Part shown: positions 1 through 64,000 of the stretch, piece after piece
Layout of the letters: the number at the start of each line of letters is the position of its first letter
How positions within the stretch are numbered: position 1 is the stretch's first letter
Assembly (NCBI GenBank): GCA_965218785.1
Contig: OZ244650.1
Location: forward strand, 1,728,001-1,792,000
Length of the DNA: 64,000 bases
Source: Nitrosopumilus sp.
Lineage (GTDB): Archaea; Thermoproteota; Nitrososphaeria; Nitrososphaerales; Nitrosopumilaceae
Direction: 5' to 3'
Translations under genes and position numbers: made by a program
Notes under the pieces: model-generated
The model's input: only the letters and a program-made list of their open reading frames with translations
The model's database searches: none
What the model was told of the DNA's origin: nothing

Positions 1-322
1 TGGACATTTTCTTTCCTAACGCATCAAAGTGCATTTCAATATTATCCACTTCAGTATTGACTTGTGATTGAGATATTGATTGGATGGAACCCATAGTCCT
101 GATTTTTAGTGCACAATAGTCATTATTAGAGTCACAATTTAGATAATCTGTATGACCATCTCCAAGACTTCTACTCCAAATATGCCATTCATAGTTTTTT
201 ACGTTCTCAACATGGTCGGCAAATACATCGATCATGCTAACGGTGCAGACAATTATGGAGACTAGTCCGGTAAACAGAATTAGATTTGATGTCTTTGTCT
301 TGTTTTGATTTTTGTAATTCAT
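1..322 (-). CDS. Secreted hypothetical protein, runs off the left edge of the window
   Basis: ATG at 322 on the minus strand reads MNYKNQNKTKTSNLILFTGLVSIIVCTVSMIDVFADHVENVKNYEWHIW..., open to base 1. It has a signal-peptide-like N-terminus and the same first six codons as the gene at 3419. Confidence 0.75.
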   Translation of the reverse strand, partial: MNYKNQNKTKTSNLILFTGLVSIIVCTVSMIDVFADHVENVKNYEWHIWSRSLGDGHTDYLNCDSNNDYCALKIRTMGSIQSISQSQVNTEVDNIEMHFDALGKKMS

Positions 323-478
323 GTCCGTACAACCTTACCCCTTGCTGTTATTTAGCAAGATCTATTTCACTACGGTATGCTTCTTAGGCACGAAAACTGT
401 AAAAATACTGTATTATTGCAGAATCAGGAAAATACCGTTGTGCAAAAACCATTTTGCGAATTTATGCCGGTTTGGGGC
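304..478. repeat. Left arm of ~175-bp imperfect inverted repeat (upstream region plus first codons of the left secreted gene)
   Basis: Reverse complement of 3261-3437, e.g. cactacggtatgcttcttaggcacgaaaactgtaaaaa versus tttttacagttttcgtgcctaagaagcataccgtagtg. Confidence 0.9.
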
Positions 479-616
479 GGATCCATCAGATACATGGAAA
501 AACCAATAATCATATTCACGCCTCAGGAGTCAGACGACTTTATGTGATTTGACTTGCACAGATAGCCTGCCCGCATTCACATGCTATAATTTTTATTCAT
601 TTGAATAAACCAGTTT

Positions 617-1894
617 GTGGTGAACTTTACACACAAGATCTCAGTATTGGTGACACTACAGATACTGCTGATCATTGCAAGCTCTCTGATCATAGTATAC
701 TTTGAGTCTCAGACATCCCTTGCCGGAAACGTGGTAAACGTGGCAGGAAAGAACCGCCTCCTTGTAGCACAGGTGCAGATTGAGCTTGACCACGTGCTGT
801 TCCATGCAGACGGCGATTCGGATCCTAGTAATGTCTTGGATGCAATACAAAAGCTGGAGGAGAACATTCTCTTTCTCAAAAACGGCGGGACATCACTTGG
901 GATCAAGATAGAGCCTGTTCCCCCCATGTTTGCAGATGACTGGAACCGCATATGGGAAAAATTTACACAGTACGAGGAATCCATACACGGGATTGCGGTT
1001 TTACAAAATGATACGGTGTTTGACGACAAAGACATAGATGCTGTGCGCCAGATTGGAGACGAGCTTGTGATGCACTCGGACGTACTTGCATCAGGACTTG
1101 GTAATAATGTCGAGAAACATTCTGCAGATCTCGTGCTTTTACAGCTGGCCCTCGGTGCAGTAAACGTGCTAGTACACGTTTTTATGATCATATTCATACT
1201 TGGGATCTTTAAAAATCATGCAAAGGAGATGATCAAGACGGAGCGATTCACCACCATAGGCGAGTTTGCATCCATGGTGGCCCATGATCTGAGAAATCCG
1301 CTTGGGGCGATAAGAAACTCGCAGATAATAATAGCCGGCCGCAACAATGGCAGGAACCAGATGATCGACTCTGAATGCTCTAGAATCGACCGCTGCATAA
1401 ACAGGATGGCACACCAGATAGAAGGCGTCATGAACTATGCACGCGATGTCCCACTTTTCATGGGGTCCGGCTCCATACGTGAGATCATGCACAAAACCCT
1501 GGACACGGTAAAAATCCCGGAAAATATAGATGTAAAGTTTCCAGAAAATGATGCGAGTATAACGTGTGACTTGGTAAAGATAGAGTTTGTATTTACAAAT
1601 CTACTGCTCAACGCGATTCAGGCAATAGGTGGCAATCAGGGCAGCATCACGATCCGGCTTGCAGACGGACCGGCAGAGACGGTGCTAAAGTTTGAGAATT
1701 CGGGTCCTGCAATACCGGAGAGGGATCTCGGCCGGATATTCGAACCGCTCTTTACGACAAAGATGCAGGGAACGGGGCTGGGACTGGTCAGCTGCAAGAG
1801 TATAATCAAACGGCACGGAGGGAGCATCACCGTACAAAATGATCCGGTTACGTTTACAGTGATAATCCCAAGGAGGACTCTGGATGCAGCCTAA
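617..1894 (+). CDS. Membrane sensor histidine kinase with PilJ/NarX-like extracellular domain
   Basis: Two TM segments; VNVAGKNR (P-box-like); H-box AHDLRNPL; N-box NLLLNAIQA; F/G2 boxes IFEPLFTTK..GTGLGL. Confidence 0.93.
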   Translation: MVNFTHKISVLVTLQILLIIASSLIIVYFESQTSLAGNVVNVAGKNRLLVAQVQIELDHVLFHADGDSDPSNVLDAIQKLEENILFLKNGGTSLGIKIEPVPPMFADDWNRIWEKFTQYEESIHGIAVLQNDTVFDDKDIDAVRQIGDELVMHSDVLASGLGNNVEKHSADLVLLQLALGAVNVLVHVFMIIFILGIFKNHAKEMIKTERFTTIGEFASMVAHDLRNPLGAIRNSQIIIAGRNNGRNQMIDSECSRIDRCINRMAHQIEGVMNYARDVPLFMGSGSIREIMHKTLDTVKIPENIDVKFPENDASITCDLVKIEFVFTNLLLNAIQAIGGNQGSITIRLADGPAETVLKFENSGPAIPERDLGRIFEPLFTTKMQGTGLGLVSCKSIIKRHGGSITVQNDPVTFTVIIPRRTLDAA

Positions 1895-2249
1895 AAAGAT
1901 CATGATCATCGATGACGACAAGGAGTTTCGCGAGTCAATACACGTGATTCTCATGGACCTGGATCACAGGGTCACCTCAATTTCAAACGGTATTAATGCT
2001 GCCGGAATCTATGCCGAGTTCAAGCCGGACCTGGTATTTCTGGACATAAGGATGCCCGTAATTGATGGCTATAACGTCTTTTTTCACATAACAAAGCGGG
2101 ATCCGGATGCAAGGATCGTCTTTGTGTCAAGCTACGATCTGGATGAGATAAAGTACCGGTGTGCCATGGATGTAACGCCCGTAGAAATACTTGAAAAGCC
2201 ATTGAATTTTTCAGATGTCAAAAAGATGATCAAAATACACGCAAAATGA
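1884..2249 (+). CDS. Stand-alone CheY-like response regulator receiver
   Basis: IMIIDDD, LVFLDIRMP..DG and KP motifs; overlaps the kinase stop codon. Confidence 0.93.
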   Translation: MQPKKIMIIDDDKEFRESIHVILMDLDHRVTSISNGINAAGIYAEFKPDLVFLDIRMPVIDGYNVFFHITKRDPDARIVFVSSYDLDEIKYRCAMDVTPVEILEKPLNFSDVKKMIKIHAK

Positions 2250-2316
2250 GTTGTGACAGGTGTGTATTGTTGTGTCGCTGTTATTTTGGCGTGGTGGTAA
2301 TAATGATGGACTACTA

Positions 2317-3144
2317 CTACCTGTCTTCAACGTATGTATTTTTGGAAAGACTGACATTATTCATGCCGCGGATTATTTCGGTATAATGTATCGAGGCACT
2401 ATGAAAGAATTCAGAGTACCATCCATGCAGATCCGCATCACTTTCCAGCATCCCGCGTATTCTTTTGGATCTGCCCTGTGTCTTTCTGGATTGCAGATGA
2501 GGATACAGCAGAAACGTGTAAAACCAGTATGAAATCTGCTCTGCCAGATCATGCTCTGTGATTGATTCTAAGTTTCTGGCGTATTTGACGTGGATAAACG
2601 ACATGAGTGCGTAGAGTGGATTGCACGGATCGCGTGCTATCGGGCTGTCAAGAAGCATTCCCTTTGAGAGTATCCGCAGTTTGTACACGTCACTTTTCAG
2701 TACCTGTTTTAGATATTTCCACCTGCCAAACACCCTTGGAAGCAGGTCTGAATATTTTTTTGTCATGATGTCAATCTCCCTGTTGGTAGGATCCAGGACG
2801 TCCATACAGTATAGTATGCCGTGCAGGGAGAGGCGATACTGCTGGGATGTCTTTTTGCCGGTCTGTTTCTCGTTTTTTAACACCAAGCCCAGGTCAAATA
2901 TTCCATAGTTGTGACTGCTCCCGTCGGTTCTCCCAACAAGGAGTCTTCTGTACCCCTTTTCCTTTGCCCTGATCTTATCTGTCCTGGAATATCTCATCTT
3001 TGCCATGTCCCACGTGGTGCACGATCCGGTTGCAAACAGGGTGTGCAGCAGATCCTGTACGTCCTTCTGGTGTTTGGTCAGTTTTTTGTTGTGCCCGCCG
3101 TACAGCTTGTATGCCGCAGGCAGGATATGAATCTTGTATGACAT
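2317..3144 (-). CDS. Hypothetical protein, probable winged-helix DNA-binding protein
   Basis: Long basic ORF with GSCTTWDMAK and a YRLSLHG wing-like motif. Start placed at MSYKIH. Confidence 0.7.
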   Translation of the reverse strand: MSYKIHILPAAYKLYGGHNKKLTKHQKDVQDLLHTLFATGSCTTWDMAKMRYSRTDKIRAKEKGYRRLLVGRTDGSSHNYGIFDLGLVLKNEKQTGKKTSQQYRLSLHGILYCMDVLDPTNREIDIMTKKYSDLLPRVFGRWKYLKQVLKSDVYKLRILSKGMLLDSPIARDPCNPLYALMSFIHVKYARNLESITEHDLAEQISYWFYTFLLYPHLQSRKTQGRSKRIRGMLESDADLHGWYSEFFHSASIHYTEIIRGMNNVSLSKNTYVEDR

Positions 3145-3260
3145 GAGGTTTCCGTAGCGTATCCCGTGCTGGGTCAATGACGGGGATTGGTAATGTTGCT
3201 ATATAATATTAGAGAGTATCAAAAGTTCTGGTCCGGTTCATGTTACCTGGTGCAGGTACT

Positions 3261-3437
3261 GCCTCAAACCGGCTCAAATATGCAAAATGGTTTTTGCACA
3301 ACAGTATTTCCCGATTCTGCAATAAATACGGTATTTTTTACAGTTTTCGTGCCTAAGAAGCATACCGTAGTGAGATAGGTCTTGTTAAATAACAGTAGGT
3401 GGTAGATATGATGATAACATGAATTACAAAAATCAAA
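3261..3437. repeat. Right arm of inverted repeat
   Basis: Reverse complement of 304-478; ends in ATGAATTACAAAAATCAAA, the start of the 3419 gene. Confidence 0.9.
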
Positions 3438-4339
3438 CAGCAAAAACAATATTGTTTGCATCTTTGATTGTTGCAATGATTCTGCCATTTTCGGGCATGG
3501 GAAATTCATTTGCACAGCAAACACCCGGAGAAGAAGACAAAATAGAAGCACCATACACACTAAAAGAAATTGAGCATTCATTTGCTGTCATGGAAAACTA
3601 TGTCATTTATGATGAAAACAAAAATATCACATTTGACATAATCAATGCAACAAGGGATAATATATCTCAAAATGATATCAACATTGCACAGGACTTTGCA
3701 GTGTATAGTGACAATATCATAAATGCTGCAATTGGTCCAACTGGACAAGTAAATGAAGACAATACAGACAAACAAGAACTAAAACAAAAAATACAAGAAT
3801 TAGAAGAGGGTAAATTCCAAGCACTTTTTGGAGCAAATATTGAACCTACAGTATCTGTAAATGAAATAACATTTACAGATTATCAGTATGATTCAATTCC
3901 AATTCTTACAGCATTTGGAATATCTGAATATGCAGACATTTACCAAATCAGACACAATTCAAACAATAATTCGCTTTTAGCTTGTGGTGGAAACTATCAA
4001 AATCCACACCCAGCAGATTCAAATCCGACAATAGTTAATGGATTTACATCATTATATTCTGCACAGCAAGATCTATATCAAAACGGATATCATATAGTTC
4101 CATCATATGCTTCTTGGGGTGATGAATCAGGACCCGATATAGGATTTGCCAAATTTGTAACTTCTGGCGCTCCTGGAAATTGTAATACAGGTCAATTCCG
4201 TGATGAAGGTGTAATCAATCAATACACATATGCTTCATATACTGTATATGAAAATGAACCCAATCCGGAAGTAATAAGCTATTGGTGGCCTAAAATTTGG
4301 TGGGGTACATATGTCGAATGGTGGCATGATAACTTTTAA
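3419..4339 (+). CDS. Secreted hypothetical protein
   Basis: 306 aa; signal peptide KTILFASLIVAMILPFSGMGNSFA; aromatic C-terminus; AT-rich. Confidence 0.85.
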   Translation: MNYKNQTAKTILFASLIVAMILPFSGMGNSFAQQTPGEEDKIEAPYTLKEIEHSFAVMENYVIYDENKNITFDIINATRDNISQNDINIAQDFAVYSDNIINAAIGPTGQVNEDNTDKQELKQKIQELEEGKFQALFGANIEPTVSVNEITFTDYQYDSIPILTAFGISEYADIYQIRHNSNNNSLLACGGNYQNPHPADSNPTIVNGFTSLYSAQQDLYQNGYHIVPSYASWGDESGPDIGFAKFVTSGAPGNCNTGQFRDEGVINQYTYASYTVYENEPNPEVISYWWPKIWWGTYVEWWHDNF

Positions 4340-4544
4340 AACCCTTTTTTATTTTTTATTCATACCGATACTGGTAATCTTTGTAATTATTTTTATCGTA
4401 AACTTTGAATTATTTTATAATCTAATCGTATATGGTAAAATTGCAGGACCCTGTGTCTGGCCAAGTGATTATGAAAATAGGGGGTATGGATCTAGAGAAA
4501 ATCTAATTTATGATGAAAATTTACAGTGTTATCTTTTGCCTTAA
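4311..4544 (+). CDS. Small membrane-anchored hypothetical protein
   Basis: Hydrophobic N-terminus and a Cys pair; overlaps the end of the upstream gene. Confidence 0.6.
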   Translation: MSNGGMITFKTLFYFLFIPILVIFVIIFIVNFELFYNLIVYGKIAGPCVWPSDYENRGYGSRENLIYDENLQCYLLP

Positions 4545-5011
4545 TTTTTAAAGCCAACACACTTACACCTAAAATTTCAAAAGATTTGATATGCCTTGGA
4601 GAATACAAGCAAAGCAAAGGGTATTTGCATACGATATAGGCAAAAGATGTGTGTGGGATAATCTACAATATCAACTGGTGTGACAGCACGATTGAATCCC
4701 CCGGAGTGTGTGACCACAAATCCACCCATGGTAAAGACCAGCCTCGGGAATAATTTTTCTTGGAACCTGCCGCCTATGCGGCATTCCCAAATTTCGTTTT
4801 TTATTCACATGTTGCTATTGAACAAATATACATTAACAGATTCCAGATATGCCATCAGGAACTAAGGATCAGAGAGCCGCTCCACGAACAGGATTGTACA
4901 GCCCTCATCTACCTGCCAACCAAAACTTTGAGGCAGTAGCGTTTCATCACCACGATTCATTACAGACCACCCATTCATATTCATAATACAGGTACCACGA
5001 TTACAAGGGTA

Positions 5012-8000
5012 CTATGCCACGGTAACTGTGTATTCGTCTGATGCCCTGTTAAAGTTATGACCGGCATCTGATGCTGCGAGTTTGGGGACAGACACGGTGA
5101 CCGTGCCGCCCGAGGTAGCTGTCACTTCAAAGGTGTATGTGGTACCGGTTCCTGCAAAGTTTGATACTGTGGGCGTGCCGCCTGATGCCGTTCCTGATAC
5201 TGTAATATCTGATGCGGCAAAGTCAGTCACGTCCTCGCTGAAGGTGGCAGTGTATGATATCGTGTTAGAGTTGTGTGTGCCGCCGTTGGGGGTGTCACTC
5301 GTTATGGCCACGGTAGGTGAAAGATCATATATCTGTACCCTCTGATTGAAGATATCAGAAATCAGCATGTGCGTGGAGTTTGTCGTGATTCCAGCTGGTC
5401 TGTCAAACTGGTCGTTGCCTGTGCCGCGGCTGCCAATTGTAGAGATGTAGTTGCCATCCCGGTCGTGTACCTGTATCCTGTCGTTGCGACTGTCTGCAAC
5501 CAAGATGTACGCAGGGGTTGTTGTGACTTTCTCTGGTAAATAAAACTGGCCGTTGCCTGAGCCGCGGCTGCCGAACTTGCTGAGATAGTTGCCATCAAGA
5601 TCAAATACCTGTATCCTGTGGTTGTTCCGGTCTGCAACCAGGATGTTCGTGGAGGTTGTCGTGACTCCCGTTGGAAAATGGAACTCGCCGTTGCCTGAGC
5701 CGCGGCTGCCAAACGTGTTGACGTGGTTGCCATCAAGATCAAATATCTGTATCCTGTTGTTGCTCCGGTCTGGAACCACGATGTGCGTGGGGGTTGTTGT
5801 GATTCCAGTAGGGAATTTCAACATGCCGTTTCCTGAACCATATTTACCGAATTTGTCGACATAGTTGCCATCAAGATCAAATATCTGTATCCTGTGGTTG
5901 GCCAGGTCTGCAACTAGGATGCGCGTGGGAGTTACGGTAATATCAAATGGTTTTTTAAACTGACCGTTACCTGAGGCATAGCTGTTGCCAAACGTACTAA
6001 CAAAATTGCCATCCAGATCAAATACCCGGATCCTGTTGTTGTAGGTGTCTGCAACCAGTATGTGTGCAGAGTTTACCGCGATACCTCTGTTATACCGAAA
6101 ATCTCCGGCAAGGCGGTCAATTGAACTCTGAAAAGTCGCAACTGGTACAAAGATATCCAGTGTAACGGTGTATGTGTTTGATGCCATGTTCACGCTGTCA
6201 TCAGCACCCATTACCACATTTGGAGGAATGGATACCGTGAGTGTTCCGTCACTGGTGGCATCCAGGCTAAACGTCCAGATGAGGCCGTCGTCGCCTAGTT
6301 CGTTAAAGTTGTGTACTCCTTCCGACGTTACAGATGCGGTTCCAGATACGTCGATATCTGTTCGGGTAAAGTCTGTCACGGACTCGTCAAAGGTGACAAC
6401 GTATGATATGTCAGCAGAGGTGTGTGTGCCGCCGTTGGGGGTGCTGGTATTAGTTATGGCTGCAGTAATCGTTTCAAGAGGCGTGATAGGAGGTACGGTT
6501 TTTTGTACTGTTATGGTCTGGGTATCGATTGCCTGATTGCCCGAAGAGTCAGTTGCAGTCCATATGACTAGGGTATCGCCTAGCGGGAATGATGCTGATG
6601 CGCTGTTTGTAATTTTAGGATTTGGATCAGCGATATCAGTGGCAGTTGCCATGCCGATGGATACGGTAGTTAAAACATCCGTATATTCTGCCGTTACATC
6701 GGCAGGTGCGGTAATGACGGGGGGTGTCGTATCCTGGATGGTAATACTTTGGATGGCAGTTGCAGTATTGCCCGATGCGTCAGTTGCAGTCCATGTAATT
6801 GTAGTGTCCCCCATCTGGAATGAATCCGGTGCGTCGTTTGTGATTGTGGGGGTGACACCTGAGACATCAATGGCAGTTGCAGTGCCGATGGATACTGTAG
6901 TTAAAACATCCGTATATTCTGCTATTACATCGGCAGGTGCGGTAATGACGGGAGGTGTCGTATCCTGTATGGTTACAGTCTGGGGGATAGTTGCCGTATT
7001 GCCGGAGGCATCAGTGGCACTCCACGTAACTGTAGTGTCCCCTAACGGAAATGAATCAGGTGCGTCTTTTGCAATGACAGGATTTGGATCAGCGATATCA
7101 GTGGCAGTTGCCATGCCGAGGAATACGGCAGTCCTAATGCCCGTGATCTCTGCTGTTACATCGGCAGGTGCGGTAATGACGGGAGGTGTCGTATCCTGGA
7201 TGGTTACAGTCTGGGGGATAGTTGCCGTATTGCCGGAGGCATCAGTGGCACTCCACGTAACTGTAGTGTCCCCTAACGGAAATGAATCAGGTGCGTCGTT
7301 TGTGATTGTGGGGGTGACACCTGAGACATCAATGGCAGTTGCCGTGCCGATGGATACGGCAGTCAGGATGCCCGTAGATTCTGCTGTTACATCGGCAGGC
7401 GCTGTAATGACGGGAGGTGTTGTATCCTGGATGGTGATTCTCTGAGTGAGAATTGCCATGTTACCTGAGACATCAGCTGCACTCCACGTAACTATGGTAT
7501 CGCCCAGCGGGAATGAACCTGTGGCGTCGTTTGTCGGAGTAACAACTTCACACGAGTTCTCAGATGTTCCAGGCAGTACAAGTGATACAGGCGTAAGCTG
7601 GCCTGTGATCTCTGCTATAACATCCTCGACTGAAGTGATTACGGGGGGAACAGTATCCCGAATTGTAACTAGTTGTGCATCAGTTGCCGTGTTTCCTGAA
7701 GAGTCAGTTGCAGTCCACAGTACGGTGGCTGTGCCAAGCTGGAATGATGCAGGGGCATCGTTTGTAATTTCAGGATTTGGATCATAGTTGTCAGAATATG
7801 CCGGCTGTCCCAAGTCCACCGTGGTTCCAGGACATGTAACTTCTGCGGTTACATCAACTGGCGCCATAATTATCGGAGGTGCGATGTCCACTATGGTGAC
7901 AGTATGTGTCGTACTGTCACTGTTTCCAGAATCATCAGTGGCAGTCCACGTAACCATGGTGGGACCCAGTGGGAAGGGGTCCGGTGCGTTGTGTTTGGGC

Positions 8001-10753
8001 ATGATATCATCACAGGAATTGTCAGTTACAGTTGGGGCAAGATTGGAATAATCAGTTGTACTTATGAATACAGTCACAAGATCGTCTATTGGCATAATTG
8101 CGGGATCGGTGGTGTCCCGTACCGTTACTGTTTGCGTGTCAGTTGCCGCGTTTCCAGCAGAGTCTGTAGCAGTCCAGATTACCGTGGTGGCACCCGGTGG
8201 GAACTGTGCCGGTGCGTCATTTGTGATTGTAGGATTTGAATCTATAATATCTGTGGCAGTCGCAGAGCCGAGATTCACCGCGGTTCCAGGACATGTGACC
8301 TCTGCCTGCACGTCAGAGGGCACCGCAAGTGCGGGCGGTACGGTATCCTGAATTGTGATTGTCTGCGTGTCAGTTGCCGCGTTTCCAGCAGAGTCTGTCG
8401 CAGTCCACGTGACTGTGGTGGCACCCAACTGGAATGATGCTGGCGCGTCATTTGTAATGGATGGATTCGGATCAGTGTCATCGATGGCAGTTGCAGTACC
8501 GATGGATATGGTAGTGAGTGTACCAGTAGCTTCTGCAGTTATATCGTCAGGTACGGTAATTACAGGTGGCACAGTATCTGTGCCTGCATCATAAATCAGG
8601 ACATCGTCTATCTCCGTATCCTCAGATGTGTTGCTTGATATCGCATCAAATCTTATCTGAAACTGTGTACTGTGTGAATAACTGCTCAGGTCATACTCTT
8701 CCATGTGCCAAAGGTTGTCATCATCGGATTCATCGGCAGTAAATCTCTCAAGTATCTGCCACGTATCCCCTCCGTTATCTGAGACATATACTATGATTCC
8801 CTCCTGTTCTCGTGGGTCAGCTCCTATATCAACAAACCTGTAAAAACTCAGCTCCGGCTGGGTCATGGCAGCAAGATCAACGTGGTCTATCATTCTCAGG
8901 GTGCATGTGGAATCACAGTTGTCTGTTCCTGCCACGTTGTTGCCCGTATGGGAATCAGGAAAGGATCTGGTTGGATTGTCCCGTATCGACCACACGGTGT
9001 CTTTCTGACCAGTCGAGATCCATTGGGACAGATCCGTCTCAAAGTCATCTGAAAAGGAAGACACTGTATTTGGGACTGGGATATCAATGACAACACTGAC
9101 CACGGCTGTTCCGATCAGATCATCCTCGTTGGTTGCAGAGACTTTGATGGTATGAGACCCGTTTGCCAGATTTTCCAGCATCCACATCCAATTTGTAAAT
9201 ACACTCGACATGGAAGTGATGGTTGCCGGTTCAGAATATGGTGTGTTGTCGATTCTGAGCTGAATGTCATAGACATCACTGTTTCCCTCTTGTATGTAAC
9301 CAACTACAGATACGTTTGAAACTGGAAATGTCTGTCCGTTTAAGGGTTTGAGGATTCTCACCACCGGCGGCGTGTCATCTGCAATGCGCACATACAGTAC
9401 ATTTGAGGACGCTGATCTCTCATCTGCACTGTTTGCAAATATTCTAAAGTACATTTCATATCCGCCATATCTGTTATAATCCAGGCTGGTTCTAGTTTCA
9501 GATATGGTATCATGATGCTGCCACGAGACCGTGTCTTGGGATCGTTCCATTCTGTAAGATGTGATCGGCGTATCGGGGCTTGAAGGATGACTCCACGTAA
9601 AACGGATGATGTTGCCAGACAGCGTGTATGCCAGGTCGTCTATCGGGTCTGGCATGATAATCGGAGGTACCTGTCCGATAATTGACACTGTGCCCTCTCT
9701 TGTGTGCCCGGATCTTCCATCAGTTACTGAATATACTATAGAGTCAGATTCGGACGGGGTGTGGGTGGGCGTGTAGACCAGCCTTGCTGAATCCCCGTCG
9801 ATGTTTGGAATCTTTGTCCTCAGATTATTATGATCCAGAGTTCCCTTTGTCGGATTACTTACAAGATGGTATGTAAGATAATCCTTGTCAGTATCCACTC
9901 CAACCAGATTGATTGTGTGCGGCGTGTTGCCAGTTATTCTGATTGTCTGGTCTGGTGCGTTTGGAATCTGGTTTATTGTAGCATTGACACTACAGTCAAG
10001 TGAGGTCGTAGTTCCTGCAACAAAGCCGTCACTGCATTTTTTACCCATGTATCCCTCGTCTGCATCACCTGTAAAGACGGTGGCAGTGCTTGGGAAATTT
10101 ATCCATGAATCGTTCTGTTTTATTTTCATGTTTGTAAACTTGCTCATGGGAATTGTTGAATATCTGTCAGTTGCCGAAATAGTTCCTTCTATGCCGACTA
10201 GTCCAGAGTACACGTTATCTGCCCTAAGTGATAATCTGGCCAGGGATCGTGTTTGTTCAGGAGTGGTGACGGTTGTTTCAACTCCGATTCCCTTGTCCTC
10301 TATGATTACCGTGATATCCTCGCCATAGTCTACCCTTCCCAGTGATGAGAGGTTTTCCTGATATACGTCATCACCCAGTTCGTCAACATTATTTACTCCA
10401 TAGTATATGCTTGTTTGTGCAACGCATTCTGTGTCTCCGAATAACCCCACTCGGATCTCACCCCTTGTGATTCCGGATTCCATCCATTCGAAATTCTCAG
10501 TTCCTTCCGTTGGAGCGGCAGTCAACCACCCTGCTGATACTGCCCTGTCTGTGCAGGAATGTCTGTCAATGTACAAGTCGGGGGAATCCAACTGAAACTG
10601 AACTCCTTGGACGGGGGAAGAAGGATTTGTTCGAATTTGTGAATAACACTGTTCAGTAGGGCTACAGTCCGTTGCAAACGCATCCGGATAACTGGCAGAC
10701 AGTACAAAAAGTGCAGAGACTGCAAAAAATAATAACAAAAGATGTTTTCTCAT
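5012..10753 (-). CDS. Large secreted surface protein/adhesin (FN3, ~8 HYR-like repeats, Ig-like domains, NHL beta-propeller)
   Basis: 1913 aa with signal peptide; repeated DTTPPVIT..P.DVTAE...WTATD.SGN units; NHL repeats (ILVAD..N.RIQVFDLDG...FGS.GSGNGQF..P); two TPNGGTH Ig-like domains. Confidence 0.92.
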   Translation of the reverse strand: MRKHLLLLFFAVSALFVLSASYPDAFATDCSPTEQCYSQIRTNPSSPVQGVQFQLDSPDLYIDRHSCTDRAVSAGWLTAAPTEGTENFEWMESGITRGEIRVGLFGDTECVAQTSIYYGVNNVDELGDDVYQENLSSLGRVDYGEDITVIIEDKGIGVETTVTTPEQTRSLARLSLRADNVYSGLVGIEGTISATDRYSTIPMSKFTNMKIKQNDSWINFPSTATVFTGDADEGYMGKKCSDGFVAGTTTSLDCSVNATINQIPNAPDQTIRITGNTPHTINLVGVDTDKDYLTYHLVSNPTKGTLDHNNLRTKIPNIDGDSARLVYTPTHTPSESDSIVYSVTDGRSGHTREGTVSIIGQVPPIIMPDPIDDLAYTLSGNIIRFTWSHPSSPDTPITSYRMERSQDTVSWQHHDTISETRTSLDYNRYGGYEMYFRIFANSADERSASSNVLYVRIADDTPPVVRILKPLNGQTFPVSNVSVVGYIQEGNSDVYDIQLRIDNTPYSEPATITSMSSVFTNWMWMLENLANGSHTIKVSATNEDDLIGTAVVSVVIDIPVPNTVSSFSDDFETDLSQWISTGQKDTVWSIRDNPTRSFPDSHTGNNVAGTDNCDSTCTLRMIDHVDLAAMTQPELSFYRFVDIGADPREQEGIIVYVSDNGGDTWQILERFTADESDDDNLWHMEEYDLSSYSHSTQFQIRFDAISSNTSEDTEIDDVLIYDAGTDTVPPVITVPDDITAEATGTLTTISIGTATAIDDTDPNPSITNDAPASFQLGATTVTWTATDSAGNAATDTQTITIQDTVPPALAVPSDVQAEVTCPGTAVNLGSATATDIIDSNPTITNDAPAQFPPGATTVIWTATDSAGNAATDTQTVTVRDTTDPAIMPIDDLVTVFISTTDYSNLAPTVTDNSCDDIMPKHNAPDPFPLGPTMVTWTATDDSGNSDSTTHTVTIVDIAPPIIMAPVDVTAEVTCPGTTVDLGQPAYSDNYDPNPEITNDAPASFQLGTATVLWTATDSSGNTATDAQLVTIRDTVPPVITSVEDVIAEITGQLTPVSLVLPGTSENSCEVVTPTNDATGSFPLGDTIVTWSAADVSGNMAILTQRITIQDTTPPVITAPADVTAESTGILTAVSIGTATAIDVSGVTPTITNDAPDSFPLGDTTVTWSATDASGNTATIPQTVTIQDTTPPVITAPADVTAEITGIRTAVFLGMATATDIADPNPVIAKDAPDSFPLGDTTVTWSATDASGNTATIPQTVTIQDTTPPVITAPADVIAEYTDVLTTVSIGTATAIDVSGVTPTITNDAPDSFQMGDTTITWTATDASGNTATAIQSITIQDTTPPVITAPADVTAEYTDVLTTVSIGMATATDIADPNPKITNSASASFPLGDTLVIWTATDSSGNQAIDTQTITVQKTVPPITPLETITAAITNTSTPNGGTHTSADISYVVTFDESVTDFTRTDIDVSGTASVTSEGVHNFNELGDDGLIWTFSLDATSDGTLTVSIPPNVVMGADDSVNMASNTYTVTLDIFVPVATFQSSIDRLAGDFRYNRGIAVNSAHILVADTYNNRIRVFDLDGNFVSTFGNSYASGNGQFKKPFDITVTPTRILVADLANHRIQIFDLDGNYVDKFGKYGSGNGMLKFPTGITTTPTHIVVPDRSNNRIQIFDLDGNHVNTFGSRGSGNGEFHFPTGVTTTSTNILVADRNNHRIQVFDLDGNYLSKFGSRGSGNGQFYLPEKVTTTPAYILVADSRNDRIQVHDRDGNYISTIGSRGTGNDQFDRPAGITTNSTHMLISDIFNQRVQIYDLSPTVAITSDTPNGGTHNSNTISYTATFSEDVTDFAASDITVSGTASGGTPTVSNFAGTGTTYTFEVTATSGGTVTVSVPKLAASDAGHNFNRASDEYTVTVA

Positions 10754-11823
10754 CAGTTCATCATACTCTCAAACACCGGGATTAGTTCATCCAAGGTATG
10801 GTAAACCGAATTTACATACATGAGGGTATATTCATCAGGAGCGAAACCGATAGTAGTTTTATGGTAATTCAGATCGTTTCCGCCATCATAAGCATGAACC
10901 GTCTTGCCGTCTCGGGTCATCTCCCTAAAGCCGCCATAATTTCCACTTTGGGATTCTCTGCTTTCCCACAAGGTCTCTTTTATGTCTTCTATTTCATCAT
11001 ATGGAGTACTGCTGATTTTTGCAAGAGCAGTATAGCCATCTGAGTTTCTAAACAAGGTGTGATAAGTAGCACCAGGTTGCAGTACATAATCAATTGGAAC
11101 GAAATAATACTTTACATAGTGTACATTTCTACCCGACTTGTACTCTTCATACTCGGAGTTGGCATACAGCAACCTATACCCATCAAGAATATGCGCCGGC
11201 ATCCAGTCCTCAATGTATAATCCGACACCGGGATTCTTTGAATATTTTGTATGGGGCACGGATGTAAACGTGGTTGATCTGCTGGTCTCACCGCTTACAT
11301 CGCTACTGGGAAATACCAACTCGGCGCCCATTACTCTGTCATATATTGGGGGGCTTGGTGGGCTTCTCTGATGTGCTGGTGGATACTCCCTGCCGTCATC
11401 TACAAACTCTACAGTGGATGCAATGTTTAGTGTGACAGTTGTTATCTCTGAAACATCATCATCATCTGTATGGGCCTGTACCACATTAACTGACTCTCCG
11501 CCTATTTTCACGCTGTCTTGTACTGATACAGTATCCCGAAGATCCGAGTGCTCAGAGACTGATGCTGCCAGGGGCTCGGTGCTCTCAGCAACTAATATCC
11601 TCCACCCCTTCTTTTCGGCAGTCTTTTCTGATACACATGCAGGAGATCCGTTATCCCGAATCACCAGGACTCTATTCACTTTACACACCACGTCTTCGGG
11701 TAATACACCGGATTCTATCTGTTTTTTCGGAGATATGTAATCAGAGTAAGATGGCATGGTAATGCCTGAGAATAAAATTAATGATAATATCACACCTGTG
11801 AAAATGATCCCTGTTTTTTCCAC
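10753..11823 (-). CDS. Secreted hypothetical protein
   Basis: Signal peptide followed by a SPKKQIESGV.PEDVVC...PACVS..TA motif of the kind seen in Nitrosopumilus exported proteins; translationally coupled to the adhesin. Confidence 0.85.
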   Translation of the reverse strand: MEKTGIIFTGVILSLILFSGITMPSYSDYISPKKQIESGVLPEDVVCKVNRVLVIRDNGSPACVSEKTAEKKGWRILVAESTEPLAASVSEHSDLRDTVSVQDSVKIGGESVNVVQAHTDDDDVSEITTVTLNIASTVEFVDDGREYPPAHQRSPPSPPIYDRVMGAELVFPSSDVSGETSRSTTFTSVPHTKYSKNPGVGLYIEDWMPAHILDGYRLLYANSEYEEYKSGRNVHYVKYYFVPIDYVLQPGATYHTLFRNSDGYTALAKISSTPYDEIEDIKETLWESRESQSGNYGGFREMTRDGKTVHAYDGGNDLNYHKTTIGFAPDEYTLMYVNSVYHTLDELIPVFESMMN

Positions 11824-11892
11824 ACAATTGGATTTGTAACATACGATAAAAGAATTGTGATCAAATGTTCTGTCGGGTTATCGAGTGGTAAA

Positions 11893-13070
11893 TTAGACTA
11901 AATTTCCTCGGTAAAGGAAGGCATTTTGGATTAACGTAATCCACTTGTTCTTACCATCCACCTCGATCATTGAAGCCTGTGCTGGAATTTGACCTTTCAA
12001 TGCACCGTGTTTTTTAGTGAGATTGTAATATGCCTTCATACCATCAAGTATTGGGGTATCCATTTTCTTAAGACCTCTAAAGACTTTCTCACGCTCTCTA
12101 ATCTCACCATTTAGACGCCCCATTTTGTTATTATTGTCTAGGTCTCTTTTTCCTGCAATATGGATATGTCTAATATGTTTTGTTTGTTTACCAAACACCT
12201 TCCTGGAGGATTTCATGTATGCAGGAAGGCCATCAGTTACAAAATGAGAGGGAGATTTCCAGATCTGGGCTTTGGTCAGTTCCAGTAAAGAATCTGCATC
12301 ATCATGTTGGAACTTTGTCTCTGCCTGGTCTAATGCGATCCAATATCTGGAATCATCATCCATAGAGGCAAACAGGTACTTTTGATTTCCGACGATTTTT
12401 ACCCATACCTCGTCTGCCCTGACCCAGGCCTATCGCTGGTTCTTGGGACTATCTCGTTTAGGTAATTTGAAACCATAGCCAAATATTTTGCTATCCAATC
12501 ATAGATGGAGCTGTGATCAACGTCTATGCCCATCATCTCGAAATTACACTCAATGTCCCCGACGGACATTCCCTGATAGTACATTTGAATGGCTTGGGTT
12601 ATGGTTCTCTCGTCATGTCTCATTTTCTCAAATCCGAAATTGGCCGTAAATCTCCTCTCACAATCCAGGCATTTGAAAGTCTGGGAATTGTCTTTCTTGG
12701 TCTTTCTCATGCCCCATTTTTTGATATTGCCTGAATCGCAGAATTTGCAGATCTTGATTAATTCTCTCTCAATGATTCTGAACCCATCATGGCCAAAGAC
12801 GTTCTTTCTGACGTATTCCAATACTACCTTGATATGCTTGCAGTCTGCCCCCGGTCTGATGGTCTGGACATTCGCAGACTAGGCCATTATTGGTTTTGGA
12901 TATGATATAAAATTTTGAAGGGTCTGTCTGGACCCCACTTTGAATTTATCCATCCCTATCTGTGAGGCATGGTTTTCTTTTGACATGATCTGCCCTGCCC
13001 TCTCCTGCATTGCGTTTGTTGTAGGAACCGTCTTGGGTCTGTTTGTCATCCTGAGCGTTGACTTTGGATC
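11893..13070 (-). pseudogene. IS6-like DDE transposase pseudogene (archaeal type with N-terminal Zn fingers), frameshifted
   Basis: Fragments in different frames: DCKHIK (SWIM-like), CKFC..CLDC Zn ribbon, HTH VDHSSIYDWI, ADEVWVKI..KYLFASMD, VTDG, and NNNKMGRLNG where the expected catalytic E is G. Confidence 0.85.
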
Positions 13071-13238
13071 AGAGGCTACTTCCGGTATGATTGGTAGGAT
13101 GTATTTCAGAGCATAGAACTTGTCTGTATTGTTATATGAAAAGGCGGGCATTTCAAATTTCAGGTCAAAAATTCTAGAATTTGTGTATCATTGTGACGGG
13201 CCACTTTGGGCGGGGGTCGTGCCGGAGGTAGCGCTTGA

Positions 13239-13411
13239 TGCTGGAGGTAGAGCCTTTGTAGTGGATCCCTAGTGCTGGAGGTAGAGCCCTAGTGCTGGAG
13301 GTAGAGCCCTGGTGCTGGAGGTAGAGCCCTGGTGCTGGAGGTAGAGCCCTGGTGCTGGAGGTAGAGCCTTTGTAGTGGAGCCTTAGTGGAGGTGGAGCCC
13401 TAGTGCTGGAG
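13239..13411. repeat. Tandem array A1: 20-bp unit RGTGCTGGAGGTAGAGCCCT, 5 copies plus partials
   Basis: Direct read; full copies at 13271-13370. Confidence 0.95.
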
Positions 13412-13453
13412 TTTTGACATGAACTCTGGGAACAGGAGTCTTGAGTTGAACCC

Positions 13454-13514
13454 TGAGCCGCTATGGTATGATCTATGATATGAGCCGCTATGGTATGATC
13501 TATGATATGAGCCG
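13454..13514. repeat. Tandem array A2: 27-bp unit TGAGCCGCTATGGTATGATCTATGATA, 2 copies
   Basis: Direct read. Confidence 0.9.
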
Positions 13515-13568
13515 TGAGACATGAAATGAGCCGTGAGCCGTGAGATGAGCCGTGAGATATGAGTCATG

Positions 13569-13683
13569 AGCCCTCAAAGTTGAGTCCCCAAAGTGTAGCC
13601 CTCAAAGTTGAGTCCCCAAAGTGTAGCCCTCAAAGTTGAGTCCCCAAAGTGTAGCCCTCAAAGTTGAGTCCCTCAAAGTGTAG
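13569..13683. repeat. Tandem array A3: 28-bp unit AGCCCTCAAAGTTGAGTCCCCAAAGTGT, 4 copies
   Basis: Direct read. Confidence 0.95.
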
Positions 13684-13696
13684 ACCCCGGAGAGTT

Positions 13697-13828
13697 GTGA
13701 GCCGCCAGGACGTGAGCCGCCAGGACGTGAGCCGCCAGGACGTGAGCCGCCAGGACGTGAGCCGCCAGGACGTGAGCCGCCAGGACGTGAGCCGCCAGGA
13801 CGTGAGCCGCCAGGACGTGAGCCGCCAG
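13697..13828. repeat. Tandem array A4: 15-bp unit GTGAGCCGCCAGGAC, 8 copies plus a partial
   Basis: Direct read; copies are perfect. Confidence 0.97.
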
Positions 13829-13873
13829 ATATTTCCCGTGGTCTGAAAGTCCAAAGTGAGGCGGCGGCTTGTT

Positions 13874-14020
13874 CAAAATTTTCTCCAGAAAATTTTGGGG
13901 ATTGGTAGTCAGGCTTAGAAAAGCCTGACGGGGTGGTACAAGGACTCGTCAGAGTCCTTGAGAAAGATGTTGAAGTTCCGGAATCAGGTTCGTTTTTTTG
14001 AAATGACGAGGGTAATGCGA
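13874..14020. repeat. Conserved hairpin core module 1
   Basis: caaaattttct-cc-agaaaattttg; gtcaggctt..aagcctgac; caaggactc-gtca-gagtccttg; T-rich tail ending aatgcga. Confidence 0.9.
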
Positions 14021-14057
14021 AAGAAAATCTGAAAGCTGGCTTGTGATCCGTATGAAC

Positions 14058-14296
14058 AATTCATAAGCTACATAAGCATAATTCATAAACTACATAAGCA
14101 TAATTCATAAACTACATAAGCATAATTCATAAGCTACATATGCACAGATCATATGCTTCATATGCACAGATCATATGATCCATATGCACAGATCATATGA
14201 TCCATATGCACAGATCATATGATCCATATGCACAGATCATATGATCCATATGCACAGATCATATGATCCATATGCACAAATCATATGTTTCATATG
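14058..14296. repeat. Tandem arrays B1/B2: 22-bp AATTCATAARCTACATAAGCAT (~4 copies) then 22-bp CATATGCACAGATCATATGATC (7 copies)
   Basis: Direct read; B2 contains two CATATG palindromes per unit. Confidence 0.95.
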
Positions 14297-14458
14297 AAAA
14301 CCAGTGCTTAAATTAATTTATCATATGTTTCATATGAAATCAGAACAAAAAGTACATATCAGAAAATTTCAGTGCACACAAAATTCATCTTGCACACATG
14401 AATTTGAAGAATTAAATTCCAAGACTTTGGAAGAAATGGGGGATTCAGAAAGAGATTG

Positions 14459-14830
14459 TTTCAGGTCACGGTTTCCAGAATCTGCATGTTATTGTGATGG
14501 GTTGCTTTGGACTTGGGTCCGGCGGAGGTGGAACCCTGGTGCCGTAGGTAGAGCCTTTGTAGTGGAGCCTTTGTAGTGGAGCCTTGACATGAACTCTAAG
14601 AACAGGAGGCTTGAGCCTTGAGCCTTGACATGGGCAATGACATGAGCCGTGAGCCGTGGTATGAGCCGTGAGATGAGTCGTGAGCCCTACATGAGACGCG
14701 AGCCCTCAAAGAGGAGAGCCTCCAAAGAGGAGAGCCTCCAAAGAATAAAGCCCCGAAAGTGGAGGGCCCAGAAGTGTAGCCCTCAAAGTTGAGTCCCTCA
14801 AAGTTGAGAGCCACCAGGACGTGAGCCGTC
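14459..14830. repeat. Diverged second copy of the GAGCC-rich block (homologous to ~13158-13830)
   Basis: Same order of motifs: tttcaggtca..attgtga, ggtagagcctttgtagtggagcc, ttgacatgaactct..gaacaggag, tgagccgtgag, gtagccctcaaagttgagtccctcaaagt, ccaggacgtgagccg. Confidence 0.88.
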
Positions 14831-14879
14831 AATTATTTCGTGTGATCTTTGTGAAAATCTGAAATGGGGGGGGCTTGTT

Positions 14880-15030
14880 CAAAATTTTCTCCAGAAAATT
14901 TTGACGGGTTGGTAGTCAGGCTTTGGGAAAAGCCTGACGGAATGGTACAAGGACTCGTCAGAGTCCTTGTGAAAAATGTTGATGTTCCAGAATCAACTCG
15001 TCGTTTTGGTGTTTGTGAGGATAATGCGAG
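14880..15030. repeat. Conserved hairpin core module 2
   Basis: Same three hairpins as module 1; tail gatgttccagaatcaactcgtcgttttggtgtttgtgaggataatgcgag. Confidence 0.92.
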
Positions 15031-15088
15031 TTGAGATGCTGTGAGTAGACAGGAATGGTGGTTGTATCATACAGTGAATGCCGGTAAT

Positions 15089-15221
15089 TTTGTAGACAAT
15101 GCCTACAAACTTTGTAGACAATGTAGACATGTAGACATGGAATTGTAGACAATGTAGACAATGTCTACAAACTTTGTAGACAATGTAGACATGAGACATG
15201 GGGTTTACGTGAGACATGGGG
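15089..15221. repeat. Repeat block C: clustered TGTAGACA motifs in direct and inverted orientation
   Basis: About ten TGTAGACA/TGTCTACA/TGAGACA motifs. Confidence 0.9.
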
Positions 15222-15391
15222 AAAAATAACCAATATCCTCTAGGGTCAAGTGCCCTCTTCATGGATGTCCTGTCATGAAATAATTAGGTCGTTTTGATTG
15301 TAGGGTGTCTGGGGACCTGGTTCGGTCACGATCCGGCGTGTGGTTGGTTCATGACTTTCTCCCCTCCTCCAAGTTTTGTGTGTGTGGTGTA

Positions 15392-15508
15392 AGGCCCCCA
15401 GCGGGGGTCTGTAGGGGAATGGTACAAGGACTCCGTTAGGAGTCCTGAGAAAAGATGTTGAATTTCCTAGATTGGTTCGTTGTTTTGATGTTTGTGAGGT
15501 AAATGCGA
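15392..15508. repeat. Conserved hairpin core module 3 (diverged, stems preserved)
   Basis: aggccccc-agc-gggggtct replaces hairpin 2; ggaatggtaca then aggactcc-gtta-ggagtcct; tail ..tgtttgtgaggtaaatgcga. Confidence 0.88.
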
Positions 15509-15525
15509 AGAAAATCGATGTGCGT

Positions 15526-15583
15526 ATCTTTACAGACTTGAAAGATAATCTTTACAGACTTGGGGGATAATCTTTACAGACTT
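15526..15583. repeat. Tandem array D: 22-bp ATCTTTACAGACTTGRRRGATA, ~2.6 copies
   Basis: Direct read. Confidence 0.88.
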
Positions 15584-15677
15584 TATGATCTTGAAAGAAT
15601 ATTCTCTGTCATGTATGTTCGAATGTAAAAACCAACACTGTAATGCTTTCCATGACATTCTGTCATTATGCTTGATA

Positions 15678-15827
15678 CAAAATTTTCCCCAGAAAATTTT
15701 AACGGTTGATAGTCAGGCTTTTTTCAAAGCCTGACGGAATGGTACAAGGACTCGCCAGAGTCCTTGTGAAAGATGTTGATGTTCCAGAATCAACTCGTCG
15801 TTTTGGTGTTTGTGAGGATAATGCGAG
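15678..15827. repeat. Conserved hairpin core module 4
   Basis: Three hairpins; loop 3 is gcca; near-identical to modules 2 and 5. Confidence 0.92.
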
Positions 15828-15855
15828 CTGGACTGTTGTTCGTGAAAGATGCAAT

Positions 15856-16059
15856 ATGTCTGAAAAAACGTGTTTCTACTGTTGTTTTAACATGTTTAAC
15901 ATGTCTGAAAAAACCTGTCAAACGTGTTTCTACTGTTGTTTTAACATGTTTAACATGTCTGAAAAAACCTGTCAAACGTGTTTCTACTGTTGTTTTAACA
16001 TGTTTAACATGTCTAAAAAAACCTGTCAAACGTGTTTCTAATGTTGTTTTAACATGTTT
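15856..16059. repeat. Tandem array E: 54-bp ATGTCTGAAAAAACCTGTCAAACGTGTTTCTACTGTTGTTTTAACATGTTTAAC, ~3.7 copies
   Basis: Direct read; contains AACATGTT palindromes. Confidence 0.95.
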
Positions 16060-16135
16060 GGAAGAAGACATATCTGTTTGACAGATGTCATTGGTACTTT
16101 GGCGGTTCAATCCAGGCTGTCTTAAATTATTCCAG

Positions 16136-16260
16136 CGGTTGATAATCAGGCTTTTTTCAAAGCCTGACGGAATGGTACAAGGACTCGCCAGAGTCCTTGT
16201 GAAAGATGTTGATGTTCCAGAATCAACTCGTCGTTTTGGTGTTTGTGAGGATAATGCGAG
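16136..16260. repeat. Conserved hairpin core module 5
   Basis: Nearly identical to module 4 from cggttgata onward; lacks hairpin 1. Confidence 0.92.
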
Positions 16261-16288
16261 CTGAACTGCTGTTCGTGAAGATTGAAAA

Positions 16289-16445
16289 AAAGTACTTTTG
16301 TGGTCGGTATTCGACCCCTTTGTGGTCGATACAAATGTGGTCGAAAGTACTTTTGTGGTCGGTATTCGACCCCTTTGTGGTCGATACAAATGTGGTCGAA
16401 AGTACTTTTGTGGTCGGTATTCGACCCCTTTGCGGTCGGTACAAG
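16289..16445. repeat. Tandem array F: 55-bp unit containing three TGTGGTCG motifs, ~2.8 copies
   Basis: agtacttttg starts at 16291, 16346 and 16401 (period 55). Confidence 0.95.
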
Positions 16446-16508
16446 TCATCCAAGAACCCGTGCCAATTACCAGTCCAAAGCCTATGTGGGGGTGTCGGGT
16501 GGGAAGAG

Positions 16509-16585
16509 AGACACCGGAATTGCCGGTGTCTATGTTTTGGTTTTTTATTTTGATTCGTCGTTTCGATGTTTGTGAAGGAAATGCG
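16509..16585. repeat. Highly diverged core module 6
   Basis: Different-sequence hairpin agacaccgg-aattg-ccggtgtct followed by a recognisable tail ttcgtcgtttcgatgtttgtgaaggaaatgcg. Confidence 0.7.
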
Positions 16586-16616
16586 GGTGAATAATTTATT
16601 CGTGGAATTTTAAAAT

Positions 16617-16732
16617 GGTGCAAAAGAGGTCAGTTTCTGACTGAAAAGGAGTCAGTAGCAAGTGGGTCAAAGGTGCAAAAGGAGTCAGTTTCTGACTGAA
16701 AAGGAGTCAGTTTCTGACTGAAAAGGTCAGTA
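16617..16732. repeat. Repeat block G: 22-bp AAAAGGAGTCAGTTTCTGACTG, 3 copies plus partials
   Basis: Copies at 16622, 16677 and 16699; internal palindrome AGTCAG-TTT-CTGACT. Confidence 0.9.
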
Positions 16733-16959
16733 GTAAAAAGATGTGACGTAAATTAAGTCAGTATCTTGAATCATTCTGAAATAATGGACATGGAAGAAAC
16801 ACATAAAAAAATTACAACAGAAAACAAATTCGTCATTTATGAATGGTGTTAAAGTGATGAGCCGGGACTCGGCGGCTTGGATGGCTGGGATCGGGTCAGA
16901 ATACCTGCAAACACGGGAATAAGAAATAATACGGCAGAGATGATGACTAGTTAAGTCCA

Positions 16960-17166
16960 TCATGAAATATCTTTGTTTGAATCAAGAATTATTTTTCGGA
17001 CTTTGTTTTGATGGGCTAGTAGGTCTTCCCTGAATTTATTCAATTCGCTGCCCATCTCATCAAATTTTTTTAAGAAATTTTTATAGTCATTGTAAGACAG
17101 TGTAACCTGTATTGATTTGTTTTCAAGGTTCTCTGTATCGTGAACTGAAAAGGTTTGATTATTCAT
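16960..17166 (-). CDS. Small hypothetical protein (coiled-coil)
   Basis: 68-aa ATG ORF divergent from the 17217 gene, with plausible composition. Confidence 0.6.
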   Translation of the reverse strand: MNNQTFSVHDTENLENKSIQVTLSYNDYKNFLKKFDEMGSELNKFREDLLAHQNKVRKIILDSNKDIS

Positions 17167-17216
17167 AAAGATACTACGAAGGAATTGTATTTCTACTAGT
17201 ATGGTGTATAGTTAGT

Positions 17217-18605
17217 GTGGAGTATAAACGGGTGGCAAAGCAAAAGGATATTTGTAATTTCCTCAAAGACCGAGGTTCCAGCAAACGAGTGGATATTATG
17301 AGATACATGACAGAGGACATTAAAGAATCCAAGATCAGTTCGGTATCTGAAACAACTGCAAATAACTGGATTAATATCATGAAAAAAGCCGGGGAAATAA
17401 AACACAGGGGGGATAAATACTACATTCCAAAACCAAAAAATACAAAATCCAAGAGTCAAAATATCTTAAAATCACAAAAATATGATCAACTAGAAAAAAC
17501 ACAAGAAAAAATCCCGGTTGTTGCTGATTTTACCACAACAACAAAAGAACATGCTGTTCTCGCAGAATCACTACAAGATACCTTCTTTTTACTAGACGCT
17601 GCCATGTACCTGCTTGATAGCATACAGATGGATGACATTCGCGCAAGAGAGATAAAAGATAAGTCAAGATATCATTGCAGGATATTCAAGGCTTCAATTG
17701 AGAAAATCATAAATGAGAGATTTGTGCATCTGCTAGAGCCATGCCAGAACAAATACCGAGAATCAATAGAAACAGCATGGAACCAATATTCGGAAAAACA
17801 GGTACATCCTGCAAGAATGGTATTTTCCAAAATTAGCGACTTTAGACACGCATTTTCTGACGTTATCTTGCAGATGCGCCAGTGTTGCGAGAATAACTGT
17901 AAAAGATTTGCACGATATGAGACTGATTACAAAGACGCGGTTTACACGTCATGTAAACTGATATCAACATCACTAAATGAAATATGTAGAAACGACTATG
18001 ATCTGGTTGTTGATTCTTATGAATATGACGACAGGTTGGGATTTTTTACAATCAACATATCCGAACTTGAAATGTTGTCATCTTATGCCATTACACAGGT
18101 TTACTGTAATGGAAAATACTGCACCTTTGTGATTAATGATGGGAATAACACAATCACGCCATCAGACTCTGATTATGCAATTTCGTTTTATCCTGATAGT
18201 GAGACAGGTGATTCCTCAAAGAATACCGTTAGCATAATGCTTGGATGCATAGAGTTTTCATTCATCATTAATGGAAAGCATGGCATTTCCATATTCCAGG
18301 ATCACATAAAACAAGATATCGTACAGTTGGATTCAGTTTATCCGCAATCCAAATCAGACACCATGATGCTGACCCCCGGGAGGGAGGGAGGGGAGATACA
18401 AGACAGGATAGAATCACTTTATGGGAAAAAATTTGTCTGTTCATATTGCGGCAAGGAGCATCCATGTAAACTATGGATGGGGCACCCCCACGAAAATGGG
18501 ACATCAGACAAGGACGATAAAAAATACTGGATGATGATAAAATGTCAGAATAGCGGCAACTACGTTTCATTACAGCAGATTCTCAATGGAATTATTAAGG
18601 AATAA
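17217..18605 (+). CDS. Hypothetical protein with N-terminal winged HTH and C-terminal Cys/His (Zn-finger-like) domain
   Basis: ICNFLKDRGSSKRVDIM...SETTANNWINIMKKAGEIKHRGDKYYI fits a wHTH pattern; CSYCGKEHPC...C near the C-terminus. Confidence 0.8.
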   Translation: MEYKRVAKQKDICNFLKDRGSSKRVDIMRYMTEDIKESKISSVSETTANNWINIMKKAGEIKHRGDKYYIPKPKNTKSKSQNILKSQKYDQLEKTQEKIPVVADFTTTTKEHAVLAESLQDTFFLLDAAMYLLDSIQMDDIRAREIKDKSRYHCRIFKASIEKIINERFVHLLEPCQNKYRESIETAWNQYSEKQVHPARMVFSKISDFRHAFSDVILQMRQCCENNCKRFARYETDYKDAVYTSCKLISTSLNEICRNDYDLVVDSYEYDDRLGFFTINISELEMLSSYAITQVYCNGKYCTFVINDGNNTITPSDSDYAISFYPDSETGDSSKNTVSIMLGCIEFSFIINGKHGISIFQDHIKQDIVQLDSVYPQSKSDTMMLTPGREGGEIQDRIESLYGKKFVCSYCGKEHPCKLWMGHPHENGTSDKDDKKYWMMIKCQNSGNYVSLQQILNGIIKE

Positions 18606-18612
18606 TCCAATG

Positions 18613-19776
18613 TCAGGTAGGTCCGGTCTTTGTGACAAAAACCCTGTCAACTACATCTCTTAGTGAATCATACTTGTCATCTATCCTGTCTAGTCTGTTT
18701 TGCAGTGATTGATTCTCACGCTCAAGTTCTCCCATTTTTTTATCACTGACTGTAATCTGCTGCTTCAATTTTCCTCTCAACTCATATGATTCAGATATGA
18801 CAAGATGTGGTACTGCCTTGCAATACTGCTCAATCAAATAATCCTCAGATGGCTTGTAATAGTTTTCGGCGTGACCCATGATCTTTTCAACATCAAGTGT
18901 CTTCATTGCACGTTCTGCATTTGTCTTGAAATATTTGCGAAATCCATGAATCTGCTTAAAGTCATATCTTTTCTTTACGTCTTCTCGCATGTTGATCTTT
19001 TTAAGAAATCTTCCCATCATGTTGGCAATGGTTTTTGATGTTACCGGTTTGGCAATCCTTGGATCTTTTGGCCTGCTTTTGCGGTATGTGTTATTGTCCC
19101 ACGCATCACGAATTAACGGTGAACTTGCAGTAATGTCCTCACCCGCTGCTTTTCTTGCATTGATGTATTGCTGTATTACGCCATGACATTCGGATGTTAC
19201 AAATGTTGTATACTGCTCGTTGTCCCCCCGGTATACTAGAATCTTGGCACCGATCAGATTATCCGGATCTTGTATTGGTGTGATATCGCCGTATGTCATA
19301 CCCTCAAATGCGCCAACACGGATGCCGGATGTTGCACAAATCAGTATGACGCACCTGGTTCTAAGATCAGCCGAATCTATCATGAATCGTATCTCGTCTA
19401 TTGATGGCGCCCTGTCATTTCCTGTCTTTTTTGCATGCGGTATCATCTTGGATATCTTTAGCCAGTTTATGCCTGATTCAACGTCATTCATCTCAAAAAA
19501 GTGTCGTAGCGCGCCCTTTGAAAGCTGCAAAGTGGAGCCACTGACCTCGTTTTTTCTGTCTTCTATGTAATCAATTATGATGTTTTGTGTTTTACGTGGA
19601 GATCTCTTTGACATTAGTAATAGCTTGTCAGGCATCATATCACAGTAATTCAAAAAATATGACAGTTTTTTAGAATAAGTCTGCTTTGTTGATTCTGTGT
19701 GAAATCCCTTTAGAAAATTTTGTATGGATCTGCAATCAAACAATTCATTTGGAATTTCTATTTTGGATTTTTTCAT
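18613..19776 (-). CDS. Tyrosine recombinase/integrase
   Basis: Catalytic motifs SGIRVG (R), K, HGFRK (HxxR) and MGH..NYY; abuts the 3' end of tRNA-Leu. Confidence 0.95.
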   Translation of the reverse strand: MKKSKIEIPNELFDCRSIQNFLKGFHTESTKQTYSKKLSYFLNYCDMMPDKLLLMSKRSPRKTQNIIIDYIEDRKNEVSGSTLQLSKGALRHFFEMNDVESGINWLKISKMIPHAKKTGNDRAPSIDEIRFMIDSADLRTRCVILICATSGIRVGAFEGMTYGDITPIQDPDNLIGAKILVYRGDNEQYTTFVTSECHGVIQQYINARKAAGEDITASSPLIRDAWDNNTYRKSRPKDPRIAKPVTSKTIANMMGRFLKKINMREDVKKRYDFKQIHGFRKYFKTNAERAMKTLDVEKIMGHAENYYKPSEDYLIEQYCKAVPHLVISESYELRGKLKQQITVSDKKMGELERENQSLQNRLDRIDDKYDSLRDVVDRVFVTKTGPT

Positions 19777-19834
19777 TTTTCTCTATATTTTAGTAGAATA
19801 TGGGAAATAATAAGTATTTCCACACGGATTGTAG

Positions 19835-19919
19835 TGCGGGAGATGGGATTCGAACCCACGAACTCCTAAGAGATAGGGTCCTAAGCCCTACGCCTTTGAC
19901 CAGGCTGGGCGACTCCCGC
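19835..19919 (-). tRNA. tRNA-Leu(UAG)
   Basis: GCGGGAG acceptor stem, anticodon loop CTTAGGA, long variable arm, GTTCGAATCC T-loop. Confidence 0.97.
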
Positions 19920-19966
19920 AACGAATCTCCCATTAAACACAAATTTATCTATTATTACACAATATT

Positions 19967-21316
19967 ATGGGAAAATTTTTTGGAACAAATGGAATTCGCG
20001 GAGTATTCTCTGAAGACTTTACATTGGAATTTGTCCATGATATGACTTTGGCAATTGGAACTTATTTTAGAAAAGGACCAATACTGATTGGTTTTGATGG
20101 AAGGGAATCTAGTCCCGTAGTTTGTAAAATTCTAAGTTCCACCCTTAATTCAATTGGAATTGATTGTAACATTGCAGGAATTGTTCCAACACCATGTCTT
20201 GAATTTGCAGTAAAGACCCTGGGATATTCCGGCGGAATAATGATCACCGCATCCCATAATCCCCCACAATATAATGGAATCAAACCTGCTGCAAAAGACG
20301 GGGTAGAGATTTCACGTGAAGATGAATTAGTAGTTGAGGATATTTACCTGCAAAAAAATTGGATTAAAGATACCGAAAATTGGGGAGTGACAGGCAAGGA
20401 AGAAAGAGCGATTGAGACGTATCTGCAGGGAATTATATCTCAGATTGATTCTGTATTAATAAAATCAAAACATTTCAAAGTTGTTTTGGATTTGGGCAAT
20501 GGTGCACAGGCAGTTTCTGCTCCTGATTTTTGTAAAATGTTACATTGTGAAACATTTCTTGTAAATCAAAACATTGACGGTAACTTTCCGGGACGCGGAT
20601 CAGAACCGACACCACATAACCTTTCAGAACTTTCAAAAATCGTAGTAGAAAACAATGCAGATGTGGGAATTGCATTTGATGGTGATGGAGATCGAAGTAT
20701 TTTTTGTGATGATAAAGGAAATATATTAACCGGGGACAAGTCTGCGCTGGTTCTTACCAGGCACATACTAAGAAAAAATCCGGATTCTTTGATTGTAACT
20801 TGTTTGAATTCTGGCTCTGACATCGAAGTATTGGCTGATGAATTTAATTCAAAAGTAATTCGTACCAAAGTAGGTAGTGTCGAGGTATCAAGAAGAATGG
20901 TTCCAATTAACGCGTTAATTGGGTTTGAGGAAAACGGCGGATTCATGTATGGAAAACATAACCAGGTCAGAGACGGTTGTATGACATTGGCACTAATGCT
21001 TGATTTACTGGCAATTTCTGGAAAGCCATTATCTGATGAAATTGCCAGTTTGCCCACATCCTTTACTACAAAAGACAAAGTTTCATGCCCTCCAGACAAT
21101 GCTTCAAAACTGATTTCCTCATTAAAAGAGGAATTTCCGGATTCAGATACAACTGATGGCATCAAAATTACGATTAATCCTAAAAACTGGGTTATGATCC
21201 GGCCAAGTGGAACAGAATCAATCATTAGAGTATATGCCGAAGCTGAAAGTCAGGAGAAATTAGACGGTTTAATGTCCAAATATCTCAAGAAAGTAAAGCA
21301 GATCATTTCCAGATAA
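19967..21316 (+). CDS. glmM: Phosphoglucosamine mutase / phosphohexomutase
   Basis: FGTNGIRG, TASHNP, DGDGDR and RPSGTE motifs. Confidence 0.9.
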   Translation: MGKFFGTNGIRGVFSEDFTLEFVHDMTLAIGTYFRKGPILIGFDGRESSPVVCKILSSTLNSIGIDCNIAGIVPTPCLEFAVKTLGYSGGIMITASHNPPQYNGIKPAAKDGVEISREDELVVEDIYLQKNWIKDTENWGVTGKEERAIETYLQGIISQIDSVLIKSKHFKVVLDLGNGAQAVSAPDFCKMLHCETFLVNQNIDGNFPGRGSEPTPHNLSELSKIVVENNADVGIAFDGDGDRSIFCDDKGNILTGDKSALVLTRHILRKNPDSLIVTCLNSGSDIEVLADEFNSKVIRTKVGSVEVSRRMVPINALIGFEENGGFMYGKHNQVRDGCMTLALMLDLLAISGKPLSDEIASLPTSFTTKDKVSCPPDNASKLISSLKEEFPDSDTTDGIKITINPKNWVMIRPSGTESIIRVYAEAESQEKLDGLMSKYLKKVKQIISR

Positions 21317-21378
21317 CACTTTTAAAACCAAACGAAAGGATGTATGGAATGGAGAATGAACCCCTAGGGTGACGAAGT

Positions 21379-21765
21379 ATGGGAAAAGCATATTATGTTA
21401 AATTTGAGACACCGGCAGATCTTGTAAATCCGATCCTAGAAGCCGTGAGAGTGGCATCTAGCAGCGGCAAAGTCAAAAAAGGAACCAACGAGGCAACCAA
21501 GGCAATCGAACGTGGCACCAGTAAACTAATAGTTATCGCCGAAGATGTTGAACCACCGGAGGTTGTAGCCCATCTTCCAATTCTGTGTGAAGAGCAGGGT
21601 GCAGCATTTGCATTTGTTCCAAGTAAACAGGAATTGGGCAAATCATTAGGTATTGACATTACTTCTGCCGCTGCAGCGATTTTGGATGCTGGTGATGCAC
21701 AACACATAGTAGACCAAGTTGTATCATCAATTGCTAAAATTAAAGGCGGTAAGACTGAAGAATGA
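21379..21765 (+). CDS. rpl7ae: 50S ribosomal protein L7Ae
   Basis: [23 protein letters not shown]. Confidence 0.97.
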
Positions 21766-21974
21766 GCGCTACATCTGACGAAGTAATTCAGTCTGAAATT
21801 ATTCAGATTGTTGGACGAACAGGTATTGCCGGTGAAGTGATTCAAGTTAGAGTCAAAGTTCTCACTGGAAAAGACAAGGGAAGAATTCTTACAAGAAATG
21901 TAAAGGGTTCCATCAGAGAAGGAGAAATTCTAATGCTAAGAGAAACAGAAAGAGAAGCAAAGAAGATTAAATAG
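21762..21974 (+). CDS. rps28e: 30S ribosomal protein S28e
   Basis: [29 protein letters not shown]. Confidence 0.97.
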
Positions 21975-21984
21975 ATGATTAGAT

Positions 21985-22185
21985 ATGAGCCTTTTAGTTA
22001 AACCATGTAATTTTTGTGACAGACCGGTTGCCAAAGGTTCTGGTACAATGCTTGCAAAAAATGATGGGACTGTTTTATGGTTTTGTTCTGCAAAATGTAA
22101 AAAAAATGCGCTGAAATTAAAACGTGATCCAAGAAAGCTAAAGTGGACCAACAAACACGTCAAAGGCGGAATTAGAAAGAAGTAG
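21985..22185 (+). CDS. rpl24e: 50S ribosomal protein L24e
   Basis: CNFC..G.G...DG...FCSAKC...PRKLKWT. Confidence 0.96.
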   Translation: MSLLVKPCNFCDRPVAKGSGTMLAKNDGTVLWFCSAKCKKNALKLKRDPRKLKWTNKHVKGGIRKK

Positions 22186-22187
22186 AA

Positions 22188-22589
22188 TTGACTGAAAATA
22201 CCCTGTTCATTGTAAAGCCAGATGCCGTAGCTAGAAATCTAGTCGGTCAAGTTATCTCAAGATTTGAAATGAAAGGATTTAAAATTTTAAAACTCAAAAT
22301 GTTTACATTTACTCAAGAGCAGGCAGAAAAGTTCTATGATGTTCACAAAGACAAACCATTCTTTGGTGAATTGACATCATTTATCACATCCGGACCCGTG
22401 GTTGCAGCAATCATTGAAGGAAACAATGCAGTTGCTACTACTAGAATCATGGTTGGTGCAACAAAGTCATTTGAAGCAGAGCCCGGTTCTATTAGAGGGG
22501 ACTTTGGATTGGGATTTAGTGAAAACATTATTCATGCATCAGATTCGCAAGAAAGTTTTGATCACGAATCGAGGGTGGCATTTGAGTGA
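22188..22589 (+). CDS. ndk: Nucleoside diphosphate kinase
   Basis: IVKPDAV, PGSIRGDF and NIIHASDS. Confidence 0.97.
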   Translation: MTENTLFIVKPDAVARNLVGQVISRFEMKGFKILKLKMFTFTQEQAEKFYDVHKDKPFFGELTSFITSGPVVAAIIEGNNAVATTRIMVGATKSFEAEPGSIRGDFGLGFSENIIHASDSQESFDHESRVAFE

Positions 22590-22595
22590 TCTGAT

Positions 22596-24377
22596 TTGCA
22601 AATTCGTCAGCCCATAGTGGTAGTTCTTGGTCACGTAGACTCTGGTAAAACTTCGCTTTTAGATAGGATTCGCGGAACAGGGGTTCAGGGAAGGGAAGCT
22701 GGTGGGATTACCCAGCATATTGGAGCAAGCTTTCTTCCAACTGAAACAATCAAAGAGACCTGTGGTATGTTATACAAAAAGCTTGAAGAATCAGAAAACA
22801 AGGTTCCAGGGATTCTAGTCATTGACACTCCCGGACACGAAGTTTTTACAAATCTTCGTTCTAGGGGCGGTTCTGCAGCTGATATCGCAATTCTAGTAGT
22901 GGATGTCAATCGGGGATTTCAACCGCAAACAAATGAAAGCCTGAAGATTTTACAAAACAGAAAGGTTCCATTTGTTGTCGCACTAAACAAATGTGATCAA
23001 ATCTCCGGGTGGAGAAAGTCTGAATCACGATTTATCTCCAAGGCAATTAAAGAGCAAGATGCGTCAATTCAGGCCGATCTTGATCAAAAGATCTATGACG
23101 TTGTAGGAACACTTTCTATTTTGGGATATCAATCAGAGGCGTTTTACCGTGTTAAGGACTTTAAATCCGAGATTGCCATAGTTCCGATTTCAGCACGTTC
23201 CGGAGTTGGAATTCCAGAATTGCTAAGTGTGTTAGTGGGGTTGACACAGCAGTATCTTCAGAAAAGGCTCGATCAGAAGGAAAAGGAGCCACGTGGCATT
23301 GTTTTAGAAGTAAAAGAAGAGGTTGGACTCGGACATACAGCAAATATCATCCTCATTGATGGAACGATCAGAAAAGAAGACAGTATTGTTGTTGCAAAAC
23401 GGGATGCTGTTATATCTACAAAACCAAAGGCGCTGCTTTTACCAAAACCGCTAGATGAGATGAGAGATCCTAGAGATAAATTCAAGCAGATTACACAGGT
23501 GGATGCTGCTGCCGGACTGAAAATTGCATCACCTGAACTTGATGGGGTGCTCCCTGGAAGCACTCTTTATGTTGCGTCAAACAAGGAAGAGATTGAAAAA
23601 TTCACCAAACTCATAGAATCTGAAATGGAATCGGTGTTTATTGACACTGAAACTAGTGGTATTATCGTCAAATGTGACACCATAGGCTCGCTTGAGGCCA
23701 TAATTGAGATGCTCAAACGTTCACATGTTCCTGTTGCAAAAGCCGACATTGGTTCTGTAACTCGGCGTGATGTGATAGAGGCAAAGGCAATCAAGGAAAA
23801 AGACAGACATCTTGGAGTTGTTTTGGCATTTAATGTCAAGGTTTTACCTGATGCAAAAACCGAATCAGAGGACAGTCATATCAAAGTGTTTGAGGATAAA
23901 ATAATCTATAGTTTGATTGATAACTATAATGCATGGGTTGAAGAAGACTCTGCAAACGAGGAGGATGCGATATTTTCAGAACTGACTCCGATTTCAAAAT
24001 TTACTTTCCTTAAGGGAATGGTTTTTAGAAATAATGATCCCGCAGTGTTTGGAATTCACGTAGATGTGGGGACCTTGAAACAAAAAATCCCATTTATGAA
24101 CAAGACGGGACGAAAGGTTGGAAATATTCATCAGCTTCAGATGGATAAAAAGACTGTAAGTGAAGCCAAGACAGGGGACGAGGTTGCTTGTTCTGTTAGA
24201 GATGTTACAATCGGCAGACAAATCTTTGAGGAAGACACATACTATGCATTTCCACCATCACATGAAGCAAAACAATTGTTAAACAGATTCATGCATAAAC
24301 TAAACGAGGAAGAAAGAAATATTCTAAATGAGATAGTTGAAATTCAACGAAAAAAAGAGCCTGCCTACGCCTACTAG
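22596..24377 (+). CDS. infB: Translation initiation factor IF-2 (aIF5B)
   Basis: GHVDSGKT, AGGITQHIGA, DTPGHE and NKCD. Confidence 0.97.
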   Translation: MQIRQPIVVVLGHVDSGKTSLLDRIRGTGVQGREAGGITQHIGASFLPTETIKETCGMLYKKLEESENKVPGILVIDTPGHEVFTNLRSRGGSAADIAILVVDVNRGFQPQTNESLKILQNRKVPFVVALNKCDQISGWRKSESRFISKAIKEQDASIQADLDQKIYDVVGTLSILGYQSEAFYRVKDFKSEIAIVPISARSGVGIPELLSVLVGLTQQYLQKRLDQKEKEPRGIVLEVKEEVGLGHTANIILIDGTIRKEDSIVVAKRDAVISTKPKALLLPKPLDEMRDPRDKFKQITQVDAAAGLKIASPELDGVLPGSTLYVASNKEEIEKFTKLIESEMESVFIDTETSGIIVKCDTIGSLEAIIEMLKRSHVPVAKADIGSVTRRDVIEAKAIKEKDRHLGVVLAFNVKVLPDAKTESEDSHIKVFEDKIIYSLIDNYNAWVEEDSANEEDAIFSELTPISKFTFLKGMVFRNNDPAVFGIHVDVGTLKQKIPFMNKTGRKVGNIHQLQMDKKTVSEAKTGDEVACSVRDVTIGRQIFEEDTYYAFPPSHEAKQLLNRFMHKLNEEERNILNEIVEIQRKKEPAYAY

Positions 24378-24775
24378 TCTGAATATTTCTTACAAATCAT
24401 ATGAATTCCCGGTGCTCCGACTGCACCCATCATTTTATCTACGACCAGTCCTGCTTGGAACATGATGAATGTTGGAATTGACTGAACTGAAAATTTCATG
24501 GCAATGTTTTGATTATTATCAACATTTACTCTGGCAAATTTTATTTTTGGATATTTCTTTGCCAGACTCTCAAATACCGGATGCATAGTTTTGCACGGAC
24601 CGCACCACTCTGCCCAGAAATCGACTAATGTCGGGTTTTCAGCCGATATTATTTTGTCAAAATTTGCATCATCTAAATCTGTGATTCCAGGCTCAATCTG
24701 GGGCTGATTTTGTTGCCTGAGCATCTCCTCTAGTTTTCTTTGCTTGATTTTCTCAATTTCTGGGTCTTCAGACAA
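24374..24775 (-). CDS. trxA: Thioredoxin
   Basis: DFWAEWCGPC; probable TTG start at LSEDPEIEK. Confidence 0.95.
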   Translation of the reverse strand: MSEDPEIEKIKQRKLEEMLRQQNQPQIEPGITDLDDANFDKIISAENPTLVDFWAEWCGPCKTMHPVFESLAKKYPKIKFARVNVDNNQNIAMKFSVQSIPTFIMFQAGLVVDKMMGAVGAPGIHMICKKYSD

Positions 24776-24819
24776 TATGTTTGCACAGTACGTTCTACTA
24801 AAAAATCTATGTTGAAAAA

Positions 24820-24972
24820 TCAATCATCTTCTGTCTTGATTGGAATTGCCTCATATCTTCTTGATTTACACACGGGACACTGATCGATGTATTTTGTCAT
24901 GCTAACAGAAGTATATACAATGCCACATTCGCCACAAACTCTGAGATTCCTGCTTAGCTTTCCCACATTCAA
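24820..24972 (-). CDS. Small zinc-ribbon protein (not in the ORF track)
   Basis: 50 aa: ..RNLRVCGECG...CPVCKSRRYE..; two CxxC motifs. Confidence 0.65.
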   Translation of the reverse strand: MNVGKLSRNLRVCGECGIVYTSVSMTKYIDQCPVCKSRRYEAIPIKTEDD

Positions 24973-25015
24973 GGGTAAGAAAGCATTATGATTAAAACCT
25001 AACTTTTTATGAGAA

Positions 25016-27805
25016 TTACCAGAATTTCCACCAGGGCTTTACACTTGGTTTATCAATAATGGTACATACGCCATCAACTAATTTTGTGCCAGAGCCACAT
25101 ATTCCAAATTTCTTCTCTGGCATTTTTGGTTTCTCCAAGCCGACTGCCTCATAAATTGAATCATATTCGGGGTATGTCTCATCAAACCATTTCTTGTATG
25201 CATCTTCATTGTTGTATCTGTCCACATAGCTTTGTGGATCTATTGCATTCTCTACAAATGATGCCAATCCCTTGGGTTTCTCCAAGCCGACTGCCTCATA
25301 AATTGAATCATATTCGGGGTATGTCTCATCAAACCATTTCTTGTATGCATCTTCATTGTTGTATCTGTCCACATAGCTTTGTGGATCTTTTGTCTTCTCT
25401 ACAAATGATGCAGGAATCTTTAGTTCTGCCATCTTTGGTTCTTTTGGTTCTGCTTTCTTTGGTTCTTTTGGTTCTGCTTTCTTTGGTTCCGGGGTATTTA
25501 TTACATCTTTTACATCAATTGTTATTGATTGTGTATCCATAATCCCATCCTTTTTTGCAACTAATTCAAACGTGTATGATTTTCCGCCGTCAGAATCAGA
25601 TGGTGTCCATGAAAATATGCCAGTATGTGATATAATTTTAGAGCCTGCAGGCGGATTTTTCTCCAAACTAAATATCGCATTTTGAACTGAATTATCATCA
25701 AGTTCGACCTGGAAAGATAATGATTTTCCTTCATCTATTGATAATTTTCCTATTGGAATAATTTGGAGAGATATGAATTTTGGTGTCACAGAAAACTTGT
25801 TTGATGGCTCACTAATCCCTGCAGAGTTTATGGCTGAAACTTTGTAGGAATATTTTGAATTTGTTACTAGATTACTATGTGAGTATGTTCTATCCGTACT
25901 TTTTGTATCTTCTACTAGCGTGGTGTATGATTTGCCGTCAATTTTTACTTCAATTTTGTAACCTGTAATTTCTGAATTCCCATCATCAACAGGCGCACTC
26001 CATGATAGATTTACCCGTGTTGCAGAAACAGCTGACGCAGTTAATTTTATTGGTGATGTGGGGACTGTTACTTGTACTATGCTAGATGTTACTGGATCTA
26101 CTGATGTATCCACTGAATCTTCCCGTGGTGTTGCAGATGCATTGTTTGATTCCTGTGTTGAACCATATCCAATGTTTGCACTAACAGCAAATGTATATTT
26201 TTTGTCAGTTCTTAAATCATTTACAACATATGTGGTATTTTCTCCATTTGTAGTGTCAACAGAATCATACACTCCAGGAGCAATCTCTCGCTTGATTTCA
26301 TAGCCTTTAATCATCTGTTGAAAAGTTTCTGATGGCGGTAGCCAGGAGAGTTTTATTTGACTGGGCGAGATTGCCGCTGCAGTTAATGCGACAGGTGTTA
26401 TAGTATGTTCTGGTTTTGTTGAAACTGTTGATGATACGCTAATTCCTTCTGAATTAATCGCAGAAACACGATAAGAGTAGACGCTGCTAGAATCAAGTCC
26501 TTGATAAATAAATGATGTTGTAGTGTTTTTAGAATTTTCAGTGATTACTTCATAGCTTTCTGAATCAATTTTGTATTCTATCTTATAGCCTGTAATTTTT
26601 GGAATCTTTTCTTTTTGTTCTGGTTTATCCCATGAAATTACTATCGAAGTTGGAGAAACTGGATCTGCCCTTAGATTATCGAGTTTCTTTGGAACAAGAG
26701 ACAGAGGTTCTAAGTTTAGATCAAAGGCTTGAACCCTATTATTTTTAGAATCTGCTACAAACATTACTTTATTGGTTGGGTCTAGTGTAATCCCAATTGG
26801 ATCGTCAAACTGACCATTTTGCGAACCTGATGAGCCGAATTTCCCAATAAAACAGACACCATCTACTACTTTCTTTGTATCACCTGGGCAGGTTGTATCA
26901 TCAATTATTTGAAAAATCTGAATTCTGTTGTTATCTGTGTCTGCAACATAAAGTCGCTTATTGGCAGAATCAAATGCAAGTCCGGTTGGATCGTCAAACT
27001 GACCATTTTGCGAACCTGATGAGCCGAATTTCCCAATAAAACAGACACCATCTACTACTTTCTTTGTATCATCCGGGCAGGTTGTATCGTCGACTAATTT
27101 GAACATAACAATCCTATCGGTTCTAGTATCTGCAACATACAAAACATCTTCCGAGTCATCAATTATCATGTTTGATGGGTTTTGAAAAGTATCATTTCTA
27201 TCAAATGAATCAAATTTAAATAAAAAATTTCTAGTTGAATCAAAAACAGATATAGAGTCTGTTTCAGTATCTGATACCAAAATATTTCTTGATGATTTTT
27301 GTATCGTAATTCCAGAGGCTGAACCAAAGTATTCATCAACTCCACTATCTGATGAACCGAATTTTGATTTGAATTTTCCCTTCTCACTAAACATCTGTAC
27401 TCTGTCGTTAGCTGAATCTACAACAAAAAAAATTCCAAACGCATCTCGTGTAATACTGATTGGATCATTGAATTGACCGTCTCCATCCACATTTGCTCCA
27501 GATGCATTATCATGACAGTCATGGATTGCGGTAATATCACAAAATGTTCCATATCTAAAATCACCATCACCATCGTCTTCAAATACATTAATTCTGTTAT
27601 TATTTCTGTCAACTACGTAGATGTTTTTCCCGTTTTTGTCCATTATCAGATCTGTGGGCATATCCAACATATCATCACCTGTACCTAGTAAACCAAATTT
27701 GAAGGTAAATTTCGGTTCAGCATATGCAATCTGAATAGACAGAATACAGAGTACGAACAATAAACTGAAGATTATTTTTCCTTTCAATACCTTACTCTTT
27801 CTCAC
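25016..27805 (-). CDS. Secreted NHL-repeat / fibronectin type III protein
   Basis: Signal peptide, NHL repeats, three FN3 domains (ITGYKIE..Y.VSAINS.G), two DPQSYVDRY repeats and a KPWWKFW end. Confidence 0.92.
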   Translation of the reverse strand: MRKSKVLKGKIIFSLLFVLCILSIQIAYAEPKFTFKFGLLGTGDDMLDMPTDLIMDKNGKNIYVVDRNNNRINVFEDDGDGDFRYGTFCDITAIHDCHDNASGANVDGDGQFNDPISITRDAFGIFFVVDSANDRVQMFSEKGKFKSKFGSSDSGVDEYFGSASGITIQKSSRNILVSDTETDSISVFDSTRNFLFKFDSFDRNDTFQNPSNMIIDDSEDVLYVADTRTDRIVMFKLVDDTTCPDDTKKVVDGVCFIGKFGSSGSQNGQFDDPTGLAFDSANKRLYVADTDNNRIQIFQIIDDTTCPGDTKKVVDGVCFIGKFGSSGSQNGQFDDPIGITLDPTNKVMFVADSKNNRVQAFDLNLEPLSLVPKKLDNLRADPVSPTSIVISWDKPEQKEKIPKITGYKIEYKIDSESYEVITENSKNTTTSFIYQGLDSSSVYSYRVSAINSEGISVSSTVSTKPEHTITPVALTAAAISPSQIKLSWLPPSETFQQMIKGYEIKREIAPGVYDSVDTTNGENTTYVVNDLRTDKKYTFAVSANIGYGSTQESNNASATPREDSVDTSVDPVTSSIVQVTVPTSPIKLTASAVSATRVNLSWSAPVDDGNSEITGYKIEVKIDGKSYTTLVEDTKSTDRTYSHSNLVTNSKYSYKVSAINSAGISEPSNKFSVTPKFISLQIIPIGKLSIDEGKSLSFQVELDDNSVQNAIFSLEKNPPAGSKIISHTGIFSWTPSDSDGGKSYTFELVAKKDGIMDTQSITIDVKDVINTPEPKKAEPKEPKKAEPKEPKMAELKIPASFVEKTKDPQSYVDRYNNEDAYKKWFDETYPEYDSIYEAVGLEKPKGLASFVENAIDPQSYVDRYNNEDAYKKWFDETYPEYDSIYEAVGLEKPKMPEKKFGICGSGTKLVDGVCTIIDKPSVKPWWKFW

Positions 27806-27849
27806 TACAAATTTAATAAATCAAATAATAAATTTCGCCACCTATTTGA

Positions 27850-29505
27850 TCAATTGTGATTTACAACATCTGCGGATTTGTTCCAAATTTTGACGTATTT
27901 TCTAGCCTTGAAAATTATGATTGCCGGTGCTGCAAAGTAGATTCCAAGATTCATCAGAATTACGCCAATACCGTATCCTAGAACTTCAGAGTCAGATTCA
28001 GCATATTCCATTATTGATAAGGACGACAGTAGGGGGGTTATTCCCATCTTTATCATTTCCTTGAATATAGGACTGTTCCTTTCCATGTCAGCAATATATG
28101 GTGAGAATGAATAGTACAGCTGGTTGAATCCGGTCATAAACGACATGCCTGATACCGTATTCATCAGTTGGCCGTCACGAATTTCCCTTAACATCTGAAC
28201 CTGTGGCGCCATTTCAGAACCATATGTCGCAGTTGCAATAAGACATCCACCGCCTGGATTTTCAACAATTACACACACACCATCTACAAGATCAGTCCCT
28301 TCGCCACATTCTCCAGATTCCAATTCTTCAGTTACCGGTACTTTAATTGCAGGTTTCTCCAAACCGACTGCCTCATAAATTGAATCATATTCGGGGTATG
28401 TCTCATCAAACCATTTCTTGTATGCATCTTCATTGTTGTATCTGTCCACATAGCTTTGTGGATCAATTGTCCTGTCTACAAATGATGCCAATCCCTTGGG
28501 TTTCTCCAAACCGACTGCCTCATAAATTGAATCATATTCGGGGTATGTCTCATCAAACCATTTCTTGTATGCATCTTCATTGTTGTATCTGTCCACATAG
28601 CTTTGTGGATCTTTTGCATTCTCTACAAATGATGCCAATCCCTTGGGTTTCTCCAAACCGACTGCCTCATAAATTGAATCATATTCGGGGTATGTCTCAT
28701 CAAACCATTTCTTGTATGCATCTTCATTGTTGTATCTGTCCACATAGCTTTGTGGATCTTTTGCCTTCTCTACGAATGGTGCAGGAATCTCCAGTTTTTC
28801 GGGTTCTGTTTTTACTGGTTCTATTTTTGGTGATTTTTGCTCAACATATGCTTGTTGTACGGTGATCTTGATGTTTTCTCTGTCTTCTTTATCTCCCTTG
28901 GTTGCAATAACATCAAAATTATAGATTACATCTTGAATATTTCCCTGTGATTTTGACACGGTCCAAACAAATTGTCCGGAGCTTGGATCAATTGTAGCCC
29001 CTGTGGGCGCTTTATCGCTCAAGCTAAATACCACGTCTTTAATTGTATCATCTGTCAGAGCAGCTGAAAATGTGACTGTCTTTTCTACATCAACTGTCTT
29101 GTCTGAAATTGATTTGAGTGCGAGTACAAAATCATCTACGACCGATATCTTACCGTTATCATATGCAATTTGTATTGTTATTCCATCAATTTCTTTTTGA
29201 GTATCAGTAAATGCTGTTGCATTATAGATTCCCTCCGAATCAAATAAGTCTGAAACAGGTCTTTGAAATGTTGAAAACGATCCTTGATCCGGTCCCGGAT
29301 CTGATAGCATTCCTTTATACTTGCCTGCTTCATTCCGGATAATAACAAATACTGTTTCTTTTGCATCCTGAATTCCAATAAACGTCACGGATTCATTGTC
29401 TGTGTAGAAGCTCTTCTCAAGGTCTAATGATGTGACGTTTGCAAATGCTGGATTTATCACAAGTATGAATAATGAAAATACTGTGAATATTCCTATTGTT
29501 CGCAC
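27850..29505 (-). CDS. Secreted CFI-box-CTERM domain protein
   Basis: GGGCLIATATYGSEMAPQVQMLREIRD followed by a C-terminal TM segment; three DPQSYVDRY repeats. Confidence 0.9.
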   Translation of the reverse strand: MRTIGIFTVFSLFILVINPAFANVTSLDLEKSFYTDNESVTFIGIQDAKETVFVIIRNEAGKYKGMLSDPGPDQGSFSTFQRPVSDLFDSEGIYNATAFTDTQKEIDGITIQIAYDNGKISVVDDFVLALKSISDKTVDVEKTVTFSAALTDDTIKDVVFSLSDKAPTGATIDPSSGQFVWTVSKSQGNIQDVIYNFDVIATKGDKEDRENIKITVQQAYVEQKSPKIEPVKTEPEKLEIPAPFVEKAKDPQSYVDRYNNEDAYKKWFDETYPEYDSIYEAVGLEKPKGLASFVENAKDPQSYVDRYNNEDAYKKWFDETYPEYDSIYEAVGLEKPKGLASFVDRTIDPQSYVDRYNNEDAYKKWFDETYPEYDSIYEAVGLEKPAIKVPVTEELESGECGEGTDLVDGVCVIVENPGGGCLIATATYGSEMAPQVQMLREIRDGQLMNTVSGMSFMTGFNQLYYSFSPYIADMERNSPIFKEMIKMGITPLLSSLSIMEYAESDSEVLGYGIGVILMNLGIYFAAPAIIIFKARKYVKIWNKSADVVNHN

Positions 29506-29575
29506 AGTTATAATTCGAATTTAGAGACTTTTAAAAAACATGTGTAATTTCTTCTATTGTTTTGCAAAGAAATCT

Positions 29576-29992
29576 TTACAAATCAAGCAAAAATTTCATA
29601 AAAACGCCATTTTCTTGCCTAATCTCCATTTCATAAAATGTAGGCGCCTTTATTTCGACTTTGAAGTTATGTTTGTCAAAATCCAGCGGTTCACCGTGAG
29701 CTGTAGCAGTTATTTCGTAATTTTCTGTTTTTTTGATGTCAAACTCAATTCTCTTTATGGCAAATCCCTCAGTAATTAAAACAAAAGTAACCTCCTCAAG
29801 CCAGCTAAACAAAAGATATCTTAGATCCTTTCCTTTTGCTGAAAATTCTTTCCTGTCTTTTTCTTCCACTTTGTCTTGATCAAGCGTCAGATTGATTACT
29901 GCATCAGATGCAACTGCAAATGCTTCTTTGAGATCCCTTGCTGTAACTTCAATTATGGCATCAGTAACATGCTCCAAAAACCTGTAACTCAA
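29576..29992 (-). CDS. Archease
   Basis: YRFLEHVTD...EIKAPTFY...LDL. Confidence 0.93.
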   Translation of the reverse strand: MSYRFLEHVTDAIIEVTARDLKEAFAVASDAVINLTLDQDKVEEKDRKEFSAKGKDLRYLLFSWLEEVTFVLITEGFAIKRIEFDIKKTENYEITATAHGEPLDFDKHNFKVEIKAPTFYEMEIRQENGVFMKFLLDL

Positions 29993-30248
29993 TTGTTAAT
30001 TTTAAAATCCTTCGGATTATTAATTTAGATGGTATTATGTGCTTTTTTGCCCTACCTAGTTGTCTGGTTCTAGTTTTTGCAGTCTAGTAATCTGTTGGTC
30101 CAGTCATACTTTTCAAAATTCCAGTCATGGATTTCATTGTAGAACTTGTACTTTGTTGGTATGTCAAGCCATCAGCTTGACATCCAGCCTTCTTCTAGTT
30201 GAATTATTTAAAACAGATCTTTTTATTTTAAAAAATTTATCATATTAT

Positions 30249-30548
30249 ATGGGATTTTTATCAAATTTTAGAAAAGATTTGCAAGATGCAAAAGAAAAAA
30301 AAGCAGCCCAGATTAATGGAAAAAATCTCAAGGAATTATTAACAAAATTCAAAGAAGAGCGAGACAGAATTGAAGGTGAGACAGGAGTCAGACCACAAAT
30401 TGATGAGACCACGCAATTGTTTATGCAAAAAATTCTAAACGTCTGGATTTCAGAGGGAAAGGAAATTGATGAAGAAAAGTTTTGGAATGAGGTTGATTAT
30501 AACAGACAGTTTTCCCATCCAGTTGAATATTATGAGATAAAACGTTAG
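30249..30548 (+). CDS. Hypothetical protein
   Basis: Charged ORF from MGFLSNFRK; the upstream part of the tracked ORF looks non-coding. Confidence 0.7.
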   Translation: MGFLSNFRKDLQDAKEKKAAQINGKNLKELLTKFKEERDRIEGETGVRPQIDETTQLFMQKILNVWISEGKEIDEEKFWNEVDYNRQFSHPVEYYEIKR

Positions 30549-31010
30549 ATTTTCAGTAATCCAAAGAAAATTCCTGATCAGGAACTATCAAAATTAAGAC
30601 TGTTTCAGGATAACACCGTATTCTGGAATGCAATTCATTCTATACGGTAGGTTCATACCTTTGTCAGAAATGATTTTTCATTAATTTTGCAAGTGTTGCA
30701 TATGCAGAAATTATAGACAGGCAAGCCCCCCCCCCCCTCCTCTCCTCACACTGTCTGAAGATCTTCAGAATAATGCTGTAAATGCAATACCTATAATTTA
30801 CAATCATCATCCAAAATTTACGGTCTTATGGATAGATGCCGCTACATCATCATCATCATATCATCATAATCATCGGCAAATACAGGTATTATTACAAAAA
30901 TAAACACCATTGCCAGACTAACAATGATAGACTGTTTTTAGATGTATCATGGGGGTTTTTCTTGAAAATATGTCAAGAATTTCACCACTTTATTCTCTAA
31001 TCTTTTTAGA

Positions 31011-31322
31011 TTATCTTCTGGTAATCCAGACAAGAATTGATAGACCAAATGTTTGAATTACATTAATTGCAAACAAGTAATGAGATATCATGTCAGCTGA
31101 CATCATCAATGCTTTGTCATCTTTGTAAAGCGTGAACCAAAATATTATGATTACAATATTTTGTATCATAAGCAGGGCTGCGACTAGAACCAGACCAGAA
31201 GTGTAATATGACCTAATGACTCTCATGTTCTGAATATATGTTCCAATTGTAACACCAAGCAATCCAATGTTCAGAAAGGCAGCCACTACTGCTGCTAGTA
31301 TAAAGTCTACCATGAGAAACAT
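31011..31322 (-). CDS. Small three-TM membrane protein
   Basis: Three hydrophobic helices; directly downstream of the HTH regulator. Confidence 0.75.
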   Translation of the reverse strand: MFLMVDFILAAVVAAFLNIGLLGVTIGTYIQNMRVIRSYYTSGLVLVAALLMIQNIVIIIFWFTLYKDDKALMMSADMISHYLFAINVIQTFGLSILVWITRR

Positions 31323-31340
31323 CTCTTTTGAGTGATTAAT

Positions 31341-31733
31341 CTATTTTTTTCCAATTTTTGTCATAATCTCCTCCAACACGCTTTGATTATCTTTCATAAT
31401 CTGTGTTAATTCGTATTCGGCTCCATACTCCTTTTCTTCTTTTACAATCAATTCATTTTTTAACAGAATCTTTACATGGTGAACTATAGTTTTGTGATCT
31501 AGTCCCAATACTGTGGCAATCTTGTTTGCATTCATTGGTGTATCTTTTACCAAATTGAGGATTTTTGCCCTGTTTATGCCTCCTTTTGTGCCTGCAATGA
31601 TAAACCAAAGTATGTTTTTGAATCTGGGATCTACTGCTGATTGGCCATTATCTGTGCCTGAAAATGAGAATATATTCCTCGGAATCATCTCAGGAATTGA
31701 AAAAACCGGTAAAACAATTGTTGTTGTAAACAC
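31341..31733 (-). CDS. ArsR-like winged-helix transcriptional regulator
   Basis: LWFIIAGTKGGINRAKIL...NANKIA..LDHKTIVHHVKIL; the true start may lie downstream. Confidence 0.88.
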   Translation of the reverse strand: MFTTTIVLPVFSIPEMIPRNIFSFSGTDNGQSAVDPRFKNILWFIIAGTKGGINRAKILNLVKDTPMNANKIATVLGLDHKTIVHHVKILLKNELIVKEEKEYGAEYELTQIMKDNQSVLEEIMTKIGKK

Positions 31734-31786
31734 TGATTTTCCACTAATTGTGTTAGATATAAAAAATTCCTTTTGAGACTATAATT

Positions 31787-32563
31787 TTATTGGGAAGATA
31801 ACTCTGCACTTCCAAACAAAACTCCAGCTAATTTACACCAAATCAAGACTTTGTTGTACTTGTCAAGATCAGTATCTTCTGGAATGTCATAATTTTGATT
31901 TCCGCGGTTTGCTTTTAGCTCTCCCAGATTGACAAAGTCTGATGCTCTGTCATCTGTTGATAAGTAGACAAATAGGTCCGGACCATTGGTAGACAAAAAG
32001 TTTTCTAATCTTAGTACATTACTTCCATCTTCTAGTGGAATGGTGTATGCGTCTCCTTCTGCATTATGAATTCCATCATCAACACCTATGAATTGTCCAG
32101 CATATGACATTGTTGGTTCTTCCATCGTCATTTCCTCCTGTTCCATCATTTCTTCTTCCATCATCATTTCCTCTTCCATCATCATTTCTTTTTCCATCAT
32201 CATCTCCTCTTTCATCATCATTTCCTCTTCCATCGTCATTTCCTCCTGTTCCATCATTTCTTCTTCCATCATCATCTCCTCTTTCATCATCATTTCCTCT
32301 TCCATCGTCATTTCCTCCTGTTCCATCATCATCTCCTCTTTCATCATCATTTCTTCTTCTTGTTCCATCATCATTTCCTCCTCTTTCATCATCATTTCCT
32401 CTTGTTTCATCATTTCTTCAGTGTCTGTTAGCGTTGATGGAGTAATAGCACCGGATGGTAATGGCTCATCTATAGTTGATTCTGTAAAGTATGGTGATAC
32501 AGCAGCTACTGCTCCTGCTCCAACTATGATTACTGCAATAATTATTATCATAGATTTGTTCAT
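31787..32563 (-). CDS. DM13-domain protein with Met/Glu-rich linker
   Basis: N-terminal anchor, ~100-aa M/E tract, then H.AEG...LRLENF..NGPDLFVYLS...GNQNY..VLIWC..FG.A. Confidence 0.9.
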   Translation of the reverse strand: MNKSMIIIIAVIIVGAGAVAAVSPYFTESTIDEPLPSGAITPSTLTDTEEMMKQEEMMMKEEEMMMEQEEEMMMKEEMMMEQEEMTMEEEMMMKEEMMMEEEMMEQEEMTMEEEMMMKEEMMMEKEMMMEEEMMMEEEMMEQEEMTMEEPTMSYAGQFIGVDDGIHNAEGDAYTIPLEDGSNVLRLENFLSTNGPDLFVYLSTDDRASDFVNLGELKANRGNQNYDIPEDTDLDKYNKVLIWCKLAGVLFGSAELSSQ

Positions 32564-32697
32564 AACTCTGTGATATGGGTTTGGTATATAACATGTTTCA
32601 CAGTTTAGACCCCAATCTTTAGGCACAAAATATGATCAATTAGCACATATGTCTTTTCTCGTAAGGTAATTTAGTAGGATCTCGGTGCCAGAATCAA

Positions 32698-33225
32698 ATG
32701 GAACCATTTGATTCATTTCTGGTCTGGATTACAGAATTTTTAGGAAACCATCTCTATGAGGGAATATTTTTAGCCGCTATAATTGAGACCATAATTCCGC
32801 CGATTCCAACCCTGGCAGTATTTCCAACTGCGGGATTTTTGGCATCTCAGCAAGGAATTCCGATAATTGATGTAATTCCAATGATTGTTCTTGGTGGGAT
32901 CGGCGCTACCATTGGAACCTCTGCAATTTACTTGATTGCCTTAAAGCTTGGGAGGATTGTCTTGCTTCGATATCTGAAATATCTAAGGATATCAGAGCAG
33001 AAATTAGAGCGGGTTGAGATTTGGTTTGCAAAATATGGGGACAAGGCAGTGTTTCTGGGAAGAATGATTCCAGTTATGAGAGAGATGATTTCAGTTCCAG
33101 CAGGACTCCTTAAAATGAAAATTCCAAAGTTTGTACTATTTACATTTGCAGGTTCTTGCATTTGGTCTGCTGTAACAATTTTGGCAGGATATTACTTTGG
33201 TGAGGCACTAAATCTCGGCATTTAA
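32698..33225 (+). CDS. DedA family membrane protein
   Basis: IETIIPPIP and WFAKYG..VFLGRMIPVMR..IS.PAG. Confidence 0.93.
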   Translation: MEPFDSFLVWITEFLGNHLYEGIFLAAIIETIIPPIPTLAVFPTAGFLASQQGIPIIDVIPMIVLGGIGATIGTSAIYLIALKLGRIVLLRYLKYLRISEQKLERVEIWFAKYGDKAVFLGRMIPVMREMISVPAGLLKMKIPKFVLFTFAGSCIWSAVTILAGYYFGEALNLGI

Positions 33226-33230
33226 AAATA

Positions 33231-33413
33231 TTATTCGGTCGCTGCATTTAGTAGATGATAATTCAAACTAGTGAGATTGCATTGTATGTGATGTTGAATC
33301 TGTGATCTTTCATCGCAGTTTTTACAATAAAACTCGATTCCTTTTTTGCAAACATCGCATTTTATGCTGATCTCCTGTTCACTTCCACATTTTTTACATG
33401 CGTCAATTCTCAT
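33231..33413 (-). CDS. Small Cys-rich (zinc-finger-like) protein
   Basis: CKKC, CDVC and CKNC motifs. Confidence 0.7.
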   Translation of the reverse strand: MRIDACKKCGSEQEISIKCDVCKKGIEFYCKNCDERSQIQHHIQCNLTSLNYHLLNAATE

Positions 33414-33765
33414 GGCTTGCGTATTGTAAAATTTCTTTTAAACCATTTGAAAATTAGAATCAGCTAATTAGTGACAGCTAATATTATTCTCATTATAGAG
33501 AATGAGAATGGGTGATTTAGTATCATATTTTTTGAAATTTACAGGATTCCCAAAATCGCCATTACCATTGGAATTCGTGGCTTATCTCTTGCCAGAACCT
33601 ATACTAGCATTATTTCCAACATAATCTGCCAGAACCGTCAATCATCGTGTAATTATGCAGAATTACATGAGAAAACTTTTGTATTTTCTTGGCAAAACAA
33701 CCAATTTAATTTCATTTAGACCTTACAGAAATATCTAAATCATAATCAGTTCCCATATAATCATC

Positions 33766-35046
33766 TTGGAACTGCCGCGAGGAATGAAGGATTTTGAAGA
33801 ATCTGAAACTGCAAACATTGAGCACGTCAGGCATCATTTCAAGCAATTATCAAATTTGTATGGATTTTCATTTATGGATCCATCCCCAATTGAGCTGCTC
33901 TCAGTACTGGAAACAAAGTCAGGCCCTGCAATCAAAGACGAAATCTACTATTTCAAAGACAAGGGAGAACGTGAAGTGGCATTACGGTTTGATTTTACAG
34001 TCGGATTAACAAGATTCGCAGCGTCTCAGAAATCAATTAAACTTCCAGTCAAAATCTCAAGCTTTGGCGGAGTATTCAGATATGACGAGCCTCAAAAGGG
34101 CAGATATCGGTACTTTCACCAGTGGGATATAGAGATTTATGGCAAGCCAGGACTGGAATCAGAATCTGAAATCATTGAACTGACATCTAGATTATTTGAT
34201 TCCTTACTCCTCCGAGATATCACAATTGACATTAACCACAGAAATCTTGTGGAATCCTACATCTGCAAGATATTTGATTCTACAGAACCGCAGCTAGTGG
34301 CAGACATTCTGCGAGCAATAGACAAGATTGCAAAAAAATCAAAAGATGAGATCCTAGCTGAATTCAGAGGCAGATATGACGTATCCAAGCTAGAAAAGAT
34401 TCTAGAATTTGCACAAATCAAGGGAGGCATTCATGAAGTAGAACACGCATTTGATGTATCGCAGTTAGAATCATGGGATGAGCTAAAACGGCTCTTTGAC
34501 TCGCTGGAAAATAGGGGAGTATCAAATATCAGAATTAATTTTGGGATTGTGAGGGGTCTTGACTACTATTCAGGAACAGTCTTTGAGGTATTTGATAAAA
34601 ATTCAACACTGGGAGCCCTAGCCGGTGGAGGACGATACGACTCTTTAACTAAAGCATTTGGTAGGGAAGACATTGGTGCAACCGGTGTTGCAGGCGGCGT
34701 GGAACGAATCATACTAACAATGCAGGCACAAAAGATAATTCCAGAACTGACACAAAAAAGAATTGCAGTGCTTTACACTAATAATGAGATGCAAAAAGTC
34801 GCAATGTCAATTGCGTCAATGCTAAGATTGGAAAACATTCCAACGGATATTGACATTGTGGGGCGTAATCTAAAAAAACAAATGGAACAGGCAAGAGATA
34901 CAAAACTTGCAATAATTGTTGGACCTGATGAGCTAAAAGAAGGAAACGTACTACTACGAGACATGGTTAATGGGACAGAAGGAACCATACCACTGGAAAA
35001 ACTGACCGAAGACCCCGGTTCTATTCTTAATTTAGAAAAGCCCTAG
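33766..35046 (+). CDS. hisS: Histidine--tRNA ligase
   Basis: PRGMKDF, LRFDFT, FRYDEPQKGRYRYFHQ, VRGLDYY and GGGRYD. Confidence 0.97.
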   Translation: MELPRGMKDFEESETANIEHVRHHFKQLSNLYGFSFMDPSPIELLSVLETKSGPAIKDEIYYFKDKGEREVALRFDFTVGLTRFAASQKSIKLPVKISSFGGVFRYDEPQKGRYRYFHQWDIEIYGKPGLESESEIIELTSRLFDSLLLRDITIDINHRNLVESYICKIFDSTEPQLVADILRAIDKIAKKSKDEILAEFRGRYDVSKLEKILEFAQIKGGIHEVEHAFDVSQLESWDELKRLFDSLENRGVSNIRINFGIVRGLDYYSGTVFEVFDKNSTLGALAGGGRYDSLTKAFGREDIGATGVAGGVERIILTMQAQKIIPELTQKRIAVLYTNNEMQKVAMSIASMLRLENIPTDIDIVGRNLKKQMEQARDTKLAIIVGPDELKEGNVLLRDMVNGTEGTIPLEKLTEDPGSILNLEKP

Positions 35047-35692
35047 TTAGCATCATAATTTCAGATCCCGTAGTAAGTGACCCCACTACAATGGCATTGT
35101 TGTTGGCCAAAATTCCAGATGAGACATAAGGAATTCCATTATTAATTGAACTTTGCTCAATTTTTACGCCTAGTAAATTGGCAAAAGTTTTCATGTCTTC
35201 CTCATCAGCTTCTGGATGAATTACCGCACCGGAATTGTTTGCAACAAGAACTACGCCGGTTTGATTAAATCCTGCAATTCTTTTCTGAATAACTTCCACT
35301 CCCAAAACATCACTAACTGTCTCACAGTCTGTATCTGACAACCACGGAGATACAACTGCACCCTTATCATTTGCACAAATCACATTTCCAAGTGCAGTAA
35401 ACTTTGAATCTAGGACTCCTACCTCCAAATCGGTCTCTTTTTTTATCAAATCATATTCATTTTGATATGCAGTCTTTGGCAATAGAATTCCTTTGTTATT
35501 CATTATACACAATGCGCCAATCAGTCTAGTGTTTGCAATTGATGTATACACTATATCTGCATCAAAATATTTTCCAAGCTTTTCTGCTTTGGATTCTGCA
35601 TACCCCATTGGAACCAATATCACGCTATCGTTTACTCTAATGTAGACCCCAAGGTTTGGCCCCCTATACACATCGGATTTGAAAATATCCAT
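35027..35692 (-). CDS. eif6: Translation initiation factor 6 (aIF6)
   Basis: PNLGVY, GNVICANDKGA and N.G.PYVSSG..AN....VG..TTG.E. Confidence 0.95.
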   Translation of the reverse strand: MDIFKSDVYRGPNLGVYIRVNDSVILVPMGYAESKAEKLGKYFDADIVYTSIANTRLIGALCIMNNKGILLPKTAYQNEYDLIKKETDLEVGVLDSKFTALGNVICANDKGAVVSPWLSDTDCETVSDVLGVEVIQKRIAGFNQTGVVLVANNSGAVIHPEADEEDMKTFANLLGVKIEQSSINNGIPYVSSGILANNNAIVVGSLTTGSEIMMLTRAFLN

Positions 35693-35816
35693 ATTCCCAA
35701 AGTTGATCGTACATTGCTTATGAACGTAGGGAATTATTCGTACATATTTGATCTGTATTCGCCATGAAATTCCTTTTTTCTCTAGCTTTAAATAATATCT
35801 AAATCAAAATTGATTC

Positions 35817-36308
35817 ATGCCAATAGCAGAAAATTTTCCTGAAGGCCTAAATCCATTGGGTAAGATCTCAATATCTGATGGAAATTTCCACATCATGTGG
35901 GGTCCAGGAAGAACAGACGCCGAGGCATTCAAAGACGATGATGTGGTAGCAGCATACAAAGCGAGAGGGGAAGAACAAGTTCCTCTGGGTGTTAGCGGGA
36001 CAATGGTCGCAGTTGATTGGGACTCTTGTGTTGCAGATGGTGCATGTATTGAGGCCTGTCCGGTTCAGGTGTTCCAGTGGTATAGAACCGAAAAAGACAT
36101 TCCCGCAAAAGACATAGTTGGCCAAACCTTTGAGGGGACTGGCAGCGATGTCAAAGACGAGAGAAAGGATCTAACTGACAAGGCAGATCCAATAAGGGAG
36201 CATGATTGTATTTGGTGTATGGCATGTGTTTCAGTTTGTCCTCCTAATGCCATCAAAGTCGATCAATCAAATGTCGAGGCACACGAAAAAGCAGCTAAAA
36301 CATTATAA
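35817..36308 (+). CDS. Dicluster ferredoxin (zinc-containing ferredoxin family)
   Basis: VDWDSCVADGACIEACP and CIWCMACVSVCP. Confidence 0.93.
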   Translation: MPIAENFPEGLNPLGKISISDGNFHIMWGPGRTDAEAFKDDDVVAAYKARGEEQVPLGVSGTMVAVDWDSCVADGACIEACPVQVFQWYRTEKDIPAKDIVGQTFEGTGSDVKDERKDLTDKADPIREHDCIWCMACVSVCPPNAIKVDQSNVEAHEKAAKTL

Positions 36309-36371
36309 AATAAAGATTTAGTTGAGACTAATTTTATCTAACTTTAAATAATATTTCAAAATAATCCTATC

Positions 36372-36917
36372 ATGGTAGAATTAGTAATACCAGAGGACTT
36401 TTGTCACAATGATGTAAAGCCTGTCGGAAAGACAAAGCATTCTGATGGGGAAAATAAACATTTTATCTGGGGCAAAGGTAGCAAAAAAGGTGCGGCATTC
36501 TCAAATGACGACGTAAAAGCAGCTTATGAGGAAAAAGGGGAAAAACAAGTTCCTCTTGGAATTCATGGAACCACGGTTGCAGTCGATTGGGATTCATGTG
36601 TTGCAGCAGGCTCATGCATGAGTGTGTGTCCTGTTCAAACATTCCAGTGGTACAGAACTGAAAAAGATATTCCGGCAGCAGACTGCCTGGAAGAAACCTT
36701 TGATGGTACTGGTCTAACAGAACAAGATGAAAGATTAGACTATTCAGACAAATCACAGCCAATCAGAGAACATGATTGTACTGTTTGTATGGCATGTCAA
36801 GAAATCTGTCCTGAAGGTGCAATTAGAATTGAAGCATCTAACCAAGAATGGCACGAGAAAGCCGATGGCACATTTGTAAAAATGACAGGCGGCGGCGGCC
36901 CACACTCACACGATTAA
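36372..36917 (+). CDS. Dicluster ferredoxin paralogue
   Basis: DWDSCVAAGSCMSVCP and CTVCMACQEICP. Confidence 0.93.
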   Translation: MVELVIPEDFCHNDVKPVGKTKHSDGENKHFIWGKGSKKGAAFSNDDVKAAYEEKGEKQVPLGIHGTTVAVDWDSCVAAGSCMSVCPVQTFQWYRTEKDIPAADCLEETFDGTGLTEQDERLDYSDKSQPIREHDCTVCMACQEICPEGAIRIEASNQEWHEKADGTFVKMTGGGGPHSHD

Positions 36918-36990
36918 AGAAATTTTTTCTTTTTTCTTATTTTTCTATTTTACCTCAACAGATTTTAATCACGTTTTTACACTACTTTCT

Positions 36991-37074
36991 GCAGAGGTCG
37001 CCTAGCTCGGTAGGGCGCGGGCCTTGAGAGCCTGTGTGCGCAAGCATACGGGGGTTCAAATCCCTCTCTCTGCG
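36991..37074 (+). tRNA. tRNA-Ser(UGA)
   Basis: GCAGAGG acceptor stem, anticodon loop CTTGAGA, long variable arm, GTTCAAATCC. Confidence 0.95.
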
Positions 37075-37077
37075 CTT

Positions 37078-38028
37078 TTATTTTTCTAGATTTGCAAGTT
37101 CGGCCAACATTGCAGATAATTGAATCTCAGAATTTGCTCCAACTAGAATTCTATAATCATACTTTGCAATTACAGTTAGAATTTCAGCCAGTTTGACATG
37201 CTTTGATTTGAAGACCGCGGAATTAAGATATTTGAGAAAATCAGATTCAGACATTCCATAAACTTTGATTAATTCGATCATCTTCTCTCTGGCTTCTGTA
37301 ACCTTGCCAGATAATGTAATTTTTAGAACGTCATCAACATCACTGGTTTTTGTCAGACCCGCAGAAGATTTTACATTCTCTTCTGTAACTCCGCCAAGAC
37401 TTGCAGTTGCCTGCATCAGATTAATTGCATGTCTCAAGTCCCCCTCGGAATATTCATAAATTGCCTTGAGACCATTTTTGTCTGCTTTCACTTTTTCTTT
37501 TTTTGCAATCTCTTCTAGTCTTGGAATTACATCTTCCTCAGAAATTGATGTGAACTTGAAGGTAGCACATCTGCTTTGAATAGGTTCAATAATTTTTGAC
37601 ACGTTATTTGCAATTAGAATAAATCGGCAGATTTTTGCAGTATCTTCTATAATTCGCCTTAATGCCGTTTGAGCATCCGAAGTCATCTCGTCTGCTTCAT
37701 CTAAGATGATTATCTTAAATGGCACATCGGACATTCCTGCATATCTTGAAAATTTCTTGACCTTTTCTCTGACCATTCCAATTCCTCGCTCATCAGACGC
37801 ATTTAGCTCAAGGGTATGATCCCTAGAATAATCCCCCAAAACCTGTCTGGTAAGACACAGTGCGGTAGTTGTTTTTCCAACTCCGGCAGAACCTGAAAAC
37901 AGCAAGTGAGGCATATCTGTTGGATCCTTGATTAGCGCCTCTAAACTTCCAATAATTTCAGTCTGATTTACGATCTCTGAGAGCTTTGTTGGTCGGTATT
38001 TTTCTACCCACATACCTGCCGTAGACAT
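37078..38028 (-). CDS. rfcS: Replication factor C small subunit
   Basis: WVEKYRP, GSAGVGKTT, LELNASDERG, DEAD and SRC motifs. Confidence 0.97.
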   Translation of the reverse strand: MSTAGMWVEKYRPTKLSEIVNQTEIIGSLEALIKDPTDMPHLLFSGSAGVGKTTTALCLTRQVLGDYSRDHTLELNASDERGIGMVREKVKKFSRYAGMSDVPFKIIILDEADEMTSDAQTALRRIIEDTAKICRFILIANNVSKIIEPIQSRCATFKFTSISEEDVIPRLEEIAKKEKVKADKNGLKAIYEYSEGDLRHAINLMQATASLGGVTEENVKSSAGLTKTSDVDDVLKITLSGKVTEAREKMIELIKVYGMSESDFLKYLNSAVFKSKHVKLAEILTVIAKYDYRILVGANSEIQLSAMLAELANLEK

Positions 38029-38107
38029 ATGTTGATTAGATTCAGATCCCATTAATAAATCCGAATTGGTTATTATATCATACACCGCAAATTAAAACTA
38101 GTCGTGC

Positions 38108-38214
38108 TATAATATAGCGATCAGCCTGAGATCAGATAGGATCAATTGATCTAACTAAATTGTTAATAGAAATGATCGATCCAATTCATGAGGATCCAAG
38201 GGAGGATCAAGATC
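38108..38214 (+). promoter_or_regulatory. TATA-like box followed by a dense GATC cluster upstream of gins
   Basis: tataatata at ~38108, then GATC at 38119, 38130, 38140, 38148, 38174, 38178, 38193, 38205 and 38211. Confidence 0.7.
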
Positions 38215-38218
38215 TCGT

Positions 38219-38749
38219 ATGGAAATTGATAATATAGAAAAAGTACACTCGATTGGGAACCGCCTAAAGGATGCCAAGGTTACAGTTAATCAGGATTTCA
38301 AGTTCAATGTGGCCGGAATCAAGACCGAAGGCAAACAGGGTGATGTGAACAATATGCCCCAGTGGGTCGGAAAGATACTCTCCGATAACAACATGGTAAC
38401 AATAGAGTCTCAGGATATGATCACTGAACTAAAGCAGGCATTATCAAAAGAAAAGATGGTAGGCGAGTACCAAATCTCAACATTAGAGCCCCATTTTTAC
38501 ATCAAACTAAAAGAATCCATGAAAGAACTGAATCAGCATGATTTTGACAAGGTTGAAAGTATTATGATACAATTGTTTAGAATGAGAAGAGGCAAGCTGG
38601 TAAAGATGGCCGATTCAATTAAACTAAACTCTGAACTCTACAACAAGCTAACTGTTGAAGAAAACATATTTTACAAAACTATCCGTGAAAATAGCATAGA
38701 GTTTGAAAAGCAGGTAATGGGAGATACAGATGAGCAGAGTTCAGACTAG
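38219..38749 (+). CDS. GINS complex subunit (Gins23-type)
   Basis: Directly upstream of mcm; MPQWVG, HFY, RRGKL and LTVEE..FY patterns. Confidence 0.85.
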   Translation: MEIDNIEKVHSIGNRLKDAKVTVNQDFKFNVAGIKTEGKQGDVNNMPQWVGKILSDNNMVTIESQDMITELKQALSKEKMVGEYQISTLEPHFYIKLKESMKELNQHDFDKVESIMIQLFRMRRGKLVKMADSIKLNSELYNKLTVEENIFYKTIRENSIEFEKQVMGDTDEQSSD

Positions 38750-40817
38750 TACATTTACAGATTCTGCATTATCAGATAAAGTAAAAGAATTCCTAATCCA
38801 ATTCAAAGACAAGTATGGCAATTACAAGTACGTAGATGCAATCGACGAGATGATGCCAAAGAATGCAAAATACATTATCGTTGATTACAATGACTTGGTG
38901 TATGAGCCAGAGATTGAGATTATATTTTCTGAAAATCCTGATAGAATATTTGATGCGTTCTCCAGGGCAATCAAGGAAGCGTTACAAACAAGATTTCCCG
39001 ATTATGCTGAAAAGATAAGTGATGAAGTTCGTGTCAGACTGGTAAACTATCCATTAGAACGCAGTCTAAGACAAATCAATGCTGAGACCATTGGAAAAAT
39101 CACCAGTGTTTCAGGAATGGTAGTTAGGGCATCAGAAGTAAAGCCACTTGCAAAAGAACTAGTCTTTGTATGTCCTGACGAGCATCCAACCATAGTGTAT
39201 CAGCTAAAGGGAATGGATGTCAAGATTCCAGTAGTATGTAATAATCCAAATTGTAAACACAGAGACTTTGAGTTAAAACCAGAAGCAAGCAAGTTTATCG
39301 ATTTTCAGATTCTCCGGTTACAGGAACTTCCAGAGGATTTGCCTCCAGGACAACTTCCCCACTATATTGACGTCACAATTAGGCAGGATCTGGTGGATAA
39401 TGCACGCCCTGGAGACAGGATTATCCTCACAGGTATAGTCAGAATTGAACAAGAATCCGTCTTGGGCGTTCAGAGGGGCCACAGTGGATTATACAGATTA
39501 AGGATTGAGGGAAACAACATTGAGTTTTTGGGAGGACGCGGTGCAAAGACCTCAAGAAAGATAGAAAGGGAAGAGATTTCTCCCGAGGAAGAAAGACAGA
39601 TTCGTGCGTTAAGTCAGAGCAATGACGTGTATCAGAGATTAATTGATTCGTTTGCACCACACATTCAAGGTCAGTCACTAATCAAGGAAGCTATCCTGTT
39701 ACTCATTGTCGGTTCTAATCAAAGACTGTTAGGTGACGGAAGTAAGATTAGGGGGGACATTAACATATTTCTAGTCGGAGATCCAGGTACTGCAAAGTCT
39801 GAGATGCTAAAGTTTTGTGCAAGAATTGCTCCAAGGGGTCTGTATACATCCGGCAGAGGTTCTACTGCCGCCGGTCTTACAGCAGCTGTTGTCAAAGACA
39901 AGACAGGAATTATGATGTTAGAAGCAGGTGCAGTCGTCCTCGGAGATCAAGGATTGGTGAGCATAGACGAATTTGACAAGATGAAGCCCGAGGACAGAAG
40001 TGCATTGCACGAAGTTATGGAACAACAGTCTGCAAGCATTGCAAAGGGCGGTATTGTTGCCACACTAAATGCCAGAACCTCAATTTTAGCTGCTGCAAAC
40101 CCAATGTATGGAAAGTATGATCCCTTCAAAAACATTACAGAAAATGTAAACTTGCCAATTCCATTACTGACTAGATTTGACTTGATATTTGTTGTAAGAG
40201 ATATTCCGACCAGAGAAAAAGACGAAAAGATTGCAAGACACATTATAGAACTGCATACTCCGCAGGGAACAGACAAGCGTTCTGTAATTGACGTTGATTT
40301 CCTGACAAAATATCTGGCACATGCAAAACGTGGCACTCCTGATTTGACAAAGGAGGCAGAAGAAAAAATTCTGGATTATTATCTTCATATGAGAAATGTG
40401 GAATCCGAAGAGATGATTACAGTTACACCAAGACAGTTGGAGGGAATCATCAGGCTATCTACTGCCAGGGCAAGATTACTCATGAAAAACAAGGTGGAAG
40501 AAGAGGATGCAGAGCGTGCAATCTTCCTTATTCAGAGCATGCTGCAAGATGCAGGAGTTGATGTCAACACCGGAAAGGTAGACCTTGGAGTATTGCAAGG
40601 AAAGCCAAGAAGCGAGGTCTCAAAGATGCAGTTATTCATGGATGTGCTCAAGGGTCTTGAAGGGGATAACAAGGTAGCAGTAGAAGAAAAGTCATTTGTA
40701 AAAGAACTAGAAAAGACTGAAAAATTTACTGAAGAAGAGGCAAGAACCTATATCAGAAGAATGCTCAGAGAAGCATCTATTTATGAATCAAAACCCGGTC
40801 ATTATAACCGGGTATGA
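38730..40817 (+). CDS. mcm: Replicative helicase MCM
   Basis: GDPGTAKS, IDEFDKM, AAANP and LLTRFDL; no intein. Confidence 0.98.
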   Translation: MSRVQTSTFTDSALSDKVKEFLIQFKDKYGNYKYVDAIDEMMPKNAKYIIVDYNDLVYEPEIEIIFSENPDRIFDAFSRAIKEALQTRFPDYAEKISDEVRVRLVNYPLERSLRQINAETIGKITSVSGMVVRASEVKPLAKELVFVCPDEHPTIVYQLKGMDVKIPVVCNNPNCKHRDFELKPEASKFIDFQILRLQELPEDLPPGQLPHYIDVTIRQDLVDNARPGDRIILTGIVRIEQESVLGVQRGHSGLYRLRIEGNNIEFLGGRGAKTSRKIEREEISPEEERQIRALSQSNDVYQRLIDSFAPHIQGQSLIKEAILLLIVGSNQRLLGDGSKIRGDINIFLVGDPGTAKSEMLKFCARIAPRGLYTSGRGSTAAGLTAAVVKDKTGIMMLEAGAVVLGDQGLVSIDEFDKMKPEDRSALHEVMEQQSASIAKGGIVATLNARTSILAAANPMYGKYDPFKNITENVNLPIPLLTRFDLIFVVRDIPTREKDEKIARHIIELHTPQGTDKRSVIDVDFLTKYLAHAKRGTPDLTKEAEEKILDYYLHMRNVESEEMITVTPRQLEGIIRLSTARARLLMKNKVEEEDAERAIFLIQSMLQDAGVDVNTGKVDLGVLQGKPRSEVSKMQLFMDVLKGLEGDNKVAVEEKSFVKELEKTEKFTEEEARTYIRRMLREASIYESKPGHYNRV

Positions 40818-42940
40818 AAATAGAGAAATTAGATATTCCTGATTCAGCAATCGAGTTTTTACAATCACAGGGATTTGAAAAGTTGTATCCACCACAAGCT
40901 GATAGTGTAAAATCCGGATTATTAGATGGAACAAGTATTCTGGTTTCTGCCTCTACTGCAAGTGGAAAGACACTGATTGCAATGCTGGCAATGATCAGTT
41001 ATCTTTCAAAAAATAACGGCAAGGTGGTTTATCTTAGTCCATTACGTGCACTAGCTGCTGAAAAATTCTCAGAGTTTAAAAAATTAGAAAAAGTCGCCAT
41101 TGGAAATAAAATAAAGGTTGCAATATCAACAGGTGATTTTGAAACAATTGAAAAAAATCTAGAAAAAAGTAACGTATTGATTTTAACAAATGAAAAAATG
41201 GATTCCATAATTCGACATGGTTCTGAATGGATTGATGAAATCGGTTTGGTAATATCTGATGAAATTCATTTGATTGGTGATGAAAATAGAGGACCGACAC
41301 TTGAAATGATCCTTACGCAACTCAAACTATTAGAAACAAAACCTCAGATTGTCGGTCTTAGTGCGACAATTACTAATTCTGATGAGATTGCAGATTGGCT
41401 TGGCTGTAAACTAGTCAAAAATGACTGGAGGCCTGTTCCACTATCTGAGGGAGTCTGTGATGAAGGTCAGGTTACAATGGGTGATGGTAAGACCTTTGAA
41501 GTTGAACGTAGCCTGATGGGAACTCCAATTGATTTAGGAGTGCAATCAGTGTATCAGGGGGGGCAGTCTCTAGTGTTTGCAGAAACTAGGGTCCGCTCAA
41601 AATCGCTTGCAACAAAAGCAGCAGATGCCATATTTCGGATATTAGAAAAAAAAGAAATTTCTAAACTGGAAAAAACATCAAAAAAACTTTTATCAGAAAA
41701 TGAACACACCGAACTAGTCAAAACACTGGCACTGCTAGTAAAAAAAGGAGTTGCTTTTCATCATGCAGGACTAAATCAAAAGTGCAGAGAAACAATAGAG
41801 ACGGAATTCCGTAACGGTACAATCAAATTGCTGTCATCTACCCCTACTTTAGCTGCAGGTGTCAATCTTCCTGCAAGACGAGTCATAATATCAAATATCA
41901 ACAGGTATAACGCCAAAGTTGGTGCAAACAGACCAATTAGTATTTTGGAATACAAACAGCTTTGTGGAAGGGCCGGAAGGCCACAATACGATGATTATGG
42001 AGAATCAATTATTGTTGGAAATGGAAATACCAAAGAGCTAACTGAATACTACATTAACGGAGAACCAGAAGCAATCGAGTCAAAAATTACAGATGACAAA
42101 TCTTTACGAACCCACATACTCAGTGTCATAGTTACACATCCGGGAATTAAGAATGAAGAAATTCTAGAGTTCTTTTTGCAGACCCTGGGTGGATTACAAT
42201 CAAGAAAAGCTACAATAAAATTTATGATTGGCATTTCATTACGATTTCTTTCAAGCAAGCTTTTGATAGTTAAAAAAGGTAAAAGATACGCTGCTACGGA
42301 ATTTGGAAAAAAGACATCCATGCTGTACATTGATCCATTAACTGCAACATACTTTAGGGATTCAATTGAAAACGTATCTCAAGAAAGAAAACACACTTTT
42401 GGATTTTTGCATTTGATTACAGATTGTGAAGAATTTTTCCCAAAATTTTCACTTCGACAAAAAGATTATGAGGCTGCCAGTTTGATGATTGAAAACAATT
42501 CATCCCAGTTGCTAGAGCCGATTTCAGAGTATGACTGCTCAAGAAGCCTTTTGGCGTTACAATCATGGATTACAGAATCCACTGAATTATCTCTCTCTGA
42601 CAGCCTCAAAATTGAATCAGGAGACATGCATAGAATGACTGAAAATGCCAATTGGCTATCTTATTGTCTTAGGGAGATCTCCAAGCACGTTGAGAGGGCA
42701 GATTTGCTAGAGGAATTAGGTGATTTGAGAAATAGAATAATTTATGGAATTAGAGAGGAATTACTTGATCTAGTCAGAGTCAAAGGAATTGGAAGAGTCA
42801 GGGCTCGAATTCTATTCAAACATGGCATAAAGAATCTCGATGATTTGAGAAAAATTCCGGTAAATAAATTAGGAGAGATTGATAAAATTGGTTCAACCAT
42901 TGCAGATAACATAAAGACAGAGTTACAAAAGGTTAGATAA
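40814..42940 (+). CDS. hel308: Ski2-like DEAD/H helicase Hel308
   Basis: TASGKT, DEIH, SAT, FHHAGL, TLAAGVNLPA, GRAGRP and a C-terminal HhH. Confidence 0.93.
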   Translation: MKIEKLDIPDSAIEFLQSQGFEKLYPPQADSVKSGLLDGTSILVSASTASGKTLIAMLAMISYLSKNNGKVVYLSPLRALAAEKFSEFKKLEKVAIGNKIKVAISTGDFETIEKNLEKSNVLILTNEKMDSIIRHGSEWIDEIGLVISDEIHLIGDENRGPTLEMILTQLKLLETKPQIVGLSATITNSDEIADWLGCKLVKNDWRPVPLSEGVCDEGQVTMGDGKTFEVERSLMGTPIDLGVQSVYQGGQSLVFAETRVRSKSLATKAADAIFRILEKKEISKLEKTSKKLLSENEHTELVKTLALLVKKGVAFHHAGLNQKCRETIETEFRNGTIKLLSSTPTLAAGVNLPARRVIISNINRYNAKVGANRPISILEYKQLCGRAGRPQYDDYGESIIVGNGNTKELTEYYINGEPEAIESKITDDKSLRTHILSVIVTHPGIKNEEILEFFLQTLGGLQSRKATIKFMIGISLRFLSSKLLIVKKGKRYAATEFGKKTSMLYIDPLTATYFRDSIENVSQERKHTFGFLHLITDCEEFFPKFSLRQKDYEAASLMIENNSSQLLEPISEYDCSRSLLALQSWITESTELSLSDSLKIESGDMHRMTENANWLSYCLREISKHVERADLLEELGDLRNRIIYGIREELLDLVRVKGIGRVRARILFKHGIKNLDDLRKIPVNKLGEIDKIGSTIADNIKTELQKVR

Positions 42941-43936
42941 TTGATTAATTTACTGATTCCAGCTATAGTTTCTTGCATTGTTGCATTTTTTGTGGTATTT
43001 CTTTTGACTCCCCCGCTAATCAAAATTTTAGAAAAAAGAAATCTCGCAGTAAAAGACATCAGCAAGAAAGGGGATGTCATGGTGGTAAGACCCGGAGGTC
43101 CTGTAATTCTTGCAGGAATTATCGCATCAGAGATTATTCTTTATGCGTTTTTACAGATGAATGAAATTCTTGCCATACTAATCACAACGTCTGCCGCATG
43201 CGTCATAGGATATATTGATGATCGAAAAGTAATGGGTGGATGGTTCAAACCCATTGCACTTGCACTAGCTGCAATTCCCATTATTGCTCTTGGCGGGTAT
43301 GACACTAATCTTGCCTTTCCATTATTTGGAACGGTACAAATTCCGGTGCTGTATCTTGCAATAATTATATTTATGATACCTATTACTGGAAATACAATCA
43401 ACTCTATTGATGTTTTAAACGGTGTCGCAAGCGGATTCATGGTAATTGCTAGTTTCTCGCTGTCTCTTTGTTTATTCATTGTACAAAACTATGAGATTGC
43501 AGTTGTGAGTCTGCCGCTTGGGTTTGTTTCATTGGCATTTTACAAATACCATAAAATTCCAAGCAGGATTTTTCCAGGGGATTCTGGAGCACTAACACTA
43601 GGTGCAATGTATGGCGTTATTGCAATTGTTGGTGGCGTGGAGATTATCGCGGCAGTTGCCCTTTTACCGGCAGTTATCAACTCATTTTTGTTCCTATCAA
43701 GCGTAAAACGAGTCGTAGAACACAGGCAGATCAAGAGAAAACCCGTAGAATATACCGATGATTTTCGACTAAAAACAACTGATGATAAAAAGGCACCTGT
43801 TACTTTGGTGAGATTAATTCTTGCAGGCGGTGAACCAATGACTGAAAAACAAGTAGGAACTGCAATTTTCAAACTAGCGGTATTTTCAGGAGTTTTAGCT
43901 GTGATTACTGCATTTATGACGGTGTTTCTGATTTGA
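42941..43936 (+). CDS. UDP-GlcNAc:polyprenyl-phosphate GlcNAc-1-P transferase (GT4/MraY family)
   Basis: GYIDD, NTINSIDVLNG and IFPGDSG; multiple TM segments. Confidence 0.92.
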   Translation: MINLLIPAIVSCIVAFFVVFLLTPPLIKILEKRNLAVKDISKKGDVMVVRPGGPVILAGIIASEIILYAFLQMNEILAILITTSAACVIGYIDDRKVMGGWFKPIALALAAIPIIALGGYDTNLAFPLFGTVQIPVLYLAIIIFMIPITGNTINSIDVLNGVASGFMVIASFSLSLCLFIVQNYEIAVVSLPLGFVSLAFYKYHKIPSRIFPGDSGALTLGAMYGVIAIVGGVEIIAAVALLPAVINSFLFLSSVKRVVEHRQIKRKPVEYTDDFRLKTTDDKKAPVTLVRLILAGGEPMTEKQVGTAIFKLAVFSGVLAVITAFMTVFLI

Positions 43937-44160
43937 AAAATCCAGATATTTTCATATTTTTGTTTGCAATGTGGTGTTTGTTAATTTTAGGTGGTGGAAT
44001 TCTAGTTTTGATTTTAGGACCAATTTCGATCTCCGGCTATGGTGATTTTGATTATTTTCTCACATCAGGATTAAAAGCCATTATTGCAATTGTTCTAGTA
44101 ATAATTTGGATAATTGTTTTGTCTAAAATGAAAAACAAGATTTTCAACAAAAAAATCTAA
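43933..44160 (+). CDS. Small two-TM membrane protein
   Basis: Two hydrophobic helices; overlaps the upstream stop codon. Confidence 0.7.
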   Translation: MKNPDIFIFLFAMWCLLILGGGILVLILGPISISGYGDFDYFLTSGLKAIIAIVLVIIWIIVLSKMKNKIFNKKI

Positions 44161-44168
44161 TTTTTAAA

Positions 44169-44750
44169 TCAGGTCTTTCCTATTATTTTACCTACTATTG
44201 TATTGTCTGCCCTAACATGAGAATTTGGAGGAATGTTTTTTGTGATTAGACAGCACATATCAATTAGAGAATTTTCTCCAACTCTCACTCCCGGAGCCAG
44301 TCCAACATTCACTCCAATTCTTACCCCGTCTTCCACAAATGGCGGATCTCTAGAATCATCTGTAGTGTTTGGATAGCCAAATTTACCTGCGCTTATTTTT
44401 GGAGTATTTGCAGTGTAAAAAAACGGTGCAATAAACACATTGTTTCCTATCTCCACTCCCCATGTAACATGACACTGGGAATGAATTGTAGTCCATGAAC
44501 CAATCTTAACATTTCCTTCCGAGGTGGATAATGTTCCGAAAATGGTGTGATCTCCTATTTTTGTATTTGATTTTAAAACGGCAGATGTGCCAATTATACA
44601 GTTTTCTCCAATTTCACAATTATCGTAAATTACTACTCCCGGTTCTAATTTTGTATTTTTTCCAATTTTTATTTTTGAAGTATTGTCAAAATATTCATCA
44701 TTGAATTTCCTACTTTTTTCTACAATATGCAACATGTTATAATGACACAC
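44169..44750 (-). CDS. Hexapeptide-repeat acyltransferase
   Basis: Repeated [IV]G.N..I hexapeptides. Confidence 0.88.
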   Translation of the reverse strand: MCHYNMLHIVEKSRKFNDEYFDNTSKIKIGKNTKLEPGVVIYDNCEIGENCIIGTSAVLKSNTKIGDHTIFGTLSTSEGNVKIGSWTTIHSQCHVTWGVEIGNNVFIAPFFYTANTPKISAGKFGYPNTTDDSRDPPFVEDGVRIGVNVGLAPGVRVGENSLIDMCCLITKNIPPNSHVRADNTIVGKIIGKT

Positions 44751-44823
44751 AACTGAAATTTAATTAATACTTTGTTGATGGACAATTAGGCCGTTTTTAA
44801 TCAAATCTTACATCCTGGCTGAA

Positions 44824-45093
44824 TTAAATATGCCATGGCATTCCTGCAGTTAAGATTTTTTCAGGTAATTCTTCCTTGTATTTTTTCAGAAAATCTATCT
44901 CCTGTTTTTTATCTCGTAATTCATCAGGCAGCATTATTGGAATTTCCTCAATAATTGGATAAAATCTGGAACATTTTGGACAGAATATCGCCCCTTCTGA
45001 GACAACATTATCTTTTTCCTTAATTTCAAATAATTCTAAAGGATGGTGCTTGTCTATAGGGCATGCCAAAATATCCATCATTGTTTTGTTCAT
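44824..45093 (-). CDS. Trm112 family protein
   Basis: DILACPIDK...CPKC.R.YPI..EIPIML. Confidence 0.92.
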   Translation of the reverse strand: MNKTMMDILACPIDKHHPLELFEIKEKDNVVSEGAIFCPKCSRFYPIIEEIPIMLPDELRDKKQEIDFLKKYKEELPEKILTAGMPWHI

Positions 45094-46025
45094 TTTAGAT
45101 CCAGATAGATAGGAATTCCTTTTTGACTAGATAAAAGTGCAGCTTCTGCAATTTTTGTCACGTTGACTGCCTCTTGTGATTTTACAACTAGAGCATTTTT
45201 GCCCTCAATTGCTCCAAGGAAACTTTGAATTTCCAATAACAGCGGTTCTTGTTTTTCATTTTGGATGGTTTCTGATTCTTCATTTTTTTCTACAATGATT
45301 TCTTGACTGATAAAATCAGATGAAATTATTGCATCAGTACACACGGCATTGAATTTTCGTACTTTTTTTGAGGTAATCCAGTTTGATGATATAATTGCAA
45401 CTTTATCATTTTTGTACCCCAGCATTATACACGCAAAATCTTCGTGTTCATGTTTTATTTTTCCCACTCTTGCAAATACCACTTGTGGCATGTCACTGAA
45501 CAGCCAATTTGCAGTATCAATATCATGAACTGATGTATCATAAATAACTCCAACATCTTTGATGTGAAGAGGCATTCTATTTTCTCTGTGAAATTCAAGC
45601 ATGACTAAATCTCCGTGTTTTTTCTCATTAACCATTTTTTTCACTACATCGACTGCGGGATTGAATCTTTCAATATATCCACAAGTCAGAATCACCTTAT
45701 TTTTTTCCGCTATTTTTGCGAGTTCTTGACCGTCTTCTGATTTGTAAGTCATTGGTTTTTCTACAAAGACGTGTTTTTTTGCCTCTAGTAATTTTTTTGT
45801 AATTTCAGTATGGGTTGATGTGGGAGTTATTACAAATGCGGCATCAAATTCCTCAGCAGCTAGTAATCTGTCTAATGATTCATAGTAATTGACAGAGTGT
45901 TTTTCCCCATACTCTTTACTTTTTTGAAAATCCGAATCACATACAGCTACTAGCACCCCTAGCTGTGACAGAATTCTTGCATGGTTTTTACCCCAGCCAC
46001 CGGTTCCAATTTGAACAATTTTCAT
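45090..46025 (-). CDS. Gfo/Idh/MocA family oxidoreductase
   Basis: IGTGGWGKNH, HVFVEKP, ERFNPAV and DTSVHDID. Confidence 0.93.
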   Translation of the reverse strand: MKIVQIGTGGWGKNHARILSQLGVLVAVCDSDFQKSKEYGEKHSVNYYESLDRLLAAEEFDAAFVITPTSTHTEITKKLLEAKKHVFVEKPMTYKSEDGQELAKIAEKNKVILTCGYIERFNPAVDVVKKMVNEKKHGDLVMLEFHRENRMPLHIKDVGVIYDTSVHDIDTANWLFSDMPQVVFARVGKIKHEHEDFACIMLGYKNDKVAIISSNWITSKKVRKFNAVCTDAIISSDFISQEIIVEKNEESETIQNEKQEPLLLEIQSFLGAIEGKNALVVKSQEAVNVTKIAEAALLSSQKGIPIYLDLK

Positions 46026-46943
46026 CTAATATACCTCAGTCAGCCAATGTGAGTAGTCATCGTTTTTGTTCATTACTATCTCTGTATATACTTGCATCAT
46101 CTTTTTTGTAATGTCTCCTGGTTTACCGTTTCCTATTTGCTTTGAATCCATCTTGATGATTGGCGTGATTTCTGCAGCAGTGCCTGTTAGGAAAATTTCC
46201 TCCGATATGATTAGTTCACTGCGCGTAATGTCTCTTTCAACCACATCAATATCCAAATCTTTTCCAATTTTGATTATGGCATCACGGGTAATTCCTTCCA
46301 ATGCAGATGAGGCCAGTGATGGTGTTATCAATTGACCGTTTCTTACAATGAAAATATTTTCACCTGGTGCTTCACTGACATTTCCGTTATAATCAAGCAA
46401 AATTGCCTCATCAACCCCGTTTCTTTTTGCTTCCTGTGTGGCGATTATGGAATTTAGATAGTTTCCACCCATCTTTGCTTGTGGAGGTGTAGACATGTCA
46501 GAGAATTTCCTCCAGGATACAACTCCCGCAGTAATACCCCTTTTGTTAAACAAATCACCGAAAGGGAATGTAATGATCGCAACGTTAGTCGGTGCTTTTT
46601 CTGTTACATGTAAATTGATTCCATAATCCCCGACAAAGTAAAACGGCCTGATGTAACATGATTTTTTAATATTATTTTTTTTACAGATTCCAGTAATTGC
46701 ATTAGTGATAACCTCGTCTGAGAAATTAAGTGAAATGTCGTAAAATTTACCTGATCTTCTAAATCGTTTTACGTGTTCGTCTAATCTAAACACATGGAGG
46801 TTTTTTCCATTCCAATATGCCCTTATTCCTTCAAAGATTGATGTCCCATAATGAATTGCATGGGTGGTTATTGGAACCAGAGCCCTGCTTGCAAGGACAT
46901 ATTTTCCGTCAAACCAGACATATTTTGAAAGCGGGGGTTTCAT
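46026..46943 (-). CDS. ilvE: Branched-chain amino acid aminotransferase
   Basis: HYGTSIFEGIRAY, AKMGGNY, EAPGENIF, LEGITR and GTAAE. Confidence 0.96.
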   Translation of the reverse strand: MKPPLSKYVWFDGKYVLASRALVPITTHAIHYGTSIFEGIRAYWNGKNLHVFRLDEHVKRFRRSGKFYDISLNFSDEVITNAITGICKKNNIKKSCYIRPFYFVGDYGINLHVTEKAPTNVAIITFPFGDLFNKRGITAGVVSWRKFSDMSTPPQAKMGGNYLNSIIATQEAKRNGVDEAILLDYNGNVSEAPGENIFIVRNGQLITPSLASSALEGITRDAIIKIGKDLDIDVVERDITRSELIISEEIFLTGTAAEITPIIKMDSKQIGNGKPGDITKKMMQVYTEIVMNKNDDYSHWLTEVY

Positions 46944-46977
46944 AGAAAATTTTTACTAGAAGCGTATTAATCTCTAT

Positions 46978-47580
46978 TTATTTTGACCATCCTTCTTTGG
47001 GAAATTTCATTCCTGCAACTCTGGTGGTATTATCATCCATGTTTGCAAATTTCTCAACTGTCTGCCAATCATCATCGATAAGTGTGGCGATGCTTTCTGG
47101 CACGTCTTTTTTCCACGAGGATTCTTTCCCAAGGGCGGCATCAAACAGTTTTTCTTTGACTGATGATGCAGAAAGTATCTTTCTCTCTCCGATTCTTGGT
47201 TTTAGCCCGTACATTTTCAGCATGTATCCCTCAGTTTTGTCTCCGGTATAGGAAAAAAATTTTCCCTCAACTCCTCGTAGAATTTGTTTTCTTAATTTCC
47301 ATGATTTTGATCTGATTAAAGGTGGCAAGTATTTTTTAAACGGAGCAAAAAAGGTGTAATCATCTGTAATTTGAATTGAATCGCCAAAAACAGACATGAG
47401 CATTTTCTTTCTTGTTTCAAAATTAAATGGAAAGCTTTTACTGTTAACTTCTCTTTGGTCGTATTTGAAAACTACCGGCATGACTTTGACAATGTCGGCC
47501 TCTTTTTTCAGATCTGAAATAATTTCAACATGTGCATGTGTTACCGGGTTAAGATGTGCAAGGTATAGCGCAGTAATCAA
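46978..47580 (-). CDS. HIGH-type nucleotidyltransferase superfamily protein
   Basis: YLAHLNPVTHAH, PF.FETRKKM and SASSVK. Confidence 0.75.
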   Translation of the reverse strand: MITALYLAHLNPVTHAHVEIISDLKKEADIVKVMPVVFKYDQREVNSKSFPFNFETRKKMLMSVFGDSIQITDDYTFFAPFKKYLPPLIRSKSWKLRKQILRGVEGKFFSYTGDKTEGYMLKMYGLKPRIGERKILSASSVKEKLFDAALGKESSWKKDVPESIATLIDDDWQTVEKFANMDDNTTRVAGMKFPKEGWSK

Positions 47581-47632
47581 TTATAATCACTAGATAAATC
47601 TCATATTTCAATGATTGATTTTTTGGAAAATT

Positions 47633-48487
47633 CTATCCGTATGACTCATATTTGACTTCAAAACTTCCGTCCTCACGTTTGTCATGTTCGGTTACAAATC
47701 CTTTTGGCTTTAAAAAGTCCATTACACCATCAATGGTTCCCTGCCAACCACAGACATAAAATATTGTATTTTCTTTGGTGAGTTTATCTCCGATCAATTC
47801 CTCTAGTGGTGATGTTCCGTCTTCCCTAGGTCTTAGGAATGTTTCAACCCTGCCGGTTTGACCACCCCATGATCTGTTAAACCATTCCTGAGGTCTACTG
47901 ATTGCGGCTCTATATCTAAAGTTCCACTTGTTCTTTCCCCTTTCAATACTCTTATCTTCAAGACCGGTTAGCAAATCTTTGTAGCTTAGCTCATCAACAT
48001 AACTAGCACCCTGTAAAATAATGATTTCGCGCTTATCTCCTGTATCATGAAAGTACTGTGCAAAACTGACAAATGGTGCCAGACCTGTTCCCCCGCCAAT
48101 GCATACGATTCTCCGGTTATCTTTTTCACCGTTTGGAAGTTTTTCATTAATTGTTAATGCTTTACCGGTGGGTTTTAACCAAAGAATTTCGTCTCCTTCT
48201 TTTAGATTAAATAATTGCGTAGTTAGCCTGCCAGGAAGTGGTTTTCTAACCCATCTAATTACAAGTTCGATGTAATCTTTATTCTGCGGATGAGACGCAA
48301 TGGAATATGCACGTCTAACAATCTTTCCACCTTCTAAGGGATTTGGCAGCCCCAATGTGATGAATTGACCGGCTTCAAAATCGGGAACCGGAACTTCCTT
48401 TGGAACTAGTCTGATAATTACAAGATCTTCTTTTAACAGTTGAACATAGGTAACAGTCGCCTTATTATCTACTACCATAACGATCAA
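47633..48487 (-). CDS. fpr: Ferredoxin--NADP+ reductase (bacterial type)
   Basis: AGQF, RRAYSIAS, GTGLAPF, YVCG and a C-terminal ESY. Confidence 0.92.
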   Translation of the reverse strand: MIVMVVDNKATVTYVQLLKEDLVIIRLVPKEVPVPDFEAGQFITLGLPNPLEGGKIVRRAYSIASHPQNKDYIELVIRWVRKPLPGRLTTQLFNLKEGDEILWLKPTGKALTINEKLPNGEKDNRRIVCIGGGTGLAPFVSFAQYFHDTGDKREIIILQGASYVDELSYKDLLTGLEDKSIERGKNKWNFRYRAAISRPQEWFNRSWGGQTGRVETFLRPREDGTSPLEELIGDKLTKENTIFYVCGWQGTIDGVMDFLKPKGFVTEHDKREDGSFEVKYESYG

Positions 48488-48603
48488 ATCATCATAGTCA
48501 TGGTTAAATATATTGTGTTAATTTTATAACGATGATTTCAATTAAATCGTTAAACGTTAATACCCACTTTGAAAAATGTTATTTAATCAGAATTCTGATA
48601 GAT

Positions 48604-48677
48604 GGGCCGGTCGTCTAGTCTGGTAGGATAGGTGCATGGCATGCATCGGATCAAGGGTTCAAATCCCTTCCGGTCCA
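48604..48677 (+). tRNA. tRNA-Ala(GGC)
   Basis: GGGCCGG/CCGGTCC acceptor stem with G3:U70; anticodon loop ATGGCAT. Confidence 0.93.
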
Positions 48678-48759
48678 CTTTCACTTTGGATTCAGACCGC
48701 TGTCTTTTGCAGGACGACTCGTCTGTCAGGAAGTGCTACAACAAATCGCCCTGCATATG

Positions 48760-49320
48760 GGGCTGATGGCAGTAGTTCCCCCGGGTTTTTAGCATCGTGA
48801 TCACACCGTCAATTATCATCTTTTTTCCTGGAATGATCTTTTCAAGTCCTTGGGAGGTGTTTTTCGAATAATTTCTGCAAGTCGTTTTGCAGTCGGCATA
48901 ATCTCAGTATCCGTTTGTGAACTGTAGATAGCGGCAGACGGTGGTCTGATCCACGTCAAACCGTGTAGCTATCTATCCTGTGTATATTTTCCCATCAGGT
49001 ACGTCATGGTCAAAAGCAGCACATGTCGTATGTGCAGCATGCATCTGTTTCCAGAATCCGCACTGCTGTGTTGGTCCTCCTAAAAAAAGCAGTCTTCTCG
49101 GATCTGCCATGACCTGCTTAGAATCTCTCCGATGTATTCAAACTCTTTAATGTTGCATCCTGTTGCATTGTGAATGTATTTGTGGTACGCATCATGCTGT
49201 CTAGTAACCTACTGCGTGCATGCGTACTGCATCAGAATTATTCTGTCCTGGTTTTCCCTTGACTGCCAGTCCATTCTCCTGTACCTGCAGATTCCGAAGA
49301 ATGATGAGTTCATCATGCAT
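48760..49320 (-). pseudogene. Degraded IS5-family-like transposase remnant
   Basis: Broken minus-strand frames give LLLTMTYL..YTQD, RFDVDQTTVCRYLQF (transposase HTH pattern) and IIPGKKMIIDG, with several stops. Confidence 0.6.
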
Positions 49321-49479
49321 CTCGTTTATGGCAAAATGGAGTTCACGTATAATCTGATCCTTGTCCATTTTTTTTATGATGCTAACCTTGCTTTTAGATC
49401 AGGATCGAAAGGCATTATCTAATAATGTACAAGTCAAAAGAATAGAATCATTTATGAATCCAAACGTGGATCGTATCTT

Positions 49480-49659
49480 ATGGTTATTTCATATGTAATC
49501 ATCGGAGCTATAACAACTATTGGTGCCATCCTACTCCGCTATTATCTAGCCGAACGCAAAAAAACTCCTAGAAATGATAAATTTTGTTATAATTGTAATC
49601 TAAATTTTCCAAACAATTACAGCATATGTCCCAAATGTGGAATACAATTTGGTAGGTAG
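49480..49659 (+). CDS. Small membrane-anchored zinc-ribbon protein (not in the ORF track)
   Basis: MVISYVIIGAITTIGAILLRYY...FCYNC...ICPKCG, 59 aa. Confidence 0.7.
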   Translation: MVISYVIIGAITTIGAILLRYYLAERKKTPRNDKFCYNCNLNFPNNYSICPKCGIQFGR

Positions 49660-49663
49660 GAAA

Positions 49664-50505
49664 ATGAAAGCAAGATTTTTGTTGATAATTGCAATGGCCG
49701 GTTTGGGCTTTTTCAGTATTTCATATGGTGAATTTGAAAAGGTGCCAGATAAAACAGATTCCTTTGATAAAATTCAATGGAATGTTGGAGAGATAGACTG
49801 CTGAACCCATTTTATTCCGGCAAAGAAAATTCAGTAGCTACGTTGCGTGTAATTGATCCCGACTTGGTTTTATTTCCTGATTCGGTTGATTTTATCAGGA
49901 TTCATGTGTATTCAGATACTGATCCGTTAGGAACTGACATTATACTTACAAACACAATTGAAAATCCAGAATTTTTTGAAGGTGACGTGATTTTCACCCA
50001 TGATTTTCCATCATCACGGGGAGGCGTATTGCTAGTTAGTGACAGAGATATGATAACTGCAAAATATACCGATACCACACTTCCAGACGACGTTGATTCT
50101 GACAAACAAGAACTTTTTAGTTATGCAATAATTGCAAGGCATCGTGCTCCTCCGGTTGAAAGTGTGCATGTATCATCACTGGGAATTGAGGATTTGGATC
50201 AAAATCAGGTTGATAATAATAATGTGCAGGTCGGACAACAAATTTTGTTTAGTTCAGAATTGATTTCTCAGATACAAAATAAACGTGATTTTGCATATCT
50301 GGTTCAAGTACAAAATGATAAAGGACGTACAATGTATTTGTCATGGTTGTCTGGAATTATCTTGCCTGAGCAAAAAATTACATCTTCTGTATCATGGCTT
50401 CCAGAGTTGCCTGGATCTTATACCACTACAGTGTTTGTTTGGGAGTCACTAAATAATCACAATGCACTGTCTTCACCCCAGAGTATAAAATTTCTTGTGA
50501 AATGA
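49664..50505 (+). pseudogene. Secreted Ig-like protein split by a 1-nt frameshift near 49800
   Basis: The signal-peptide frame MKARFLLII...WNVGEIDC* joins the tracked ORF (LNPFYSG...) if one base is restored. C-terminus ..AYLVQVQN..W.P..PGSY...VFVWESL. Confidence 0.7.
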
Positions 50506-50548
50506 ATTGGGAGCAATGAAAAATAAAAACTAGAGTTTTGATAATTCA

Positions 50549-51088
50549 TCATGTTTTTGTCAATATGGAAATTAATTTTTCCATCTCAGGATCATTTTCT
50601 TTATTAATTTCATTGGTTTGATTTTCTGAAATGGTAATATTTAGATCAATGATTGCCTGTATGGCACTTTTTCTTACTTCCAAATCATAATCTAAAAGGG
50701 ATTTAAGAAGAATTTCCTCGGCTTCCAGAGCCCCAAGATGTCCCAGTGCCCCAACTGCACATGATCTGACCATAGAATGTCCATCATTTGCAAGTTTTAT
50801 TAGTGCCGGAATTGCCAAGGTTTCATTTCTATTTGCCAATACCAGCGATGCAAATCCTCTGATGTTTTTATTTGCAGAATTCAAACTTTTGATTAAAAAA
50901 TCTGCAATTTTGTTTTCGTTTAATACAAGCGAGCTAAATGCCTCCCCTCTAACTTTGATATCATCATCATCCAATCTTGAAATTATCTTTTCCAAAATTT
51001 CTGGATTATTAGTATGATCCAAAGTCTCCAAAATTCTGATTTTTTCTTTACTATTCCCAAATTCTAAAACTTTTGAAATATTTTCCAA
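50549..51088 (-). CDS. HEAT-repeat protein
   Basis: Repeated L.D.D..VR..A..AL units. Confidence 0.88.
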   Translation of the reverse strand: MENISKVLEFGNSKEKIRILETLDHTNNPEILEKIISRLDDDDIKVRGEAFSSLVLNENKIADFLIKSLNSANKNIRGFASLVLANRNETLAIPALIKLANDGHSMVRSCAVGALGHLGALEAEEILLKSLLDYDLEVRKSAIQAIIDLNITISENQTNEINKENDPEMEKLISILTKT

Positions 51089-51203
51089 GTTCTGAGCAAA
51101 TTACTCCTTTCTAGTTAATAATAGTTCAAATCTGCCAAAAAATTTTCATGATATTTGAAAAACCCCTTTTAGCTTTAAATTATCCCTAAATGACAAATTT
51201 TCC

Positions 51204-51485
51204 ATGTCAGACGAAGCCAGAGACACCGTATTCATCGGTAAGAAACCATTGATGGCATATGTTACATCAACGCTAATTCAATTGGCAAACTTACCGGCCG
51301 TCAACATCAAAGCTAGAGGACTCAGCATTGGTCGTGCTGTAGATGTAGCTCAAATCATCATACGAAAAACAGAAAATGCAGGCTACACTATAGGAAACAT
51401 CAATATTGGTTCAGAATCACTAGAGTCACAAGACGGTAGAACCAGAAACGTTTCAACAATAGAAATTGAAGTAAAGAGAAATTAG
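51204..51485 (+). CDS. albA: DNA/RNA-binding protein Alba
   Basis: FIGKKPLMAYV, IKARG.SI.RAVDVA and VSTIEI. Confidence 0.96.
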   Translation: MSDEARDTVFIGKKPLMAYVTSTLIQLANLPAVNIKARGLSIGRAVDVAQIIIRKTENAGYTIGNINIGSESLESQDGRTRNVSTIEIEVKRN

Positions 51486-51517
51486 GCATAGCCAGTCTTT
51501 ACTTGAAATTTTTCTTT

Positions 51518-52384
51518 TTATTTTCTTTTTAAAGTTCCAAATTTCTTTTCCATCTTTCGAAACTTTGAGAGTTCAACTAGGTCATTAAACTGATCAAAAT
51601 TCACAATTTTTTGTTTATACTTTGTAGTATTTCCTGATTTTTTTAGTTCTTTTAGAATATTCATGGTTGCAAATGTATTGGCATACAGCACAGATAAAGG
51701 ATATAGAATTATTTTGAATCCGATTTTGTTTAATGTTTCAGCAGAACTCAATGGAGTGGCTCCACCTTCAATCATATTTGCAACTAGTGGCGCATTAATT
51801 TCCTTTCCAATCTTTTTCATTTCTTCTAATGATTCTGGAGCTTCAATAAATATTGCACTTGCACCCGTTTTTTTATTTTGTCTTCCGCGTTCAATAGCTG
51901 CATCTAGTCCCTCAACGGCTCTTGCATCTGTCCTTGCAACAACTATGAAATCCTTGCTTTCTCTTGCATCAAGTGCAGCTGATAGTTTTTCAGTGTACTC
52001 TTCTTGTGAAATAACCTCTTTTCCTTGCATGTGGCCGCATCTTTTAGGCCATCTTTGATCTTCGAGAAAGATTCCCGAGGCTCCAGCAGATTCCAATTCT
52101 TTTACCAACTTCCACACACTGAGTGCATTTCCATAACCCGTATCAGAATCAACAATTACTGGAACTGAAACTGCCCTGCATATTCTTCTTGCGTTATCAA
52201 GTGTTTCTGCCGCTCCAATAAACCCATAATCTGGCATTCCAAACAGTGTTGCAGACGTACCATAACCCGTCTGAAACATTGCATCGAATCCAACTTTTTC
52301 TGCAATCTTTGCGCCGATTGCATCATAAACACCCGGTATGACTAGGGGCTTGTTTGACTTTAGCATACTAGACAAGCTTTTCAT
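51518..52384 (-). CDS. Isocitrate lyase/PEP mutase family protein (methylisocitrate lyase-like)
   Basis: D.DTGYG, EDQRWPKRCGH and ARTDAR. Confidence 0.92.
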   Translation of the reverse strand: MKSLSSMLKSNKPLVIPGVYDAIGAKIAEKVGFDAMFQTGYGTSATLFGMPDYGFIGAAETLDNARRICRAVSVPVIVDSDTGYGNALSVWKLVKELESAGASGIFLEDQRWPKRCGHMQGKEVISQEEYTEKLSAALDARESKDFIVVARTDARAVEGLDAAIERGRQNKKTGASAIFIEAPESLEEMKKIGKEINAPLVANMIEGGATPLSSAETLNKIGFKIILYPLSVLYANTFATMNILKELKKSGNTTKYKQKIVNFDQFNDLVELSKFRKMEKKFGTLKRK

Positions 52385-52816
52385 AACTTTATTCTTTCTA
52401 TGAATTATTTATGATTTTAAAAAATACAGTCAAGGGATGATGGCGACACGCTTGTTTCAGGGTTAATTCCGCGTCAATTAGAATCATACAAGCCGGTAGT
52501 GACATCAATTCCAAGTGAAACTAGAGATATTTTGAATTTTTCAATCCCCACATCTTTTGTAAAAATGTCAGGCAGGATCAGATTGGGACGATGCATACAT
52601 CAATCCTCGCATCAAAAGTAATGAAAAAATGAATTTTTTGCCCTTCCTGAAAGTAGCTCATTATGAGGATTTTTCCGTTTTTTTTTGTTTTGCAAGCTAT
52701 CTAGAGGCAAAAGTAATCATTGCAGATGAATACAGGATACAATCACACCAGAATTCATTCTCATTGGGTAGTGGCTCTTGAGGAGTTTTTATCAGAACGG
52801 AGATGAGAAATAAATA

Positions 52817-53179
52817 ATGACGACTGTATGTAAAAACATGCAAAAAGTGTTCTCATGTATAGGGGTACACTACATATTTTTGATAATTACCATATTTGTA
52901 TTATTTATTTCACAGGCATTTGCACAACATTATCATCGCAATCTTTACTCCTCGCCCGTATTTGTTATGTTTAACAATCCTCCATTTACAGCTGGATTAC
53001 TTTTTGGAATTCTTGGCATAATTGGTGTTTGTATATTTTTTATAATTCTATGGCGCAAAAGTAACCCTGCTAGAATCAAGTGGTTATGTCTCATCATCTC
53101 TTTGTCAGCACTACTATTTTTTTCATTATTTCGTGTCCTGAGTCATTTAACATTCGAAATAGTTCAGTTATTATGGTAA
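52817..53179 (+). CDS. Hypothetical membrane protein
   Basis: Three hydrophobic segments; AT-rich. Confidence 0.55.
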   Translation: MTTVCKNMQKVFSCIGVHYIFLIITIFVLFISQAFAQHYHRNLYSSPVFVMFNNPPFTAGLLFGILGIIGVCIFFIILWRKSNPARIKWLCLIISLSALLFFSLFRVLSHLTFEIVQLLW

Positions 53180-53481
53180 CCGTATGTAAAGAAAAAACGA
53201 AATTCAGATGGTACTGGAATACCCCATCTGGAAAAAATAGTTTCCAAGAAAAAAACAAATTATTAGGACAAAAAACTAGTTGGTTTTACTAAGCTAAACA
53301 CGAATAACCAAACTGGGGTGTTTTGAGAATAATTCACAAACTTGTGCTTCTCGCCATACAACTAACATCAGAATCAGAAGTGGTCATCCGGATCAGAATT
53401 CAAAAACCATCAAATGTTGTCGTATAGTAAATGATACCTTACATGTGTGAAAAACGGATCAATTTTACTTTGCAAAGATAC

Positions 53482-53988
53482 CTATTCTATATTGATCCGT
53501 TTTCCTTTCTTCTTTACGTTCTCTTCAATTTTTTTAAGTTCGTCTTTGAGGAAATTTTTATATTTTTGAGTCTCTTCAGCGGTCATATTTGCAACATTTG
53601 AGCTTAGAATACAACCCATTGTTGATATCCTTTCAATCAAATCTATCGCGACAAATCGTCCAACATTGCCCAATCTAAACAGGACATCTAGTTGATTTTT
53701 TACAATATCATTAATCTTATCAACATCAGATGCAGTATCTGATCCTTTTTTCGTCAACTGATATTTTCCATCTCCTGCTTCATCAATCAAACCTTCATCA
53801 AGCAGTCTCCCCAACAAAGGATAGATCAATCCAGGTGATGGCTTCCAAATTCCATTACTTTGTTCAACTGCATAATCGATAATCTCCTTTCCAGTATGGG
53901 ATTTCTTTTTTAGCAGTTCTAAAATGAAATATCTTGAAAATCCTCTAGGAATCGAACTTCCAACTCTCTGAAACCATTCAGAAATCAT
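53482..53988 (-). CDS. PadR family transcriptional regulator
   Basis: ILELL....TGKEI......WKPSPGLIYPLL..L...G....YQLTKKG. Confidence 0.93.
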   Translation of the reverse strand: MISEWFQRVGSSIPRGFSRYFILELLKKKSHTGKEIIDYAVEQSNGIWKPSPGLIYPLLGRLLDEGLIDEAGDGKYQLTKKGSDTASDVDKINDIVKNQLDVLFRLGNVGRFVAIDLIERISTMGCILSSNVANMTAEETQKYKNFLKDELKKIEENVKKKGKRINIE

Positions 53989-54010
53989 CACTAGTGATAT
54001 CACTAGTGAT
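53987..54010. promoter_or_regulatory. Perfect 24-bp palindrome (ATCACTAGTGAT twice) at the padR start, candidate operator
   Basis: Direct read; abuts the ATG at 53988. Confidence 0.55.
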
Positions 54011-54360
54011 ATATTTTAATATTTTGGATGCTTCTGCTACATATTTGGCTGATCTTTCTTCATGTTACAATTCGGCTGATTATGCGAGTTCTGCTACGGA
54101 TTCGGATGTTTTCTTGGGGTGTTATAATTCGGATAATCAGGCACTTGGGACTTTTTATCGGTCTTCATCCCTACTTGACGTGGGTACGATGATTTCCGGC
54201 CGTATCATCTTTGAGATCAAAAGGGGTAAAATCACATAAGGACCTGACTATTTTGTTAAATACGGTGGATCATGACTGTTTGGCACTAATTTTGCCAACA
54301 TTTGGAACATCCTGTCAATTACTACATATTTAACTCGCTCAAAGCAAGTTTGTCTGAAAA

Positions 54361-56073
54361 ATGGTCGATTCTATAGACTTTGATTTAATAATTTGCGGTT
54401 CTGGTCTAGCTGGCTTGAGGGCTGCCATAGCTGCTGCAAAAAAGGGCCCCAATCTCAAAATTGGAATTGTTTCAAAACTGCAAGTAATGCGTTCTCATTC
54501 CGTGTCTGCAGAAGGAGGAACAGCCGCCGTTCTTTTTGAAGACGAGGGAGACACGGTTGAATCTCATATTTATGATACCGTTAAAGGAAGTGACTTTCTT
54601 GCAGACCAAGACGTAGCTGAAAAACTTTGTGCAGAAATGCCAAAGGAAATTTATCAGCTGGATCATTGGGGAATGCCATGGTCTAGAAGGGACGATGGCA
54701 GGATTGATCAGCGAAACTTTGGCGGCTACAGCTTTCCAAGAGCGACATATGCATCTGACAAAGTTGGCTTTTTTGAAATGCAGACTCTTTATGATACATG
54801 CCAGAAATTTGAGAATATTGAATATCTTAACGAATGGTTTGCAACATCGATTGTTCATGATGGAAAACAATTCATGGGTCTTACTGCAATAGAACTGTCT
54901 TCAGGTACATTTTACACAATCAGGGGAAAAGCCCTCATTATTGCAACCGGCGGAGCTGGAAGAATGTATAGTTTTTCAACTTATGCGCTGTCATCGACTC
55001 CCGACGGATTGGACATGGGATTACGTGCAGGTATGGCACTAAAGGACATGGAGTTTGTACAGTTTCACCCAACAGGGATTTTACCATCCGGAATTTTGAT
55101 TACAGAGGGGGCAAGGGGAGAGGGCGGTTACCTGTTAAATAACAAGGGTGAACGGTTCATGAAGAAATACGCTGTGAGTAAAATGGAATTAGCTCCGCGT
55201 GATATTGTATCAAGATCAATAATGACGGAGATTCAGGAAGGCAACGGATTCAAACACGAGACGGGGGTTGACTGTATGAAGCTTGACTTGCGACATATTG
55301 GCGATGAAAAAATTAAGGAAAAGCTAGGAGGGATTAGAGAAATATCCATTAAATTCTCAGGAATTGATCCTGCTGAGGAACTGCTTGACATTAGGCCTGT
55401 CTGTCATTATATGATGGGGGGATTGCACACTGATATTCAGGGTGCTACAGAAATTCAGGGTGTTTGGGCCGCAGGTGAAGCAGCATGCAACAGTGTCCAC
55501 GGCTCTAATCGTCTGGGCGCAAATTCAACCTCAGAATGCATAGTTTGGGGCAGAATTACAGGCGAGCTGGCAGTGGAATACATTCAGAACAATACCCAGT
55601 CTAGTCCTTGGCCCCATCATCTGGTTGCAGCAGAGGAAAAGAGAATCTATGACGGCATATTTAGAGGAAGTGGCGGTGTAAATCCGTATGAAATTAGACA
55701 GCAGCTCACCGATACCATGAACGAAAAGGCATATGTTTACAGAAATCAAACCGATCTTGTGGAAGGGCTTCACAGAATTCGTGAACTAAAAAAACAGGCT
55801 TGGAGGCATGTTGATGACAAGGCAAAAGAATACAACACCAATTTTTCAAACGTCATGGAACTTGATTCCATGTTCCGAGTGGCAGAGATCATATTACTTG
55901 GCGCAATCAACAGAAGGGAATCCCGCGGGGCCCATGCAAGAACCGATTATACCAAACGTGATGATGCAAACTTTTTACACCACACACTTGCATACTATGA
56001 TCCAGACGAGCCAATAATGAAGACACATCCGGTAACAATTACAAAGTATCAGCCAGTGGAGAGGAAATATTAA
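54361..56073 (+). CDS. sdhA: Succinate dehydrogenase flavoprotein subunit
   Basis: [28 protein letters not shown] and [10 protein letters not shown]. Confidence 0.97.
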
Positions 56074-56505
56074 TTGACCCAAGACGAACACAAAGAAGGC
56101 ATTGGCGGCATGGCCAATCCGCGCCGTTATGGAATTGAAAGGGTCGCATACTGGTTGATGCGATTAAGTGGGCTGGGGCTCTTGGCATATTTTGTAGCTC
56201 ATATTTATGAAACAAGCAACATTCTTCGTGGCAAGGTCGGATGGGACGAGGTAATAGAAATGACACAGACTACAGAGGGGCATGCAGTTTTGGCAATTGT
56301 AATTGGAATGTGTGTGTTTCATACTGTTAACGGAATTAGAGTGATGCTGGGGCATGGCGGGATAGGCGTAGGCAAGCCTGCAAGGCCTGATTATCCATAC
56401 AAGCCAGCATCACAAAATTACAGGCAGAAGATCGGCATTTATTCAGCAATTTTTCTTGCGGCAATTGCAATGATGTACGGTCTGGCAGTCATGTTCGGTG
56501 AGTGA
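56074..56505 (+). CDS. sdhC: Succinate dehydrogenase cytochrome b subunit
   Basis: RLSG....AH and FHTVNGIR; operon position. Confidence 0.9.
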   Translation: MTQDEHKEGIGGMANPRRYGIERVAYWLMRLSGLGLLAYFVAHIYETSNILRGKVGWDEVIEMTQTTEGHAVLAIVIGMCVFHTVNGIRVMLGHGGIGVGKPARPDYPYKPASQNYRQKIGIYSAIFLAAIAMMYGLAVMFGE

Positions 56506-56851
56506 GATGAGAGAAAGCACGATAATGAAAATTCACTACGGAACGGCAATTGCCGCCGTAGTACTGGTGGCAGTTCATGTTTTGATGCGTTTTACGACCA
56601 ATTTTGCAGATTCCCTAGAGTATGAGACGGTCCTTGCCAACTACAAATTCATCCCATATGCTGCAATGTTGGAACTGATACTAATCCTGCTTTCAATTCA
56701 CGGATTTAACGGACTGAGAGTCATCTTGTTGGAATTAAAACAGGGAAGGCTTTACGAAAAAGCTGTTTCTTATGGTTGTCTTTGTGCAATGATTGGTTTA
56801 ATAGTATACGGCTCGAGAACAATTATCATGACTAACATGGGGATGGTGTAA
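56498..56851 (+). CDS. sdhD: Succinate dehydrogenase membrane anchor subunit
   Basis: IHGFNGLRVIL.E; operon position. Confidence 0.88.
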   Translation: MSEMRESTIMKIHYGTAIAAVVLVAVHVLMRFTTNFADSLEYETVLANYKFIPYAAMLELILILLSIHGFNGLRVILLELKQGRLYEKAVSYGCLCAMIGLIVYGSRTIIMTNMGMV

Positions 56852-56852
56852 A

Positions 56853-57620
56853 ATGGCACAGGTATCTAGTATTGCAAATGAACAGACATCAACGCCGTTG
56901 TCTTCTTCAAAGTCAGTCAAACTTCGAATTTCAAGATATAATCCAAAGTATGATGAAGCAAGCGGATTCATGGAGTTTGATGTTCCATATGAGAAATGGA
57001 CGACTGTTCTAGAGGCAATCCTTGAAGTCAAAAAACATTTTGATCATTCAATAGCAGCCCGCTATTCCTGTAGACAGGCTACGTGTGGTTCATGTGGAAT
57101 GATGATTAATGGAAAGCCAAGGCTTGCATGTTTTACAAAAATCAGTGAACTAAATTCCAAGGTCATTACAGTTGAACCAATGAGTAATTTCCCAGTCATC
57201 CGTGATCTGGCAGTAAAGTTTGAAAGGCTGTTTGACACCCATCATAAAATCAAGCCATACATTATCCGTGATGACAGTGAGATAGAGTCGGATCAAAAGG
57301 AATTCTTGCAGTCTCCCGAGGAAGTCGAACAGTACATCCAGTTTTCCAACTGTATCAAATGCGGCTTGTGTAATTCCGCATGCCCTACAATGGCAACAGA
57401 TTCTTCATTTGTCGGACCGCAGGCATTAGCTCAAGCATATCGCTATGTTGCAGATAGCAGAGACAAGGGAAAAGACTCTAGGCTAAAGATAATTGATGAA
57501 TCCCACGGCATATGGAGGTGTCATTTTGCCGGTTCCTGCAGCCAGGTATGTCCAAAAGGAGTTGATCCGGCGATGGGAATCCAGTTACTTAGGGGCTATC
57601 TGCTGGGATTCAAAAGCTAG
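56853..57620 (+). CDS. sdhB: Succinate dehydrogenase iron-sulfur subunit
   Basis: SCRQATCGSC, CIKCGLCNSACP and CHFAGSCSQVCPKG. Confidence 0.97.
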   Translation: MAQVSSIANEQTSTPLSSSKSVKLRISRYNPKYDEASGFMEFDVPYEKWTTVLEAILEVKKHFDHSIAARYSCRQATCGSCGMMINGKPRLACFTKISELNSKVITVEPMSNFPVIRDLAVKFERLFDTHHKIKPYIIRDDSEIESDQKEFLQSPEEVEQYIQFSNCIKCGLCNSACPTMATDSSFVGPQALAQAYRYVADSRDKGKDSRLKIIDESHGIWRCHFAGSCSQVCPKGVDPAMGIQLLRGYLLGFKS

Positions 57621-57940
57621 CTGGATTTTTTTGGATTCGGACTGTTATTTACTTGATTGTTGATTTGCTCGGCCATAAAGTGATTTGAGACATTTACCTT
57701 CACATCATCTACCCCATCTACCTTTAGGAGGTTATCATGTACGTCCTGGCAAATCTTAAACCCGAAAACTGCCGGGCAGAAGGGACTGGTAAGATGCAAA
57801 TCAACTTTAACGTCGTTGTTGTTGATGTCAACCTCGTCAATTAATTCCAGTTCAACAATGGATGTGTTGATTTCCGGATCCACGATCTTTGATAACTCAT
57901 CGAAGATTTTTACTCTGAGCTGCTTGATATCTTGACTCAT
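57617..57940 (-). CDS. MIP18/DUF59 Fe-S cluster assembly protein
   Basis: IVDPEINTSIVEL and LTSPFCP. Confidence 0.92.
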   Translation of the reverse strand: MSQDIKQLRVKIFDELSKIVDPEINTSIVELELIDEVDINNNDVKVDLHLTSPFCPAVFGFKICQDVHDNLLKVDGVDDVKVNVSNHFMAEQINNQVNNSPNPKKSS

Positions 57941-57988
57941 GTCGGCAAAAGCGTTGTTGCTATATATAACCATTATAGAACCTTAGGT

Positions 57989-59446
57989 ATGTATCGTTCA
58001 CGTCTTGGTACTGATCTGAGTGATATTACTTTGAATTATGTTTCATCAGTCAAGGATGATTCTGAGATAGCCTTTTATGACATCCTTGGAAGTCAGGCCC
58101 ACGCTTTGATGCTGTTTCAGAATAATATCATAACAGGCAGTGATGCCAAAAAAATCCTGACTGCCCTGGAGGGTTTGAAGGATGAAAAATTCAATGCCCC
58201 ATCTGGTGCAGAGGATATCCATGAGCTAATTGAGACACTGGTGATTAAAAAAGCTGGAATGGCCAGTGGTGGAAAAATGCATACTGCCAGATCTCGAAAT
58301 GATCAGGTCGTACTAGATATTCGAATGAAGATAAGGGACGATATCAACATCATCTGTAATTGTCTTTTAGATACAATAGAATCTCTTGTATCTGTGGCAA
58401 AAAATCACCAAAAAACAATCATGCCGTTATACACACATCTTCAGCAAGCACAGGCGGGTCTGTTTTCCCATTATCTTTTAGCACAGGCTGATGTTTTAAC
58501 AAGGGATTTTGAAAGGCTGTTTGGAACGTTTGAAAGAATAAACCAGAGTCCGCTTGGTGCAGGACCTGTCGGCGGAACAAGCATTCCCATTGACAGACAT
58601 AGCACTGCAAAGATGTTGGGTTTTGATGGCCTGGTTGAAAATTCAATCGATGCGACAAGTACGCGGGATTTTGTAGCAGAATACGTTGCAATGATTTCAA
58701 TTCTAATGACTAATCTTAGTAGAATTTCCGAGGATTTTGTTATTTGGTCAACTTCTGAATTCTCGTTTATTGAACTGTCTGATGAGTTCACGTCTCCGTC
58801 TAGTGTGATGCCACAGAAAAAGAATCCCGACATCTTGGAACTCACGCGCGGGAAAACAGCCGAGGTCATTGGCAATTTGACTGCGGTTCTAACAACGATT
58901 AAGGGATTGGCATCCGGATATGGACGGGATCTGCAACAGATTAAATCCTCTATTTGGTCTACCTCAAAAATTTCTATTAGCGCACTGATAATTTTAAAAT
59001 CAGTTCTTTTGACATTAAAAGTAAATGAAAAACAAATGAAAAAGGCAACTGAATCCAGCAATCTAATTGCGTTGGATATTGCCGAAAAGTTAGTCCAGGA
59101 GGGAATTCCGTTTAGAGTGACACATAAAATTTCAGGAGTACTAGTTCAACTAGCTCATAATTCAAAAAAACCAATTTCAAAATTGACGTTCTCTGAAATT
59201 AAAAAATCCGTGGTTGACACTAGAGTTGATCCTAAAATGGTCTCAAAAATCATATCTTCTACAACTGTGGTGTCTTCGCTCAAGGACAGAAGATCTTTTG
59301 GTTCTTCAGGCTATGATGAGCAAAAAAGAATGATTTCAGATAGAATTCAAAAAATTAATCAATACAGATCTGATGTATTGCAAAGAGAAAATAAAATCAA
59401 TGCATCAATTGATGATTTGAAAAAACAAATCAAGGCAATAATTTAA
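57989..59446 (+). CDS. argH: Argininosuccinate lyase
   Basis: EDIHE, HTARSRNDQV, YTHLQQAQ and SSVMPQKKNPD. Confidence 0.97.
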   Translation: MYRSRLGTDLSDITLNYVSSVKDDSEIAFYDILGSQAHALMLFQNNIITGSDAKKILTALEGLKDEKFNAPSGAEDIHELIETLVIKKAGMASGGKMHTARSRNDQVVLDIRMKIRDDINIICNCLLDTIESLVSVAKNHQKTIMPLYTHLQQAQAGLFSHYLLAQADVLTRDFERLFGTFERINQSPLGAGPVGGTSIPIDRHSTAKMLGFDGLVENSIDATSTRDFVAEYVAMISILMTNLSRISEDFVIWSTSEFSFIELSDEFTSPSSVMPQKKNPDILELTRGKTAEVIGNLTAVLTTIKGLASGYGRDLQQIKSSIWSTSKISISALIILKSVLLTLKVNEKQMKKATESSNLIALDIAEKLVQEGIPFRVTHKISGVLVQLAHNSKKPISKLTFSEIKKSVVDTRVDPKMVSKIISSTTVVSSLKDRRSFGSSGYDEQKRMISDRIQKINQYRSDVLQRENKINASIDDLKKQIKAII

Positions 59447-59527
59447 CGATGGGAATGGGGGCAGGTCATAGATGATTTGGAGTTAAAACATAACAAAAAA
59501 TCGACATTTTTCCATCTGTTTTTACAA

Positions 59528-60082
59528 TTATGACGACAAACCTGCCTTTTTCTTTTTTTGATAATTTTCAACAAGACTGTTAATCCACAATGCGATTGGT
59601 ACCCAAAAAATTAAATTGCCAAAAACAAACACTATTGGAAATAAGAAAGTCATTTTGATACTTTCAAGGGGATAATAAAAAAGAGCTCCAATTAAAACAA
59701 CAGGTAAATTTAGATAACTCGGTATTGGTCCTAAACCTAAATCTTGTGGAATTTGTAAAATCAAATTTCCATATATCTGCAATCCAACAACAAGTGATAG
59801 CTTTAGTTTATTCATAATAAAAAAGGATGTGTCGGTATAAACTACAAAGAATGTCAGTAATGATAACACACCCAAGTATGCAATGAATGGATATGTCTCA
59901 GATAAGGACCCATCAAGTATTATCAGTGGCACGTCCAATAGAATCAATGTGAGCAAACCAATGAATCCCAGAGATAGAATAAGCATTAATGGTACGATAA
60001 AAATTTTTATTTTTTCTACTAATTTTTTGAAAAAATTTAAAACGGTTTCAACTTTTAGATAAGACATTTTATTTTTAATCAT
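59528..60082 (-). CDS. Hypothetical multi-pass membrane protein
   Basis: Four to five hydrophobic segments; very AT-rich. Confidence 0.65.
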   Translation of the reverse strand: MIKNKMSYLKVETVLNFFKKLVEKIKIFIVPLMLILSLGFIGLLTLILLDVPLIILDGSLSETYPFIAYLGVLSLLTFFVVYTDTSFFIMNKLKLSLVVGLQIYGNLILQIPQDLGLGPIPSYLNLPVVLIGALFYYPLESIKMTFLFPIVFVFGNLIFWVPIALWINSLVENYQKKKKAGLSS

Positions 60083-60390
60083 TGGGATAATTCTTCTACA
60101 GATTCTAATTTTAACTTTTTATCAATTTGATATTGAACTATTAGGTCAGAGTCTTTGTCTTTCCCCCCCCCCAGAAAAAAGATTATTACTTAAATCATAA
60201 ACATTCAGAGTCATACTATGGCAGATATACCCGGCAGGAGTCAGATTAGAAAGGGCGTTTGTGTATCCATTGAGACAAAGGAGAATCAAAGAACCGGCAA
60301 CCTCACAGACGGGACAGTAAATGAGATTCTGACCTCTAGTGAATTCCACCCCCCTGCTTCTGTCATGCTACAAAGCGTAACTGACATAAA

Positions 60391-60790
60391 ATGAAGGTCT
60401 TTCTTACTGCATTATCATCAGACGTATTAGAAAAAGATGAGGACTGGATAAACTATGTTGCCTTGAGTCTAACTGACGTGCCCATGATATCATGGAAAGA
60501 CGGCGATCATAAAATATTTGAAAACAACCTTGTAGCAATATCTCATAAATTCAGGCGTCTTGCGTCCATGCATTTTGCAGATGTTTCTGATAATTTTGTA
60601 AAACCGTCCTATCAGGTGGCGGTAACACATGCGGATGGAAGCGGGCATTACAACGGTGTCATTAAGGTTAGAACAAAAAAAATAAATGCAGAGACTTGCA
60701 GATAATATAATAAAAGATATGAAGAAAAATGGATTTACAAACAACAAGGACATAAATGCACTCATAGCGATACTGAATTCTAGATCATAA
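60391..60790 (+). pseudogene. Probable C-terminal remnant of a larger protein, frameshifted near 60700
   Basis: The ORF starts abruptly (DWINYVALSL.DVP..SWKD.D...F..NL) and a second frame continues IIKDMKKNG...ILNSRS*. Confidence 0.45.
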
Positions 60791-61377
60791 TGGATATAAT
60801 TATTGTAGCTGCAATGGATGTTTCTGGTGATCCTAGTATTGGCAATCATGGATTTATTGGAATTGTTATTGGTACAAAAGAAAGTATCGATTCAATGGCA
60901 AAACATCTGGGATCGAATAAAATTCATATGAGTGAAATCAAACATAAAAAAGATCGTGATAGCATCATCTCTCAATTAAAATTTGATAATAGAAATAACA
61001 TTGCACTCTGTGTTAAACTGAATCGTGATGTTGTGATTAGTAGGATAAGAAAGATGAAAAGAATTAGACAACAAAATATTCCAAACAAAAAAATTCTACG
61101 TGCATATAATAAATTTGTACTATATCATTTGCGAGAAAAGATTACAAATTTTTTAACTAAATATGGATATACGTTGTCAGATATTGTTTTCGAGTGTGAT
61201 ATGGATTGTAGAACATTGCTAAAAGATAATGGACTCGGTTATACGGACAAGAATACAGCACACATGCTGTCGGATATTATTGCATGGGCCAACAACAACA
61301 ATAAAGAACCAAAAGGAGTAATTTCAATTGATCTTACGGAGATAATTGAAATAGAATTGAAAAAGGCATTTAGATAG
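60790..61377 (+). CDS. DUF3800-like (RNase H-like fold) protein
   Basis: N-terminal beta strand then D-V-SG (DESG-like), a KIHM motif, and C-terminal MLSDIIAW (QxxD-like). Confidence 0.6.
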   Translation: MDIIIVAAMDVSGDPSIGNHGFIGIVIGTKESIDSMAKHLGSNKIHMSEIKHKKDRDSIISQLKFDNRNNIALCVKLNRDVVISRIRKMKRIRQQNIPNKKILRAYNKFVLYHLREKITNFLTKYGYTLSDIVFECDMDCRTLLKDNGLGYTDKNTAHMLSDIIAWANNNNKEPKGVISIDLTEIIEIELKKAFR

Positions 61378-61380
61378 ATG

Positions 61381-61460
61381 AAAACAGCCGTACCCACATG
61401 AGCCCCTGGCTCGCCAACTGGATAGTCCCGTTGACCCAAGGGATTCGAGTACGGTTAATC
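61381..61460. ncRNA. Candidate structured RNA next to the DUF3800-like gene
   Basis: Closing stem agccgtac/gtacggtt, hairpin gagcc-cct-ggctc and stem agtccc/gggatt; GC-rich patch in AT-rich DNA. Confidence 0.5.
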
Positions 61461-61699
61461 ATATTACTTTAGACTAGTATAATAAATTGTTGGTTTATTC
61501 AGAGGGGTCTATTGTACGAAAAGTAGATCCGCCCCGGATCCGAAGTGCAATAGATGATTATTTTAGACTGCGCCGATCACAAAAAAGCATGAAAAAAAGA
61601 CCGACAGAAAAAGTGCTTGATTCCAGAACTAGACCTCAGTTACACCTTTAATCATACGGACATTCTATTCCATATCTATTTTCTCGGAGGTCTGGATAT

Positions 61700-62005
61700 T
61701 TGGTATCCGCACACACAACCACCGAGTACACCTGCCGTGTTGTGTCTGTTCCATCTGATGCGGTGACTCAGAATCGATAGATCTGGTTGCGTTCGTGGTG
61801 GGGTGGTGCGATGACGTTCGAAAAATCGATTGATATGGTTGCAGTGCCGTTGTCGTGGTTTTTTATCTGTATGACATTATAGGGCATCAGTACTGGGAGG
61901 GTGTCCAAGACACCATTGTGATTGGGAGACAACGAGCCACGGTCCATGCCAAATATAATATCATCACCGTCCGCGTCTGATGCCGTCTCTGTAAATGATG
62001 TGTCT
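61700..62005 (-). pseudogene. Remnant of a cadherin/Ig-like surface protein
   Basis: TASDADGDDI...NHDNGTATISID...*VTASDGTD, with an internal stop and no start codon. Confidence 0.5.
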
Positions 62006-62420
62006 TCTTAATTGACCATGACATCTTTTTTGATTATGATACCGGTCTTTCGCATGATAGAGGTCTTGAATTAGGCGGTTTTACATCATTTTATAAAATA
62101 AAGAATGGTGAATCCACGATTCAGACAGAGTTTGGTAAGAAATATCATCATGAAAACCCCATCGAACTTTTAGAAGCTAAGGAAACCATCAAACAAATAA
62201 CTAAAGAAGACAAAGACAGCCAAAGTCCATAGTCTCGTGGTTCTGGTAAATTTTGGTGATCTGATCACTATTTTGCACCGGAACCAATCTACTATATCGT
62301 TTGAATTGATCAGAATCCCACAAGATGTATCTATCCCACTCTAGATAATCCCACTAAACCCTACCAACAAAGATTATTATCAATATCCTCTTTTGTAGGG
62401 TTTTTTATGTAAAGATAGGT

Positions 62421-62720
62421 CTATGTTTTATCAGATCTGTCACAGACATATGCAAATCCATACTTGCCAAAATCATCATATAGTAGTAAACTAGCTGTGA
62501 GTTTGACATTAGGAGAGTCAATGCCTGTATATCCCCACGTGGGGAATATCATTCCAAAATTTTTGACCAGACCTGTAATATGTCCGGGGTATTTTTCTTT
62601 GAAATGTTTTACAATGTCTTCGTCATCGAATCTTTCATGAAATTCCTCAAGGGTCATTGTAGGCAGATAATGAGAGAGTTCATATAGAATTATCCATATG
62701 GATACTAAGTAAAACCACAA
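62421..62720 (-). CDS. Hypothetical protein (possibly truncated)
   Basis: 99-aa ORF with plausible composition only. Confidence 0.4.
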   Translation of the reverse strand: MWFYLVSIWIILYELSHYLPTMTLEEFHERFDDEDIVKHFKEKYPGHITGLVKNFGMIFPTWGYTGIDSPNVKLTASLLLYDDFGKYGFAYVCDRSDKT

Positions 62721-63023
62721 GTGGGATTAACTTTAAATAATTTTTGTTCATTTTAACTAGTCAAAAATCATTTAATTTATTAATTCCTAATAAAAAAAGG
62801 AAAGAAATTCTAGTTTAAGACGGGAGTTGCAGCCATGTCTGAAGTTATTCTATCAATTGCTGTATGATAATCCCCAGAAATATGCCTGACGTAATATCTC
62901 CTGGTTTCGGCGGTTTTGATACCATCAAGGAATCTCTGATATGTATCCCCTTGCCCAACGGGTGAAACATTTTGAAAAGTATCGCCTCCTAGATCTTCCC
63001 AGATGCCTTAATGGGATATAACC

Positions 63024-63629
63024 TTAATTAGAATATATTGGCCATGTTACAATATATCCTCTTTGTTGCAATTCATCAAAAGAATCAAAACTTACACAAA
63101 CAGCCTGACCCCTTGAATTTAATCCCTTGTGATGTGAAATAGAACATGTAATTGAATGTATTTCTTTTTGAACCGGATTCCCATCCCAACACGATTTTGG
63201 TAATTCTATATAATTTGACAGATGCATGAATTCGGGAATCACCGCTATAACCAAGTCAATTTTAGAGTAACCCTCATAATTTATCATCCATTGATTATCA
63301 CATGATGTCTCCTTAAAATCGGCACTAATTTCTTGCCCATTTAACAGAATAATCACATGTTCAATGGCATTCAACGAGGGCATGGTTTTTGGTAAGCTTA
63401 TCTTAAATTCACCACTTGTGCCATTTATTACGAAAGAGATTTCGCTTTCATCATATTTTTCAAAATCAATAACATCTCCATTTGTGATTTCATAATTTAA
63501 AACATATTCGTGTCCATCAAATTCTTCGGTTATGGATTCAGCATATGCTGATTCAATATATGTAACAAATATCATCACAGTAAAGACTAGGGCTAATGCA
63601 CCACCAATTTCAACGTGTTTTTTTTTCAT
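63024..63629 (-). CDS. Secreted hypothetical protein
   Basis: Signal peptide, beta-rich domain (Y.ITNG.V....I.LPK...IILLNGQE) and a Cys-containing C-terminal motif. Confidence 0.8.
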   Translation of the reverse strand: MKKKHVEIGGALALVFTVMIFVTYIESAYAESITEEFDGHEYVLNYEITNGDVIDFEKYDESEISFVINGTSGEFKISLPKTMPSLNAIEHVIILLNGQEISADFKETSCDNQWMINYEGYSKIDLVIAVIPEFMHLSNYIELPKSCWDGNPVQKEIHSITCSISHHKGLNSRGQAVCVSFDSFDELQQRGYIVTWPIYSN

Positions 63630-63652
63630 AGTTTAATAGGGAAATAAAAAGA

Positions 63653-63793
63653 TTAAAAGTTCCATTTGAGATCATTCAGATATTGTGTCACCCTGCTATC
63701 TGCATATGTAAAATTCATACCAGAGACAGGTAGAATCATTGCAACAGTCAAAGATGCAAACAATGTGGTTTTTTTGATGTCATACATGTTCAT
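63653..63793 (-). pseudogene. Truncated secreted protein consisting of little more than a signal peptide
   Basis: MNMYDIKKTTLFASLTVAMILPVSGMNFTYA...* (46 aa); the signal peptide matches that of the 3419 gene. Confidence 0.55.
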
Positions 63794-64000
63794 ACCATAC
63801 CCTATACACCCTTATTATATAAGAAGATTGATTTGAAAATAGAGTGCCTTTTCTAAGATCTCATATCTGTTGCCTGCAGATACCGAGCATTTTATGATTT
63901 ACTGGGACATAAGGTATCTGTGACAAACTTTCGCAGCAAGATACTGTGCGAGGGCAATCAGGCCCTGATTGGCGCAAGTTTTCTGGTACTCGTTACTTTG

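Follow-up and report, generated by a model that had tools for sequence, protein, structure and literature searches.

The array and its genomic setting

The window analysed here is a 64,000-nt stretch of a Nitrosopumilus sp. genome (G000). It holds about 3.6 kb without a credible gene, as a first-pass annotation of the same DNA had stated; the longest open reading frame through this array (15790–16623, minus strand, 277 aa) has no counterpart in a homologous array in another species (G343), where the only ORFs are of 88 and 92 aa. Downstream lie the gene for P0001 (17217–18605, plus strand, 462 aa), a tyrosine integrase gene (18613–19776, minus strand; PF00589, E = 1.2e-7, 32.1 bits with a cut-off of 27.1) and a tRNA-Leu(tag) gene (19834–19919, minus strand). 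The 3′ 17 nt of the tRNA gene (19834–19850) are one copy of a direct repeat, GTGCGGGAGATGGGATT, the second copy of which is found at G000:C1:1716494–1716510, and host synteny in three relatives jumps from 1716513 to 1747834 (G000:C1). The array belongs to a 31.3-kb island in tRNA-Leu and sits at the end that carries the integrase gene. IS copies adjoin the array, and the island, a mosaic that includes IS copies, could be in decay.

The neighbours named in the first-pass annotation, a winged-helix gene and an integrase at a tRNA, were thus recovered, the former by structure modelling. The P0001 model has a winged-helix N-terminus followed by a helical bundle, a beta domain and a C-terminal Cys/His cluster (AF2 pLDDT 65.8). 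P0001 belongs to no Pfam family and gave no Foldseek match at E ≤ 0.001; five homologues were found among 5.8 billion proteins.

The array stretch is present in Logan contigs of four runs from three studies, with no single contig spanning it. Two of the runs (X2 and X3) lack 62 bp (15103–15164) within one of the repeat blocks described below (block 2).

Six structured cores on one strand

Scanning with R1, a covariance model built here, revealed six multi-hairpin cores of ∼165 nt on the plus strand between 13865 and 16594. They fall at all six positions where a repeated core had been noticed before (∼13874, 14880, 15392, 15678, 16136 and 16509). Core 1 (13865–14028; 165.9 bits, E = 7e-41) has a minimum free energy fold with hairpins H1, H2 and H3 and a closing helix, H5. 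Core 2 (14871–15037; 186.1 bits) and core 4 (15669–15834; 183.0 bits) score highest. Core 3 (15341–15516; 101.9 bits) is without H1 and, in the alignments, has GGCCCCC/GGGGGTC in place of H2; core 5 (16104–16267; 156.1 bits) is also without H1, and the diverged core 6 (16433–16594; 56.8 bits, E = 1e-12) has GACACCGG/CCGGTGTC in place of H3. A conserved UGUGAGGUAAAUGCGA box forms the 3′ end of the core.

The fold of the core is strand-specific and backed by covariation. Among 15 cores, double changes were seen at 19 of 35 pairs and 88.8% of cells were paired, as counted in an alignment fitted to the covariance model itself; none of 500 shuffles reached the observed level, and slid controls gave at most 11 double-change pairs. 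G-U pairs recur in the core (at one pair, U-G is found in 12 of 13 sequences), and the fold is therefore open to the plus strand only. We infer that the core acts as a plus-strand structure, in the form of either RNA or single-stranded DNA. Such cores are rare: R1 matches were found in 4 of 151 genomes of the genus, one of them weak, a strict core pattern found no metagenome contigs, and no Rfam family matches the core.

Unlike repeat blocks follow the cores

Each core is followed, after a gap of 10–54 nt, by its own tandem block, which confirms the earlier description of a constant unit joined to a variable one. All blocks are given on the plus strand. Block 1 (14044–14296) consists of 22-mers, five copies of AATTCATAAGCTACATAAGCAT (CATAAG type) and then 7.3 copies of CATATGCACAGATCATATGATC (CATATG type), and block 2 (15091–15191) is a TGTAGACA/TGTCTACA cluster. 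Block 3 (15526–15583) has 2.6 copies of the 22-mer ATCTTTACAGACTTGAAAGATA. Block 4 (15866–16059) is a 54-mer repeated 3.6 times (98% matches; an orthologous 53-mer ×2.9 in G343), and block 5 (16289–16444) a 55-mer repeated 2.8 times (98% matches; ×2.1 in G343) with TGTGGTCG three times per unit. Block 6 (16614–16733) is made of 22/55-mers containing AGTCAGTTTCTGACT (a 55-mer ×3.9 in G343). When the blocks were compared by Smith-Waterman scores against 200 shuffles, the sole likeness was that between the two halves of block 1 (z = 6.4); the 20 other pairs gave z ≤ 2.3. Judged by their sequences, the blocks resemble protein-recognition arrays of differing specificity, as had been proposed.

Cores 1 and 2 are in addition preceded by two homologous GAGCC-rich blocks, which were absent from the first-pass description. 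Block A (13219–13828, plus strand) is composed of several short tandem families with periods of 7–28 nt and GAGCC in each unit (TRF), and block B (14508–14812, plus strand) is its homologue. Both are strictly polar, with GAGCC:GGCTC counts of 24:0 over 13200–13835 and 14:0 over 14505–14835. Homologues of block A also occur at 378 kb, 1474 kb and 1519 kb of G000:C1.

A strand-specific structure that uses G-U pairs would suit a small structured RNA, and the cores could be read as RNA genes in the regulatory circuit of an ICE (integrative-conjugative element) with iteron-governed promoters, by which the island would sense or interfere with ICEs. TATA-like elements are found at suggestive places: (A)ATTATTTC or ATATTT lies ∼45–50 nt 5′ of H1 in the units with GAGCC blocks, and CTTAAATTATTC (16121), of the type seen at AbrB-type genes, lies ∼25 nt 5′ of H2 in core 5, an arrangement matched in G343 (L058 11165). 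Cores 3, 4 and 6, however, have no recognisable promoter, the T-run inside the loop closed by H5 would be likely to stop archaeal transcription before H5 forms, and the absence of an Rfam match also speaks against this reading. No RNA run was among those holding the locus. We consider the RNA-gene reading improbable.

Intact units in related genomes

The anatomy of the array is homologous to that of intact modules of ICE-like elements, in which the order is polar short repeats, core, element-specific iterons, TATA and an AbrB/MazE-fold gene. One such unit in G343 (L059) has a short GAGCC block, a core (157.4 bits), a 44-mer repeated 5.3 times (9629–9862), a TATA and an intact gene for a 105-aa protein that matches PF04014 (25.9 bits, cut-off 24.7). 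Its iterons carry the motif of block 3, ATCTTTACAGACTT (95% identity matches), and the linker between core and block is common to both units. The L059 unit converges with a gene for a 1041-aa protein with TrwB_AAD_bind and TraG-D_C domains, and near it are genes for a ParM-like protein, a prepilin peptidase, a VirB4-like protein (P-loop_TraG, AAA_10, DUF87) and a T2SSE ATPase. The ParM-like gene, 4 kb from the unit, is not part of an operon that includes the AbrB-type gene. Only block 3 could be matched to a cognate intact unit; blocks 1, 4, 5 and 6 were seen outside the window only in the gene-less array of G343, and block 2 was seen nowhere else.

Two further units in a third genome (L071 and L074 in G384) combine a core and differing iterons with the gene of an AbrB-type protein and, at 64% and 61% identity, a TraG-like C-terminus. 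Across 401 genomes of the family, we surveyed 13 loci where AbrB-family matches were strong. A convergent TraG/VirD4-like gene was complete at six loci, partial at three and missing at four, two of which are cut by contig ends. Proximal tandem repeats were present at 8 of the 13, with a different unit in each. The three complete units described above are L100 and L101 of this set, and L074. Five further loci of this set have a same-strand upstream element that R1 scores as core-like (L103, E = 1e-9; L107, 9.5e-5; L105, 1.4e-3; L109, 2.6e-3; L104, 0.029), with GC-rich, fully compensated hairpins and the 3′ box kept. A TATA-like element begins at −26/−27 of all four intact AbrB-type genes, and the TraG-like proteins are modelled with a C-terminal MarR-like winged helix. 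No relaxase or HUH family was found among 25 ORFs of G343 681–741 kb run through Pfam, a part of the ORFs of at least 90 or at least 200 aa listed there.

Two probable traces of such genes remain in the array. After block 1, an AbrB-type remnant (14334–14576, plus strand) has a TATA-like element at −26 and an N-terminus, MKSEQKVHIRKFQ, that resembles the intact genes by eye before it diverges. The conserved right flank (16735–16852, plus strand) holds a 22-codon ORF (ATG 16784, MDMEETHKKITTENKFVIYEWC), probably the 5′ remnant of another AbrB-type gene; homology with G343 stops at TTTATGA in both genomes.

The first-pass annotation had taken the array for a stack of captured replication origins, the blocks being iterons for the Rep initiators of various plasmids or viruses. 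Periods of 22, 44, 54 and 55 nt, near multiples of the helical turn, do resemble iteron origins when combined with hairpins, and the modelled winged-helix protein P0001 is encoded next to the array. But the intact units lie directly 5′ of an AbrB/MazE-fold gene and tail-to-tail with a TraG/VirD4-like gene, and no Rep or primase gene adjoins any of those examined. The expected single core-plus-block units in mobile elements do exist; their neighbours are AbrB-type and TraG-like genes instead of rep or primase genes. Moreover, neither Pfam nor fold comparison links P0001 to initiators, the G343 array is without a P0001 homologue, and no non-coding tandem arrays lie near remote P0001 homologues in four other genomes. 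This makes the origin reading highly improbable.

A second array and degenerate units

In G343, the cores of the array are joined to blocks 1′ (a related 22-mer block after the orthologous core, L058 10609–10756), 4, 5 and 6, and the array lies beside a different integrase (23% identity) at tRNA-Ile. Kept in the same arrangement are core 4, the 54-mer, core 5, the 55-mer, block 6 and a 125-nt flank, at 74–94% identity. Core plus block 3 sits outside that array, within the ICE-like element. Block content and order thus differ between species, as the first-pass annotation had anticipated. Degenerate units were found at 280 kb, 1474 kb and 1519 kb of G000:C1 and at 575 kb of G343, the last beside a 59-aa TraG fragment.

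Such sites raise the question of whether the array is inert debris, left without present function after ICEs had integrated repeatedly at tRNA sites and then undergone deletion and core-core recombination. The two truncated AbrB-type genes, the degraded or diverged cores 3 and 6, the adjoining IS copies and the copy number differing among samples would all fit. Against this stands the conservation of a multi-unit gene-less arrangement at a different integrase and tRNA, and the compensatory changes that keep the hairpins paired. Deletions would also have had to strip every gene yet spare six core-plus-block pairs. The tandem units are 96–100% alike within blocks, which argues against debris as well, although this could reflect recent slippage instead of selection. 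On balance, we find this explanation unlikely.

Probable role of the array

Because the intact units precede an AbrB/MazE-fold gene and face a TraG/VirD4-like gene, the best interpretation of the iteron blocks is that AbrB-type proteins of ICE-like elements use them as operators or recognition sites. We propose, at about even chances, that the array is a set of six captured gene-less cis modules from several ICE lineages, most likely serving as trans-dependent recognition sites. The native module would comprise the one-stranded short-repeat block, core, element-specific iterons, TATA and gene for a ∼100-aa AbrB/MazE-fold DNA-binding protein, tail-to-tail with the coupling-ATPase gene of TraG/VirD4 type, and the cognate AbrB-type protein would bind the iterons. 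Six specificities were probably gathered through recombination between homologous cores, and the protein genes were presumably lost apart from two 5′ remnants. The machinery of a helper ICE, of whichever lineage is present, may then transfer the island or maintain it after excision, as happens with staphylococcal plasmids bearing two to three different oriT mimics. Several findings weigh against this proposal. In G000 itself, tblastn (E ≤ 1e-3) gave no TraG-like gene, and of its six PF04014 matches none, hence no AbrB-type gene, lies in the island; the genome has no helper element. The failure to find a relaxase or HUH family among the ORFs scanned, the restriction of cognate intact units to block 3, the rarity of the core and the possibly decaying state of the mosaic island also count against it.

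The same sites could work in the opposite sense, and the array may enable a genomic island to borrow, or jam, the machinery of several conjugative elements. When ICE lineages enter the cell, the stacked iterons would titrate their AbrB-type proteins, and the GAGCC blocks might do so with their coupling ATPase, so that the entering elements would be misregulated or excluded and the host or the resident island protected. In plasmid biology, cloned or extra copies of iterons or partition centromeres exert incompatibility. The iterons of intact units lie right at the promoters of AbrB-type genes, and extra copies would therefore compete for the autoregulator; the genome also holds six recognition sets with neither cognate protein genes nor a TraG-like gene. 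Yet iterons alone would suffice as decoys, whereas a 165-nt core with compensated hairpins is kept in all six units and in the G343 array, and each block has few units (2.3–7). A decoy is accordingly somewhat unlikely in our view. The earlier ideas of a satellite, a decoy and a record of integrations survive, each in modified form.

Relation to known systems

In iteron-regulated plasmid origins and in type II/III partition centromeres (parC-ParR, tubC-TubR), iterons with helical-turn spacing lie at the promoter from which a small DNA-binding protein is expressed. The units described here share tandem helical-turn iterons at such a promoter, and a ParM-like gene lies near one of them; they differ in having no adjoining Rep gene and an extra strand-specific hairpin core.

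A close layout is that of the pWBG749 family oriT, described by O'Brien et al. (2015; PMC4652767) as a conserved core with hairpins and accessory repeats that lies directly 5′ of the small specificity gene smpO. In the same account, non-conjugative staphylococcal plasmids carry two to three oriT variants, some beside truncated smpO. Common to both systems are a core with hairpins and repeats directly 5′ of a conjugative element's gene for a small beta-sheet DNA-binding specificity protein, the collection of variants of differing specificity, some by a truncated specificity gene, and recombination between sites, which is probable here. The staphylococcal protein is ribbon-helix-helix and its variable part one inverted repeat, whereas here the host is archaeal, the protein has an AbrB/MazE fold, a long block of tandem iterons forms the variable part, and six units are stacked on a chromosomal island with no relaxase family among the ORFs scanned. 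For thaumarchaeal ICEs, Krupovic et al. (2019; PMC6563490) also report no relaxase and suggest transfer of dsDNA, so that a bacterial-type oriT may be absent from these elements.

For dsDNA transfer, the cis-acting clt locus of Streptomyces conjugative plasmids offers a parallel in its 8-bp direct repeats, which the account in PMC4447253 describes as recognised by the TraB translocase. There, many direct copies of a short motif are bound by the C-terminal DNA-binding domain of the pumping ATPase; here, the GAGCC blocks are direct repeats in one orientation only, and the TraG-like proteins have a modelled C-terminal winged helix. Compared with that description, the ATPase is VirD4/TraG-type by Pfam instead of FtsK/TraB-type, and the GAGCC block is parted from its gene by core, iterons and AbrB-type gene.

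CRISPR and integron arrays differ in that their constant element is a 25–40-nt repeat or an attC site, compared with a 165-nt structured unit here, where the variable parts are tandem repeats without an ORF and the window has no associated cas or intI genes. As in those arrays, constant and variable elements alternate, apparently through serial capture.

Organization of the array

The region from 12600 to 17400 of the window was read directly, repeats were identified using Tandem Repeats Finder and a repeat finder, and cores were located with R1, a covariance model of the ~165-nt multi-hairpin core. R1 located six cores, all on the + strand and with scores from 186 down to 57 bits, at 13865-14028 (core 1), 14871-15037 (core 2), 15341-15516 (core 3), 15669-15834 (core 4), 16104-16267 (core 5) and 16433-16594 (core 6). 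A tandem block lies 10–54 nt past each core and is different every time: 22-mers of the CATAAG type and then of the CATATG type (block 1), a TGTAGACA cluster (block 2), a ATCTTTACAGACTT 22-mer (block 3), a 54-mer (block 4), a 55-mer (block 5) and AGTCAGTTTCTGACT 22-mers (block 6). None of the variable blocks is derived from another: when they were scored against each other, one of the 21 pairs rose above shuffled sequences, namely the two halves of block 1 (z 6.4), and all others had z ≤ 2.3. These results confirm the first-pass annotation, which had described six conserved hairpin cores, each followed by a different, unrelated repeat block.

Two mutually homologous blocks that were absent from that description are located at 13219-13828 and 14508-14812. 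They consist of several short tandem families with GAGCC in every one, and the motif is strictly one-stranded, with GAGCC:GGCTC ratios of 24:0 and 14:0 in the two blocks, 26:0 elsewhere, and 0:33 and 0:4 in units on the opposite strand. As these blocks precede cores 1 and 2, units 1 and 2 are ~1-kb relatives with the order GAGCC block, core, variable block.

The array had been described as containing no credible gene, and this held. The 277-aa minus-strand ORF that crosses it lacks an equivalent in the array of G343, a genome of another species with a homologous array, and comparison of the ORFs with that array gave no conserved ORF. The GC content over the array is 0.40–0.53 in 1-kb windows. 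A CRISPR array was ruled out, as the constant unit is ~165 nt long and each variable part is itself a tandem repeat, spanning 58–253 nt. An integron was ruled out as well, as the units have no conserved ORF and the integrase, at a tRNA att site, belongs to the general PF00589 family only.

The stretch is present in Logan contigs of four sequencing runs from three studies, no RNA run being among those listed; none of these contigs spans the array, and they are fragmentary in the repeats. In two of the runs, 62 bp of the TGTAGACA block are missing. Contig joints at 14035/15639, 13256/14577 and 13445/14657 (runs X1, X3 and X4) skip 1.2–1.6 kb between units; several have short sides, and some contain foreign letters, such as the joint from 14035 to 15639, seen in X1 and X4, with 25 of them. 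The joints may represent population variants of the array or paralogous loci. The spacer after block 2 (15225-15275) is 90% identical to G384:C1:633791-633841 (locus L061, ~9790-9840), where no core adjoins it.

Structure of the core

Single-sequence folds gave three hairpins, H1-H3, and a closing helix, H5, in which YUCGU pairs with GCGAR. Covariation was counted over 15 cores from three genomes in an alignment fitted to R1 itself; in this alignment 88.8% of the cells are paired, and 19 of the 35 pairs carry changes on both sides. None of 500 shuffles reached this level, and slid controls gave at most 11 double-change pairs. The covariation is seen in H1-H3 and in H5. The closing pair of H5 is C-G in six sequences and U-A in six, which accounts for the AATGCG that the first-pass annotation had noted as conserved. 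Since G-U pairs are recurrent in the core, only the + strand is able to form the structure. The box UGUGAGGUAAAUGCGA at the 3′ end of the core is kept across genera.

An array of RNA genes is a live alternative reading of these structured repeats. At the gathering threshold, Rfam returned three tRNAs from the window and nothing else, and E ≤ 1 added only sub-threshold miRNA-type hairpin matches on palindromic repeats; any Rfam RNA family is thus ruled out at the gathering score.

Intact units in ICE-like elements

With the whole array as the BLAST query, only G343 and G384 matched among 151 genomes of the genus besides G000, the window's own genome. R1 matched four of the 151, one of them weakly. 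At 711 kb in G343 we found a unit comprising, in order, a short GAGCC block, a core, 5.3 copies of a 44-mer with the block 3 motif, a TATA box and the gene for a 105-aa PF04014 protein. This unit is convergent with the gene for a 1041-aa TraG/VirD4-like protein, and a ParM-like protein, a prepilin peptidase, a VirB4-like ATPase and a T2SSE ATPase are encoded nearby. Two further complete units in G384, at 882 and 487 kb, carry other iterons, of the GTGCATTTAGTGCA type and the ATGCATA type, and both converge on TraG-like genes (64% and 61% identity). A Cas4-Cas1 fusion gene (L099 17072-18745) lies ~27 kb from the ICE-like unit of G343.

The array had previously been interpreted as a stack of iteron-type replication origins. 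This interpretation is not upheld, as the neighbors of the intact units are AbrB-type and TraG-like genes and not a Rep gene. The support that had been named for it, single core-block units next to rep or primase genes in free elements, was found in part: single units do occur in ICE-like elements, but the intact ones examined do not lie beside such genes. The segment 15664-16740 had no match in plasmids and phages (blastn, distant setting).

A complete convergent TraG-like gene is present at the extracted loci L059/L100 (G343), L071/L101 (G384), L103, L105, L107 and L112, and a TraG-like C-terminus at L074 (G384); all seven have the AbrB-type gene. The L059 protein scores 25.9 bits against PF04014 (MazE_antitoxin, SpoVT/AbrB; gathering cut-off 24.7), and an AbrB-type protein at 378 kb in G000 scores 24.5 bits with hmmscan and 25.1 in the genome search against the same cut-off of 24.7. 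In four of four intact AbrB-type genes a TATA-like element starts at -26/-27 from the ATG. This spacing is consistent with leaderless mRNAs as in archaea, and it means that the iterons lie at the promoter. A type III toxin-antitoxin system, with a tandem-repeat RNA antitoxin, was ruled out, as the downstream gene has a TATA box of its own and encodes a DNA binder of the AbrB fold, and as some of the repeat sequence is palindromic. Small PF04014 genes elsewhere in G343 and G384 (10 regions) lie outside the module, with no tandem iterons upstream.

By its Pfam domains, TrwB_AAD_bind and TraG-D_C, the coupling ATPase is of the VirD4/TraG type. The TraG/VirD4-like proteins share a conserved C-terminal extension (L059 8264-9265, L071 2170-3171, L074 2-952). 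In the predicted model, which is good only at fragment residues 140-334, a MarR-like winged helix precedes a domain of alpha-beta-beta-beta-alpha-beta order. The Foldseek matches were weak, the best being MarR-type winged helices (E 1.3e-3), with weak nuclease-like matches besides. The predicted winged helix is suggestive only, and the second domain could be nuclease-like.

Putative gene remnants in the array

In the window, block 1 is followed by a TATA-like element at -26 and then by an ORF starting MKSEQKVHIRKFQ. By eye, this start resembles the intact AbrB-type N-termini; the ORF diverges afterwards. After block 6, ~125 nt are conserved with G343 as far as TTTATGA, and we read the 22-codon ORF in this flank as another 5′ remnant of an AbrB-type gene. 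An AbrB-type TATA, CTTAAATTATTC, is found before core 5, ~25 nt upstream of hairpin 2, in both G000 and G343; in the window it lies near 16121, and further TATA-like elements lie near 13830 and 14824. TraG-like genes are absent from G000, and of the six PF04014 matches in that genome none lies in the island that holds the array.

In a second gene-less array, located in G343, a GAGCC block is combined with cores that carry blocks 1′, 4, 5 and 6, so that block content differs between genomes. It adjoins a different integrase (23% identity) at tRNA-Ile.

The island and its right flank

To the right of the array lie P0001 (462 aa, no Pfam family), a tyrosine integrase (PF00589, E 1.2e-7), tRNA-Leu (19834-19919) and a conserved phosphoglucomutase gene. 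Conserved DNA begins at or beside tRNA-Leu in 30 of 30 other genomes of the genus, and in three relatives the DNA adjoining the tRNA is the counterpart of G000:C1:1716513. Copies of a direct repeat of 17 nt, GTGCGGGAGATGGGATT, lie at 1716494 and at the 3′ end of the tRNA. The synteny of the relatives and this repeat pair define an island of 31.3 kb with the array at its integrase end. The att pair of the window was recovered via synteny with relatives only; exact 11-mers gave no att repeat within the window and L058, a locus in G343, and a search for the border of the G343 island found none.

The island has a mosaic make-up: besides the array it contains two histidine-kinase/response-regulator pairs, IS fragments and a 1913-aa HYR/NHL surface protein. 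The two copies of the kinase-regulator pair are at 617-2249 of the window and at L065 4535-6177. Two multi-copy elements adjoin the left side of the array. The one at 11867-13060 has weak DDE and HTH ORFs and is 65–76% identical to many sites in G000 and other genomes of the genus; the one at 10628-11865, with a 356-aa ORF, matches G000:C1:1904534-1905772 at 88%. The gap from tRNA-Leu to the phosphoglucomutase gene is 1–4.4 kb in at least six genomes of the genus (G391, G361, G195, G291, G279 and G337; relatives of window 19935-19965), a pattern suggestive of another hot spot for insertion, this one 5′ of the tRNA.

P0001 has five homologues and no initiator-like Pfam or fold match; Foldseek against pdb gave nothing at E ≤ 0.001. 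A search with the alignment of its homologues detected no related loci in three collections, and no non-coding arrays lie near remote homologues in four genomes.

Distribution of the module

A profile of four AbrB-type proteins (E ≤ 1e-5) matched 37 of 401 genomes of the family, and we examined the neighborhoods of 13 strong-match loci. The convergent TraG-like gene is complete in six, partial in three and missing from four, two of which end at contig ends. Proximal tandem repeats occur in eight of the 13, with a different unit in each. In four, a long short-period block lies distally; it is of the GAGCC kind in one and consists of 17-, 18- and 19-mers in the rest. At another five loci, one of which is from a different genus, R1 run with its filters off detected a core-like element upstream in the same orientation (E 1e-9, 9.5e-5, 1.4e-3, 2.6e-3 and 0.029). 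The hairpins of these copies are GC-rich and fully compensated, and the UUCGU...UGUGAGGUAAAUGCGA end is kept.

By BLAST, the core was found in none of 200 family genomes outside G000 except for one 27-nt match to hairpin 1. A strict core pattern occurred at three loci in two records among genome contigs and nowhere in metagenome contigs, and a hairpin-3 pattern had no match in viral contigs.

Possible function and known counterparts

The array is homologous to the modules of ICE-like elements, and from this anatomy we infer a mechanism in which cognate AbrB-type proteins would use the iterons as recognition or operator sites and the stack would consist of cis modules captured from several ICE lineages. 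Among documented systems the closest is the pWBG749 oriT family, in which a small specificity gene, smpO, is preceded by hairpins, accessory repeats and a conserved core; there are also non-conjugative plasmids with two to three oriT variants, some beside a truncated smpO (PMC4652767). Read as stacked trans-dependent recognition sites, the array would belong to a known kind, with the archaeal host and the components being new. In the Streptomyces clt, the TraB translocase binds direct repeats of 8 bp (PMC4447253). The GAGCC blocks resemble clt in being polar, with multiple direct copies of one short motif; they differ in that the ATPase here is of the VirD4/TraG type, whereas that of clt is of the FtsK/TraB family.

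A bacterial-type oriT, or a mimic of one, would agree with hairpins beside a conserved core sequence on one strand, and with the conjugation genes and small accessory DNA-binding gene that adjoin the parent units. However, 25 ORFs of G343 681-741 kb run through Pfam included no relaxase or HUH family, and in the available text of Krupovic et al. (2019; PMC6563490) no relaxase and no oriT is identified for thaumarchaeal ICEs or Sulfolobus plasmids. The helper element is also absent from G000, and an intact cognate was found for block 3 only. In a more specific scheme, which we regard as rather unlikely, the core and its flanking repeats would form a cis-acting transfer locus of archaeal conjugative elements: polar GAGCC-type repeats would load the VirD4-like ATPase via its C-terminal winged helix, the strand-specific hairpin core would end in a processing site, and the iterons would be read by the AbrB-type specificity factor. 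Under this scheme the array would act as a mimic with multiple specificities, through which its integrase-bearing island could ride six ICE lineages, the first archaeal hitcher element of its kind. Decoy titration by the stacked array and inert debris are both live alternatives.

The module bears on how archaeal conjugative elements pick and process the DNA they transfer, as it provides a concrete, conserved and testable cis element by a coupling ATPase gene, with a new structured element and matched protein-iteron pairs. If the stack works in trans, elements consisting only of recognition sites that borrow helper machinery would extend from bacteria to archaea, and the six specificities would be a natural panel for binding and mobilisation assays. 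If it is only debris, it still records ICE lineages that passed through the host lineage. Among the papers listed on archaeal integrative and conjugative elements with AbrB and VirD4, none describes such a module, and the available main text of Krupovic et al. (2019) contains none of the terms ‘AbrB’, ‘tandem repeat’, ‘non-coding’, ‘origin of transfer’ and ‘iterons’.

Other copies of the module

A relative of the module at 378 kb in G000 has a GAGCC block of 33 copies, a ‘type B’ core, 2.7 copies of TGCACAAAA and an AbrB-type gene, and degenerate copies lie at 1474, 1519 and 280 kb. The type B core, to which R1 is blind, is preceded by the same GAGCC block and by the beginning of hairpin 1, and occurs at G000:C1:377441-378891 (L007), at G000:C1:1473739-1474373, and at 454.7-455.3 kb and 5.9-6.3 kb of G343:C1. 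The intact AbrB-type gene at 378 kb converges on a gene for a 288-aa protein starting MTVRQLYYQLVSRNIV, which is not TraG. At 835 kb in G384 a solo core without iterons or AbrB-type gene is flanked by a small ORF on one side and by one that is RelE/ParE-like by eye on the other (L060 9030-9190, 10068-10385). The degenerate unit at G000:C1:280300-280550 (L079 1400-1650) has GAGCC remnants and a 71.4-bit core and is devoid of iterons. A tRNA-gene look-alike, recognized by eye, lies ~300 nt away on the other strand (L079 ~1935-2010); the unit may be a scar left by another integrated element.
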